A DNA stretch of 48,865 bases from assembly GCA_046260175.1 (NCBI GenBank), contig JBHEPS010000005.1, positions 8,636 through 57,500 on the forward strand, written 5' to 3'. The notes below the pieces were generated by a model, which had not been told where the DNA came from, did not search any database, and worked only from the letters and a program-made list of their open reading frames with translations. This document shows positions 1 to 48,865 of this stretch, piece after piece. Both the position numbers and the translations under genes were made by a program. Each line of letters starts with the position of its first letter. Position 1 is the first letter of the stretch. Source of the DNA: Thermoanaerobaculia bacterium. Lineage in GTDB: Bacteria; Acidobacteriota; Thermoanaerobaculia; Gp7-AA8.

Positions 1-1
1 C

Positions 2-913
2 GGCGAGTTCATCAACGCCGAATGGCTGCCCTCTCGCTTCGATCAGTTCCCCGCGCTCTACCTCGCCATCGCGGCGGGGCTGATCCTGCTGACTCTTCGA
101 TGGCGGGCTTCCCTGACGCCGCGACTTCTTCTGTTCTGCCTCTTTTCCCTTCTCGCCGTGAGGTTCGTCCGGAACCAGGGATACTTTTTCGCTCTTCTCC
201 CCCTCCTGCTCGCCCCGGCACTTCCACACATCCGGCGCCGGCCGCTCGCGATCGCCGCCGCCGGTCTCGCGCTCGTCGCGATCGTTGCCGTTCCGATCGA
301 GCGCGGATGGGGCGTCGGCGTCGATTCGGCGCGCTTTCCGGTATCGGCCGTCAGCCAACTCCAGAGAACGGGGCTTCGAGGGAACATCTACAACCCCGAC
401 CAGTTCGGCGGCTACCTGATCTGGACGCTATGGCCCGAGAGCGGCGTCCTGACTGACGGACGCAACGAGCTGCATCTGAGTTTCCTGTCGCGGTTCGCGC
501 AGGCGCGGGGGGACAGCCGGCTCTGGAGTTCGATGTTCACCGAATACGATCTGACTCTTGCGATCGAGGAGTATGCCGGCGGAACGATGAAAGTCATCGA
601 CGGGATTACCGGAGCGTCCATCGACGTCCCCCCCGTTCAGGCTTACTTTCCGCGCACCCGATGGGCGCTGATCGGGTTCGACGACGTCGCCATGGTGTTC
701 GCCCGAAGGGACGCCTGGGATGCGAGAACGCTCGAAGGTCTCGAGTACCGGCATCTAGCTCCGGAGGTTCCGGGCCTCCGGCTCGCCTCAGAAGGGGACA
801 TGGAAGTGGCGCGGCGGGAACTCGCTCGCGCTCGTGCTGCAGGGGCCGGCGGGATGCGCCTCGAGCAAATGGAATCGGTTCTGGCGGCTCGGGAAGTGCG
901 CCCGCCACGCTAG
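2..913 (+). CDS. Membrane protein, C-terminal part (5' end lies outside the window); family not recognised
   Basis: Frame 2 is open from the window edge (GEFINAEWLPSRFDQFPALYLAIAAGLILL...) and runs into the listed 158..913 ORF, whose start is GTG. Hydrophobic helices are followed by a soluble tail. Amino-acid composition is balanced, unlike the Arg/Pro-rich overlapping frames. Confidence 0.6.
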   Translation, partial: GEFINAEWLPSRFDQFPALYLAIAAGLILLTLRWRASLTPRLLLFCLFSLLAVRFVRNQGYFFALLPLLLAPALPHIRRRPLAIAAAGLALVAIVAVPIERGWGVGVDSARFPVSAVSQLQRTGLRGNIYNPDQFGGYLIWTLWPESGVLTDGRNELHLSFLSRFAQARGDSRLWSSMFTEYDLTLAIEEYAGGTMKVIDGITGASIDVPPVQAYFPRTRWALIGFDDVAMVFARRDAWDARTLEGLEYRHLAPEVPGLRLASEGDMEVARRELARARAAGAGGMRLEQMESVLAAREVRPPR

Positions 914-924
914 TCCGGCAAGTC

Positions 925-1152
925 TCAGTTGACGAGCTCGGAGGCCGGAATGAAGGTGCTCTGATGCTCGAGCGGCCAGCGCTGGCCGATGATCTGATCG
1001 AACTGCGGAACGATCTTCTTCTCGAACTGTTCCTCGTACTGAGGCAGCAGATCGAGAATTGCCTTGCGCGCGCAGATGACCAGGCTCCGCGCTTCGCGGT
1101 AAGTCATCGAGTCGTCGGAGTGAATGATCTTTGCCGTGAGGTCGACGATCAT
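925..1152 (-). CDS. Small hypothetical protein (about 75 aa)
   Basis: The ORF 925..1227 has a protein-like composition from MIVDLTAKIIHSDDSMTYREARSLV... onward. The upstream 25 codons are Arg-rich and look non-coding, so I prefer the ATG at 1152. The alternative start is 1227. No family recognised. Confidence 0.45.
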   Translation of the reverse strand: MIVDLTAKIIHSDDSMTYREARSLVICARKAILDLLPQYEEQFEKKIVPQFDQIIGQRWPLEHQSTFIPASELVN

Positions 1153-1362
1153 CCGCACGCGACGCGCTCTTCGACGCCGCTCGAACACAGACGTCGTCTG
1201 CCGATCACACCAGGATTGTTTCTGCATTCAGCCGTCTGAACCCCTGCGCTCATGGGAGCATTCCTACGGACTGCAACAATTGCGACGGCTCGGAGCAGAA
1301 GAGAAACCGACTCGGTTACGAACAGAAGAAGGAATAGAAATCGCTACCATCGAGCACTGAAC

Positions 1363-2001
1363 TCAGGCGTGCTCGCGGTCGCCTTCCGCCCAGATCTCTT
1401 CGGCGAGAATCGGATCGATCATCGCCTCGTAGTAGCCGATCGTCGTTCGCGCGATCGTCCGGACGACGAAGTAGTTCAGCGCTCCCCCCGAAATGGCGCC
1501 GACCAGCGGAATCATCTTCCCGAGACGATCTCCGAGGAGGCGCGAGCCAAGTCTCTCGGCGAGAATCCCCCCCTCGGCCCGGGCGGATTCGACCGCGACC
1601 GCCATGCCGTGCTTGCCGACCCCGACTCCCGATCCGAGCGCGACGCAGACGAGGGCCTCACTGAAACGCTCCCGCCCGCCGGGCTCGTGACCGTAGATGG
1701 TTGCGATTCCCAGGATCAACCGGAATTGCTGATAGACGAGGTAGGCGAGATCGGCTCCCAGCGTTGCGATGGCGACCATGCCCGAGGGCAGCCCGGTCAC
1801 CGCGCCGGCGGCGGCGCAGCGGAGCGCGGTGCGCCTCGAGAGTGCGCGAGCATGGTCCCGCGGTTCCCAGTCGGGGTTCACCTTGCGGAGCTCCTTGACC
1901 TCGCGACGGATCTTCGCGATGTCGATCTCCTCGAACATGGAGCGAAACACCTCCACCAGGACGGTGTCGGCTTTCTGTTTCAGCGCTCGGTTCGGACCCA
2001 T
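1363..2001 (-). CDS. EcsC-family-like protein (tentative)
   Basis: The 212-aa ORF has a charged N-terminus followed by Gly/Ala-rich amphipathic segments (AAAGAVTGLPSGMVAIATLGADLAYLVYQQFRLILGIATIYG). This resembles EcsC-family proteins from memory. It was not verified by search. Confidence 0.45.
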   Translation of the reverse strand: MGPNRALKQKADTVLVEVFRSMFEEIDIAKIRREVKELRKVNPDWEPRDHARALSRRTALRCAAAGAVTGLPSGMVAIATLGADLAYLVYQQFRLILGIATIYGHEPGGRERFSEALVCVALGSGVGVGKHGMAVAVESARAEGGILAERLGSRLLGDRLGKMIPLVGAISGGALNYFVVRTIARTTIGYYEAMIDPILAEEIWAEGDREHA

Positions 2002-2081
2002 GCGATTCCTTCGTGCTCGCTCGATTGTACGGGCGAACGCCTCGCAACGTCATGGATTCCGTGTGATGGTCGCGTGAAGAA

Positions 2082-2468
2082 TCAGGAGCCGGAATCGCGA
2101 GTGGCGGAAGGGCTCTGGGCGGCCGGCGACGACTTCGGCGCGTCCGACTTCGCGGAATCGGCCTTCGAGGAGTCCGGCTTTGCCGAGTCCGACTTCGTGG
2201 ACTCGGATGGCGCCGATGAAGAGTCGTTCGCCGAGGAAGCGTCGCTGCCGCCGTTTCCTCCGGTCACCCGTGAGGCCGGGCCGGCGGTTCCTTTACCGTA
2301 ATCCGTGAGGTAGAAACCCGAGCCTTTGAATCGGATTGCCGGCGAGGAAATCAACTTCTTCAGCACGCCTCCGCAGGAAGGGCAGATCGTCTGAGGCTCG
2401 TCGGAGAACCTCTGCACGATCTCGTGAGTCTCGGCGCATTCCTGGCACTGATATTCGTAAAGCGGCAT
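2082..2468 (-). CDS. FmdB-family zinc-ribbon putative regulatory protein with a low-complexity Ser/Asp/Lys/Ala tail
   Basis: The internal ATG at 2468 gives MPLYEYQCQECAETHEIVQRFSDEPQTICPSCGG. This has the canonical CxxC...CxxC motifs and the FmdB N-terminal signature. The longer ORF (to 2678) adds an Arg/Pro-rich, non-protein-like extension. Confidence 0.8.
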   Translation of the reverse strand: MPLYEYQCQECAETHEIVQRFSDEPQTICPSCGGVLKKLISSPAIRFKGSGFYLTDYGKGTAGPASRVTGGNGGSDASSANDSSSAPSESTKSDSAKPDSSKADSAKSDAPKSSPAAQSPSATRDSGS

Positions 2469-2575
2469 CGGGCGGTCTCCTGAACGCATGCGGAAACCTG
2501 CGCGGGCTGGCGGCCATTCCGAAGGGAACCCAGGGAACCTCTGCCCAAGTCGGAGGGGCGGAGCTGTCAGAAGGA

Positions 2576-3187
2576 TCAGCCGCCCGAGTTCACCGGGCGG
2601 TCGAATTCCGCCGCAAAGAGCTCTCCGTTTCGGAAGAAAACGCCCGCGACTCCGCCGTCGCTGCGCGGGTAGTACCACGAGTCGATCGTCGTCTCGTCGC
2701 GCTCGAGCCGCCGGCTCCAGCCCGGGGCCGGGACCCCGATTCTCTCGCTCACATCGTCCTGGCTCATGCCGCGGCGGAGAGCCGCCACCGCGTCTGCGGT
2801 CACGAACCGCCTGCGCTCGGCCAGATCGAGCTCGGCCCGGGCGGCCTCGTGCCCGGGATCGCCCTGAAGAACCGCCCGATAGTGGCGGATCGCCTCCTCG
2901 TATCGCCCGCGGCTGGCCATCAGACGCGCGAAGTCGAGCTCCAGTTCCTCATAAGCGTGCCGGGCCCGGATATGCTCGGGATAGCGATTGGTGAACTCGA
3001 AAAGGGCCGCAGCCCACGCCTGCCGGGAGACCACGCGCTTCGACTGGGGAGCGTTCTCGGCTTCTTTCTTGAGCTCCAGCACAGCGCGCCAATCCCGGTG
3101 AATGTCGTCCTCGAGCCCGGCCGGACCGCAGGCCGTCATCGAAACGGCAAGCAGAAGAAGAATGAGCGAGGACGTGATTTTGCTCAC
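2576..3187 (-). CDS. Putative lipoprotein with a TPR-like helical region and a BamE/SmpA-OmlA-like C-terminus (tentative)
   Basis: The N-terminus MSKITSSLILLLLAVSMTAC looks like a signal peptide with a lipobox-like Cys. Helical repeats follow (RGRYEEAIRHYRAVLQGDP). The C-terminus reads RRGMSQDDVSERIGVP...WYYP. Confidence 0.55.
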   Translation of the reverse strand: MSKITSSLILLLLAVSMTACGPAGLEDDIHRDWRAVLELKKEAENAPQSKRVVSRQAWAAALFEFTNRYPEHIRARHAYEELELDFARLMASRGRYEEAIRHYRAVLQGDPGHEAARAELDLAERRRFVTADAVAALRRGMSQDDVSERIGVPAPGWSRRLERDETTIDSWYYPRSDGGVAGVFFRNGELFAAEFDRPVNSGG

Positions 3188-3274
3188 GAATTAAAAGTAA
3201 CATAGGGGCCGACCTGCAGTTCGGCCCGGAGTTGTAGAATTTTCATGGAGATCGAGGTCGGGAGGGATTGATTG

Positions 3275-4810
3275 ATGGCCGCCAGGGACGAGGAATTCGC
3301 ACAGAAGATCGAGCAGAGCATCCGCGAGGCCGTCGAGCGGATGGTCACCGACATCCGGTCGTCCATCGACGACGTCCGCGATGCCGTGAATCAACAGCTC
3401 GAAGCGGCGTCGCAAAGCGTTCAGGCCGACGCGAAGTCCCTGTCGCTGCGCAGCCACCTCGACGAGATCTTCGCCGCCGAACCTGAAGAGGTTCCGGTCG
3501 AGCTCACCGAGGCTCCGGCGCGCTCGAGCGCCGCTCAGATCAAGAGCGCCGTCCGCGCCATCGAGCAGGGGAAGAGTCAGGTCGAAGTTCTCAACGCGCT
3601 GCTCGACCAGTCACTCCATTTCAGTTCCCGCTGCGCCTTATTCATTCTCAAAGGCGGATCCTTCGCGGGATGGAAGGGGGCGGGGTTCACCGCCAGCGGC
3701 GGCAGCGACGACGAGGTCAAGCGATTCGCCGGCTCCCCGGCTGACGTCGAAGAGCTCGGCCGCGTCCTCGATGACCATGCGGTCGTCGACTGGGACGGCG
3801 CATCGGTCGCGGCGAAACTGAAAGCTTCCACACCCTCGCGCGCGACGATCATTCCCATGGTGATCAAGGACAAGGTCGCTGCGGCGCTCTACGCCGACGC
3901 CGTCGATGGCGCTGAAGAGAACTTCGACCGCCCCGCACTGGAGCTCCTGGTCTTCACGACCGGCCTGCTCATCGACACCCTTGCGATCCGGAAGATGGTC
4001 CCTTCGCCCGCCCTCAGCGGCCGGGACGAGGGATCCACTGAAGACGCCACTCCTGTCGTTGCATCGTCCACCGCCCCGGCATCGATACCCGCGGCGCCGG
4101 CAGCCCCGAAGCCCGAGCCCGAGCCTCCTCCTCGGCAGTTCCGCGCCGAGCCGGAGCAGACGCAACCTCATCCAGTCGCCGCCGCTCCCGCCTTCGAGCC
4201 GCCAGCCGCGGCGTCGCGACCGGAGCCCGAGCCCGAGCCCGAGCGCATCGAACCGCCCCGCGCCCCCGCGCACACATTCGAAGCACCCGCACCACCCCGC
4301 CCGCCGGGCCGCTCCTTCGAGCTCGACGCGGAGCCGGCATCTTCGGTCTCGACTCCCGAACCGCCGCCGGCGCCTCCCATTCATCCCACCCCCCCTCCGG
4401 TGCGGCCCGCAATGCCAGCAGCCGGCTCTCCGACCCCCCAGGCTCGCCCTCAGCAAGGTACGCCGGGTACCGGGGCCGAAAAGCCCTCGACGCAGTACAT
4501 TCCACCGGCCGGCGTTACCGGAGGGCGAATCGCCGCTCAGCAGAACCTGTCCGCCGAGACGAAGAAACACGACGAGGCCAAGCGGTTCGCCCGGCTTCTC
4601 GTCTCCGAGATCAAGCTCTACAACGAGAGCAAGGTGGATGAGGGTCGCAAGCACCGCGATCTCTACGAGCGGATGAAGGACGACATCGACCGCAGCCGGC
4701 AGATGTACGAAGAGCGGATCGCGGAAGACGTCCGGCGCCAGTCGAACTATTTCTACGACGAGCTGGTCAGGATTCTTGCCGACGGCAGCGCCGAGCTGCT
4801 TGGCCTCTGA
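3275..4810 (+). CDS. Hypothetical protein: N-terminal coiled region, GAF-like domain, long Pro/Ala/Glu-rich linker, conserved charged helical C-terminal domain
   Basis: The ATG at 3275 is preceded by GGGAGGGA (3261-3268); the listed ORF start at 3272 is TTG. The 511-aa product has a low-complexity PEPEPEP region. The C-terminus reads AKRFARLLVSEIKLYNESKVDEGRKHRDLYERMKDDI. Confidence 0.7.
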   Translation: MAARDEEFAQKIEQSIREAVERMVTDIRSSIDDVRDAVNQQLEAASQSVQADAKSLSLRSHLDEIFAAEPEEVPVELTEAPARSSAAQIKSAVRAIEQGKSQVEVLNALLDQSLHFSSRCALFILKGGSFAGWKGAGFTASGGSDDEVKRFAGSPADVEELGRVLDDHAVVDWDGASVAAKLKASTPSRATIIPMVIKDKVAAALYADAVDGAEENFDRPALELLVFTTGLLIDTLAIRKMVPSPALSGRDEGSTEDATPVVASSTAPASIPAAPAAPKPEPEPPPRQFRAEPEQTQPHPVAAAPAFEPPAAASRPEPEPEPERIEPPRAPAHTFEAPAPPRPPGRSFELDAEPASSVSTPEPPPAPPIHPTPPPVRPAMPAAGSPTPQARPQQGTPGTGAEKPSTQYIPPAGVTGGRIAAQQNLSAETKKHDEAKRFARLLVSEIKLYNESKVDEGRKHRDLYERMKDDIDRSRQMYEERIAEDVRRQSNYFYDELVRILADGSAELLGL

Positions 4811-4912
4811 GACGAAACGAGGGTTGGGTATCGTGGACGAAGCGGTAGAGCTTCGGCGCTGACGTTCCCTCCTCCCGCCATCTCGCCTTCCGAAATCCCC
4901 AGCCCGCCTGAT

Positions 4913-4943
4913 CCCCTCCTGTCGTTGGTTGCTTCAGGAGGGG
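4913..4943 (+). terminator. GC-rich hairpin downstream of the 3275..4810 gene (weak terminator candidate)
   Basis: CCCCTCCTG (4913-4921) pairs with CAGGAGGGG (4935-4943) around a 13-nt loop. There is no clear U-tract afterwards. Confidence 0.25.
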
Positions 4944-4990
4944 TGGGCGTTCGGAATCACGCTGGACCGGGGCGTGGAATCTGCAATTGA

Positions 4991-7321
4991 ATGAGTCTGA
5001 TGCCCACGCAGGAGAACCTGAGTCCGAGGCGGCGCCGGTTGCTCGTCGCCTTGATCGCCGCCGCAATCGTCCTGATCGCGGTGGCAGTCGCAGTGTGGCA
5101 ATTCCGTAGCAGGTCCAACGGAGATCTCGCACTGTCGGGTGCCGAGCCGGTGGCGCCGCCAGAGTTGGCAGTCCATGCGGAGGATTTTCGAGAAGGGATC
5201 GACGCGCTCGAGAAGGGCCAGGCCTCCCGGGCCGCAGAGCTGCTCTCGTCCTTTTCTTTCGCACCACGCCCGATCGAGCAGTACCGTCTCTACTACTTGG
5301 CAGGTGCGCGGGAAGCTTCGAGAGACCCCGCGGAGAGCCGTCGCACCCTCGCGACCCTCTGGAATCTCGAGCCGCGGATGGTTCACTCGCCGGCGGTCGC
5401 CTCAAAGCTCGCGACTCTCTACTCCGACGCCGGAAGCGATGCTCGCGCCGCCGAAGTCTGGGGCACCCTTGCGACCCGCAATAGCGATCCGGAGATCGCG
5501 GCCGAGGCTCGACAGCGGTATCTGGAGTCGAAGTTTCGCGGCGGCGACGTCGGCGCGATGATTCTGGCCGCGACCAACATCGTGATCGATAACCCCGGCA
5601 CTGAGGCTGCCGCGCCCGCGGCGGCGATGCTGCGCTCGCTCCGTGGATTGAGCGCGAACGCTCCGCTTCCGCTGACGCTTCAGCAGAGGATCCGGCGCGC
5701 GGAGGCCTTCCTGGCCTCGACCCGTCCGAAAGCGGCCCTCGACGAGATCGCGTCGGTCGATCCGGATACGATCGACGATCCGCTGCGCGCACGGCTTCTG
5801 CTCGCACGGGGGGAGGCGCTGAGCCGGCTCAGTCGTCATGAGGACTCGAACAAGATGCTGGAGCCTCTCTTCTCCAGCGCATACCGCTTTGCGATACCTT
5901 CGTTGCGGATCTCGGCGAACAATCATCGGGCGATCGCCGCCAGCATCCAAGCGGTCACCTTCAAGACGGTCAAGGAGCGCGTGCGCTCCGGAACGAGGAC
6001 CGTGACCCGGAAGGGGAAGAAGGTGAAGGTCCCTGCATACCGAACGGTCCAGAAGCGGGTCGAGCAGGTCAACGCCGAAAAGAAACGAGAGAAAGAGCGG
6101 CATGAGTCGCTTTACCTGGAGAGGCTCAACGACCTCAGAAGCCTGCCGACCGAGACGGAGCTTCGGATCGAGGTTCTCGCGAACCTGGTGGACCACTTCA
6201 TCGCAAGAGAGCAGGAGAGCGAGATCCGGCGATACGTCTCCGAGCTTGTCGAGCTCGATCCGACGCGCGACCCCGCGCTCCAGCACTTCTGGGACCGGGG
6301 GTGGGCGGCCTATGGAAAAGGCAACAACACCGTAGCTCGCGATCTTTTCAACTACATCGCAGCCACCTACCGAAACCCGAACATTCAGAGACAGGCGACT
6401 TACTGGTTCGCCCGCACCATCGAGCGGGAGGGACACGCGAAAGAGGCCGAACGGATCTACCGCGAGCTCGCCGCGGCACCGTACCAGGATCTCTATGCCC
6501 TCTTCGCGCGGATCCGGCTCGGCGACGACGAGCCCGCTCAGCGGGCGGCGCCGCCACCGCGCGTGTCGTGGGAGGAGATCGCGGAGGCCGAAGTCCCCGA
6601 GGATCTGCGTCTCGCTTACGAGCTCAATGCTCTCGGGATTCGCCGCGAGGCCAGGATGGAGATTCAGAAGAACATCTCCGCCGAGAACCGCAAGTGGGCA
6701 GACGCTATCCTGGGTGACCTCTACTACGTCGAGGGGAATTACGACCTCGCGTACCGCTACATGAGGCGCGCCTGGCCCGAGCTGGCGACGCCGGAGCAGA
6801 ACGCGGTTCCCTGGCGGTTCCTCGAGATGTACTACCCCCTGCGGTACGAGGATCTCATCCGTGAGGCCTCCGACAAAAACCGGCTGGACCCCTACCTCGT
6901 CATGGCCCTGATCCGCCAGGAGAGTGCGTTCAATCCGAACGCGAAGTCGTGGGTCGGCGCCACGGGGCTGATGCAGATCATGCCGGCCACCGGCCAGGAG
7001 TTGGGGGAGAGAGCCTATGGAACTTTCAGCACCTCGCGCCTCAGCGATCCCGAAGTGAACGTCGATCTCGGGACCCGCTACCTCCGCCACGTCATCAACC
7101 TCTTCGACGGCAACATCGAGCTCGCTCTCGCCGGATACAATGGAGGGCCCTACCGCATCCGCCGCTGGCGCCAGGGGAATCCTTCACAACCGCTCGACGA
7201 GTTCATCGAAGGAATGCCGCTCTCCGAGACCCGTGGCTACGTCAAGCGGATCACCTTGCTGCGGACGAGCTACCAGGAGCTCTATGGCTCCCGGACGAGC
7301 TCATCGGGAGCGTCCAGCTGA
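4991..7321 (+). CDS. slt: Soluble lytic murein transglycosylase (Slt70-like), N-terminally membrane-anchored or secreted
   Basis: The 776-aa product has an N-terminal hydrophobic segment (LLVALIAAAIVLIAVAVAVW) and a long helical-repeat region. The C-terminal SLT catalytic motifs are ...LIRQESAFNPNAKSWVGATGLMQIMPATG...YNGGPYRIRRW. Confidence 0.9.
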   Translation: MSLMPTQENLSPRRRRLLVALIAAAIVLIAVAVAVWQFRSRSNGDLALSGAEPVAPPELAVHAEDFREGIDALEKGQASRAAELLSSFSFAPRPIEQYRLYYLAGAREASRDPAESRRTLATLWNLEPRMVHSPAVASKLATLYSDAGSDARAAEVWGTLATRNSDPEIAAEARQRYLESKFRGGDVGAMILAATNIVIDNPGTEAAAPAAAMLRSLRGLSANAPLPLTLQQRIRRAEAFLASTRPKAALDEIASVDPDTIDDPLRARLLLARGEALSRLSRHEDSNKMLEPLFSSAYRFAIPSLRISANNHRAIAASIQAVTFKTVKERVRSGTRTVTRKGKKVKVPAYRTVQKRVEQVNAEKKREKERHESLYLERLNDLRSLPTETELRIEVLANLVDHFIAREQESEIRRYVSELVELDPTRDPALQHFWDRGWAAYGKGNNTVARDLFNYIAATYRNPNIQRQATYWFARTIEREGHAKEAERIYRELAAAPYQDLYALFARIRLGDDEPAQRAAPPPRVSWEEIAEAEVPEDLRLAYELNALGIRREARMEIQKNISAENRKWADAILGDLYYVEGNYDLAYRYMRRAWPELATPEQNAVPWRFLEMYYPLRYEDLIREASDKNRLDPYLVMALIRQESAFNPNAKSWVGATGLMQIMPATGQELGERAYGTFSTSRLSDPEVNVDLGTRYLRHVINLFDGNIELALAGYNGGPYRIRRWRQGNPSQPLDEFIEGMPLSETRGYVKRITLLRTSYQELYGSRTSSSGASS

Positions 7322-7518
7322 TCGACCGGCGTGCCGAATTCGAGGTCCGGCCACCCGAATCGAACGACCCTCACCTCCAACGAAATGGACCGATCGATCC
7401 AACCAATTGGAGACGGAACCCTTCGCAGGCTCGAGATCAGCCTCGATTCACTATCGAATCAACGACTTAGGCCGAACGAGGGCGAGGCAGGACCATTGCT
7501 GGGTCTCCTGTCTGCCCG

Positions 7519-10257
7519 ATGCGACGTCGCAACCATATCCGGAACCTTCTGATCGGTCTCCTGACCGTCATCCTCGTCGCCGGGGCTTTCAATTCCTTCC
7601 AGCGCAAGCGCTCGTCATTCGAAAGGCTCGATTTCCACTGGATCTGGCAGGAGGGTGTGATCCACGTGGATCGCGTCGATCCGGGAAGCGGTGCCGAAAG
7701 CTCCGGCCTGCGAGTCGGCGATCAGATCTGGGTCGTCGGCGGAGTGTCGAGTCACGAGCTGGACGGGCTGAAAGAAACGCTGCGTCACAGCGGGCCGATC
7801 CCACTGGTTGTGTGGCGGGACGGCCAGACGCTCGCGTTGCGCTACACGCCCCCTCCGCTGAAGATCGAATACCAGTACCTGTTTCTCACTCTCATCGGCT
7901 TTCTCTACCTTGCGATCGGGCTGTTCACGCTCTTCCGGGGGTCACGCGGAGAGAGTTCGCTCTTCTACCTTGTGACGCTGCTCGCGTTCGTGGTGTACGT
8001 CTATTCGCCCGCGGGAGAGCTCGACCTGACTTACAAGATCCTGTTCATGGTCGAGGAGATGGCGCGCATCTTCCTCCCTCCCCTCACTCTTCATTTCTTC
8101 CTTCGGTTCCCGAGGCCCCTGCTCACGAGCCGCCGCGCGATCGCTGCGATCTATGCGATCCCTTCGCTGCTGTTTCTCTGGGTGATCGATCTCTACCTGC
8201 TCGGTAATGCCGTGGCGATCGCGCCGGCCGCCACGTCGATCCGCCTGATCGACCGATGGGAGATGCTGCATTTCGCGGTGTACTTCACGCTCGCATTCAT
8301 CGCGCTGACGTACACGTTCCGGACATCACCCGCGATCGGCCAGAAAAAGCAGATCAAGTGGATCTACCTCGGGATGGCGGTCGGATTCATCCCGTTCCTG
8401 CTTCTCTACCTGATTCCGTTCGTGGCGAGCGGCGCCGGCTCCGGATACACGACCTTCGCGATCCTTCCGCTGGCCCTGATCCCTCTGGCGTTCGCCGTTT
8501 CGATTCTTCGCTACAAGCTGTGGGACGTCGAAGTGGTCATCAAGGAGGTGCTGGCCTACACCGTCACCTTCGTGTTCGGAATGATCGCGTTCTCTACCGT
8601 GAACGTGCTTCTCCAGAGCCTCCTCGAGGAGGGGCTCGCTCTCGAGAGAAACTTCCTCGCGTTCGCATCGGGGCTCCTGATCGCCGGCGTTCTGATCCCG
8701 GTGAAGGGACGCATCGAGACGCTGATCGAGATGTTTCTCTATCGGGAGACCTATCGCCACAGGCGGGCGATGACCGAGTTCGCTCGCGAGCTGTCGACTT
8801 TCCACGATCTGGCCGACTTGATCGAGTCGATCCGCGACCGCCTCGCGGCCGCCGTTCACGTCGATCAGACGAACCTCTACGTGCGCGAAGGCGATGCGCT
8901 CGTCCTCTATCACCCGCAGTCTCCCGTCCCTCCGGTCGTCCGCGAGAGCGATTTCGGGGCGCTTCCCGACGGCCGGCCGATGATTCTCGACGAGCCCCAT
9001 CTTCCTGAAGAGAGCGACCTCCCCATCCAGCTTCTCCGCACCGGATACCGCTACGTCTTCCCTCTCCGCCATCGCAGTGAGCTTCAGGGGTTGCTCCTGT
9101 GCGGGAACCGCCACGGGGAGGAGCCGCTGTCCCGGGACGATCTGCAACTGATCGGATCGATCACGGCGCCGCTGGCCCTGGCCATCGAGAACGCGAGACT
9201 CTACGGAAGGCTCCGCCGCCAGCTCGAGCAGATCCAGCTCCTCAAGGATTTCAACGAGAACATCATCGAGTCGTCCTCGTCGGCGATCGTCGTCGTCACC
9301 TCGGACGGCATCCTGCTCACCGCGAACCGCGCCTTCTGGACTCTGGTCGGAGTCGAGGCCGGAACCGTCGAGCCCATCGAGGCGATCTTCCCGCCGTACG
9401 CTGAGCTGTCTTCGAGCAATTCAGCCACCATCGAGGCCCGGTTCGAGAACCGGCGCGGCGAATCGAAAGAGCTTTCGGTGACCATCGGATCCTTCAGCGC
9501 CCCGGATGCGCCGTTCGGAACGCGAGTCATGGTGATCGGGGACATCACCGATCGCGTCCGGCTCGAGCGGGAGCTTCAGGAGAAAGAGCGCCTCGCCGCC
9601 CTCGGCCTGCTCGCCGCGGGCGTGGCGCACGAAGTCAACACTCCGCTCACCGGCATCTCGTCGTACGCACAACTACTCCTTTCCGACCTCGCTCCGGACG
9701 ATCCCCGATATTCGGTGCTCAAGAAAATGGAGCTCCAGACGTTCCGGGCATCGCACCTGGTCAACAACCTTCTCGACTTCGCCGCCAACCGTCAGAAGTC
9801 GGTCGATCGCGTCGATCTCGCCGAGATCATTCGCTCCACCCTCAGCCTCCACGAGATCCTGTTCCGCGGCAAGCAGATCCGCCTTCATGTCGAGACCGGC
9901 GAGCCGGTGTTCGTCCTCGGCAATCCCCACGAGCTTCAGCAGCTGCTGACCAACCTCGTCCTCAATGCCCGCGACGCAGTCGACACGGGAGGCAACGTCT
10001 GGGTGCTTCTCGACACGGTGGACTCGCACGCGCGGCTCCGCGTCCGAGACGACGGAAAGGGAATCCCGGACGACATCCGCGACCGGATTTTCCAGCCTCT
10101 GGTCACGAGCAAGCGAGGCCAGGGAGGTACCGGTCTCGGTCTCGCGATCTGCGAGAAGATCGTCCGCCAGCTCGGCGGCGAGATTTCCGTTGAAAGCGCG
10201 CCCGGGGCGGGTGCAACATTTTCGGTCCTTCTCCCGTTGTGGGGGGAGTCGGAATGA
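7519..10257 (+). CDS. Multidomain sensor histidine kinase (TM - PDZ - polytopic membrane block - GAF-like - PAS - HisKA - HATPase)
   Basis: The 912-aa product has a PDZ-like stretch (VDRVDPGSGAESSGLRVGDQIWVVGG...), then about 10 hydrophobic helices. The H-box is AAGVAHEVNTPLTGISSYAQLL, followed by N/G boxes (LVLNARDA..., GTGLGLAICEKIV). Confidence 0.9.
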   Translation: MRRRNHIRNLLIGLLTVILVAGAFNSFQRKRSSFERLDFHWIWQEGVIHVDRVDPGSGAESSGLRVGDQIWVVGGVSSHELDGLKETLRHSGPIPLVVWRDGQTLALRYTPPPLKIEYQYLFLTLIGFLYLAIGLFTLFRGSRGESSLFYLVTLLAFVVYVYSPAGELDLTYKILFMVEEMARIFLPPLTLHFFLRFPRPLLTSRRAIAAIYAIPSLLFLWVIDLYLLGNAVAIAPAATSIRLIDRWEMLHFAVYFTLAFIALTYTFRTSPAIGQKKQIKWIYLGMAVGFIPFLLLYLIPFVASGAGSGYTTFAILPLALIPLAFAVSILRYKLWDVEVVIKEVLAYTVTFVFGMIAFSTVNVLLQSLLEEGLALERNFLAFASGLLIAGVLIPVKGRIETLIEMFLYRETYRHRRAMTEFARELSTFHDLADLIESIRDRLAAAVHVDQTNLYVREGDALVLYHPQSPVPPVVRESDFGALPDGRPMILDEPHLPEESDLPIQLLRTGYRYVFPLRHRSELQGLLLCGNRHGEEPLSRDDLQLIGSITAPLALAIENARLYGRLRRQLEQIQLLKDFNENIIESSSSAIVVVTSDGILLTANRAFWTLVGVEAGTVEPIEAIFPPYAELSSSNSATIEARFENRRGESKELSVTIGSFSAPDAPFGTRVMVIGDITDRVRLERELQEKERLAALGLLAAGVAHEVNTPLTGISSYAQLLLSDLAPDDPRYSVLKKMELQTFRASHLVNNLLDFAANRQKSVDRVDLAEIIRSTLSLHEILFRGKQIRLHVETGEPVFVLGNPHELQQLLTNLVLNARDAVDTGGNVWVLLDTVDSHARLRVRDDGKGIPDDIRDRIFQPLVTSKRGQGGTGLGLAICEKIVRQLGGEISVESAPGAGATFSVLLPLWGESE

Positions 10258-10309
10258 CCTGAAGAGGCCGGAAGCGCACCGGGAAAGAGCCCACGACGAC
10301 GGAACACTG

Positions 10310-11722
10310 ATGAAAATCCTGATCATCGACGACGAAGAAGTACTTCGGGACGTCCTCGACGCGGTCCTCCGCCGCGAGGGCTTCGAAGTGATTCCCGCCG
10401 CGAGCGGCGAGGAGGGCCTCGCCTGCCTCGACCAGGATGACATCGACCTGATCATTCTCGACATGATGCTGCCGGGCATGAGCGGGTCCGAGGTCCTTCG
10501 GGTCGTGAGGCAGACCAATCCCGAGATCCCCGTCGTGATCATTACCGCCTACTCCTCGATCGACGGCGCGATCGTCGCGATGAAGCAGGGGGCGTTCCAC
10601 TACATCCCGAAGCCTTTCAAGAACGAAGAAGTCGTGCTCACGGTCAACAAGGCTCTCGAGCAGCGGCGCCTCTCCAACGAGAACCAGCGACTCAAGGCCG
10701 AGCTGTCGGAGAAGTACTCCTTCTCGAACATCATCGGAAAGAGCGAGCCGATGCGGAAGATCTTCGACCTGATCCGGCTCGCCGCTCCTTCGCGCTCGAA
10801 CATCCTGATCGCGGGAGAGTCGGGAACGGGTAAGGAACTGGTCGCGAAGGCAATTCACCATGCTTCCCCGCGCGCACGGATGCCGTTCGTGACGGTCAAC
10901 TCGGGCTCCCTGCCGCCCGAGCTGCTGGAGTCGAACCTGTTCGGCCACATCAAAGGGGCCTTCACCGGCGCGATCGCCACCAAGAGGGGGCTGTTCGAGG
11001 TCGCCGATGGAGGTTCGATCTTTCTCGACGAGATCGGTACGATCAACCTCGAGACTCAGGCCAAGCTGCTTCGCGTCATCCAGGAAAAAGAATTCATGCG
11101 GCTCGGCGCGGTCGAGACCATCCGGGTCGACGTCCGCATCATCGCAGCGAGCAACATCGAGCTGACCGAGCTGGTCGAAGCAGGCAACTTCCGCGAGGAT
11201 CTCTTCTACCGCCTCAACGTCATCAAGGTCTCGCTTCCTCCGCTCCGTCGGCGGCGCGAGGACATTCCCCTGCTCGTCTCGCATTTCCTCCAGAAGTACT
11301 CCGAGGAGAACCGGAAACGGATCCGTGAGCTCACGCCCGAGGCAATGAAGTACATCATGGATCATTCGTGGCCGGGGAATGTGCGGGAGCTCGAGAATAC
11401 GATCGAGCGCGCCGTGGTCCTCTGCACCAGCGACCGGATCGGGGTGGATCTTCTCCCCGAGTACCTGCGGTTCCCGAGACAGGACGACCATCCGGTCGTG
11501 ATCGTCCCCCCGGACGGTCTCTCGCTCAAGGATGCCGTCTCCCGGTACGAGAGAAGCCTGATCCTTCAGTCGCTGGAGCTCGCGAACGGCGTTCAGAAGC
11601 GCGCCGCCGAACTGCTTCAGGTCAAGCCATCGACTCTCAACGAGATGATGAAGCGGCTCGGCATTCACTCGTCCCAGATGTCCTCCTCGGTGCCTCAGCC
11701 CTCGGTCACGATCAACGACTGA
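10310..11722 (+). CDS. Sigma-54-dependent Fis-family response regulator (NtrC-like)
   Basis: The ATG at 10310 gives MKILIIDDEEVLRDVL...DLIILDMMLPGMSG (receiver domain). The AAA+ domain has GESGTGKELVAKAIH and the GAFTGA motif (IKGAFTGA). A C-terminal HTH follows (AAELLQVKPSTLNEMMKRLGI). It lies immediately downstream of the kinase. Confidence 0.92.
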   Translation: MKILIIDDEEVLRDVLDAVLRREGFEVIPAASGEEGLACLDQDDIDLIILDMMLPGMSGSEVLRVVRQTNPEIPVVIITAYSSIDGAIVAMKQGAFHYIPKPFKNEEVVLTVNKALEQRRLSNENQRLKAELSEKYSFSNIIGKSEPMRKIFDLIRLAAPSRSNILIAGESGTGKELVAKAIHHASPRARMPFVTVNSGSLPPELLESNLFGHIKGAFTGAIATKRGLFEVADGGSIFLDEIGTINLETQAKLLRVIQEKEFMRLGAVETIRVDVRIIAASNIELTELVEAGNFREDLFYRLNVIKVSLPPLRRRREDIPLLVSHFLQKYSEENRKRIRELTPEAMKYIMDHSWPGNVRELENTIERAVVLCTSDRIGVDLLPEYLRFPRQDDHPVVIVPPDGLSLKDAVSRYERSLILQSLELANGVQKRAAELLQVKPSTLNEMMKRLGIHSSQMSSSVPQPSVTIND

Positions 11723-11773
11723 AGCCCGGGCTGCAGTAAGATCTCACTCCCCCGCCGGGGAAATCTTCCCAAA

Positions 11774-14329
11774 ATGAGGTTCGTCCAGCCGATGAGATCG
11801 ATCGCCGCTCTCCTGTTTCTTCTTCTGGCCTCTCCGCTCGCCGCAGCCCCGACGCCGGCCGGTTTCCTCGGATGGGAGATCGGAGAGCGATTCACCCCCC
11901 ATCACCGCATCCTGGACTACTTCGAGGCCCTCGCGGCCGCGCGTCCCGAGCGGATCTCGGTCGAGCATTTCGGCGCCACCGTGGAACGCCGTCCCCTCAC
12001 CTATGCGGTGATCACGTCCGACGCGAACCGCGCCCGGCTCGCCGAGATCCGCCGGGCGGTCGCTTCACTCTCCGACCCCAGGCCCCTGAGCCAGTCCGAG
12101 GCTCAGGCCATCGTCGACGGCATGCCGGCGGTCGTGTGGCTGGCGTTCGGCGTTCACGGCGATGAGGCCTCGTCTGCCGAGGCCGCGATGCTCGTCGCGG
12201 ACCGCCTCATGAAGGACGACGACGAAGTCCGCGCGATCCTGGACCAGACGATCGTCATCATCGACCCTCTGCTGAATCCGGACGGCCGCGAACGGTACAT
12301 CAACTGGTTCGAGAGTCGGGTCGGCGCGCTCCCCGACCCCGAGCCCGAAGCGCTCGAGCACCATCAGCCGTGGCCGGGAGGCCGGTTCAATCACTATCTC
12401 GTCGACATGAATCGAGACTGGCTCTGGACCAGTCAGCCGGAGTCGCAGGCGCGCGTCCGCGCCTACCTTCAGTGGAAGCCGCAGGTGTTCGTCGACTTCC
12501 ACGAGATGTGGCACGACTCCAACTATTTCTTTCCGCCCGACGCCGATCCGATCAACGCCAACATCGACCCCGACACCTCTGCCTGGCTGGATCAGTTCGG
12601 ACGCGCGAACGCGGAGGCATTCTCGGCACGAGGTTGGCCCTTCTTCGTCGGAGAGCATTTCGATCTCTTCTACCCCGGATACGGCGACTCCTGGCCCTCG
12701 CTTCAGGGTGCCGTCGGAATGACCTACGAGATGGCGGGTCACGGCTTCGCCGGGAGAGCCGTCGAGAGAGAAGATGGCTCGATCCTCACGCTCGCCGACC
12801 GGGCGGAGCGCCACTTCACCTCCGCAATGGCGACTCTCCGGACCGCAGCGGCGAATCGCCGCCAACTCCTCGCTCACACACTGGGCGTGGTCAGGCGCCA
12901 GCTCGACGCCCCCGAGATCAACTGGCTCATCCCTCCCGGCTCACCGAACCTTCCTTCGGCGCTCGCCATGCTCGAACGTCAGAACATCGAGATCCGGCAA
13001 CTGGTCTCCTCCCGCAGGATCGAATCGCGCCCCGCAGCCGACCGGGGCCGGCCTCCCGCGGAGTTTCCCGCCGGAACGGTGGTGATCTCATCGAGGCAGC
13101 CGATGGGCGCTCTCGTCCGGACACTCTTCGAAAAGACGCCCGCGATCGACCGCAGTTTCATCGAAGCCCAGCGCGAGCTGGTCGACGCGGACGAGCCGGA
13201 CCAGTTTTACGACATTACCTCCTGGTCGCTTCCGCTCGCTTTCAATCTGGACGCGTGGGTCACGGAGGCGAAGATCCCCCCGGCCGCTCTCGCAAACTGG
13301 GGCGCACCTCCCCCGCCACCGCCACCGGGCGACGCGAGATTCGGCTGGATCGTCGACGCCCGCGACCCCGAGCTGTATCGACTTGCGGGAGAGCTCCTCC
13401 GACGCGAACTCCATTTCAGCGTCATCAACGCCGAGCTCACTCACGGCGGGCGTAACTTCGCGCGCGGCAGCCTGCTCGTTCAAAAGCACAACAACGTTTC
13501 CGACATCCTCGGCGCCCTCGTCGAAAGTCATCGGGTCGCTCCGGCCTCCTTCGTGGCGGTCGATTCCGGATGGAGCGGCGGAATGGCTCTCGGCTCGAAC
13601 AAGGTCGCGTATGTCCGCGATCCGCGAATCGCGATCGTGGGTGGAGACGGGGTCTCGCCCACCTCGTTCGGCCACCTCTGGCACACCTTCGACCGCGAGA
13701 TGAAAATTCCTTACACGGCCCTCACGGCGAATCGCCTGGGCGCGGCCGATCTGTCGAAGTTTCGAGTCCTGATTCTCGCGGACGGTCCGGGCTGGGAACA
13801 ACAGCTCGGGAAACCGGCGCTCGATCGCCTCGCCGGATGGGTCGAAGCGGGCAATACCCTGATCGCGATCGGGCGGAGTGCCCGCGTCCTGCGTGCCGAG
13901 GAAAAGCCGATCTCGAGTACCCGGCTCTGGCAGCCGGAGAAGCCGGAGGACGAGAAGGATGCTCCCCCCGCCCGCTACCATGACTTCGGCGTCCCCGGAG
14001 CCGCTTTCAGCACCACCATGAACGAGCGAAGCTGGCTGACTTTCGGCCTCGAGAAAGCGCCGGCGGTGCTGGTCAGCGGGAGCGATGTCCTGCTTCCGGT
14101 TTCCTACCAGATCGACAACATTCTCCGCCTGCCGGATCACGATCCACTCGTGGGAGGATTCGCATGGCCGGAGTCGATTGAACGGCTGGAAGGATCGGCG
14201 TGGCTCGTGGTGGAGAAGAAGGGGCGCGGAAGAGTGATCACGTTCGCTGGCGAGCCGTACTTCCGCTCGTTCTGGCGGGGGACCCTGCCTCTGCTGCTCA
14301 ACGCGGCTCTCTATTCGCCGTCGTTCTGA
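11774..14329 (+). CDS. Secreted M14-family zinc carboxypeptidase-like protein with a large C-terminal extension
   Basis: The signal-like N-terminus is MRSIAALLFLLLASPLAAAP. The M14 motifs are GVHGDEASSAEAAM and DPLLNPDGRERY. The product is 851 aa. Confidence 0.8.
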   Translation: MRFVQPMRSIAALLFLLLASPLAAAPTPAGFLGWEIGERFTPHHRILDYFEALAAARPERISVEHFGATVERRPLTYAVITSDANRARLAEIRRAVASLSDPRPLSQSEAQAIVDGMPAVVWLAFGVHGDEASSAEAAMLVADRLMKDDDEVRAILDQTIVIIDPLLNPDGRERYINWFESRVGALPDPEPEALEHHQPWPGGRFNHYLVDMNRDWLWTSQPESQARVRAYLQWKPQVFVDFHEMWHDSNYFFPPDADPINANIDPDTSAWLDQFGRANAEAFSARGWPFFVGEHFDLFYPGYGDSWPSLQGAVGMTYEMAGHGFAGRAVEREDGSILTLADRAERHFTSAMATLRTAAANRRQLLAHTLGVVRRQLDAPEINWLIPPGSPNLPSALAMLERQNIEIRQLVSSRRIESRPAADRGRPPAEFPAGTVVISSRQPMGALVRTLFEKTPAIDRSFIEAQRELVDADEPDQFYDITSWSLPLAFNLDAWVTEAKIPPAALANWGAPPPPPPPGDARFGWIVDARDPELYRLAGELLRRELHFSVINAELTHGGRNFARGSLLVQKHNNVSDILGALVESHRVAPASFVAVDSGWSGGMALGSNKVAYVRDPRIAIVGGDGVSPTSFGHLWHTFDREMKIPYTALTANRLGAADLSKFRVLILADGPGWEQQLGKPALDRLAGWVEAGNTLIAIGRSARVLRAEEKPISSTRLWQPEKPEDEKDAPPARYHDFGVPGAAFSTTMNERSWLTFGLEKAPAVLVSGSDVLLPVSYQIDNILRLPDHDPLVGGFAWPESIERLEGSAWLVVEKKGRGRVITFAGEPYFRSFWRGTLPLLLNAALYSPSF

Positions 14330-14349
14330 GGAATCCGAGAGATCTTCTG

Positions 14350-14382
14350 AAAAAAAAGACGCCGCAACCCGAAGGTTGCGGC
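14350..14382 (-). terminator. Strong intrinsic terminator oriented for the minus strand, with no minus-strand gene upstream of it
   Basis: The minus strand reads GCCGCAACC-UUCG-GGUUGCGGC. That is a 9-bp GC stem with a C(UUCG)G tetraloop, followed by GUC and eight U (the A8 run at 14350-14357 on plus). On the plus strand only a weak AUCUUUCGUC tail follows. Confidence 0.75.
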
Positions 14383-14660
14383 ATCTTTCGTCGCGGGCGG
14401 ACAGGTGTCGCTTCGATGCGTCGGGCTGCAGCTGCGCAACCCGTTATCGGGTCGTACAGGCCGAGGGTCGGGCTCTGCCTCGGTAAGGAGGGAGCGTCGC
14501 CTCGAATCCGTCCGCGAACTCCAGTTGTCAATTCGGCTGCCGGCTCGAATCCTGCCGATCCGGCGCGATCACACTACCAAAACAGGAGGCGGCCGGAAGG
14601 TATTCGGCATCACAGCGAAATTTGCCGCTGAGAGCGCCAGACCGAGTTCGCCTGCGCTAC
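14383..14660 (-). ncRNA. Candidate small or structured RNA of unknown class (5' end undefined)
   Basis: This is a 340-bp CDS-free gap between two plus-strand genes. It ends in the minus-oriented terminator at 14350-14382. It contains several local hairpins (14461-14483, 14439-14452) and a duplicated CTCGAATCC motif (14501-14509, 14544-14552). No match by eye to RNase P, SRP, tmRNA or tRNA cores. Confidence 0.3.
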
Positions 14661-14670
14661 CATTCGGCCG

Positions 14671-15486
14671 ATGAGGATTCGCCCGCCTGCAGTCGCTGGA
14701 ACGTTCTATGAGGCCGAGCCCGGGCGCCTCCGGCGGCAGGTCGAGAACTGCTTCGCCGATGCGGCGTCTCCCGCCGTACGGAGAAAAGTCATCGCTGCAG
14801 TGGTGCCCCACGCGGGACTCATGTACAGCGGCGCCGTGGCGGCGTGCGTTTACGCGGCGGCCGAGATACCCCAACGGGTGATTCTCCTCGGCCCGAATCA
14901 CACGGGCCGTGGCCACACCGCGGCGATCGAGAGCTCGGGGGCCTGGCGCACACCCATGGGCGACGTTCCGATCGATGAGGAGCTCGCGGCCGCGCTCAAG
15001 TCGGCAGCGCCGATGCTGGAGGAAGATCACCGCGCGCACGACCGCGAGCATTCGCTCGAGGTCCAGCTGCCGCTCCTCCAGGCCGTCCGCGAAAACTTCA
15101 GTTTCGTGCCGATCTGCCTCTCGGTCCCGACTCTCGAACGATGCGAGGAAATCGGTCGGGCGATCGCGTCGGTCGTTCTCGCCAGCGAGGACCCGATCGC
15201 CATTTTCGCGAGCTCCGACCTCAATCATTACGAAAGCCAGCAGATCACCCTTCGGAAGGATCTCGAAGCCATCGAGCCGATCCTCGCGCTCGATTCCGCT
15301 GCGCTCTGGCGGACCGTCCGTGACGGGGACATCTCGATGTGCGGCTCGATTCCGACGGCGACCATGCTCGCCGCGGCGAAGGCGCTGGGAGCGACGGAAG
15401 GCGAGCTGCTCCGCCACGCGACTTCGGGCGATGTGAGCGGCGATTACGCCGCCGTCGTCGGCTATGCCGCGATCCTCATCTCCTGA
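14671..15486 (+). CDS. MEMO1-family protein (AmmeMemoRadiSam system protein B type)
   Basis: The product starts MRIRPPAVAGTFYEAEPGRLRRQVENCF and contains VVPHAGLMYSGAVAA and LGPNHTG. These are typical MEMO/AmmeMemoRadiSam-B signatures. It is 271 aa. Confidence 0.85.
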   Translation: MRIRPPAVAGTFYEAEPGRLRRQVENCFADAASPAVRRKVIAAVVPHAGLMYSGAVAACVYAAAEIPQRVILLGPNHTGRGHTAAIESSGAWRTPMGDVPIDEELAAALKSAAPMLEEDHRAHDREHSLEVQLPLLQAVRENFSFVPICLSVPTLERCEEIGRAIASVVLASEDPIAIFASSDLNHYESQQITLRKDLEAIEPILALDSAALWRTVRDGDISMCGSIPTATMLAAAKALGATEGELLRHATSGDVSGDYAAVVGYAAILIS

Positions 15487-16952
15487 TGCAGATCCTCTTC
15501 GCATCGGCTGAAGTCGCGCCCTTCGCCAAGACCGGGGGACTGGGCGACGTCTGCGGATCGCTTCCGAAGTTCCTTCCTCATTTCGGGCACGAGGTTCACG
15601 TCTTCTGCCCCTTCTACCGCGAAGTCCGCTCATGGTGCGAGCGCCACGCAGTGACGCTCGAGGGCCGCGGCCGCCTCCACATCGGCAACAGCAGCGGGCC
15701 GGGGGACTTCGAGATCCTCCGAACCGTTCTACCGGGAAGCGAGGTTCCCGTCTGGTTCGTCGCAAACGAGTACTACTTCGATCGGGGGGGACTCTACTGG
15801 GGTCGTGATGATGGTCTCGACGACAATCTCGAGCGGTACGCCTTCTTCTGCCGCGCCGTCGTCTCCGCCGCGGAACACCTCGGGCTGAAGTTCGATATCG
15901 TTCACGCCCACGACTGGCAGGCGGCGCTCCTGCCGATCTACCTCGATGCGGGCTTGCGTCGATCGAGATCTTTCGAAGGCGCCGCTTCGGTCTACACCAT
16001 CCACAACCTGAATTACCAGGGCCGCTACGGCATCGACCGGTTCCCCGCGCTCGAGCTCCCCCCGCGTTACCTCGGTCCGCAATCCCTGGAGTACTACGGA
16101 GACCTCGTCCTGATGAAGGGCGGCATCGTCTTCGCGGATCGAATCACCACGGTCTCTCCCACATACGCGGCTGAAATTCAGACGCCCGCTTTCGGCGCCG
16201 GTTTCGACGGGCTCCTGCGGGATTTCTCGCACAAACTGAGCGGAATCCTCAACGGGATCGACCCCGTCGAATGGAACCCCGCCTCCGACCCTTTCATCGC
16301 CGCGCCGTTCTCCGCGAGCGAGACCTCCGGCAAGAACGCCTGCAAGAAGGCGCTAAGGAAGGAAGCGGGACTCGACGCCGCCCCACGGACTCCGCTGCTC
16401 TGCGCGATCTCGCGCCTGGTGGAGCAGAAGGGGTTCGATCTTTTCATCCCCCTCATTCCGAGGCTCGTCCGCGCCGGATGGCAGGTTGCCATCCTCGGGA
16501 CGGGCGAGTACGACCTCGAGCAGCAGTTGCGATCCGTCTCCGAGGCGCATCCCGGCTCCGTCGTCGTCTGGACCCGCTTCGATACACCCCTGGCCCATCG
16601 CATCATCGCGGGCTCCGACGCCACCGTCATGCCTTCCCGCTACGAGCCATGCGGCCTCAACCAGATGTACGCTCTTCGTTACGGGACCCTTCCGATCGTC
16701 CGGTCCACCGGAGGGCTGGCGGATTCCGTCGAAGGGTGGGATGGATCCAACCCGGGGTCAGCCACCGGCTTTTCCTTCATCCTTCCCCGAGAGGAGGCTC
16801 TCAATCAGGCGCTGCTGGTCGCCAGGATGGCCTTCCGCGACCGGGCGCTCTGGAGTGGGATTCAGCGGCGCGGAATGGAGCGCGACTTCTCCTGGGACGC
16901 ATCGGCGGCGGAATACGACCGCCTCTACCGTTCCGTCGGCCCCGGCGGGTAG
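15486..16952 (+). CDS. glgA: Glycogen synthase (ADP-glucose type)
   Basis: The ATG at 15486 overlaps the upstream TGA (TGATG). The N-terminus MQILFASAEVAPFAKTGGLGDVCGSLPK is the classic GlgA KTGGL motif. The C-terminus reads PSRYEPCGLNQMYALRYGTLPIV. Confidence 0.93.
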   Translation: MQILFASAEVAPFAKTGGLGDVCGSLPKFLPHFGHEVHVFCPFYREVRSWCERHAVTLEGRGRLHIGNSSGPGDFEILRTVLPGSEVPVWFVANEYYFDRGGLYWGRDDGLDDNLERYAFFCRAVVSAAEHLGLKFDIVHAHDWQAALLPIYLDAGLRRSRSFEGAASVYTIHNLNYQGRYGIDRFPALELPPRYLGPQSLEYYGDLVLMKGGIVFADRITTVSPTYAAEIQTPAFGAGFDGLLRDFSHKLSGILNGIDPVEWNPASDPFIAAPFSASETSGKNACKKALRKEAGLDAAPRTPLLCAISRLVEQKGFDLFIPLIPRLVRAGWQVAILGTGEYDLEQQLRSVSEAHPGSVVVWTRFDTPLAHRIIAGSDATVMPSRYEPCGLNQMYALRYGTLPIVRSTGGLADSVEGWDGSNPGSATGFSFILPREEALNQALLVARMAFRDRALWSGIQRRGMERDFSWDASAAEYDRLYRSVGPGG

Positions 16953-17066
16953 AGTCGAGGGGGGCTCCGCCCCGATTTGGTGACGGAGTGTCCTCCGGTT
17001 GGCTCCGGCCGCTACCAAAACCGTCCAGCCCCGCCTGAAACCTCGCGATTTCCCCGGCGTATCAAA

Positions 17067-17082
17067 TGGCATCTGCCGTGCA
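17067..17082 (+). promoter_or_regulatory. Candidate sigma-54 (-24/-12) promoter
   Basis: TGGCATCTGCCGTGCA has the invariant GG and GC at the canonical spacing of TGGCAC-N5-TTGCA. It lies about 45 nt upstream of the small ORF at 17127. Confidence 0.3.
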
Positions 17083-17126
17083 CTCCTGTACGTGTGCAGG
17101 CGGACGAGCCGGCGAAAGGAAACCCA

Positions 17127-17252
17127 ATGGAAATCATCTTGATGATTGCAACAGCCCTCGCGGCGGGCACTCTCGGCCTCGCGCTCGCCAGACATACCAA
17201 CCGACCAGTTCCCGTGAAGGTGGTTCCGCGAAAAGGTCGCCATCGCGGCTGA
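17127..17252 (+). CDS. Small hydrophobic peptide (41 aa), hypothetical
   Basis: MEIILMIATALAAGTLGLALARHTNRPVPVKVVPRKGRHRG has one predicted TM helix and a basic tail. AAAGGAA lies 7-13 nt upstream of the ATG. A strong terminator follows at 17303-17343. Confidence 0.35.
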   Translation: MEIILMIATALAAGTLGLALARHTNRPVPVKVVPRKGRHRG

Positions 17253-17302
17253 TCGCAGTACCACGCAGCACGACGAGACTCTCCTGTCACGTCACCGATC
17301 AG

Positions 17303-17343
17303 AAACGGGCGCCGGCAATCCACCGGCGCCCGTTTTCTTTGTT
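17303..17343 (+). terminator. Intrinsic terminator
   Basis: AAACGGGCGCCGG (17303-17315) pairs perfectly with CCGGCGCCCGTTT (17323-17335) around a 7-nt loop. TCTTTGTT follows. Confidence 0.8.
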
Positions 17344-17357
17344 ACGATCCGCTCCGC

Positions 17358-17846
17358 ATGACGACGCCAAAAGCCCAGCTCTACGAGAAGGCCCAATCCG
17401 AGATTCTCGCAGTTCTCTCCGACGAAGGAGGATTCGAGCTCGACGCGATCGCCAGGATGGCGACCGTGGCCGCCGTTCTCTCCGGCTCCTTCGACACGTT
17501 CTTCTGGACCGGTTTCTATCGAGTGATCGATGGCCGGCTCGTGATCGGGCCGTACATGGGGACGGTCGGCTGCCTTCAGATCGAGATCGGCCGCGGGGTC
17601 TGCGGGACGGCAGCCGCAAATCGCGAGACCCTCATCGTTCCCGACGTCGAAGCATTTCCCGGGCACATCGCCTGCGACGCGCGATCGCGCTCCGAGATCG
17701 TCGTCCCGGTAATCGATGCCGACGGATCGCTGATCGCCCTGCTCGATATCGACTCGGACCGCCTCGACGCCTTCGATGAAGAAGACCGCGCCGGCCTCGA
17801 GGCGATCTGTCACAGCGTGTTCGGCCAGAGGGCGAGGGTTTCCTAG
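17358..17846 (+). CDS. GAF-domain protein, free methionine-(R)-sulfoxide reductase (YebR/MsrC-like)
   Basis: The 162-aa product contains [38 protein letters not shown]...[27 protein letters not shown]. This is the characteristic fRMsr-type GAF signature. Confidence 0.8.
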
Positions 17847-18229
17847 CGGGAGAGCATTTCGAGAATCTCCTCGAGCTCCCGGCGGATCTTCCCGATGGCG
17901 GCGCGAGCCTGGGGGGGACGGCTTTTTTTCTTTGCGGTCGTCTCCACCGGCTCCGGCTCGGCGGTTCGTAGGGCGCCGCTGTCGTCGAGCTCGGCTTCCA
18001 GCTTCTTCTTCGCGCCGGCAATCGTGAACCCCTCGTCGTAGAGAAGTTCCTTGATCCGCAGAATCACGTCGATCTCGCCCTGGGTGTAGAGCCGCTGACC
18101 TCCGCCCGTCTTCCCGGGAGCGAGAGGGGGGAACTCGGTCTCCCAGTAGCGGAGCACGTACGGCTGAACGCCCGCCATCCGGCAGACCTCACCGATCTTG
18201 AAGCGTTTCTCTGCAGGCCCGCTCATCAC
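17843..18229 (-). CDS. MerR-family transcriptional regulator
   Basis: The HTH is [25 protein letters not shown]...[34 protein letters not shown]. The product is 128 aa. Confidence 0.85.
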
Positions 18230-18235
18230 CGATCA

Positions 18236-20665
18236 TTATAGATTCGAAGCGGCACGCCGGCGCCGAAGCACGGCGAGCGCGCCTGCCACGGCGAGCACGA
18301 GCAGCGCCGAAATCGAGATCCAGACGCCCATCCAGTAGGAGAGCGGTGCGTAATACACCTCGATCTCCGAGCGCCCGGGGGGAACGAGAAACCCCATGAA
18401 GGCCTCGTTCACGCGAATCGTCTTGAGCCTCTCGGATCCATTGCGCATGACTCTCCAGCCCGGCCAGTCGGGCTGACTGCTCACGATCAACGTCCATCGC
18501 GGGGCGTCGACCGTCATCTGAAAGCGATCGCTCCCAGCAGCCACGAGATTCAGCGTGGTGGGCCACGCCTCATCCTTTCTCGGCCCGAAGAGATCGTCGT
18601 GAGCAAGAGGCATGAGAGCCGTTGGGAGGCGCTGAACGACGGCCGCGTTCGCCCAGTCGCGGTTGTCCAGCAGGATTCGCGTTCGCGCCTCGTCGTCGAA
18701 CTCCATCAGGACGTGCCGGACGGGGAAGAATCTCGGCAACGCCTCGTGATTTCGGAAGATCCGGCCGTCCCTGCCCGAGTAAACCTCTTCCCACTCTCCC
18801 CCTTCGAGCGTTTCCCCTGCGGAGGTCATCACATACCGGACGCTCATGTAGTCGATGATCGGATGAGAGACGTCTTTCAACATTCCGAAATAGCTGTCGC
18901 TCGTGTATCCGGTGAACACGCGAAGCACTCCGAGGACTTTGCCGTTGGCCATCGGGTCGTGTCCGCGGATGTCCTCGAGACCGTAGATGGCCGGCGTGTT
19001 CGGGAAGAGCATCGAGCCGAGAGCCGTCATCCGCCAGGCCAGCGGATCGGAAGTTCCGGGGTGAGATTTCAACTCCACCATCTTTTCGATGATCGGTGTG
19101 GGAGGGTAGAAGTAGGATTTCGAGACCGGCGGATTGAAGTCCGCACCGTGCGACTGCACGTCCAGGGTGACGACGGCGAGGAGCGCGAGGAGCGCGATCC
19201 TTCGCGCCCGGATCGGTACGACGACCACCAGAAGCAGAACCGAGAGCACCGCGATCCCGGGAGCCGTCGTCCTGACCGACTCGCTCCACGCACCGGTCCA
19301 GGGATCCAGCCTGCTCAGAGCGAACGCGAGGAAGAGCGAGACCGCCATCGCACCGCCGCCGACGGCCAGCGGCCAGCGGACTCCTTCGGCCGCGAGGTCC
19401 ACGAGTTTCGCGACGAGGATCGCGAGAAACCAGACGACCAGCAGGCGGACGCGAGCGTTCGCCGCCAGGGAAAAGAGAGGGATCGCTTCGAAAGCGTCAC
19501 TGATCACGGGCCAGTGAAGCGCGATCCCCATCAGCAGCGGAACCGCGAAGACGAGAAATGTCGCCTCCTCTCTCCACTTCCTCCGGCGCAGAACGAAGAT
19601 CAGCATGCCTGGCCAGGCAGCCGCGGCGAGAATCCCTCCGTATCCGGCGACCACTTCCGCGTGAGCCGGACCCCACGCCGTTCCCTCCCTCACCGTCCCA
19701 TAGAAGGCGGGCTGAATGAAGTTGACGAGAAAACGGGCATCGGTCGACCGGACGTGCACACCCGGATACTCCTGAAGCATGTCCCAGCGTTTCGTCGAAG
19801 GAAGTGCTTCGAGCAGAGGCATGACCTGAGGCAACGCCAGAGCGAGCGCGATCACCCCCGCCCCGACCACGCCGCCGAGCATTCCGGCGCGCTCTCGCCC
19901 GCTCGAGCCCCGATCGGAAATGATCCGGAAAACGAGCCAGAGCCCCGCTCCAAAGACGATGTGCGCGGCCGTTTCGGGGTGGCCTCCGAGAAGAAGCTGG
20001 GAGAAGACCAGGGCGAGTAGCGAGAACCTGGGAAGGCTCCGTTTCTCGAGCCACAAGTCGATGGCGAGAAAAACCACCGGCAGCCAGGCGCTGACCGTCG
20101 CGAGCGGAAAATGGAGCCAGACCAGCAGCGCCGTCGAGAAGCCGAAGCTCACGGCGCCCACCAGAGCGGGGATCTCCGAGACCCTCCGCTGGAGGAAGAG
20201 GAACGCCCCTGCGAGCGCGATCAGGATCTTCAGCGCGGCTTCGCAGGTGAACGCGTCGGCCAGGCCGAGGGGCAGTGTGATCCAGCGCAGGATCGAGAAG
20301 GCAGCGCTCTGGCCGTTCGCGAGAAGCGGGTAGCCCGCCGCGGCCGAAGGGTTCCAGAGCGGAGCGTCGAATGCCTTCCAGGACTCACGGACCTGATGCG
20401 CCCAGGGCACGATCTGCAGCGGCAGGTCGTTCAGTTCCGCGTTTCCGGGGCGTACGTTCGGATTCATTTCGATCCATGGACTCAATCGAAACAGGAAATC
20501 GGTCGATACGTTCGCCCAGTCGCCGGTGAGCGGCTTGAAGAGGAAGAGCAGGACCAGCAGATAGAAGAAAAGAGCGACGCGCCCGGAAAAGGGCGTGGCC
20601 CACCGTCGCCAGGCGTACACGCCCGCGGCCCAGACCGCAGCCAGATAGAGGAAGGTCCAGTTCAC
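18236..20665 (-). CDS. YfhO-like polytopic membrane protein (putative glycosyltransferase or glycan-modifying enzyme)
   Basis: The 809-aa product has many N-terminal TM helices, then an extracytoplasmic domain and a final TM (YYAPLSYWMGVWISISALLVLAVAGA). The architecture and C-terminal pattern resemble the YfhO family from memory. Confidence 0.55.
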   Translation of the reverse strand: MNWTFLYLAAVWAAGVYAWRRWATPFSGRVALFFYLLVLLFLFKPLTGDWANVSTDFLFRLSPWIEMNPNVRPGNAELNDLPLQIVPWAHQVRESWKAFDAPLWNPSAAAGYPLLANGQSAAFSILRWITLPLGLADAFTCEAALKILIALAGAFLFLQRRVSEIPALVGAVSFGFSTALLVWLHFPLATVSAWLPVVFLAIDLWLEKRSLPRFSLLALVFSQLLLGGHPETAAHIVFGAGLWLVFRIISDRGSSGRERAGMLGGVVGAGVIALALALPQVMPLLEALPSTKRWDMLQEYPGVHVRSTDARFLVNFIQPAFYGTVREGTAWGPAHAEVVAGYGGILAAAAWPGMLIFVLRRRKWREEATFLVFAVPLLMGIALHWPVISDAFEAIPLFSLAANARVRLLVVWFLAILVAKLVDLAAEGVRWPLAVGGGAMAVSLFLAFALSRLDPWTGAWSESVRTTAPGIAVLSVLLLVVVVPIRARRIALLALLAVVTLDVQSHGADFNPPVSKSYFYPPTPIIEKMVELKSHPGTSDPLAWRMTALGSMLFPNTPAIYGLEDIRGHDPMANGKVLGVLRVFTGYTSDSYFGMLKDVSHPIIDYMSVRYVMTSAGETLEGGEWEEVYSGRDGRIFRNHEALPRFFPVRHVLMEFDDEARTRILLDNRDWANAAVVQRLPTALMPLAHDDLFGPRKDEAWPTTLNLVAAGSDRFQMTVDAPRWTLIVSSQPDWPGWRVMRNGSERLKTIRVNEAFMGFLVPPGRSEIEVYYAPLSYWMGVWISISALLVLAVAGALAVLRRRRAASNL

Positions 20666-20698
20666 GAGAAGCTCACGGGAGGGGCTGCGAGCTCCGGC

Positions 20699-21655
20699 TC
20701 ATCCCGTCGGCGCTCCTTTCCAGCGGTCGTGCATCCAGAGCCAAAGCTCCGGGTTCTGCCGGATGCGCGTCGAGATCAACTCGTTCATCTGCGTGGTGAT
20801 GTACTCGGAGGTGCGGAGCTCCTCGGGAAGCCGGGAGGGAATGATAGGGGAGTCGACCTCGAGCCGTAAACGGCCGCTGCCTGCTTCCGGCCATGCGAAG
20901 GCGCAATAGATTGGTACGTCGAACCGGAGCGCGAGGCGCGCGGGCGCCGGGGTCGTCCAGGCAGGGACTCCCAGGAATGGGACGAGGATTCCCTCCCGGG
21001 GCTGGACGGCCTGATCGGCCACCATCGCCACGATCCCGCCGCGGCCGAGGATCTGGATCAGCGGGCGGGCGGCGTTTCGGCGGTCGAGTATCTGCACTCC
21101 AGCACGCAACCGGGCGCGGTTGAGGTGCTCATCGATCCTGGGGTTGTCGAGCGGTCGGGCCACGGCGGCCTTCTCCCGCTCGAACTGCGCCAGAATCGCG
21201 ATCGCGAACTCCCAGCTGCCGAAATGAGCCGAGACGAGAATCCCTCCGGTGGAGTCGATCTCGCGCAGTAGGGCCCGGATCTCATCGGAGAGGGTGAAAC
21301 GCCCCGCAATGGATTCGATCGATTCATCGATCGAGTGGATGAACTCGAACGTCGTTCTGCCGTAGTGCCGCCAGCATTCTTCGACGATCCGGTCGCGCTC
21401 CCGCGCCTGGATCCCGGGAAACACCAGCTCGAGGTTCCGCCGGGCGAGCTCCGTGCGGCCGCGCAGGACCCGCCGCGCGAACGCGCCGGTCCGCCCCCCC
21501 CACCTCGCGAGCGATTCGGGGCTCGCTCTCCGGAACGCTCCGGCAACCAGCCTGAACAGGGCATACTCACTCCAGATCAGGAGGCCCGACTTCTTTCCCC
21601 CCTTGCGCCTCGGGTGACGGAGGCCTCGCGCGGTCGATTCGTTCACGGGCGACAT
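20699..21655 (-). CDS. Lipid A biosynthesis (Kdo)2-lipid IVA acyltransferase family (LpxL/HtrB-like)
   Basis: The 318-aa product has an HX4D-type motif in ILVSAHFGSWEFAIA. It is adjacent to lpxK and waaA. Confidence 0.75.
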   Translation of the reverse strand: MSPVNESTARGLRHPRRKGGKKSGLLIWSEYALFRLVAGAFRRASPESLARWGGRTGAFARRVLRGRTELARRNLELVFPGIQARERDRIVEECWRHYGRTTFEFIHSIDESIESIAGRFTLSDEIRALLREIDSTGGILVSAHFGSWEFAIAILAQFEREKAAVARPLDNPRIDEHLNRARLRAGVQILDRRNAARPLIQILGRGGIVAMVADQAVQPREGILVPFLGVPAWTTPAPARLALRFDVPIYCAFAWPEAGSGRLRLEVDSPIIPSRLPEELRTSEYITTQMNELISTRIRQNPELWLWMHDRWKGAPTG

Positions 21656-21662
21656 AAATCGC

Positions 21663-22604
21663 TCATGTCCGCCCGAAATTCTCCGGTCTCCGCACTTTCG
21701 AGACCAGAAGGTCGAGGAGTTCCTGTTCGCGCTCGATCTTCGCGGCGACCCGGAGCACCGCGGTCTCCAGCCCCGTCGTCTTCACGGCGTCCTTCTCGGT
21801 GGTGATGGTGAACTCGGCCGACGCTGCCGCCGCCTCCCGACGGATTCTCTCGAGATCCGAAGGGCGGTAGACGTGATGGTCGGCAAAACCGATCGAGCCG
21901 GCCACGCTCGCTCCGAGCCGCTCGAGCGTTCGGAAGAACTGATCGTTGTCGGCAAGTCCCGCAAAGGCGAAGACTCGGGCGCCACGGAGCAGTTCGAGCC
22001 CGACAGGGGCTCCCGCGCGCGTCCATCCGGTCGGTACGATCTCGAGCTCGCGCTCGCGCGCCTCCGATGCGGGCCCTCCCCGCCGGAAGATGACGTCGGC
22101 ATCGCGCAGCGCCTCGGGCCCCTCGCGATACCACCTCGCTCCGACGTTTTCGATGACCAGGTCGAGGTCCCGTTCGAGCTGAAGATGCTGAAAGCCGTCG
22201 TCGAGCAGAAACACGTCACAGTCGCCCGCCGTCTCGAGAAACCATCGCCCTGCCGCGGCCCTCTTCGAACCGACCACGACCGCCGCTCCGGGAGCATTCC
22301 GGGCGATCACCACCGGCTCGTCTCCGAATCTCCGGGGATCCTCCCCGTCGACGATGAGGGGCTCGCGGGAAGAGTCGCGGCCATAGCCCCGCGTGAGGAC
22401 CACGACCCGAAGGCCGCGCTCGAGCAGCCCGCGGGCAATCGCGATCGTCAGCGGTGTTTTCCCGCTGCCGCCGATCGCGCGGTTGCCGATCGACAGCACG
22501 GTTCTCGGAAGCGACTCGGTCTGAAGCAGACCCCGCCGGTAGAGCGCGCGCCTCGCCCGGTTGATCACCGCGTACAGGGTCTGCGCCGGCGCACTCCACC
22601 TCAT
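21663..22604 (-). CDS. lpxK: Tetraacyldisaccharide 4'-kinase
   Basis: The motif is VLSIGNRAIGGSGKTPLTIAIARGL...VVVLTRGYGR (P-loop in LpxK context). There is a 4-nt overlap with waaA. Confidence 0.9.
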   Translation of the reverse strand: MRWSAPAQTLYAVINRARRALYRRGLLQTESLPRTVLSIGNRAIGGSGKTPLTIAIARGLLERGLRVVVLTRGYGRDSSREPLIVDGEDPRRFGDEPVVIARNAPGAAVVVGSKRAAAGRWFLETAGDCDVFLLDDGFQHLQLERDLDLVIENVGARWYREGPEALRDADVIFRRGGPASEARERELEIVPTGWTRAGAPVGLELLRGARVFAFAGLADNDQFFRTLERLGASVAGSIGFADHHVYRPSDLERIRREAAAASAEFTITTEKDAVKTTGLETAVLRVAAKIEREQELLDLLVSKVRRPENFGRT

Positions 22605-23860
22605 GATCCGAGCAACTCCAGAAGCCGCCCTGCCGTTCGCCCCGAAGCCCCACGATTTTCGCGGATCACCGCCTGACCCCGTTCGATCTGCCGCTGCCGC
22701 GCCGCCTCATCCTCCATCATCCGGCTGACGAAAGCCATCAGCTCCTCCGCGTCCCGGACCTCAACTGCCCCCTCCTCCGCCAGGAAGGTCTCGGCAATTT
22801 CCCGGAAGTTCGACATGTGCGGACCGAAGGCGACCGGGGCGCCACCCGACACCGGTTCGATCGGATTGTGTCCGCCATTCTGAATGAGGCTTCCGCCCAC
22901 GAAGGCCGCGCTCGCGTGGCGGTAGAGCCGGGAGAGCTCACCGATCGAGTCCAGCAGGAGAAGATCGGCCTCGCCCGTCGATCCCGGCCCGATCTCGCTG
23001 CGCCGGATCCATCGCAACCCCGACGTCGCGAGAAGTCCGGCGACGATTTCGAAACGCTGAGGCTTGCGCGGGGCAATGACGACGAAGCATCCCTGCGCGA
23101 TCAACCGGGGGAGGTGAGGCAGGATCGCCTCGTCTTCCCCCTCCATCGTCGACCCGGCGATGAAGATCGGCCGGCCTGCGGCGAGCTGCTGCATGTCGGC
23201 CGCGATGGAAGGGACGTTTTCTCCCGCTGCATCCTGGTCGAACTTGAGGTTGCCGGTGACTTCCACGCGATCGTCCGGCGCGCCGATGGCCACGAATCGC
23301 TCCCGGTCGGCTCCGGAACGCACGAGGATCACATCGTAGAGCGCAAAGATCCGGCGGAGGATCCAGCGGATCGAACGATAGCGCCGAAAAGAACGGTCCG
23401 AGATTCTCCCGTTGACGATCGCGAGCCGGGCCCCGGACTGACTGCAGATCCGCGCCGTGTTGGGCCAGATCTCGGTCTCGATCGCAACGTACATCCGGGT
23501 TCGATATCGCTGCAGGAAACGATGCACCGAGGGCGTGAAGTCGAACGGGAAGTACGTCACGGTCGCCTCGGGGAAGAGCCTGTCGGCGAGCGCCTGACCC
23601 GTGATCGTAGTCGTCGTGATCAGCATCCTGAGCTCGGGCCGTCGCGCGCTCAGTTGGTTCACGAGCGCCCGAGCCACCGCGACTTCGCCGACCGATACCG
23701 CCTGGATCCAGATGTCGAAGCTCTCCGCCTCACCCCGGTGAAAGCCGAGACGCTCGCGGAAATTCGGCCAGTACTTTCCTCTCAGAAAGCCGATCACGGC
23801 GAAAAGGGGGAGCAGGACGAGAAACGCCAGAAGCAGCAGCGCCTCGTAGAGCGCGAACAT
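22601..23860 (-). CDS. waaA: 3-deoxy-D-manno-octulosonic acid (Kdo) transferase
   Basis: The 419-aa product has an N-terminal anchor and the motif IWIQAVSVGEVAVARALV (compare E. coli HSVSVGE). The fold looks GT30-like. Confidence 0.88.
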   Translation of the reverse strand: MFALYEALLLLAFLVLLPLFAVIGFLRGKYWPNFRERLGFHRGEAESFDIWIQAVSVGEVAVARALVNQLSARRPELRMLITTTTITGQALADRLFPEATVTYFPFDFTPSVHRFLQRYRTRMYVAIETEIWPNTARICSQSGARLAIVNGRISDRSFRRYRSIRWILRRIFALYDVILVRSGADRERFVAIGAPDDRVEVTGNLKFDQDAAGENVPSIAADMQQLAAGRPIFIAGSTMEGEDEAILPHLPRLIAQGCFVVIAPRKPQRFEIVAGLLATSGLRWIRRSEIGPGSTGEADLLLLDSIGELSRLYRHASAAFVGGSLIQNGGHNPIEPVSGGAPVAFGPHMSNFREIAETFLAEEGAVEVRDAEELMAFVSRMMEDEAARQRQIERGQAVIRENRGASGRTAGRLLELLGS

Positions 23861-23970
23861 TGCACCGGATGATGCGTGCCCGGGGAAGGGGCGTCAAGAG
23901 CCGGGGCGGACTCGACCGTCCGGAATCGCCGGGGCGCTCCTCCTGTATATTCAGATCTGGAGCGATCTTA

Positions 23971-25260
23971 TTGAGCAACGACAAACCGAAGCGACGCCGC
24001 GAGCGAGCCATCATCGTCGGCGTGATTCTTCCCGAACAATCCCCTACGATCGTCGACGAGCACCTCGATGAACTGGCCAAGCTCTGCGAGGCCGCCGGCG
24101 GCGAAGTCGTCGGACGCCTCGTTCAGGAACGCCGCGCGCCCGACGCCGCCACGTTCATCGGGAAGGGAAAAGTCGAAGAGCTCAAGCACCTGGCCGACGA
24201 GACGAAGGCCGGTCTCGTGGTGTTCGACGACGATCTTTCCCCGGCTCAGGCGCGCAATCTCGAGAAGCGCACGGAGATCCCCATCGTGGACCGCAGCGGC
24301 CTGATTCTCGACATTTTCGCGCGGCGCGCCCGCAGCCGCGAAGCTCGCACTCAGGTGGAGCTCGCCCAGATGAAATACATGCTCCCCCGGCTGACACGAG
24401 CCTGGAGCCATCTCGAGCGGCAGGCCGGTGGGATCGGAACGCGCGGAGTCGGCGAGACCCAGCTCGAGCTCGACCGACGGATCGTGCGCGAGCGGATCCG
24501 CCGCCTCGGCGAAGATCTGACGAAGATCGAGAAGACACGCGAAACTCAGCGCAAGGGTCGCGAGCTCGCCTTCACGATCGCCCTCGTCGGCTATACCAAC
24601 GCCGGGAAATCCACTCTGTTCAACCGTCTCACCAGTGGCGACGCCTTCGCCTGGGATCAGCTGTTCGCAACGCTCGACGCGAAGCTCCAGAAGAGCCTCG
24701 CTCCCATGCCCCGGGAGACGGTGTTCATCGACACGGTCGGGTTCATCCGAAAACTCCCCCATCACCTCATCGCCTCATTTCGGTCGACCATGGGCGAAGC
24801 CGCCGAGGCCGACCTGGTGCTTCATGTGATCAACCTCGCTCACACTCACGTAGAGGATCAGAGGGACGTGGGACGGGGGCTCCTCAAGGAGCTCGGCGTG
24901 AAGGAAGAGAACATCCTCGAGGTCTACAACAAGGTGGACGCCGTCCCGCAGCCGAGCTTCCTGGAGCGCACGGGGCGCGACGCGGTGACGGTGTCGGCGC
25001 TGACGGGCCAGGGCGTGGGGAACCTGCTCGAGCGGATCCGCAGGATCGAGCTGGCCGCGGGGGAGATCGTGCACCTCGAGCTTCCGCAGTCCGAGGGGCG
25101 GCTGGCGGCCAGACTCCATGAGATCGGCATTGTGCACGAGCGGATCGAGCTCGAGGACCGGGTCGCTCTGACCGCATGGATTCCGCGGGAACTGCTCGGC
25201 CCTTACGAACCGTTCCGGACGGAGGCGAGAGTTCTCGATACGGGCGCGACCGGAAGCTGA
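23971..25260 (+). CDS. hflX: GTPase HflX
   Basis: The HflX N-domain reads AIIVGV...DEHLDELAKLCEAAGGEVVG. The G-domain has GYTNAGKSTLFNRLT, DTVGFIRKLPHHLI and NKVD. The listed start at 23860 (TTG) coincides with the divergent waaA start, so I prefer the in-frame TTG at 23971. The start remains uncertain. Confidence 0.85.
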   Translation: MSNDKPKRRRERAIIVGVILPEQSPTIVDEHLDELAKLCEAAGGEVVGRLVQERRAPDAATFIGKGKVEELKHLADETKAGLVVFDDDLSPAQARNLEKRTEIPIVDRSGLILDIFARRARSREARTQVELAQMKYMLPRLTRAWSHLERQAGGIGTRGVGETQLELDRRIVRERIRRLGEDLTKIEKTRETQRKGRELAFTIALVGYTNAGKSTLFNRLTSGDAFAWDQLFATLDAKLQKSLAPMPRETVFIDTVGFIRKLPHHLIASFRSTMGEAAEADLVLHVINLAHTHVEDQRDVGRGLLKELGVKEENILEVYNKVDAVPQPSFLERTGRDAVTVSALTGQGVGNLLERIRRIELAAGEIVHLELPQSEGRLAARLHEIGIVHERIELEDRVALTAWIPRELLGPYEPFRTEARVLDTGATGS

Positions 25261-25301
25261 CCTGCGAGAATGCGCGGCTTCCAGCACAAAATGAGACATA
25301 C

Positions 25302-25319
25302 GTCACAAGATCCTGTGAC
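25302..25319. promoter_or_regulatory. Perfect inverted repeat GTCACA-N6-TGTGAC upstream of the ccsA-like/hem operon (candidate operator)
   Basis: GTCACAAGATCCTGTGAC was read directly. It lies about 100 nt upstream of the ATG at 25416 in a locally AT-richer stretch. Confidence 0.25.
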
Positions 25320-25415
25320 TCGCTGCCGCGTCCACTCCCCGGGGATCTGCGATGATCCTCTCCAGCGGCACCGCTGCCCGGACCGGGGCGGCCGGCGAGC
25401 CGCGAAAGGCACCTG

Positions 25416-26210
25416 ATGTCGCCCGACTGGTTTCTCTACATCACACTAGCTTTTTACGCGCTGGGAACGGCATCGGCTCTGCTCGCCGTGATCCGCCGCT
25501 CCCCGGTGCTCCAGAAGCCTGCGCTCGCGCTGATGACGGCAGGGCTGATCACCCACACGTTCTGGATCGGCTCCATCTGCGTCCGAACGGGCCACGCCCC
25601 GATCACGAACCTTCCCGAAACGGCCAGCTTCATCGCCTGGACCATCCTGGTGATCAAGCTCCTGCTTCATTTCCGCTATCGGATCCAGGGAGCGAACTTC
25701 TTCATCTATCCTCTCGTGCTGATCCTTCTCACCCTCTCGGCCGTGATCGGTGAATCGATCGAGCCGCTCGAGCCCGCCCTCCGGTCCAGAGTGTTTATCG
25801 GCCACCTGCTCCTGACCAACCTGGGTGTCGCCGCGCTGCTCATCGCCGGCGGATTCACGATCCTCTACCTGATTCAGGAGAAAGCCGTTCGCGAAAAGCG
25901 GCAGAGCGCCCTCTCGGCCTGGCTTCCGAGTCTCCGCGCCTGCGATCAGATCAGCTACCGCGCGCTCGCCATCGGCTTCTCGATCTACACCGCCGGTATT
26001 TTCACGGGTTTCATCTGGTCCTACATGACTCCGGAGTCGACTTCCGGCCTGGGGGCCAAGGAAATCGGAGCTTTCGTCGCATGGCTGATGTTTGCCGCAT
26101 TGCTGCAGTCCCACCTTTCGGGCAACTACCGGACGCGCAAGAACCTGGTTATAGCGGCGGTGGCTTTCGCCTCGATCTTAGTGTCCATCCTGGGGATCCA
26201 GCATGCGTAG
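25416..26210 (+). CDS. Cytochrome c assembly (CcsA/HemX-like) family membrane protein
   Basis: The 264-aa product has about 8 TM helices and a Trp-rich segment (FIWSYMTPE...GAFVAWLMFAALL). It sits directly upstream of hemA, a common arrangement. Confidence 0.7.
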   Translation: MSPDWFLYITLAFYALGTASALLAVIRRSPVLQKPALALMTAGLITHTFWIGSICVRTGHAPITNLPETASFIAWTILVIKLLLHFRYRIQGANFFIYPLVLILLTLSAVIGESIEPLEPALRSRVFIGHLLLTNLGVAALLIAGGFTILYLIQEKAVREKRQSALSAWLPSLRACDQISYRALAIGFSIYTAGIFTGFIWSYMTPESTSGLGAKEIGAFVAWLMFAALLQSHLSGNYRTRKNLVIAAVAFASILVSILGIQHA

Positions 26211-26254
26211 GACGGCACGAAAAACCCGCGGCCGCAGCGGAGGCGAGTGATTCG

Positions 26255-27520
26255 ATGCTGGTACTGATCGGACTGAACCACAAAACCGCCCCGGTCGAAG
26301 TCCGCGAGCGGATGAGTGTGCAGGAAGACGCGCTCGACGACGAGCTGAGCCTCCTGCACGCCCTCCCCGGCGTCGAAGGGGTCGTGGTGATCTCCACCTG
26401 CAACCGAGTCGAGATCGCCTGCTCGGTCCAGGGAGACGAGGCGGCGGGGCTGATCGTGGACCGACAGGCCGAGCGCGCGCGCATGGAGCGCAGCGAGCTC
26501 GAACGGCACCTCTACATCCTCCGTGAGGGAGACGTGGTAAGGCACCTGTTCCGCGTCGCTTCGGGCCTCGATTCCATGATCGTCGGCGAGCCGCAGATCG
26601 CGGGTCAGGTTCGCCAGGGATACCACGCCGCAAGAGCCAGAAAGACCCTCGATCCCATCCTCCACAAGCTGTTCGAGCACACGCTTCGAGTGGCCAAGAA
26701 GATCAGGACTGACACGGGTATCGGCGAGCACGCGGTCTCGATCCCCTACGCGGCGGTGGAACTGGCCAAGAAGATCTTCGGCGACCTCAAGGGCCTCCGC
26801 GTCCTCCTGGTGGGCGCCGGGAAGATCGGCGAGCTGACGGCCCAGCATCTGAAAGGACAGGGCCTCGAGGAGATCCTCGTCGCGAATCGCTCTCCCGAGA
26901 GGGCTCGCGAGCTCGCGTCGCGCTTCTGCGGCGACGTCGTACCCTTCGACAGCCTGCGGTCCGAGCTCTCGCGCTGCGACATCGTCATCGCTTCGACGGC
27001 CTCGTCCAACTTCGTGATCGGCAGGGACGAGGTCGAGGAATCGATGGACGCCCGCCGGCATCGCGACCTCTTCCTGGTCGACCTCTCGGTTCCGAGGAAC
27101 ATCGACCCTGAGATCGCGCAGGTCTCCGGCGCATACCTCTACAACATCGACGACCTGAAAGAGATCGCCGATTCGAATCGCGAGATTCGCCTCGGGAAAG
27201 CGGCTGGCGCGGGAACGATCATCGACCGCGAGGTCGAGACGTTCCTCGGTCGCCTCGCCACGCAGGAGGCGATTCCGACGATCCTGGAACTGCGCGAAAG
27301 ACTCGAGGATCTCCGAGCCGCCGAGCTGGAGAAATGCCTCAGGAAATTGGGACCGCTCTCTCCCGAGCAGCGGGCCGCCGTCGAGGCTCTCTCCAACGGG
27401 ATCATCAACAAAGTTCTCCACTATCCGATCCTTCGCCTGAAGGAATCCGCCGCGGACAATCGCCCCGAGAGTGGAGAGGTCATCCGCGAGACCATTCGAA
27501 AGATCTTTGGCCTTCGATGA
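26255..27520 (+). CDS. hemA: Glutamyl-tRNA reductase
   Basis: The ATG at 26255 (GGAGG lies 12 nt upstream) gives MLVLIGLNHKTAPVEVRERMSV...ISTCNRVEI... The NAD site is LVGAGKIGELTA. Confidence 0.93.
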   Translation: MLVLIGLNHKTAPVEVRERMSVQEDALDDELSLLHALPGVEGVVVISTCNRVEIACSVQGDEAAGLIVDRQAERARMERSELERHLYILREGDVVRHLFRVASGLDSMIVGEPQIAGQVRQGYHAARARKTLDPILHKLFEHTLRVAKKIRTDTGIGEHAVSIPYAAVELAKKIFGDLKGLRVLLVGAGKIGELTAQHLKGQGLEEILVANRSPERARELASRFCGDVVPFDSLRSELSRCDIVIASTASSNFVIGRDEVEESMDARRHRDLFLVDLSVPRNIDPEIAQVSGAYLYNIDDLKEIADSNREIRLGKAAGAGTIIDREVETFLGRLATQEAIPTILELRERLEDLRAAELEKCLRKLGPLSPEQRAAVEALSNGIINKVLHYPILRLKESAADNRPESGEVIRETIRKIFGLR

Positions 27521-28431
27521 AATCGATCCGCATCGGAACTCGCGGCAGTCAACTCGCTCTCTGGCAGGCAAACGAGCTCTCGAGGCTTCTTCGCGATGCA
27601 GGCGTTGAACCCGAGATCGTCGTCATCAAGACCACGGGCGACCGACGGCAGGATGTCCCTCTCGCTTCCATCGGCGGGAAGGGGCTTTTCATCAAGGAGC
27701 TCGAAGAAGCGCTTCTCTCCCGCCACGTCGATCTCGCCGTGCACAGCCTCAAGGACGTTCCCTCGATCATCCCCGAGGAGTTCGTGCTGGCCGGCTTTCT
27801 CGAGCGCGCGGACGCGAGAGACGTCTGGATCCGTCACGACGGCGCCTCGCTCGATACTCTTCCCGAGGGAGCGCTGGTCGGAACGAGCTCGCCTCGAAGG
27901 CAGGCGCAGATTCTTTCCCGATGGCCCCACCTGCGCGTCGCGGGTGTGCGTGGGAACGTCGAGACGAGAATCTCGCGACAACGGGACGGTTCCTTCCACG
28001 CGGTCGTCCTGGCCAGCGCCGGACTCACGCGCCTCGGATGGCTCGATCAGGTTGCCGGATTCTTCGGCGTCGACGAGATGGTTCCCGCCGCGGGGCAGGG
28101 GATCATCGGCCTCGAAGTTCTGAAGGGTCGTGACGAGGTCATCGAGATCGTCCGGCGAATCAACCATCCTCCGAGCGAGACCGCAGCCCTGACCGAGCGC
28201 GGCATCCTTCAGGAGTTCGAAACGCGCCTCGACTGCTACTCCCCGATCGCCGTCCACGCCGGAGTCTCCGACGGAAGAATCGACGTACGAGCCTTCATCA
28301 GCGAGCTCGATGGTAGCGGGGCGATCCGCGTGGAAAGGTCCGGCTCGGCTCGCGAGGAGCTGATTTCCGACGTAGCCGCTGGCCTCCGCGATGCGGGGGC
28401 TCTGGACATCCTCGCGCGCACTACCAGCTGA
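27517..28431 (+). CDS. hemC: Hydroxymethylbilane synthase (porphobilinogen deaminase)
   Basis: There is an ATGA overlap with the hemA stop. The product starts MKSIRIGTRGSQLALWQA...IKTTGD... and contains AVHSLKDVP. Confidence 0.93.
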   Translation: MKSIRIGTRGSQLALWQANELSRLLRDAGVEPEIVVIKTTGDRRQDVPLASIGGKGLFIKELEEALLSRHVDLAVHSLKDVPSIIPEEFVLAGFLERADARDVWIRHDGASLDTLPEGALVGTSSPRRQAQILSRWPHLRVAGVRGNVETRISRQRDGSFHAVVLASAGLTRLGWLDQVAGFFGVDEMVPAAGQGIIGLEVLKGRDEVIEIVRRINHPPSETAALTERGILQEFETRLDCYSPIAVHAGVSDGRIDVRAFISELDGSGAIRVERSGSAREELISDVAAGLRDAGALDILARTTS

Positions 28432-28464
28432 GGTCGATTTGCTTCCCGCCTAAGTTTGTAGAGA

Positions 28465-30063
28465 ATGGGGGTCCGGCCCCAGCCACACGCGCCAAATATG
28501 GAATCCGAAGACCGACCCTCCCACCCCCGCCGCTCCGATGAGCTCTCCCTCATCGCGGGCAAGGTTTATCTGGTCGGCTCCGGACCCGGGGATCCCGGCC
28601 TGCTGACACTTCGCGCCGCCGAGCTTCTACGCGCCGCCGATGTCGTCATTCTCGATTCCCAGGTTTCCTCCGACATCGTTGCGCGGATCGGCTCGCATGC
28701 CCGCATCCTCGATCCCTCCAAGAGGAAGAGCGGCAAGAAGGAACTTTCCGAGAAGGACATCGAACAACTCATCGTCGAGGAGGGGCGCAAGGGAAAGATC
28801 GTCGTCCGGCTCAAGAGCGGGGATCCGTTCGTTTTCAGCGGCGGGGGCGAAGAAGCCGAGACGCTCCGGCAGGCGGGAGTTCCGTTCGAGATCGTCCCGG
28901 GCGTTTCCACGGCGATCGCCGCTCCGGCCTATGCCGGAATTCCGGTCACGCACCGGCTCGATGGCTCGACGGTCGTGCTGGTCAATACGAAGGACCCCGG
29001 CTTCGAGCGCATTTCCTGGCCCTCGCTGACCGCCCTGCGCGGTACGCTGATCTTTCTCGGAGGAACGGCCGCGGTTGCAACCACGGCCTCCCGCCTCCAG
29101 GAGGCCGGGATGGACCCCTCCGCCCCGGCGGCCGTGGTCTCCCACGGGACGACGCGACGGCAGAAAACGACCGCCGGAACCCTCGGGACGATCGGAGAGC
29201 TGAGCCGCGAGATCGACCCGTCCGCTCAGTCGCTGCTCGTGGTCGGCGAGGTCGTTCGACTCCACGAATCGATCGCGTGGTTCGAGTCGAAGCCGCTGTT
29301 CGGTCGGACGATCGTCGTCACGCGGGCGCGCGCCCAATCCTCGGGGCTGGTGAAGCTTCTCGAGAACGAAGGTGCGTCGGTCGTTCAGTTCCCGATGATC
29401 GAGATCCGGCCTCCCGAAGCATGGGAATCGCTCGACGGGGTCCTCGACAATGTCTCCGCGTACTCCTGGATCGTCTTTTCTTCCAGCAACGGAGTCGAAG
29501 CCTTCTTCGAGCGGCTGGGACATCACGGAAAAGATTTGCGCGTACTGGCGTCGTGCCGGATCGCCGCGGTTGGCGATGCGACGGCGACTTCGCTTCACAA
29601 TCGCGGGATCATTCCGGACCTCGTGCCCGAGAAGTTCCAGACCGCAGCTCTCATCCCCCATTTTCCGGAGAACCTGAAAGGCGTGCGGATCGCGATCATT
29701 CGCGCCCTTGCCGGGAAGGACGACCTTCTCATGGAGCTCCGCCACCGGGGAGCCGTGGTCGACCTGGGGGTGGCATATCAGACCAGGCCCAGCCGGGGCC
29801 TGAGGGATCAGCTCGGGTCGATGCTCGGCTCCGGCCGGATCGACGCGATCACGTTCACGAGCGCATCGACGGTCGACAATTTCTTCGAGCAGCTCACCGA
29901 GGACGAGCGGAAGAACGTGATCTCGAACATTCGTCTCGCCTCGATCGGACCGGTGACGAGCGAATCACTCCGCTCTCACGGCGTGGACCCTGCGATCGAA
30001 GCTCCGGAAGCGACGATCCACTCGCTCACCCGCGCACTCGTCGATCGCTTCTCTAGGGACTAG
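28465..30063 (+). CDS. cobA-hemD: Bifunctional uroporphyrinogen-III C-methyltransferase / uroporphyrinogen-III synthase
   Basis: The N-terminal half has VYLVGSGPGDPGLLTLRAAELLRAADVVILD and RLKSGDPFVFSGGGEE. The C-terminal half is HemD-like (GRTIVVTRARAQSSGL...). An alternative ATG lies at 28498. The last codons and the TAG stop lie inside the heptamer array. Confidence 0.88.
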   Translation: MGVRPQPHAPNMESEDRPSHPRRSDELSLIAGKVYLVGSGPGDPGLLTLRAAELLRAADVVILDSQVSSDIVARIGSHARILDPSKRKSGKKELSEKDIEQLIVEEGRKGKIVVRLKSGDPFVFSGGGEEAETLRQAGVPFEIVPGVSTAIAAPAYAGIPVTHRLDGSTVVLVNTKDPGFERISWPSLTALRGTLIFLGGTAAVATTASRLQEAGMDPSAPAAVVSHGTTRRQKTTAGTLGTIGELSREIDPSAQSLLVVGEVVRLHESIAWFESKPLFGRTIVVTRARAQSSGLVKLLENEGASVVQFPMIEIRPPEAWESLDGVLDNVSAYSWIVFSSSNGVEAFFERLGHHGKDLRVLASCRIAAVGDATATSLHNRGIIPDLVPEKFQTAALIPHFPENLKGVRIAIIRALAGKDDLLMELRHRGAVVDLGVAYQTRPSRGLRDQLGSMLGSGRIDAITFTSASTVDNFFEQLTEDERKNVISNIRLASIGPVTSESLRSHGVDPAIEAPEATIHSLTRALVDRFSRD

Positions 30064-30279
30064 GGACTAGGGGCTAGGGGCTAGGAAAATCAACGGCAAC
30101 TCCTGTCATCGAGCGAGCGCCGGAGGAATCTGAACTCTCCTGCCATCTTGAGATCCTTCACTCGCGGGCACGGCGACCGTAAATCGTTCACTCAGCGCGG
30201 CGCTCGCTCAGAATGACAGAGGGGTTGCGGTTGCTTTTCCCTAGTCCCTAGTCCCTAGTCCCTAGCCCCTAGTCCCTAA
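30053..30279. repeat. Nested palindromic repeat element, copy E1, with inverted heptamer arrays
   Basis: The left array is CTAGGGA x2, CTAGGGG x2, CTAGG (30053-30085). The right array is CTAGTCC x3, CTAGCCC, CTAGTCC, CTAA (30241-30279). The inner arms are 30084-30100 / 30224-30240 and 30103-30122 / 30198-30219. The apical core box at 30139-30186 is shared with E2 and E3. Confidence 0.9.
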
Positions 30280-30317
30280 CGCTGGCGCCGCCTCCTCCTC
30301 TCCCCTACACTCGCGGC

Positions 30318-33300
30318 ATGAAGGGGGGCCCGAACCACCGCTCACTCAGCCACGCGCTGGCGAGTGGTCTCTTCTGGATCGCTTCCTTCGCCTACGCCTG
30401 TTCGCTCTTCTTCACGCTCCGCAAACCTCTTCGCAACCTCGACCCAGAGCCCCCGGTTGCGATCGGCCGAGTCGTAATCGACTCCGTCTCGAAGACGAGC
30501 GAGTACGCGATGGCGGCGTTGTTCTTCATTGCGGTCCCGATTCTCACGATTCTCCTGCGAAGAGGGCTCGAGTGGTGGCACGACCGGCTCGCGCCAGACC
30601 TTCAGCCCGGCAGCCAGAAGCTCCTCTCCGCCTTCCTCTTCTCGCTTCCATGGATCGCTGCGCCCGCGCTCTTTCTCGCAACGCAGAAAGAGATCTGGGG
30701 GGTGATCTTCCCCGCCGTCCTCCCCGCCGTGGGACCCGTATTGCTCCAGCTGTACAGAAGCCGGCGGTGGATCCGCCAGATTTTTCGCCCCGGCATGGGG
30801 CCATTTCACGCTTTGCTTCTGGCGGAGGCGGCGGCGTGGATTCTTTTCCGCTACCTCGCGACCGGAAAGTGGATCGCGCACATCAGCACGCTCTTTCTCG
30901 AGGTTCTCTTCGTCGCCTTCTTCGCGGCGCTGTTCGAGGGGCTTGCGATCCTGCTCGCGCGGCTGACGTCGACCATGCGAGGGACAGCAGCCGACACCTG
31001 CTTCGCCCGCATCACGGTCGGCGCCTCCCCGCTGCTGGCCCTTCCACTGGCCGCGCTTTTCACGGAGGGAAGCGCCGTCGCCGCCGTTGCGATCTGGCTC
31101 GTCTCGGCTGCGAACATCACCGTCCAACTCCTGAAGCGCGACTCCGAGGTACCAAACGGGCGCCGGGTGCGGACCCTGGTCGGTTGGGTAGCGATCCCGC
31201 TCCTGCTGCTCGTCGGAGGGTGGGCTTCCACGGTCCAGCTGTCGGAATGGGTTGATCTGTTCCACAGGGGCGAATCGCTCGGCCCCGCCTCCGATTATCT
31301 GCGGGGAGACCTTCCCTACCGCGACGTCTTCGTCCTTCACGGGCTGCTCGAGGACGGGATGCTCGACGCCTGGCTCATGACGATCTTCGGCCGGAGCGCG
31401 GAGGTTGCCGTCGTGAGAGCCGCGGTTCTCGCGGCCGCGACGATTCCGGCGCTCTGGATTCTCGGTCTCGTCATTTTCGAGTCCTTCCCCCTGGCGTTGC
31501 TCGTCGTCATGCTCGGCTACGCGACGTTCATCGAGAATCCTCGCGCCTTGCCGGAGATCCTCGCCGCAGCCGCGCTCGTAGCGGCGTTGCGACGTCGAAA
31601 TGGATGGATGGCGGCGCTCACGGGCGCCCTCGGCGGTTTCGCGCTCTTCCTCAGCTTCGACATCGGGCTCTACACCCTCGGCGGCTCCGCGATCGCGCTC
31701 GCGGTACTGACGATCTGGCGGGTTCGAACCGGGGAGAAGGGAAGGCTCTGGCTCCTTCCGGTTGCCTGGGCCGGCGGCGTCGCGGCCGGAATCGCTCCCT
31801 TCTGCATCGGCCTCGCCGCGGCTGGTGTGTTCGGCGACTTCCTGCGGGTTTCTTTCATCGACGTCCCGCGATTCATCGATCCGGTCTGGTCGCTTCCGTT
31901 TCCCGATTACGGCGCTCAGTTCAAGAATGAGTTCAGCCTCAGGAAGCTGCTCGGGTTTCTCCTCGGCGAGGGTATCCGTTTCATCCTCAACCCGATCGTG
32001 ATCGCCGCGGCGATCGGGGTTCTGGTCCACCGTTTCTACCGGCGGACCATCGGCAACCTCGAGCTGGGTCTGCTGGCGATCACCGCTCTGGCGCTGGTTA
32101 CCCAGCGGAGCGCGCTCGGTCGAGCCGACTTCCCCCATCAGTACTTCTCGGCTTTTCTCATCTCACCGATTCTCGTCGTCCTCGGAACGATGCTGTTTCG
32201 GTCCGCCTCGCAGCACTGGCACGAGGGGAGAGGCTCGGAGCGCGTTCTTCTCGTCACGCTCTCTCTCGTTCTGGTCTCGATGCTCGGGGCAACCCTCTGG
32301 ATCCCCGACCTCGTGGAATTGCGCCTCCGGTGGCTGACCAGCTATCGCGCGCGGCTCGGGGGAGCCGAGCTGGAAGCGCACGTGGCGGAGACGAAAGAGC
32401 GCATCTCGGCGGTCAGCCGAGAGGTTCGCCTGCTATCCGGCGGAGATGAGTCGATCTTCGACTTTTCGAATCAGCCGGCGCTCTATTTCTACGCGGATCG
32501 CCGGAATCCGACTCGCTTCTACCAGGTGCCGATTCTCTCGCCGCCGCGCTTCCAGGCCGAGACGATCCGCGACCTCGAGCGGTCGCGGCCGGCCGTCGTT
32601 CTTCGCGGGTCGCCGACTGGACTCGACCGGTTCGACGGCATCCGCAACGAGGTGCGCGCCCAGGCGATCGCCGCGTGGATCGACGCGAACTATGAGTTTC
32701 GACGAACCATTCGAGGAGTCGAGCTCTGGACTCCCCGGGAGCGGCCGGTGCGCGCACCGGTCTCCACCTGGCTCGAGGCGATCCATCTGCCGGACGCGGA
32801 GTTGATCGACGCCAACACCGAGCGGGTCGTGTTCCCTGCCGTTGGGACAGTCCGGGGAGCGAACGACGCCGAGTGGGTCTCCGACCTGCTCGTGCACAAC
32901 CAGGGCGACGTCGCCGTGGAGCTGAGGCTGAGATTTTCGGGAAGCGGGGGGAGCGCCGACCGCTTGCGCGTCGTCGCTCCCGGGCGGCTGGAGCGATTCG
33001 AGAGCTTCTCGGCCACGCTTTTCGGATTCGATCAGAGTGTCGGCTCGCTGTGGATCGAATATCCGATCGGGAACCGCCCCGCCCTCTTCATCGAGACCCG
33101 CGACTCGTCGCGTCCAGGAAGCGGAACCCGCACATCTCCCCTGCACGCCACACAGGCCGTCGAGGAAGGCGGCGAGCGCGAGGAGCTCCTCATCATCGGT
33201 GCCGACGGCACCTGGCCGAGGAGAGTCAATATCGGGGTGGTGAATTTCGGGACGCGGCCGGCGATCGTGCGCATCCACGCCACCACGGAGTCGGGAGAAG

Positions 33301-33524
33301 TGATCGGTCTCCCGGTCCAGCATCAGATCGCCGAGGAGGACTCCTGGATCCTGGTCGACGCCGCCTCGCATCTGGGGGTGCCCATCGAGGGGGGAACCGT
33401 GATCCACGCGACGCCGGTCCGGGGGAGGATCGGCGCCTGGGCTTCGGTCGTGGACGCGACGCGAGGAATTCATCAGGTGCTCGAGGCATTTCCGGCGACG
33501 AATGATCCGAATCGACGTCCCTGA
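30318..33524 (+). CDS. Large polytopic membrane protein (1068 aa) with a C-terminal extracytoplasmic beta-rich region; family not recognised
   Basis: The first ~650 aa are rich in hydrophobic helices. A soluble region follows (NPTRFYQVPILSPPRFQAETIRDLERSRPAVVL...), then two similar segments (VFPAVGTVRGANDAEWVSDLLVHNQGDVAVELRLRF... and RRVNIGVVNFGTRPAIVRIHA...). Confidence 0.75.
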   Translation: MKGGPNHRSLSHALASGLFWIASFAYACSLFFTLRKPLRNLDPEPPVAIGRVVIDSVSKTSEYAMAALFFIAVPILTILLRRGLEWWHDRLAPDLQPGSQKLLSAFLFSLPWIAAPALFLATQKEIWGVIFPAVLPAVGPVLLQLYRSRRWIRQIFRPGMGPFHALLLAEAAAWILFRYLATGKWIAHISTLFLEVLFVAFFAALFEGLAILLARLTSTMRGTAADTCFARITVGASPLLALPLAALFTEGSAVAAVAIWLVSAANITVQLLKRDSEVPNGRRVRTLVGWVAIPLLLLVGGWASTVQLSEWVDLFHRGESLGPASDYLRGDLPYRDVFVLHGLLEDGMLDAWLMTIFGRSAEVAVVRAAVLAAATIPALWILGLVIFESFPLALLVVMLGYATFIENPRALPEILAAAALVAALRRRNGWMAALTGALGGFALFLSFDIGLYTLGGSAIALAVLTIWRVRTGEKGRLWLLPVAWAGGVAAGIAPFCIGLAAAGVFGDFLRVSFIDVPRFIDPVWSLPFPDYGAQFKNEFSLRKLLGFLLGEGIRFILNPIVIAAAIGVLVHRFYRRTIGNLELGLLAITALALVTQRSALGRADFPHQYFSAFLISPILVVLGTMLFRSASQHWHEGRGSERVLLVTLSLVLVSMLGATLWIPDLVELRLRWLTSYRARLGGAELEAHVAETKERISAVSREVRLLSGGDESIFDFSNQPALYFYADRRNPTRFYQVPILSPPRFQAETIRDLERSRPAVVLRGSPTGLDRFDGIRNEVRAQAIAAWIDANYEFRRTIRGVELWTPRERPVRAPVSTWLEAIHLPDAELIDANTERVVFPAVGTVRGANDAEWVSDLLVHNQGDVAVELRLRFSGSGGSADRLRVVAPGRLERFESFSATLFGFDQSVGSLWIEYPIGNRPALFIETRDSSRPGSGTRTSPLHATQAVEEGGEREELLIIGADGTWPRRVNIGVVNFGTRPAIVRIHATTESGEVIGLPVQHQIAEEDSWILVDAASHLGVPIEGGTVIHATPVRGRIGAWASVVDATRGIHQVLEAFPATNDPNRRP

Positions 33525-34149
33525 GTCCTGGAGAAGCATGGCCGCCGTCGTCGCCTCGGTCGACGAGACCGATCTGGCGCAGAGTTTTTCAGAGGCGGAG
33601 CACGCGCGTATTGCCTCGTTCCGGCGGGAGAAGCGCCGCCGGGAATGGGCCGCGAGCCGGATGGCGGCCAAACTACTGGCGGTCGAAACGGGCCTCTGCC
33701 ATTCGCTCACCGACTGCACGGTCGCCAGCGCCTACCGCCGACCTGCGCTGACCATCCACGGCGAAGAGTCCCCGGTCGGCGTCTCGATCACCCACTCGGA
33801 CGGTGCGGGCGCTGCGGCGATCTCACCGAGGCGCATCGGGATCGACCTTCAACTCGTTCGCCCGATGAAGGACCGCTCGACGAAGTTCTTTCTCAACGAC
33901 GATGAGCTCGAGATCTGGCGCGGAATGAGTCTCGCCGATCCGCTCATCCATCTCTGGTGCGCCAAAGAGGCCGGATACAAGCTTCACGCAATGCCCGGCT
34001 GGTACCGGGGGGTGAAGATCGAGCTCGTGGAAGAGCGCTCCGATGGACTCCTGCTGAAGTACGCGGATCCGCTCAGCCGGGGATCGATCGAGACGGCGCG
34101 ACTGAAGGATGGATTCGTGTTCGCGATAGCGAGAAAAACTAGGGGCTAG
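33502..34149 (+). CDS. 4'-phosphopantetheinyl transferase superfamily protein
   Basis: The motifs are EWAASRMAAKLL, GVSITHSDGAGAAAI, IGIDLQLV and WCAKEAGYKL (the W/FxxKEA motif). It overlaps the upstream gene by 23 nt. An alternative ATG lies at 33538. Its stop codon lies in the E2 heptamer array. Confidence 0.8.
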   Translation: MIRIDVPESWRSMAAVVASVDETDLAQSFSEAEHARIASFRREKRRREWAASRMAAKLLAVETGLCHSLTDCTVASAYRRPALTIHGEESPVGVSITHSDGAGAAAISPRRIGIDLQLVRPMKDRSTKFFLNDDELEIWRGMSLADPLIHLWCAKEAGYKLHAMPGWYRGVKIELVEERSDGLLLKYADPLSRGSIETARLKDGFVFAIARKTRG

Positions 34150-34440
34150 GGGCTAGGGGCCAGGGGCCAGGGGCTAGGGGCTAGGGGCTAGGAAAGGCAA
34201 AACCAACCCCCGTCATCCTGAGAGGCTGTGAAACCGTGACGTCGCGCCACTGGTGAGCGCGAGCGAGGGATCTCCAGATACGAAGATCGTGTTGAGCCGG
34301 CGACTGGCAAGGGCCGCGATCCTGCCATTTTGAGACCTTCACTCGCGCACACGGCCACCGTGAAATCGAGCCCTCCGCGCGGCGCTCGCTCAGGCCGTTG
34401 CTCTTCCCTGGCCCCTGACCCCTAGTCCCTAGCCCCTGCC
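34139..34440. repeat. Nested palindromic repeat element, copy E2 (longer, with an internal inverted duplication of the core)
   Basis: The left array is CTAGGGG x3, CCAGGGG x2, CTAGGGG x2, CTAGG (34139-34192). The degenerate right array is CTGGCCC CTGACCC CTAGTCC CTAGCCC CTGCC (34408-34440). GTCATCCTGAG lies at 34212-34222. The core box at 34321-34368 is about 85 percent identical to E1 30139-30186. An inverted partial copy lies at 34247-34274. Confidence 0.9.
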
Positions 34441-34441
34441 T

Positions 34442-35221
34442 TTAATCCGTGAGCGGCCCGTCGGCGCGGCCCTCCACGAACTGCCGGACGATCGGGTTGG
34501 TGCTCTTCTCGAACTCCTCGGGGGGGCCCTGTTCGATGATCCGTCCGTCGTGGATCATCGCCACCTTGTCGGCGATCTTGAACGCCACTTTCAGGTCGTG
34601 CGTAATCGTGATCGCCGTCGCGCCGAGCTTGTCGTCCATTTCGATGATCAGGTCGGCCACCACGTCGCTCATCACCGGATCGAGTCCCGTCGTCGGCTCG
34701 TCGAAGAGCAGAATCTCCGGCGCGAGGGAGTACGCCCGGGCGAACCCGACCCTGCGCCGCATTCCGCCCGAGAGCTCCGAGGGGCGCTTGTCCGACACGC
34801 CGTAGAGGTTCACTTGCTCCAGACATTCCTCGACCCGCGCCTCGATCTCCTTCTCGGTCATCTTCGTGTGCCGCCGCAATGGGAACGCGACGTTCTCGAA
34901 GACGGACATCGAATCGAAGAGAGCGCCCTCCTGGAAGCTCATCCCGAAGCGGCGACGCATCACGTTCAACTCGCGCGGCCGCATGTGACAGACGTCTTCG
35001 CCATCGACAAGGACGTGGCCCCGATCCGGGCACATCAGTCCGATGATGTTCTTGAGCGTCACGCTCTTGCCCGTTCCCGAGCCCCCGACGATTACGACCG
35101 ACTCTCCCTGGTGAATGTCGAGCGAAAGCCCCTTCAGGACCTGAATCGGTCCGAAGGACTTGTGGAGGTCCATCAGCCGGAGCAGGATCGTTTCCTGGTA
35201 GTGCGGAGTCCGCTGGACCAT
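34442..35221 (-). CDS. mlaF: ABC transporter ATP-binding protein, MlaF/Mkl-like
   Basis: The motifs are Walker A GGSGTGKS, signature LSGGMRRRV and Walker B ILLFDEPTTGLD. There is an ATGA overlap with the upstream permease gene. Confidence 0.85.
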   Translation of the reverse strand: MVQRTPHYQETILLRLMDLHKSFGPIQVLKGLSLDIHQGESVVIVGGSGTGKSVTLKNIIGLMCPDRGHVLVDGEDVCHMRPRELNVMRRRFGMSFQEGALFDSMSVFENVAFPLRRHTKMTEKEIEARVEECLEQVNLYGVSDKRPSELSGGMRRRVGFARAYSLAPEILLFDEPTTGLDPVMSDVVADLIIEMDDKLGATAITITHDLKVAFKIADKVAMIHDGRIIEQGPPEEFEKSTNPIVRQFVEGRADGPLTD

Positions 35222-36000
35222 CAGAAAAGCACTTTCGTGAGGAAGAAATCGCTGAGCAGGATCAGAAGCGAGCCGGTGACCACGGCCGAGGTGGTCGCGC
35301 GGCCGACGCCCTCGGCGCCGCCCGTGGTGTAGTACCCCTTCAGGCAGCCCGTCAGCGTCAGGATCAGGCCGAAAACGGCGGCTTTCACCAGACCGCTCCA
35401 GATGTCCTTCAGATCGAGAAACATCCAGGTGTTCTGGTCATACACGAGCGAATTCGCACCCAGGAGCTTCACCGCGACCAGGTAACCGCCGCCGATTCCG
35501 ATCGCGTCGCCGAGCAGCGTGAGGAAAGGGAGCATCACGATGCCGGCTATCACGCGGGGGACGAAGAGGTAGTGGACCGGATCCGTCGCGAGCGCCTCGA
35601 GCGCGTCGAGCTGCTCGGTGACCCGCATCGTGCCGATCTCGGCCGCCATCGACGATCCGACGCGGCCCGCCACCATGAGACCGACCAGAACGGGCGAAAG
35701 CTCCCGCACCATCGCCAGGGAGACGACACTCGCCACGAAGTTCTCCGCGTGGACGCGCCGAAATCCTTCGAAGGTCTGCAGCGCCATGACCATCCCCGTG
35801 AACATCGTCGTCAGCGCGACGACCGGGATGGAGTCGATGCCGAGACGAACCATCTGGCGGAGCCATTCCCGAATCTCGAAAGGCGGCCGGAAAGTCCAGA
35901 CGAATGTCCGCTGGAGCATCTGGAACCATCGCCCGGTCTCCTCGAACAGCCTGAAGAAGAGATCGCCGAATGGCTCGAATATGCGGGTGAGAGTGTGCAT
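35221..36000 (-). CDS. mlaE: ABC transporter permease, MlaE-like
   Basis: The ATG at 36000 gives MHTLTRIFEPFGDLFFRLFEETGRWFQ... The product is 259 aa. The typical MlaE pattern is EQLDALEALATDPVHYLFVPRVIAG. Confidence 0.85.
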   Translation of the reverse strand: MHTLTRIFEPFGDLFFRLFEETGRWFQMLQRTFVWTFRPPFEIREWLRQMVRLGIDSIPVVALTTMFTGMVMALQTFEGFRRVHAENFVASVVSLAMVRELSPVLVGLMVAGRVGSSMAAEIGTMRVTEQLDALEALATDPVHYLFVPRVIAGIVMLPFLTLLGDAIGIGGGYLVAVKLLGANSLVYDQNTWMFLDLKDIWSGLVKAAVFGLILTLTGCLKGYYTTGGAEGVGRATTSAVVTGSLLILLSDFFLTKVLF

Positions 36001-36051
36001 GCGGCCGGCGCGATTGTACCGTGTGAAAGGGCGGTCTGCTGAACGCAGCGA

Positions 36052-36087
36052 GGGACTAGTTTGTCCTATACGTCCTATCGGTCCTAT
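36052..36087. repeat. Short degenerate tandem repeat: one GGGACTAG unit, then GTCCTAT x3 with a 9-nt period
   Basis: GGGACTAG lies at 36052-36059. GTCCTAT lies at 36063-36069, 36072-36078 and 36081-36087. All are in the alr-mlaE intergenic spacer. Confidence 0.6.
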
Positions 36088-36126
36088 CTCTCCCTGGGGA
36101 TTCCGGGCTCTGGAGAGCCCGCCCAC

Positions 36127-37278
36127 TCAGGCGGGCGCCACGGTCCTCCGCCCCGATTCGATCCAGACCCGCGGCACTCGTCGTCCAACCCCGCAGAGAA
36201 TCTCGTAGGAGATCGTGTTCAGGAGGACCGCGAGCTCCTCCGCAGGAATCTCCTGCTCCCCCTGACGTCCGAGCAGGACGACTTCGTCCCCCGTGTGAGC
36301 GTCGGGGATCTCCGTGACGTCGACCGTCACCAGATCCATCGATACTCTCCCCACCACGGGCGCCCGCATCCCGCGGACGAGCACTTCGGCCCGGTTCGAT
36401 AAGTTGCGGCTGTAGCCGTCGGCATACCCCACCGGCAGCGTTGCGATCCGGCTCTCGCGAGGGGCTCTCCACGTACAGCCGTAACCGATCGGGGCCCCCG
36501 CGGGCACCCTCTTCAGTCTGGCGATTCGGGTCGTCCAGCGCATCAGAGGCGAGAGCCGCGCCCCCCCCGTGTCCAGAGGCTCAGCCCCGTAGAGGATGAT
36601 TCCCGCCCGTACCCAATCGCCCGGTTTCACGAGCCCCCGCGCAATCGCCGCGCTGTTGGCAACGTGGTGGAGCGGCGCCTCGACTCCCTGGTCGCGGAGC
36701 CTGGCGAGCATCGACTCGAATCGCTCGGTCTGGCGTTGCGTGTAGGAGTCGGCCGGGGCGGACGCATTCGCGAAGTGCGTGTAAATCCCTGCGACGCGAA
36801 CGCCGGGTAACTGCCCGAGAGTCGCGGCGGCCCCGTCCAGGTCCTCCGGAAGAAAGCCCATCCTTCCCATGCCGCTGTCGAGCTTGAGGTGGATCTCTCC
36901 CTGCCAGGAGCTCGCGCGGGCGCGAGCTGCAAAGACGGCCAGTTCCTCCGGACCGATCATGCCGGGGAGAAATCCCCGTTCGAAGCAGCGGTCGAACTGG
37001 GGCGCCGTCAACGGACCGAGAATCATAATCGGAGCGCGAATCCCCGCGTCGGCAAGCGCCTCCGCTTCTTCGATAAGAGCCACCGCGAAGCCCGAGACCC
37101 GATCCTCGCACCGGAGAGCCAGCGGCACCGCTCCATGACCGTAGGCTTCGGCCTTCACGACGGCGATCATCTTCGAAGCGTGCGGAAGCATCGCCCTGAC
37201 CGCATCGACGTTGCGATCGAACGCCTCGAGATCGATCTCGGCGAAGGTGGGGCGCAGATGGTTCTCGTCAGGGACCAT
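36127..37278 (-). CDS. alr: Alanine racemase
   Basis: The PLP-lysine motif is MIAVVKAEAYGHGAV. The C-terminal motif is PIGYGCTW...VGYADGY. The ATG at 37278 gives a typical N-terminus (RPTFAEIDLEAFDRNV). The longer listed ORF adds an Arg/Ser-rich extension. Confidence 0.9.
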   Translation of the reverse strand: MVPDENHLRPTFAEIDLEAFDRNVDAVRAMLPHASKMIAVVKAEAYGHGAVPLALRCEDRVSGFAVALIEEAEALADAGIRAPIMILGPLTAPQFDRCFERGFLPGMIGPEELAVFAARARASSWQGEIHLKLDSGMGRMGFLPEDLDGAAATLGQLPGVRVAGIYTHFANASAPADSYTQRQTERFESMLARLRDQGVEAPLHHVANSAAIARGLVKPGDWVRAGIILYGAEPLDTGGARLSPLMRWTTRIARLKRVPAGAPIGYGCTWRAPRESRIATLPVGYADGYSRNLSNRAEVLVRGMRAPVVGRVSMDLVTVDVTEIPDAHTGDEVVLLGRQGEQEIPAEELAVLLNTISYEILCGVGRRVPRVWIESGRRTVAPA

Positions 37279-37969
37279 AGAGATGGAGATTCTGCCCCTG
37301 GATCGGGCGGGAACGCTCGGAAGAAAGGAAGAGAATCGCCTCGGCGACCTCATCGGTCGTCATCACGGGAACTGCATCGGGGGCGGCGGCTCGCAGCATC
37401 TCGGTATCGACCGACCCGGGGCTGAGTGCGTTCACGCGCACACCGCGCGGGCCGACCTCGGCAGCCAGTGCCTCTGCAAAACCGATGACGGCCGCTTTCG
37501 AGGCCGCGTAGGGGACAAGGCCCGGAAATTTGCTCGAGCCCGAGACTCCGGAGATCGAAGCGACGAGGACGATCGCTCCGCGGCCTCGCTCGAGCATCGC
37601 CGGCAACACGCGACGAACCGGGCGGAACACCGCGTGAAGGTTCGCCGCGATCGACGCCTCCCACTGCGCATCGCTCGTTTCGACGATCGGCCGGGGATCG
37701 ACCAGACCGGGGGAGGTGAGAAGGATCTCGGCAGGGCCGAAGCGCGCCTCGAGCGCCGCGACGCACCGCTCGACGTCTTCCGAGCGAGAAGCGTCCCCGG
37801 GAAGCACGAGCGCGCGATCACTCCCCGCGGCGAGCTCGCGCAGGGCCCCCTCCCGCCGGGCCATCGCTCCGACCCGCGCGCCGGCAGCGAGAAATCTCTC
37901 GGCGGCCCGCCGCCCGATGCCGCTCGAGGCGCCGACGATCAGGATGGTTTTTCCCTCGAACTCATTCAT
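37268..37969 (-). CDS. SDR-family oxidoreductase
   Basis: The motifs are KTILIVGASSGIGRRAAERF (TGxxxGxG type) and YAASKAAV (YxxxK). The product is 233 aa. Confidence 0.85.
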   Translation of the reverse strand: MNEFEGKTILIVGASSGIGRRAAERFLAAGARVGAMARREGALRELAAGSDRALVLPGDASRSEDVERCVAALEARFGPAEILLTSPGLVDPRPIVETSDAQWEASIAANLHAVFRPVRRVLPAMLERGRGAIVLVASISGVSGSSKFPGLVPYAASKAAVIGFAEALAAEVGPRGVRVNALSPGSVDTEMLRAAAPDAVPVMTTDEVAEAILFLSSERSRPIQGQNLHLYGP

Positions 37970-38145
37970 CCGGCGATTCTACCGCCCTGAAGGTCGGCCA
38001 CGCTTTCCCGATCTCCACCAATCGTAGACCCGGACCCGGGACGCAGCCGCCCGGTTCCTGCCGACTACAAGATGCTGGGGTCCGGGCAGTCTCTCCGCAC
38101 CAGAGCTCTACGATCGGCCGGGGGCGGGACTAGAATGGCTCCCCC

Positions 38146-39174
38146 ATGAAGATCCGGAAGATGCTCGAGCAGCTCGAAGAACAGACCATGGTCCCGCAGG
38201 CGGCGAGGAGCGCGGAAACGCGCGGACGGGACGTGCGGGAGCGGGAAGACGACATTCGCCCCTCGTACCAGCGCGACCGCGACCGGATCATCCACAGCAA
38301 GGCGTTCCGCAGACTGAAGCACAAGACGCAGGTGTTCCTGGCTCCCGAGGGGGATCATTACCGCACGCGGCTGACGCATGTTCTGGAAGTGACTCAGATC
38401 GCGCGAACGATCGCGAAGGCGCTGCGGCTCAACGAGGTGCTGACCGAAGCGATCGGGCTCGGACACGATCTCGGGCACAGCCCGTTCGGCCACGCGGGAG
38501 AAGCGGCGCTGAACAAACTCGTCCGCGGCGGGTTCAACCACTACCGGCAGTCCGTCCGCGTGGTGGAGAAGCTGGAGAACGACGGACGGGGCTTGAATCT
38601 CACGATCGAAGTCAGGGACGGGATCCTGAAGCATTCGAAAGGGGAGAAGGGCGAACTGTTGAGACGGCGCCCGAAAGCGAGGGCGCTGACGCTCGAGGGT
38701 GACATCGTGCGAATCTCGGACATCATCGCTTACGTCAACCACGACATCGACGACGGCATCCGAGCGGGATTGCTCAGAGAACGGGATCTCCCGAAGGGAG
38801 TCAGAAAAGTTCTCGGGCAGAAGCCGAACGCGCGGATTGCGACGATGGTGAAGGACGTCATCGACGCGACGCTGGCCACCGATTACGAACAGATCTCGAT
38901 GACGCCCGAGGTTTATGGCGCACTCGAGGATCTGCGGACATTCATGTTCGAGAACATGTATCTGACGCCCGCAGTCCGCGATGAGTTCGAAAAAGCACAG
39001 GCGATGCTGACGGCCCTTTTCGAGCACGTCCACTCGCATCCCGAAAAATACCTCGACATGGAGTCGGGAGAGCCGGTGGACCGCCTCACGCTGGACTTCA
39101 TCGCGGGGATGACGGATCGATACGCGATCGGACTGTACGAGAAGGTGTTCGTACCGCGGCCCTGGCTCGCGTAA
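38146..39174 (+). CDS. dgt: dGTP triphosphohydrolase-like HD-domain protein
   Basis: The motifs are [40 protein letters not shown] and [16 protein letters not shown]. The product is 342 aa. Confidence 0.88.
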
Positions 39175-39193
39175 CGGCTGATGACCCTTGTGC

Positions 39194-39278
39194 GCCGTCA
39201 TCCTGAGGGAGCGCCGCGCATCCGTATCGACCGGCGACACCGGTGAGCGCGACCGAAGGATCTCAGAATGGCAGGATG
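39194..39278 (+). repeat. Solo core copy (E3) of the palindromic element family, lacking heptamer arrays
   Basis: The sequence is CCGTCATCCTGAGGGAGCGCCGCGC...GGTGAGCGCGACCGAAGGATCTCAGAATGGCAGGAT. It aligns with the reverse complement of the E1 and E2 cores. Confidence 0.75.
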
Positions 39279-39290
39279 CCCCATCACTTC

Positions 39291-39323
39291 AAAAAAAAGA
39301 CGCTCTCGATAACGAGAGCGTCT
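39291..39323 (-). terminator. Intrinsic terminator of hup
   Basis: The minus strand reads AGACGCUCUCG-UUAU-CGAGAGCGUCU (11-bp stem) followed by the U-run encoded by the A8 tract at 39291-39298; the first U of that run is also the last stem base. It lies about 25 nt downstream of the hup stop. Confidence 0.85.
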
Positions 39324-39348
39324 CTTTCTGCCGAGAAAAAACTTTGAA

Positions 39349-39645
39349 TTACTTGCGGCCGCGCTTCTTGGTGTTGAGGGAAGTCTTGAGATCCTTCCCG
39401 GCCTTGAAACGAACGTTGCGGCTGGCCGGAATCTGAATGGTCTCGTTGGTTCGCGGGTTGCGGCCGGTGCGGGCCTTGCGCTCACTCACGGTGAAGCTTC
39501 CAAGCCCCGGGACGGAACAACGCTCGCCGCTCTGGCATGTCTCGGCGATGTATTCGACGAACGCGTCATAGGCAGCGGTGGCCTCTTTTTTCGAGATTCC
39601 CGCCTGCTCCGCGATCGCGCTGACGAGGTCAGCTTTTCCTGCCAT
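39349..39645 (-). CDS. hup: HU-family DNA-binding protein
   Basis: The ATG at 39645 is preceded by AGGAGG. The product is MAGKADLVSAIAEQAGISKKEATAAYDAFVEYI...GLGSFTVSERKARTGRNPRTNETIQIPASRNVRFKAGKDLK. Confidence 0.93.
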   Translation of the reverse strand: MAGKADLVSAIAEQAGISKKEATAAYDAFVEYIAETCQSGERCSVPGLGSFTVSERKARTGRNPRTNETIQIPASRNVRFKAGKDLKTSLNTKKRGRK

Positions 39646-39694
39646 AAAACATCCTCCTGATGAAACGATGAAGTGTCGTGCGGACTCGAGGAGC

Positions 39695-39723
39695 AATCTA
39701 AGAGAACGAGTGGTGATTGTCAA
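39695..39723 (-). promoter_or_regulatory. Sigma-70-type promoter of hup
   Basis: The minus strand reads TTGACA-(17 nt)-TAGATT. The -35 element is at 39723-39718 and the -10 element at 39700-39695, about 50 nt upstream of the hup ATG. Confidence 0.6.
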
Positions 39724-39726
39724 CGA

Positions 39727-39742
39727 GAAATCCGCAGATTTC
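39727..39742. promoter_or_regulatory. Perfect palindrome GAAATC-N4-GATTTC abutting the hup -35 element (candidate operator)
   Basis: GAAATCCGCAGATTTC was read directly. It lies 3 nt upstream of the -35 hexamer and is flanked by an A/T-rich stretch. Confidence 0.3.
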
Positions 39743-39823
39743 CGCGATTTTATGCGGTTTTGAGAGCGATTCAGCACTCGCGCCGACGCGTTCGGTTTCG
39801 GACCCTTTTCGGTCCTCTCGGAC

Positions 39824-41107
39824 TCAATTCACCCGGGTCAGAAGGGTCACCGTGAACCCATCAGTTCCATACTCCGGAGTGAGCGAGAGCTCGCTCTCTT
39901 CGACGGCCGGCCGGAGCATGGGAGGAACTCTCTCGATCAACGGACCGCGTACGAAGTCGCGGTTCGTTTCGAGAAACCTGGCGACGACCTCCCGATTCTC
40001 CTCCGGCTCGAGTGAACAGGTGGAGTAGAGGATCTCGCTTCCGGCGATCGAGGCCGACGCACTGAGCATCGCGAGCTGCGCTTCTGCGTAACGAGTCAGG
40101 TCCGCCTCTCCCGTTCGCCAGCGCGCTTCCGGATTTTTCCTCAGTGTGCCCGTCGCGCTGCAGGGGGCGTCGAGCAGCACAGCGTCAAAACGCACCCTGA
40201 AGGGAACTTGCGTCGCGTCGGCCACGACGATGGGCGGCGGCTGATTCAGAAACCGTCTCGCGGCAGCGCGCAGTGTCATCAGTCGTGCGATCGAGACGTC
40301 GCACGCCGTCACGCGGCATTTCCTCATCCCCAGGACGATCGTTTTCCCCCCAGGCGCCGCCGCCAGATCCGCAACCGAAGATCCCTCGTGGATGAGGTGA
40401 GCAACCAGAACGCTCCCCTCGTCCATTGCGTGGAACAGCCCCTTTCCGATTTCTTCGGCGACCGGAACCGTCGACGTGCGAAGTCGAAGCACCGGAATTC
40501 CGAACGGTGACCGGATGTGCTCGATCCCCTTCGACTCGAGCAGCAACTCGGCGTCGTCGAGCGAGATCCGCTCGGTATTCACGAGCAGGTCCGGCCATGA
40601 CGCCTCCTGGTCGGCCTCGGCGATCTTCGTGGCGCGATCGGCGCCGAAGTGGGTGATCCACCTTCGGAGCAGCCACTCGGGATGTCCCGTCCGCACCGAG
40701 ATCGATCGCGGCGAGTCATCCTCCGGCAGAAGCGACTCGAGCGGCGTTCGGCTCGCGGTGCGGAGCACCCCGTTCACGAACCCTTTCGCCCTGGGGAAAC
40801 GCCTCGCTGCGATTCCGGCTGCTTCGTTGACCACCGCATAGGCGGGAGACCTCATCTCGTAAAGCTCGTAGAGCGCCGTTCTGAGAAGCGTCGATACGTC
40901 CGGGTCGAGCGATTCGACGTTCCTCTTCGCCAGCTTCTCGATCAGGTAGTCGAGCTTGCTCCGATTCCGCAGCGCTCCGAGAACGACCGTGCGAAGAAAC
41001 CCACGCTCGCGCTCATCCCCAACCTCAGCCTCGATGGCGAAGTCCGCGCGCGCCTCGGTTCGCTCGATCCGCCTGAGCGCGAGCCACGCTTTCTCACGCT
41101 CGTTCAT
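39824..41107 (-). CDS. rsmB: 16S rRNA (cytosine967-C5)-methyltransferase RsmB/Sun
   Basis: The ATG at 41107 forms an ATGA overlap with the fmt stop. The N-terminus is NusB-like. The SAM and catalytic motifs are DLAAAPGGKT, DAVLLDAPCSATGTLRKNPE and ILYSTCSLEPEENREV. Confidence 0.88.
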   Translation of the reverse strand: MNEREKAWLALRRIERTEARADFAIEAEVGDERERGFLRTVVLGALRNRSKLDYLIEKLAKRNVESLDPDVSTLLRTALYELYEMRSPAYAVVNEAAGIAARRFPRAKGFVNGVLRTASRTPLESLLPEDDSPRSISVRTGHPEWLLRRWITHFGADRATKIAEADQEASWPDLLVNTERISLDDAELLLESKGIEHIRSPFGIPVLRLRTSTVPVAEEIGKGLFHAMDEGSVLVAHLIHEGSSVADLAAAPGGKTIVLGMRKCRVTACDVSIARLMTLRAAARRFLNQPPPIVVADATQVPFRVRFDAVLLDAPCSATGTLRKNPEARWRTGEADLTRYAEAQLAMLSASASIAGSEILYSTCSLEPEENREVVARFLETNRDFVRGPLIERVPPMLRPAVEESELSLTPEYGTDGFTVTLLTRVN

Positions 41108-42024
41108 GAAAGCGCATCTCCGGGGCCGATTCCGAACCCACGCAGCACGTCCGCCCCGTGCGCCGGCCGCTTGCCGGGTCGCTGCAGAAGCCGGAGCCGG
41201 AGTGCCCCTTCTCCGCACCCCACCATCGCATCCTCGCCGGCCCGAAGCAGGATCCCGGGCTCCCCCCGCTCGTCGACCGGGGCGATCTCCGTGAGCTTCA
41301 CGATCTCGCCCCGAAGCTCCGCGTAAAGGCCCGGCCAGGGATCGAAAGCTCGAAACCGGTCGTAAAGCGTTCTCGCGGACGCCTTCCAGTCGACACGCCC
41401 CTCGCCTTTCTCGATCTTCGCCGCATGAGTCGCGGCCGCGTGGTCCTGCGGCGTTTCCACCGCGGTCCCCGCTTCGATCCGGTCGAGTTGCTCCACGAGA
41501 ATGCGCCCACCCGCCCCGGCGAGCCGCGCGGCGACCGAAGGTGCCCTCTCGTCAGGCCCGATGGCCACCTCGGCCTTCGCGAACATCGGCCCGTGATCGA
41601 GCTCCTCGTCGATCCGCATGATCGTGACACCCGTCATCCGCTCCCCGCTTTCGATCGCACGCTGGATCGGCGCCGCACCCCGGTACTTCGGCAGCAGCGA
41701 CGCGTGAACATTGATGAAACCGCGCGGAGGGATCTCCAGAAGAGCCGCCGGAAGAATCTTCCCGTATGCGACGACCACCGCCAGCTCGCACCCGCTCGCG
41801 CGAATCGTCTCGAGCATCTCCTCGTTGCGAATGCGAGGCGGCTGAACCAGCGGAATCCCCAGTTCGATTGCCAGTTCCGCGACGGGCGGCTTCCGAAGCT
41901 TCATCCCACGACCCGCGGGACGATCGGGTTGGGCCACCACGAGAACAACTTCGTGCGTCGATTCGAGAATCGCCTTCAGGGATGGGACAGCGAACTCGGG
42001 CGTTCCAAAGAATGCGACTTTCAC
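41104..42024 (-). CDS. fmt: Methionyl-tRNA formyltransferase
   Basis: The motifs are VKVAFFGTPEFAVPSL..., NVHASLLPKYRGAAPIQRAI and TGVTIM. I prefer the GTG at 42024 because it gives the canonical N-terminus. The listed ATG at 42099 adds 25 Gly/Pro/Arg-rich residues. Confidence 0.88.
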   Translation of the reverse strand: MKVAFFGTPEFAVPSLKAILESTHEVVLVVAQPDRPAGRGMKLRKPPVAELAIELGIPLVQPPRIRNEEMLETIRASGCELAVVVAYGKILPAALLEIPPRGFINVHASLLPKYRGAAPIQRAIESGERMTGVTIMRIDEELDHGPMFAKAEVAIGPDERAPSVAARLAGAGGRILVEQLDRIEAGTAVETPQDHAAATHAAKIEKGEGRVDWKASARTLYDRFRAFDPWPGLYAELRGEIVKLTEIAPVDERGEPGILLRAGEDAMVGCGEGALRLRLLQRPGKRPAHGADVLRGFGIGPGDALS

Positions 42025-42157
42025 GGGATGGATTCTATCCGGGGTCGCGGCCCCACCGCGCGAGCCCGGCGGAATCCCGGCTCGGAGAGGCTCGTTCAAC
42101 GGTTCGACTGCGCCTCATGACATCATCGACGCATCCAATCCGGAACGGGGACCCCAG

Positions 42158-43018
42158 ATGACCTTACGCCTCACGGCAGCTCTCGTGCTTTTCTTCTCCT
42201 TCGTCGCGCCGCTTCTTGGACAGCCGGCCGAGGGAGATCGCCTCTGGCTGCTTCGGGCGGATGGCGCACAGGGATCGCGCGCCGCCTTCGAGCCCATCGA
42301 CGCGGTGATCAACACCTACGGCGCCGCTCTTCACGACGATCCCGAGAACCTGGAGCTGCGCTGGAAACTGATGCGCGCCCTTCGTTTCAAAGGTTCCTAT
42401 GTCGCTCAGCAGACGGAGCAGAAACGGGTGATCTTCGACCAGGCCCGCCAGGTCGGAGAGGCGGGAGTCGCGCAGCTCGACCGCGCTCTCGCGGCAAAGA
42501 AGGCCGGTTCGGTGAAGAAGGGGAAAGAGGCGGCCGTCGCCGCCGCGCTGCGATCGATTCCGCACGCCGGCGAGTTCCTCTACTGGGACGCAGTTGCCTG
42601 GGGTGAGTGGGCGCAGGTATTCGGGAAGATCGCGGCGGTCCGCCAGGGTGCTGCGGACCGCATTCTGCGCGAAGCAACTCTCGCCGTGCTCATCGACCCG
42701 GCGATCGAGAACGGCGGCGGTGATCGCGTCCTCGGTCGTCTGCACAACCAGACTCCCCGCATTCCTTTCGTCACGGGATGGGCCTCGGATGCCAGGGCAA
42801 TTGAGCATCTTCGGGCATCGCTGGAGGGAGGAGCCGGGGACAACCTGACGAAGGTCTTTCTCGCGGAGGCGCTGGCGTCGAACGGCAGAGCCGACAAGCC
42901 CGAGGCGATCGCCCTGCTCAAGAACGTGATTCAGGCGCCGCTCGATCCGACACACACCGTAGAGGACGCGGATGCGAAGGAGATGGCGCGGGCGCTGCTG
43001 ACGAGCTGGGGCGAGTGA
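42158..43018 (+). CDS. Secreted hypothetical protein (helical, TPR-like)
   Basis: The signal-like N-terminus is MTLRLTAALVLFFSFVAPLLGQPAEG. The product is 286 aa with a balanced composition. No family recognised. Confidence 0.6.
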   Translation: MTLRLTAALVLFFSFVAPLLGQPAEGDRLWLLRADGAQGSRAAFEPIDAVINTYGAALHDDPENLELRWKLMRALRFKGSYVAQQTEQKRVIFDQARQVGEAGVAQLDRALAAKKAGSVKKGKEAAVAAALRSIPHAGEFLYWDAVAWGEWAQVFGKIAAVRQGAADRILREATLAVLIDPAIENGGGDRVLGRLHNQTPRIPFVTGWASDARAIEHLRASLEGGAGDNLTKVFLAEALASNGRADKPEAIALLKNVIQAPLDPTHTVEDADAKEMARALLTSWGE

Positions 43019-43123
43019 GAGCGTGGCTGGGACCTGCAGGTCCGGGCCGCAGCCGGAGAATCGGGTGACGCCGCCCCGGCCGCCTGCATTGACTCCCACT
43101 TGCCCGCGTTACAGACTCTCCCG

Positions 43124-44533
43124 ATGAGCGACTCCCCTTCCCGCCCGGAACGCGAACGCCGGGTATGGAGCGTCGCCGAGCTGATTGCATCGGTCAACAC
43201 GGAGCTCTCCTCCAGGTTTCGCGAGGTCTGGGTCGAGGGAGAAGTCTCGAACCTCACGCGCTCCACGCCCGGCCACCTCTATTTTTCGATCAAGGACGAG
43301 AAGGCGCAGCTCTCGGTCGTGATGTTCGGCATGTGGGCCCGCCAGCTCCGATTCCGGATCGAGAGCGGTCAGAAGCTTCTGCTCCGGGGGCGGCTCAACA
43401 TTTACGAGGCACGCGGCTCGTTTCAGCTGATGGCGGACACGGCGGAGCCGGCCGGGATCGGAGCGCTCCAGCTCGCGTTCGAGCAACTCAAAGCGAAACT
43501 GGCCGCCGAGGGGCTGTTCGATGCCGCGCGGAAGAGGGCGATTCCGATGTTGCCGCAGAGGATCGCGATCGTGACCTCGCCGACCGGCGCCGCGATCCGC
43601 GACATCCTCCATGTCATCGGGCGCCGATTCTCCGGCCTCGAGATTCAGATCTATCCCGTACGGGTTCAGGGAACGGCCGCAGCGGGGGAGATCGCGGCCG
43701 CAATCCGGAACCTTTCGCGATGGGATCGCCACGACGTCGTGATCATCTCCCGGGGTGGAGGATCGATCGAGGATCTTTGGCCTTTCAACGAGGAGATCGT
43801 CGCGCGGGCACTCGCCGACTGTGTGATCCCCACGATCTCCGGAGTCGGTCACGAAGTCGACTTCACGATCTGTGATTTCGTCGCCGATCTCCGGGCGCCG
43901 ACTCCCTCGGCAGCCGCGGAGATCGTCGTCCGGGCAAAAGCCGAGATCTGCGATCAGATCGACGGCGCGGTGCGCAGGGTTCGGTACGTGATCGACCGGC
44001 GAGTCCGCCACTACCGGTCGGAGCTGAGACATCTCTCCTCGACCGACGGCATCGGTCGCGTCCCGGCCCGCATTCGCCGCCGGCGTCAGGACCTTCAGCA
44101 GAAACGCGTCTCCCTCTTCCGCGTGCTGGATGGCCACGCCCGCGTTCTCAGGCGAAGGCTCGACGCCGTCCGGGAGCCGCTGGCCCGCTTTCCCGGCCGG
44201 CTGGCCCTCGCCAACCGGAAGCGCTATCTGGCGCTTGTTGGAGAGCGGCTCGCCGTCGCTGCCCGCGGAAACGTCGCCGGCTCCCGCCTCAAGCTCGAGT
44301 CCACCGTCAATACTCTGCAGGCCGTGTCGCCCCTGTCGGTTCTAGGCCGCGGCTACGCGATCGCCTTCTCGCTCCGCCGCGGCCGGCGTCCGATTCAGGA
44401 CGCGACCACCGTCGCGATCGGCGAGCCGATCGAAGTGCAGGTTCGAAAGGGGCGCCTCCAGTGCACGGTCGACGGCCGGACCCTTGGAGTCGAGTCCCTA
44501 TGGCCCACTCCCGGACACGAAGAGGAGTCCTAG
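43124..44533 (+). CDS. xseA: Exodeoxyribonuclease VII large subunit
   Basis: The motifs are WSVAELIASVNTELSSRFREVWVEGEVSNLTRSTPGHLYFSIKDEKAQL (OB fold) and IAIVTSPTGAAIRDI. The first ATG is at 43124; the listed start at 43100 is TTG. Confidence 0.9.
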   Translation: MSDSPSRPERERRVWSVAELIASVNTELSSRFREVWVEGEVSNLTRSTPGHLYFSIKDEKAQLSVVMFGMWARQLRFRIESGQKLLLRGRLNIYEARGSFQLMADTAEPAGIGALQLAFEQLKAKLAAEGLFDAARKRAIPMLPQRIAIVTSPTGAAIRDILHVIGRRFSGLEIQIYPVRVQGTAAAGEIAAAIRNLSRWDRHDVVIISRGGGSIEDLWPFNEEIVARALADCVIPTISGVGHEVDFTICDFVADLRAPTPSAAAEIVVRAKAEICDQIDGAVRRVRYVIDRRVRHYRSELRHLSSTDGIGRVPARIRRRRQDLQQKRVSLFRVLDGHARVLRRRLDAVREPLARFPGRLALANRKRYLALVGERLAVAARGNVAGSRLKLESTVNTLQAVSPLSVLGRGYAIAFSLRRGRRPIQDATTVAIGEPIEVQVRKGRLQCTVDGRTLGVESLWPTPGHEEES

Positions 44534-44571
44534 GTCACACTTTCCGCAGGTTGTGAGATCATCGAGGACCG

Positions 44572-44862
44572 ATGGCGAAACCACGTTCCAACGACTTCGA
44601 GAAGGCCTTCCAGCAGCTCGAGAAGATCGTCCAGAGACTCGAGGGTGAAGAGCTCTCGCTCGACGATTCGCTGAAACTTTTCGAGGAAGGGATCGGTCTT
44701 TCCCGCTTCTGCCATCAGAAGCTCGAGGAGGTCGAGAAGAAGATCGAGCTCATCCTCTCCGACGCCCGGGGCGAGCCCGTCACGGAGCCATTCGCGGGCG
44801 AGCCGTCCACCCTCGACGAAGACGACGAGGTCCCCGGACTCCCGAGCCCCGAGCTTCCCTGA
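44572..44862 (+). CDS. xseB: Exodeoxyribonuclease VII small subunit
   Basis: The motif is FEKAFQQLEKIVQRLEGEELSLDDSLKLFEEGIGLSRFCHQKLEEVEKKI. The product is 96 aa. Confidence 0.9.
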   Translation: MAKPRSNDFEKAFQQLEKIVQRLEGEELSLDDSLKLFEEGIGLSRFCHQKLEEVEKKIELILSDARGEPVTEPFAGEPSTLDEDDEVPGLPSPELP

Positions 44863-44865
44863 ATC

Positions 44866-45774
44866 ATGTCCCCCGACCTGAAGACCCAGCTCGAGCGATG
44901 GCGCTCACAGATCGAGCAGACCATCGACCGGGAAATGCCGCCGGCCGACCGCCGCCCCGCCGTGATTCACGAGGCGATGCGCTACGCGGTTCTCGGCGGC
45001 GGGAAGCGCCTGAGGCCCATTCTGGCGATCGCTGCAGCCGACGCCTGCGGGGCCGATCCCACCCCCCTTCTCCGTCCCATTTGCGCGCTCGAGCTCATTC
45101 ACACGTACTCTCTGGTCCACGACGACCTCCCTTCGCTCGACGACGACGACCTCCGCCGCGGACGGAAGACCACCCACGTCGTGTTCGGCGAGGCGATGGC
45201 GATCCTCGCCGGCGACGCCCTTCTGACCGAGGCGTTCTGCTGGCTGACCGAACCCGTCGCCGGGGTCGACCCGAAGGGCCAACTGCTGGCCGCTCGACTC
45301 GTGGCCCGCGCGGTCGACGCCTCCGGGATGATCGGCGGACAGGTCGCCGATCTCGAGGCCGAGTCGCTCGAGACCCGGACCCAGGACCGGGCGGTGCTCA
45401 TGGACGAGCTCGCATTCATCCATCGCAACAAGACCGGCCGCCTCCTGACCGCATCCCTCGAGCTCGGCGGCGTGCTGGCAGGCGCCAGCGAAGCTACGCT
45501 CGGTCATCTCCGCGCGTATGGAGAGGCGATCGGACTGGCTTTCCAGATCGTCGACGACCTTCTGGACGTCGAGGGGTCCGCCGAGACGCTGGGGAAGACC
45601 GCCGGCAAGGACGTCGCCCAGGGAAAGCTCACCTGGCCCTCCCTTCTGGGCATCGAAGCCGCTCGGGCGAGGGTGGAGGAGCTTGTAAAAGCGGCCGAGG
45701 AGAGTGCTGCTATGATCGGCCGCCCGGAGTATCTGGTGCCCCTGGCGCGTTACATTGGCGCACGCCGCTCCTAG
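44866..45774 (+). CDS. ispA: (2E,6E)-farnesyl diphosphate synthase / polyprenyl synthetase
   Basis: The first Asp-rich motif is LVHDDLPSLDDDDLRRGRKTTH. The second is FQIVDDLLD. Confidence 0.9.
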   Translation: MSPDLKTQLERWRSQIEQTIDREMPPADRRPAVIHEAMRYAVLGGGKRLRPILAIAAADACGADPTPLLRPICALELIHTYSLVHDDLPSLDDDDLRRGRKTTHVVFGEAMAILAGDALLTEAFCWLTEPVAGVDPKGQLLAARLVARAVDASGMIGGQVADLEAESLETRTQDRAVLMDELAFIHRNKTGRLLTASLELGGVLAGASEATLGHLRAYGEAIGLAFQIVDDLLDVEGSAETLGKTAGKDVAQGKLTWPSLLGIEAARARVEELVKAAEESAAMIGRPEYLVPLARYIGARRS

Positions 45775-45805
45775 CGGCAGAGCCCGCTTTTCGGGCGAGG
45801 ACCTG

Positions 45806-47713
45806 ATGGTAAGACTGCTCGACTCAATCGATACCCCCCATGATCTGCGCAAGCTGGATCGCGCACAGCTTCCCCAGGTCGCTCAGGAAATCCGCGACCA
45901 GGTGATCGACGTGGTCTCCCAGCTGGGAGGACATTTCGGCGGCAACCTCGGCGTGGTCGAGCTGACGCTGGCTCTCCACTACGCCTTCAACACTCCGCTC
46001 GACCAGATCGTGTTCGATACCGGTCACCAGTCCTATCCCCACAAGCTGATCACGGGTCGGCGCGACCGGTTCCACACGATCCGTCAGCACAACGGGATCT
46101 CGGGTTTCTGCAAGCGCGAGGAGTCGATCTACGACGTATTCAACGCGGGGCACGCCTCGACCTCGATCTCGGCGGCTCTCGGCATCGCCGTCGCGCGTGA
46201 TTTCTCCGACAACGACTACCGGGTCGTGGCCGTCATCGGTGACGGGGCGCTCTCGGGTGGGCTCGCGCTCGAAGGGCTGAACCAGGTCGGTCATCTCAAG
46301 CGCGATCTGATGATCATCCTGAACGACAACGACATGTCGATCTCGACGAACGTCGGAGCGATCTCGGGATACCTGAACCAGATCATCAAGGGGCAGAAGT
46401 ACCACGCCCTCAAGGACGTAGCGAAGCGCGTGATGGAGCGGATTCCGGTCGTGGGAACGAAGATCCACGACATGGCCTCGGACGTCGAGGAAGTCCTCAA
46501 GCACATGGTCGTCCCCGGACTCCTGTTCGAGGAGCTCGGCATCAAGTACATCGGCCCGTACGACGGTCACGACCTGAACCTGCTCCTCGACCTTTTCGAG
46601 AAGTATCGCGACCATGAGGGCCCGATCCTCGTTCACGTCATCACGAAGAAGGGGAAGGGCTACACCCCGGCCGAGGCGAAGCCGATCTGGTCGCACGGCG
46701 TCACCCCGTTCGACATCCTGTCGGGCGAGGTGAAAAAGAGCGACAAGGTTTCGCCGCCGAGCTACACGGCTGTGTTCTCGCAAGCGCTGATCGAGCTCGC
46801 CCAAAAGGACGAGCGGATCGTCGCAATCACGGGAGCGATGCCCGAGGGAACGGGCCTCGACAAGTTCGCGAAGATCTATCCGGACCGGATGTTCGACGTC
46901 GGGATCGCCGAGGAGCACGCGATCACCTTCAGCGGCGGAATGGCGACCCAGGGGATGAAGCCCGTCGCCGCCATCTACTCCACGTTCCTCCAGCGGGCCT
47001 TCGATCAGGTGTTTCACGACGTGACGATCATGGATCTTCCCGTGGTTTTCGCCCTCGACCGGGCCGGCATCGCCGGCGCGGACGGGCCGACTCACCACGG
47101 CATCTACGACATGGCCTACCTGCGGGTCTTCCCGAACATGATCTGCATGGCTCCGAAGGACGAGAACGAGCTTCGGCACATGCTCAAGACGGCCTTCGAG
47201 AGCGGGCACCCGACTTCTCTCCGTTATCCCCGCGGCGCGGGTGAAGGTGTCGTGATGGAACCGGAGATGAAAAGCCTCCCGATCGGCAAGGGAGAGATCA
47301 TGCGGGACGGGAAGGACGCCGTCGTCTTCGCGATCGGCAACGAAGTCTGGCCGGCGGTTCACGCCGCAACGGCTCTGGAGAAGGAAGGCATCCGCGTCGC
47401 CGTAGTCAACGCGCGATTCATCAAACCGCTGGACGATGACCTGATCCGGAAGTTCTGCAAACCGGGAGCGAAGATCCTCACGGTCGAGGAGGGGTCGCTC
47501 GCAGGCGGGTTCGGCTCGGCGATCCTCGAGCGCTGCGAAGAGCTCGGCCTGAGGGGATTCGAACTGCAGAGAATCGGCATCCCTGACGAGTACGTCTCGC
47601 ACGGCGTTCAGGAGACTCTGCGCGCCCAGTACGATCTTCACGCCGACGGCATCGCGACCCGCCTCCGTGCCCTCGTCGGCGCCGCCGCGGGCCAGCGGGC
47701 CTCGACGGCCTGA
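45806..47713 (+). CDS. dxs: 1-deoxy-D-xylulose-5-phosphate synthase
   Basis: The ATG at 45806 gives MVRLLDSIDTPHDLRKL...GGHFGGNLGVVELTLALHYAFNTPLDQIVFDTGHQSYPHKLITGR. The TPP motif is IGDGALSGGLALEGLN. Confidence 0.93.
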   Translation: MVRLLDSIDTPHDLRKLDRAQLPQVAQEIRDQVIDVVSQLGGHFGGNLGVVELTLALHYAFNTPLDQIVFDTGHQSYPHKLITGRRDRFHTIRQHNGISGFCKREESIYDVFNAGHASTSISAALGIAVARDFSDNDYRVVAVIGDGALSGGLALEGLNQVGHLKRDLMIILNDNDMSISTNVGAISGYLNQIIKGQKYHALKDVAKRVMERIPVVGTKIHDMASDVEEVLKHMVVPGLLFEELGIKYIGPYDGHDLNLLLDLFEKYRDHEGPILVHVITKKGKGYTPAEAKPIWSHGVTPFDILSGEVKKSDKVSPPSYTAVFSQALIELAQKDERIVAITGAMPEGTGLDKFAKIYPDRMFDVGIAEEHAITFSGGMATQGMKPVAAIYSTFLQRAFDQVFHDVTIMDLPVVFALDRAGIAGADGPTHHGIYDMAYLRVFPNMICMAPKDENELRHMLKTAFESGHPTSLRYPRGAGEGVVMEPEMKSLPIGKGEIMRDGKDAVVFAIGNEVWPAVHAATALEKEGIRVAVVNARFIKPLDDDLIRKFCKPGAKILTVEEGSLAGGFGSAILERCEELGLRGFELQRIGIPDEYVSHGVQETLRAQYDLHADGIATRLRALVGAAAGQRASTA

Positions 47714-47723
47714 GACGACCGGC

Positions 47724-48524
47724 GTGTCTGCGCGCGCTTCACGCACGAGACTCGACGTCGCGCTGGTCGAGCGAGGCCTGGTTCCGACCCGGGCTCGCGC
47801 CCAGGCCCTCATCATGGCGCGGCGCGTTCTTCTGAACGGCCAGTTCGCCGAGAAGCCCGGCTCGAGCGTCCAGGGGGACGACCGCCTCGAGGTGCAGGAG
47901 CTCGAGCATCCCTGGGTCGGCCGCGGCGGGATGAAGCTCGCCGGGGCGCTCGATCACTTCGAGATCGATCCCTCCGGACTCGACTGCGCCGATATCGGAG
48001 CATCCACGGGTGGGTTCACCGACGTTCTTCTTCAACGCGGGGCCCGGCGCGTCTGGGCCATCGATGTCGGCTACGGACAGCTCGACCAGAAGCTCCGTGA
48101 GGACTTGCGCGTCGTCAACCGTGAAAAGACGAATGCCCGATATCTGCAGCTCGAGGATTTCGAGGCCCCCCTCGATCTCGTCTCGATCGACGTATCGTTC
48201 ATTTCCCTTCGGCTGATCCTTCCGGCAGCGGCCCGAATCCTGAAGCCGGGAGGCCTCCTCGTGGCCCTCATCAAGCCTCAGTTCGAGGCGGGAAAAGGAG
48301 AGATCGGCAAAGGGGGCATCGTGCGTGACCCGGTGGTCCGCGCGAGAGTCATTGCCGAGATCGAGAGCGCCGCCGCACACGAAGGCTTTCGCATCGTCGG
48401 CGTGATCGACAGCCCGATCAAGGGAGCCGAGGGAAATCTCGAGGCCCTGCTCCACGCGATCCGGGAAGACGCTCCGCATGAAACGATGGAGCGGTCCGAC
48501 GATGCGTCGGCGGAAGAGGAGTGA
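47724..48524 (+). CDS. tlyA: TlyA-family rRNA 2'-O-methyltransferase
   Basis: The S4-like N-terminus is RLDVALVERGLVPTRARAQALI. The FtsJ-like SAM motif is DIGASTGGFTDVLLQRGA. I prefer the GTG at 47724, just after the dxs stop. The listed start at 47667 overlaps dxs. Confidence 0.8.
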   Translation: MSARASRTRLDVALVERGLVPTRARAQALIMARRVLLNGQFAEKPGSSVQGDDRLEVQELEHPWVGRGGMKLAGALDHFEIDPSGLDCADIGASTGGFTDVLLQRGARRVWAIDVGYGQLDQKLREDLRVVNREKTNARYLQLEDFEAPLDLVSIDVSFISLRLILPAAARILKPGGLLVALIKPQFEAGKGEIGKGGIVRDPVVRARVIAEIESAAAHEGFRIVGVIDSPIKGAEGNLEALLHAIREDAPHETMERSDDASAEEE

Positions 48525-48526
48525 CG

Positions 48527-48865
48527 ATGCGCTGGATGGTGACGGGGGCCCGGGGGATGACGGGCTCGGATGTCGTGGATTTTCTCGAGGCTTCGGGCGA
48601 GCCGGTGGTGGCTGCCTCGAAGGAGCAGCTCGACATCACTTCGCCGGACGTCTACGAGTTCACGCGCGAGGCGCGGCCCGATGTGATCCTCAACTGCGCG
48701 GCCTATACGAAGGTCGATGACTGCGAGGCAGATCCCGCCCTCGCGGATCGAATCAACGGCGAGGCGGTCCGCATTCTGGCCGAGGCCGCGAACCGTGAAG
48801 GTGCGCTACTCGTCCAGGTTTCGACGGATTTCGTCTTCGACGGAACGGCGCGGGCTCCGTACCCC
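48527..48865 (+). CDS. rfbD: dTDP-4-dehydrorhamnose reductase, N-terminal part (runs off the window)
   Basis: This is not in the ORF track because it has no stop. My own translation from the ATG at 48527 is MRWMVTGARGMTGSDVVDFL...DITSPDVYEFTREARPDVILNCAAYTKVDDCEADPALADRINGEAV...LVQVSTDFVFDG. This is the classic RmlD pattern. Confidence 0.8.
   Translation, partial: MRWMVTGARGMTGSDVVDFLEASGEPVVAASKEQLDITSPDVYEFTREARPDVILNCAAYTKVDDCEADPALADRINGEAVRILAEAANREGALLVQVSTDFVFDGTARAPYP

Follow-up and report, generated by a model that had tools for sequence, protein, structure and literature searches.

The window analysed here, a stretch of 48,865 nt from an uncultured member of the Thermoanaerobaculia (Acidobacteriota), contains a gap between two convergent genes that is filled entirely by an element (E2) built of inverted repeats, which raises the question of whether E2 is a gene for a structured RNA, a regulatory site or a mobile repeat. 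The initial annotation had described here (34139-34440) a copy of an element also present further upstream (E1), with heptamer arrays at both ends, a spacer, a core box, a tail and a facing partial copy of the core. Everything described is present, far beyond what chance would give, and E2 is a genuine copy, though eroded in part, of a non-coding palindromic repeat. Its parts, its neighbours and two further copies are as follows:

30053-30278: E1, the same composite as E2 (match to covariance model R1 at 30137-30217, - strand, 75.4 bits)
33502-34149, + strand: upstream gene, 4'-phosphopantetheinyl transferase (PPTase; Pfam PF01648)
34139-34192, + strand: left purine-rich heptamer arm (TRF: 7.7 copies, 95% matches, score 94)
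34193-34211, + strand: left inner spacer, AAAGGCAAAACCAACCCCC (from alignment; family consensus AAAAGCAACNGCAACCCC)
34212-34287, + strand: unit Ua, with its sense on the + strand (R1: 53.8 bits, E 2e-14; alignments)
34288-34318: oriented linker between Ua and Ub, …CGTGTTGAGCCGG…CGCGATCC (from alignment; gaps of ~37 nt in 24 doublets)
34319-34399, - strand: unit Ub, with its sense on the - strand (R1: 63.9 bits, E 1.4e-17)
34395-34405: what is left of the right inner spacer, CCGTTGCTCTT, which mirrors the left one (from alignment)
34406-34438, - strand: right pyrimidine-rich arm (TRF: 4.6 copies, 80% matches; inverted repeats)
34442-35221, - strand: convergent downstream gene, MlaF-like ABC transporter ATPase (Pfam PF00005; synteny with relatives)
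39197-39277, + strand: E3, a long U unit standing alone, with no arrays (R1: 86.8 bits)

The left array was said to hold about 7.7 heptamer units, which is the number found by TRF, in the order CTAGGGG x3, CCAGGGG x2, CTAGGGG x2, CTAGG; the right array is degenerate and inverted as described (34406-34437 in TRF) and reads CCCTGGC CCCTGAC CCCTAGT CCCTAGC CCCTG. The two-unit pattern CTAGGGNCTAGGG has 20 matches in the window where 1.85 are expected, a number reached by 0 of 100 shuffles, and all but one of these matches fall in E1 or E2. The spacer GGAAAGGCAAAACCAAC, the box GTCATCCTGAG at 34212-34222 and the tail GCGCGGCGCTCGCTCAGG were likewise correctly placed. The core box (34321-34368), which had been likened to that of E1, aligns to 30139-30187 with about six differences in 50 columns (~88%). 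Its facing partial copy was recovered over 17 nt (34253-34269 against 34336-34352, 82% complementary), and the core is present twice in E2, the two copies being inverted relative to each other. The same grammar is common to E1, E2 and E3. At the left edge, the PPTase gene runs into the first two heptamer units, which hold its last codons (…R G *) and the TAG stop (34147-34149); this overlap is also found in the relatives L147, L153 and L154, and the right arm ends 3 nt short of the TAA stop codon of the MlaF-like gene (34442-34444, - strand). An exact-protein look-up of the two flanking window ORFs returned no record. E1 stands in a co-directional row of hem genes, 40 nt ahead of the following start codon, and HemD takes its C-terminus S-R-D-stop from the first 1.7 heptamers of E1; E3 lies between the end of an HD-domain gene and the terminator of an HU gene, with convergent neighbours.

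The repeated unit, U, is a hairpin of ~80 nt. Its outer end carries an unpaired (C/T)GTC tag, followed by AUCCU-GA-GS-GA-GCGC ... GCGC-GA-SC-GA-AGGAU, a covarying stem broken by two tandem G·A loops. AT follows the tag (CCCCCGTCATCC in Ua, GCGCCGTCATCC in E3, TCTGTCAT in E1), which differs from the GTAG of REP/REPIN sequences with RAYT. The stem starts with A-U (62/125) and then U-A (123/125). The apical region takes up 33-47 nt in the long form found in the window, and short relatives with a GCGAAGC-type tip exist. The invariant tandem G·A loops stabilise the GTCAT strand only, a property that would suit an RNA function too. Searched with the covariance model R1, the 48.9-kb window yielded four units, spread over three intergenic sites, and a set of 100 metagenome loci (0.53 Mb, loci chosen for containing one) yielded 126. 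Two units placed tail to tail around an oriented linker of ~30-40 nt form a doublet, the geometry of which is fixed: 24 pairs have their tags outward and 0 the opposite sense, with 4 in tandem and a gap of ~37 nt. The doublet is enclosed by a short inverted spacer (AAAAGCAAC…/…GTTGCTTTT), and in this lineage the inverted heptamer arms make up the outermost layer.

Heptamer arms accompany about 10 of the 24 doublets and are missing from 14. Around the same spacer and doublet they can consist of CTAGGGG, CGAGGGG or GGCAGAA, and the left spacer consensus accompanies the doublet regardless of the flanking heptamer, as it also follows GGCAGAA arrays (L178, L184, L259, L264). The idea that CTAG arrays serve to provide stop codons in all six frames was rejected, since GGCAGAA arms stand around the same doublet. 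These observations also bear on the proposal that DNA structure is what matters, with the G-rich arms forming G-quadruplexes (and the C-rich arms i-motifs) or the whole a cruciform that acts on replication or transcription. The left arm has eight G3-4 runs with 3-nt loops and the - strand has five, and on each strand the G-rich arm is at the 5' side. However, quadruplex potential is not a family property, because GGCAGAA arrays without G3 runs, or no array, surround the same doublet and spacer, and we consider this proposal highly improbable.

The initial annotation had further held that the two arms co-vary and are selected for pairing. The CCAG/CTGG variants do mirror each other in one register (34141-34172 against 34406-34437, 94% complementary), but this register lies three units off the inner junction and scores no better than random unit orders (250/500 for the E2 arms in a unit-order permutation). 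Among informative inverted array pairs, 3 of 97 beat such permutation at p<0.05, which is about chance. The arms also differ in number, with 8 units on the left versus 5 on the right in E2 and 14 versus 4, 16 versus 6 and 4 versus 14 in orthologues, and even in type, with CCAGGGA on the left and CGAGGGR on the right in L152. Covariation between the arms is no greater than simple inverted duplication would yield, and selection on their pairing is not supported. Genuine compensatory change occurs within each U hairpin, not between the heptamer arms. The U stem is paired in 93% of cells as compared to 87.6% in shuffles (0 of 500 shuffles reach the observed value), slid controls are paired in 28-45%, and both-sided changes were found in 6 of 11 stem pairs, such as 12:112 (GC 69 / CG 35 / UA 3) and 6:124 (CG 103 / UA 17).

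Covariation within the U stems is one of several points in favour of a structured RNA, that is, a long dsRNA hairpin processed by RNase III or a similar enzyme, with arms kept complementary by selection. A fold check bore out the suggestion that the centre and the whole element can fold on themselves: the predicted folds are very stable for both E2 (-165 kcal/mol, z -6.1 versus shuffles of the whole element) and E1 (-140 kcal/mol, z -11.3). Tandem G·A loops are typical RNA motifs that stabilise one strand only, and similar arrays flank 23S-rRNA-IVS-type protein genes in other phyla. On the other hand, the arms lack the covariation this explanation calls for and differ in length and, in L152, unit type, and single units are thermodynamically unexceptional (z close to 0 for both strands). 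Nothing promoter-like lies near E2, and Rfam gave no gathering-score match in the window and only chance-level matches at E<=10 in 29900-39500. Solo U units have no clear sense/antisense preference with respect to the adjacent gene (34 versus 26, by crude gene calls). The copy in E2 is itself damaged. In Ua the CGTC tag survives, but the 5' half of the stem has been rewritten (GAGAGG----CTGTG replacing GAGCGAGCGCCGGAG), with loss of the conserved GCGC stem; Ub, which corresponds to the annotated core box plus tail, has lost its tag end (GATGAC) and ~20 nt of the adjoining spacer, as seen against L147, L238, L153 and L268. By these alignments, E2 carries two disabling deletions. We regard a structured RNA as unlikely, all the more as U is absent at this site in the closest relative and the site is empty in more distant ones.

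Orthologous sites revealed how variable the element is. At the E2 site, L147 has a complete doublet, L153 has Ua and a different unit, L152 has three units and the closest relative, L154, has arrays and spacer only, with no U; L275 carries other heptamers, L277 short units without arrays and L278 a 30-nt gap only. The E1 site is empty in L151 (44-nt gap), L275 and L276, and between L147 and L148 the E1 array differs by 13 versus 5 heptamer units within a near-identical surrounding element. Contigs break inside heptamer arrays. E2 had been taken for an expanded and internally duplicated version of E1, and the comparison shows the reverse. The two-unit form is both ancestral and commonest: L147 has the doublet at the E2 site and L153 at the E1 site, and it recurs in L238, in L268 and in 24 metagenomic doublets. 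E2 retains both of its halves, E1 is a deleted version that is short of ~78 nt of the doublet (the 3' two-thirds of Ua and the linker), and E3 is a solo unit. Orthologues differ from each other by whole units and by indels of lengths not divisible by three, for which reason coding potential was rejected, and a 53-aa gene called across the element in L147-L150 was taken as spurious.

Such variability also has to be reconciled with the proposal that E2 is a selected bidirectional terminator or insulator between convergent genes, composed of a hairpin, A- and T-tract spacers and a pyrimidine-rich trailing arm. E2 fills a convergent gap, E3 likewise lies between convergent genes, and solo U units are found beside gene 3' ends more often than beside 5' ends (60 versus 33, by crude gene calls). 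The spacers read GGAAAAGC…GCTTTTCC, a terminator scan flagged a small hairpin with a T-rich tail on the - strand (34224-34207), and the purine-first, pyrimidine-last polarity matches the A-tract…U-tract of bidirectional terminators. However, E1 sits in a co-directional hem row where L151 manages with its 44-nt gap, L278 has its 30-nt gap in place of E2, and a single site can hold anything between no unit and three. Around the inner hairpin (AAAA…TTTT) the T-runs reach a length of just 4, the HU gene beside E3 has a canonical terminator of its own, and terminator-like matches in the region are not enriched (7 versus 5.7 expected). A terminator in this sense is, in our estimation, unlikely.

Presence of the whole composite at some E1 sites and its absence from others would also fit a classical MITE, a non-autonomous transposon of the DDE type with the heptamer arrays as terminal inverted repeats and a variable cargo. 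Convergent arrays do enclose very different cargo in many phyla, from 7 nt to an ORF of ~400 nt, and a divergent order was never seen. Nevertheless, no target-site duplication is visible at E1 or E2, and filled and empty E1 sites show replacement rather than duplication: at their junctions the same HemD C-terminus is encoded by different codons, which is not predicted by simple cut-and-paste insertion. Slippage alters the arms, unequal in length and type, from strain to strain, the same core can be flanked by several unrelated heptamers, many doublets have no arrays, and a search of 1.9 Mb of loci recovered no transposase with matching ends. We therefore judge a MITE to be very unlikely.

The anatomy agrees best with a known class of dispersed repeats. 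REPs tagged with CGTC or TGTC start their stems with A-T, occur mostly as dimers and have no dedicated transposase (PMC3733652; Di Nocera, De Gregorio & Rocco 2013); tag variants TGTC and CCTC, a stem of 8-9 bp, a loop of 4-5 nt and REP dimers nested in longer palindromes were described in the same study (PMC3733652). The U units share with these repeats (PMC3733652) the unpaired CGTC/TGTC terminal tag, deleted in Ub of E2, as well as the A-T stem start and short unpaired tail. In both, inverted dimers of fixed geometry, often heterodimers, predominate (24 tags-outward doublets versus 0 of the opposite sense for U). Both are extragenic and near gene 3' ends, both have no dedicated transposase found, and in both some dimers are nested in a longer palindrome. 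On the other hand, U is larger (~80 nt versus 20-40) and its stem has 11 Watson-Crick pairs and two tandem G·A loops in place of 8-9 plain pairs. The apex is a semi-variable insert of ~33-47 nt as opposed to a 4-5-nt loop, the tail reads CTC… and not CCA, the enclosing palindrome here is made of heptamer microsatellites, and the Acidobacteriota are outside the five phyla listed for CGTC repeats (PMC3733652).

We consider it reasonably probable that E2 is a decaying copy of a dispersed family of nested palindromes of the REP/BIME/REPIN kind, with turnover of the doublet at the DNA level, slipping arms and REP-like effects on mRNA 3' ends. E2 is best read as an unusual form of already known bacterial junk or regulatory repeats and not as a new RNA gene, and the repeat as selfish or neutral DNA of the CGTC-tagged type lodged in a slippage-prone palindrome. 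The doublet would be multiplied and lost as DNA, probably as a single-stranded hairpin, through a RAYT-like HUH enzyme, another enzyme or recombination, while the heptamer arms would lengthen, shorten and homogenise independently by replication slippage. Each convergent gene would gain a 3' extension consisting of a stop codon in the array, a purine-rich array, a spacer and a sense U hairpin. Because the element is strand-symmetric, both genes would receive the same extension, so that any cellular effect is most likely REP-like (protecting the 3' ends of the flanking mRNAs or damping read-through) and not that of a dedicated RNA gene.

REPINs and BIMEs are GTAG-type REP doublets of Pseudomonas and E. 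coli that are mobilised by RAYT. The family described here resembles them in having an inverted hairpin doublet with a defined linker as the repeated unit, singlet remnants, a mosaic build, sites between convergent or co-directional genes and a presumed single-stranded-DNA hairpin substrate. It differs in its tag, which is not GTAG, in its longer units and microsatellite arms, and in that a candidate RAYT flank was found only in L185. There, a short U has a RayT-like C-terminal fragment (NF047646, E 3e-7) at a distance of 160 nt, and this weak fragment was the only one recovered when 1.9 Mb of loci were searched for RAYT/IS200 transposases by regex and tblastn. The window has no RayT-like gene, ten RayT-like loci from Terriglobia contigs (L281-L290) had no clear U, and where two U units bracket ORFs in L230, these proved to be ordinary genes. 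E2 had no BLAST match in collections of plasmids and phages, and viral contigs scanned for the U 3' end gave zero matches. A full-text literature search with the U sequence and CTAGGGA returned irrelevant matches only.

If the REP-like reading is true, it extends the world of CGTC-type tagged REPs to the Acidobacteriota and adds an unusually elaborate three-layer build of hairpin unit, inverted doublet and microsatellite palindrome. Orthologous sites would also offer a clean natural series in which decay and turnover can be followed. Annotators would be warned that such elements give upstream genes their stop codons, fragment assemblies and prompt spurious calls of small ORFs. No central question of the field is changed by the finding, and a mobilising enzyme, the key gap for CGTC repeats, was not found in the loci searched.

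The heptamer arms have relatives of their own. TAACTGA repeats of Beggiatoaceae are reported to be direct repeats, often located just upstream of start codons (PMC4679880). Together with cyanobacterial STRR and long 7-nt SSRs, they share with the arms an intergenic, head-to-tail array of length-polymorphic 7-nt units, with several heptamer families possible per genome and a spread across phyla. Unlike them, the arms form inverted pairs that enclose a REP-like doublet, and inverted heptamer arms follow a fixed polarity, purine then pyrimidine, in 61 of 63 cases. Literature on IVP with heptamers and on STRR with palindromes yielded nothing useful. A second comparison is offered by the IVS of 23S rRNA with an IVP ORF (a four-helix-bundle, Avd-like protein), in which cargo lies in stem-forming long inverted repeats; classical IVS stems are RNase III substrates. 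Cargo inside long inverted repeats is common to both systems, and CTAGGGR arrays surround PF05635 ORFs in L061, L112 and L130, whereas E2 has no ORF and is outside rRNA genes. The purine-5'/pyrimidine-3' array pairs might be a distinct, phylum-spanning cassette boundary with one mechanism, which we think unlikely. Here the cargo would be REP-like doublets, in Xanthomonadales-type genomes it would be Avd-like 23S-IVS-protein genes, and elsewhere various short sequences. The enclosed RNA could be excised by RNase III in the manner of an IVS, or the cassette could be mobilised as hairpin-dependent ssDNA, its ends built by templated 7-nt reiteration. Strict arm polarity and the occasional presence of an IVP gene as cargo offer an inexpensive way into what may be a general mechanism. 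At the E2 site, the heptamer arrays persist in every relative with at least 80% PPTase identity, which, together with the arm polarity, could mean that the arms are selected for something.

Direct reading of the window matched the initial annotation's description of E2 exactly: of the three intergenic sites of the repeat (E1, E2 and E3), E2 contains GTCATCCTGAG, the tail GCGCGGCGCTCGCTCAG and a core box with approximately 88% identity to that of E1. Matches to a two-unit heptamer pattern numbered 20 in the window versus 1.85 expected, and every one but one lay inside E1 or E2; G+C is about 64%. Folding of the elements, as the initial annotation had proposed, gave -165 kcal/mol (z -6.1) for E2 and -140 kcal/mol (z -11.3) for E1. 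The parts are listed below; Ua and Ub are the two copies in E2 of a hairpin unit, U, and the arrays form the arms of the element.

Elements in the window (arrays delimited by Tandem Repeats Finder)
34139-34192: E2 left array, CTAGGGG, 7.7 copies, 95% matches
34212-34287, + strand: Ua
34319-34399, - strand: Ub
34406-34437: E2 right array, inverted CCCTAGC-type, 4.6 copies, 80% matches
30053-30085 and 30238-30278: the two E1 arrays
39197-39277: E3, without arrays

Comparison of E1, E2 and E3, and then of relatives, revealed that what had been described as a core box with a tail is the ~80-nt unit U seen in one orientation; U reads (C/T)GTC-AUCCU-GA-GS-GA-GCGC-[semi-variable ~33 nt]-GCGC-GA-SC-GA-AGGAU-CUC-ARRAUGGCAGGAUC. 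Scanning metagenomes with its 5' 20 nt retrieved at least 120 loci, and a long (79-82 nt) and a short form occurred among the matches listed. The helix predicted by RNAalifold from 32 long units served to build a covariance model, which detected four units and nothing else convincing in the window, and 126 units in 100 metagenome loci. In the 126-unit alignment 93% of stem cells were paired versus 87.6% in shuffles (0/500 reached the observed value) and 28-45% in slid controls. Changes on both sides were present in six of the 11 pairs, including 12:112 (GC 69, CG 35, UA 3) and 6:124 (CG 103, UA 17). This alignment was fitted to the covariance model, which favours the structure; the two strongly covarying pairs were visible by eye already in a MAFFT alignment. 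The stem of U is under selection. Its two symmetric internal loops (GA/GA) hardly vary and would stabilise only the GTCAT strand, as RNA or single-stranded DNA. On neither strand were single units more stable than shuffles.

Paired units obey a strict geometry: in the 100 loci, 24 pairs had their (C/T)GTC tags outward with a gap near 37 nt, none had them inward, and four were tandem. The two members belong to different subtypes (tails …CTCCAGATACGARGATCG versus …CTCARAATGGCAGGATCG), with an oriented linker between them. Judged by sequence comparison, this doublet is the basic element, which E2 retains and E1 has partly deleted. In the alignment of doublets from the window and its relatives, the 5' stem half of Ua in E2 is rewritten and a ~20-nt deletion takes the Ub tag and part of the spacer, while E1 lacks ~78 columns, corresponding to the 3' two-thirds of Ua and the linker. 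The "extra inverted partial copy" of the initial annotation is real (34253-34269 against 34336-34352, 82% complementary), and E2 does hold a second inverted core, but this is not an addition. It is the second, ancestral doublet member, since relatives carry complete doublets (L147 at the E2 site, L153 at the E1 site) and the alignment exposes the deletion in E1.

The proposal that the arms co-vary under selection for pairing was unsupported, with only 3/97 informative pairs at p<0.05 under unit-order permutation. In one register (94% over 32 nt) the CCAG/CTGG variants do mirror each other, but that register is displaced three units from the inner junction, and 250 of 500 permutations of the unit order of the E2 right arm scored as well as or better than the real order. 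The two arms differ in length and, in L152, a relative's locus, also in unit type. Their rough complementarity comes only from both being near-homogeneous arrays of one heptamer or of similar ones, and each arm homogenises independently.

CTAGGGR arrays were found in many phyla (at least 118 loci in a genome scan, 28 in a viral-contig scan). Where + and - arrays lay within 600 nt, the order was CTAGGGN…NCCCTAG in every case among the matches listed, and the reverse did not occur. There the cargo was as short as 7 nt and as long as a ~400-nt ORF of PF05635, a 23S-rRNA-IVS protein family, and U was not among it. The doublet and spacer in turn occurred with CTAGGGG, CGAGGGG or GGCAGAA arms, or armless; arms and core are thus separable modules. 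At three loci (L061:7451-7883, L112:3176-3663, L130:6826-7321) convergent arrays exactly bracket a ~125-aa PF05635 ORF (E 1e-35 to 1e-39; bAvd match weak), an arrangement resembling an IVS-type cassette located outside rRNA. An unbiased period-7 finder applied to the fetched loci and the window yielded 70 inverted heptamer-array pairs; of the 63 compositionally skewed pairs, which came from at least 15 heptamer families, 61 had the purine-rich arm 5' and the pyrimidine-rich arm 3', a polarity that reads identically on both strands. Arm polarity and IVP-gene cargo are two further leads. One arm of a doublet (L178:372-450) consists of (CTAGGGG)3 followed in tandem by (AAGGCAG)4, pointing to addition or replacement of arrays from the outside.

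E2 occupies all of the space separating two convergent genes: the last codons and TAG stop (34147-34149) of an upstream 4'-phosphopantetheinyl transferase lie within the first two heptamers, and the stop codon of a downstream MlaF-like ABC ATPase lies 3 nt past the right array. E1 separates a HemD/CobA fusion gene from a co-directional, conserved ORF of 1068 aa, and E3 is flanked by an HD-domain gene on one side and an HU gene's terminator on the other. This canonical intrinsic terminator (GAGACGCTCTCG…CGAGAGCGTCTTTTTTTT; 39290-39342, - strand) directly follows the HU gene, with E3 just beyond. The 1068-aa ORF (30318-33524, + strand) has no Pfam domain, measures 1056-1091 aa in all relatives, and separates the hem genes from the transferase, whose start it overlaps by ~23 nt. 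The HemD/CobA C-terminus S-R-D-stop is encoded at E1 (30050-30063) by the first 1.7 heptamers (TCT AGG GAC TAG), and at empty E1 sites (L151:6758-6775, L275:1310-1327) by AGC CGG GAT TAG or AGT CGG GAC TGA. The same residues in different codons indicate that the array replaced or overwrote the gene end synonymously, possibly via microhomology to GGGAYTAG.

Judged by homologues of the transferase, the window belongs to Thermoanaerobaculia (Acidobacteriota). Syntenic contigs of relatives, fetched via transferase homologues, differed at both sites.

Orthologous sites in relatives (transferase identity in brackets)
E2 site, L147-L150 (87%): degenerate arrays and complete doublet
E2 site, L153 (89%): Ua and an unrelated unit
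E2 site, L152/L151 (86%): three units; left arm CCAGGGA, right arm CGAGGGR
E2 site, L154 (94%, closest): ~20 left units, 45-nt spacer, ~5 right units; U absent
E2 site, L275 (80%): CTAGGGA then GCCAGAA arrays
E2 site, L277 (71%): short U units without arrays
E2 site, L278 (64%): 30-nt gap
E1 site, L151: empty, 44 nt
E1 site, L275: empty, genes overlapping
E1 site, L276: empty

The E1 array also has 13 heptamers in L147 (5352-5449) versus 5 in L148 (1337-1378) within a near-identical element. As traced in these contigs, such turnover at orthologous sites marks the element as unstable, dispensable DNA rather than a conserved RNA gene. Contigs L149, L151, L154 and L275 begin or stop inside arrays, which therefore break assemblies. 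A 53-aa gene called on the minus strand wholly inside the E2-site element (L147:9501-9662; also L148, L149 and L150) is almost certainly a spurious ORF made by the repeat. In the more distant Thermoanaerobaculia contig L278 (2455-2790) another repeat occupies the E1 site, with direct copies of GGGGATTTCATGTGGCCGG and inverted copies (CCGGCCACATGGGAATCCCC) ~200 nt away.

The element thus has a layered anatomy and a fixed doublet geometry, is dispersed to many sites and undergoes rapid gain, loss and slippage. We infer that copying and loss of the doublet take place at the DNA level, with the doublet acting as a unit that forms a hairpin, and that slippage both creates and alters the arms; being strand-symmetric, the layout would place the same 3' structure on each convergent mRNA, with REP-like consequences. 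By crude gene calls, solo U units lay beside 60 gene 3' ends versus 33 5' ends with no sense preference relative to the gene (34 versus 26), which fits a DNA-level element tolerated downstream of genes. With its anatomy now resolved, E2 is on balance best regarded as a variant of a tagged REP/BIME-like repeat.

The closest comparison is the CGTC-tagged REP superfamily defined by Di Nocera et al., which has a tag varying to TGTC, an A-T stem start, a 3-nt tail, predominant dimers (often heterodimers) and no dedicated transposase, and is known from Proteobacteria, Chlorobi, Bacteroidetes, Spirochaetes and Thermotogae; REP dimers within longer palindromes have also been described (PMC3733652). 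U shares the tag, A-T start, dimer rule and nesting in a palindrome, but its stem and loop sizes fall outside the criteria of that superfamily and its host phylum outside those listed. In its probable working the element resembles REPIN/BIME, but it lacks the GTAG tag, and the window contains no RAYT gene. Heptamer repeats as such were already known (PMC4679880). A RayT-like C-terminal fragment (NF047646, E 3e-7; L185:1-192) ends ~160 nt from a short U (314-358), a single hint of a RAYT link; no clear U was seen at the other RayT-like loci examined, and the fragment's 88 database homologues are all short (39-112 aa). At L285:2300-2840, a RayT-like gene is apparently split by an inserted repeat.
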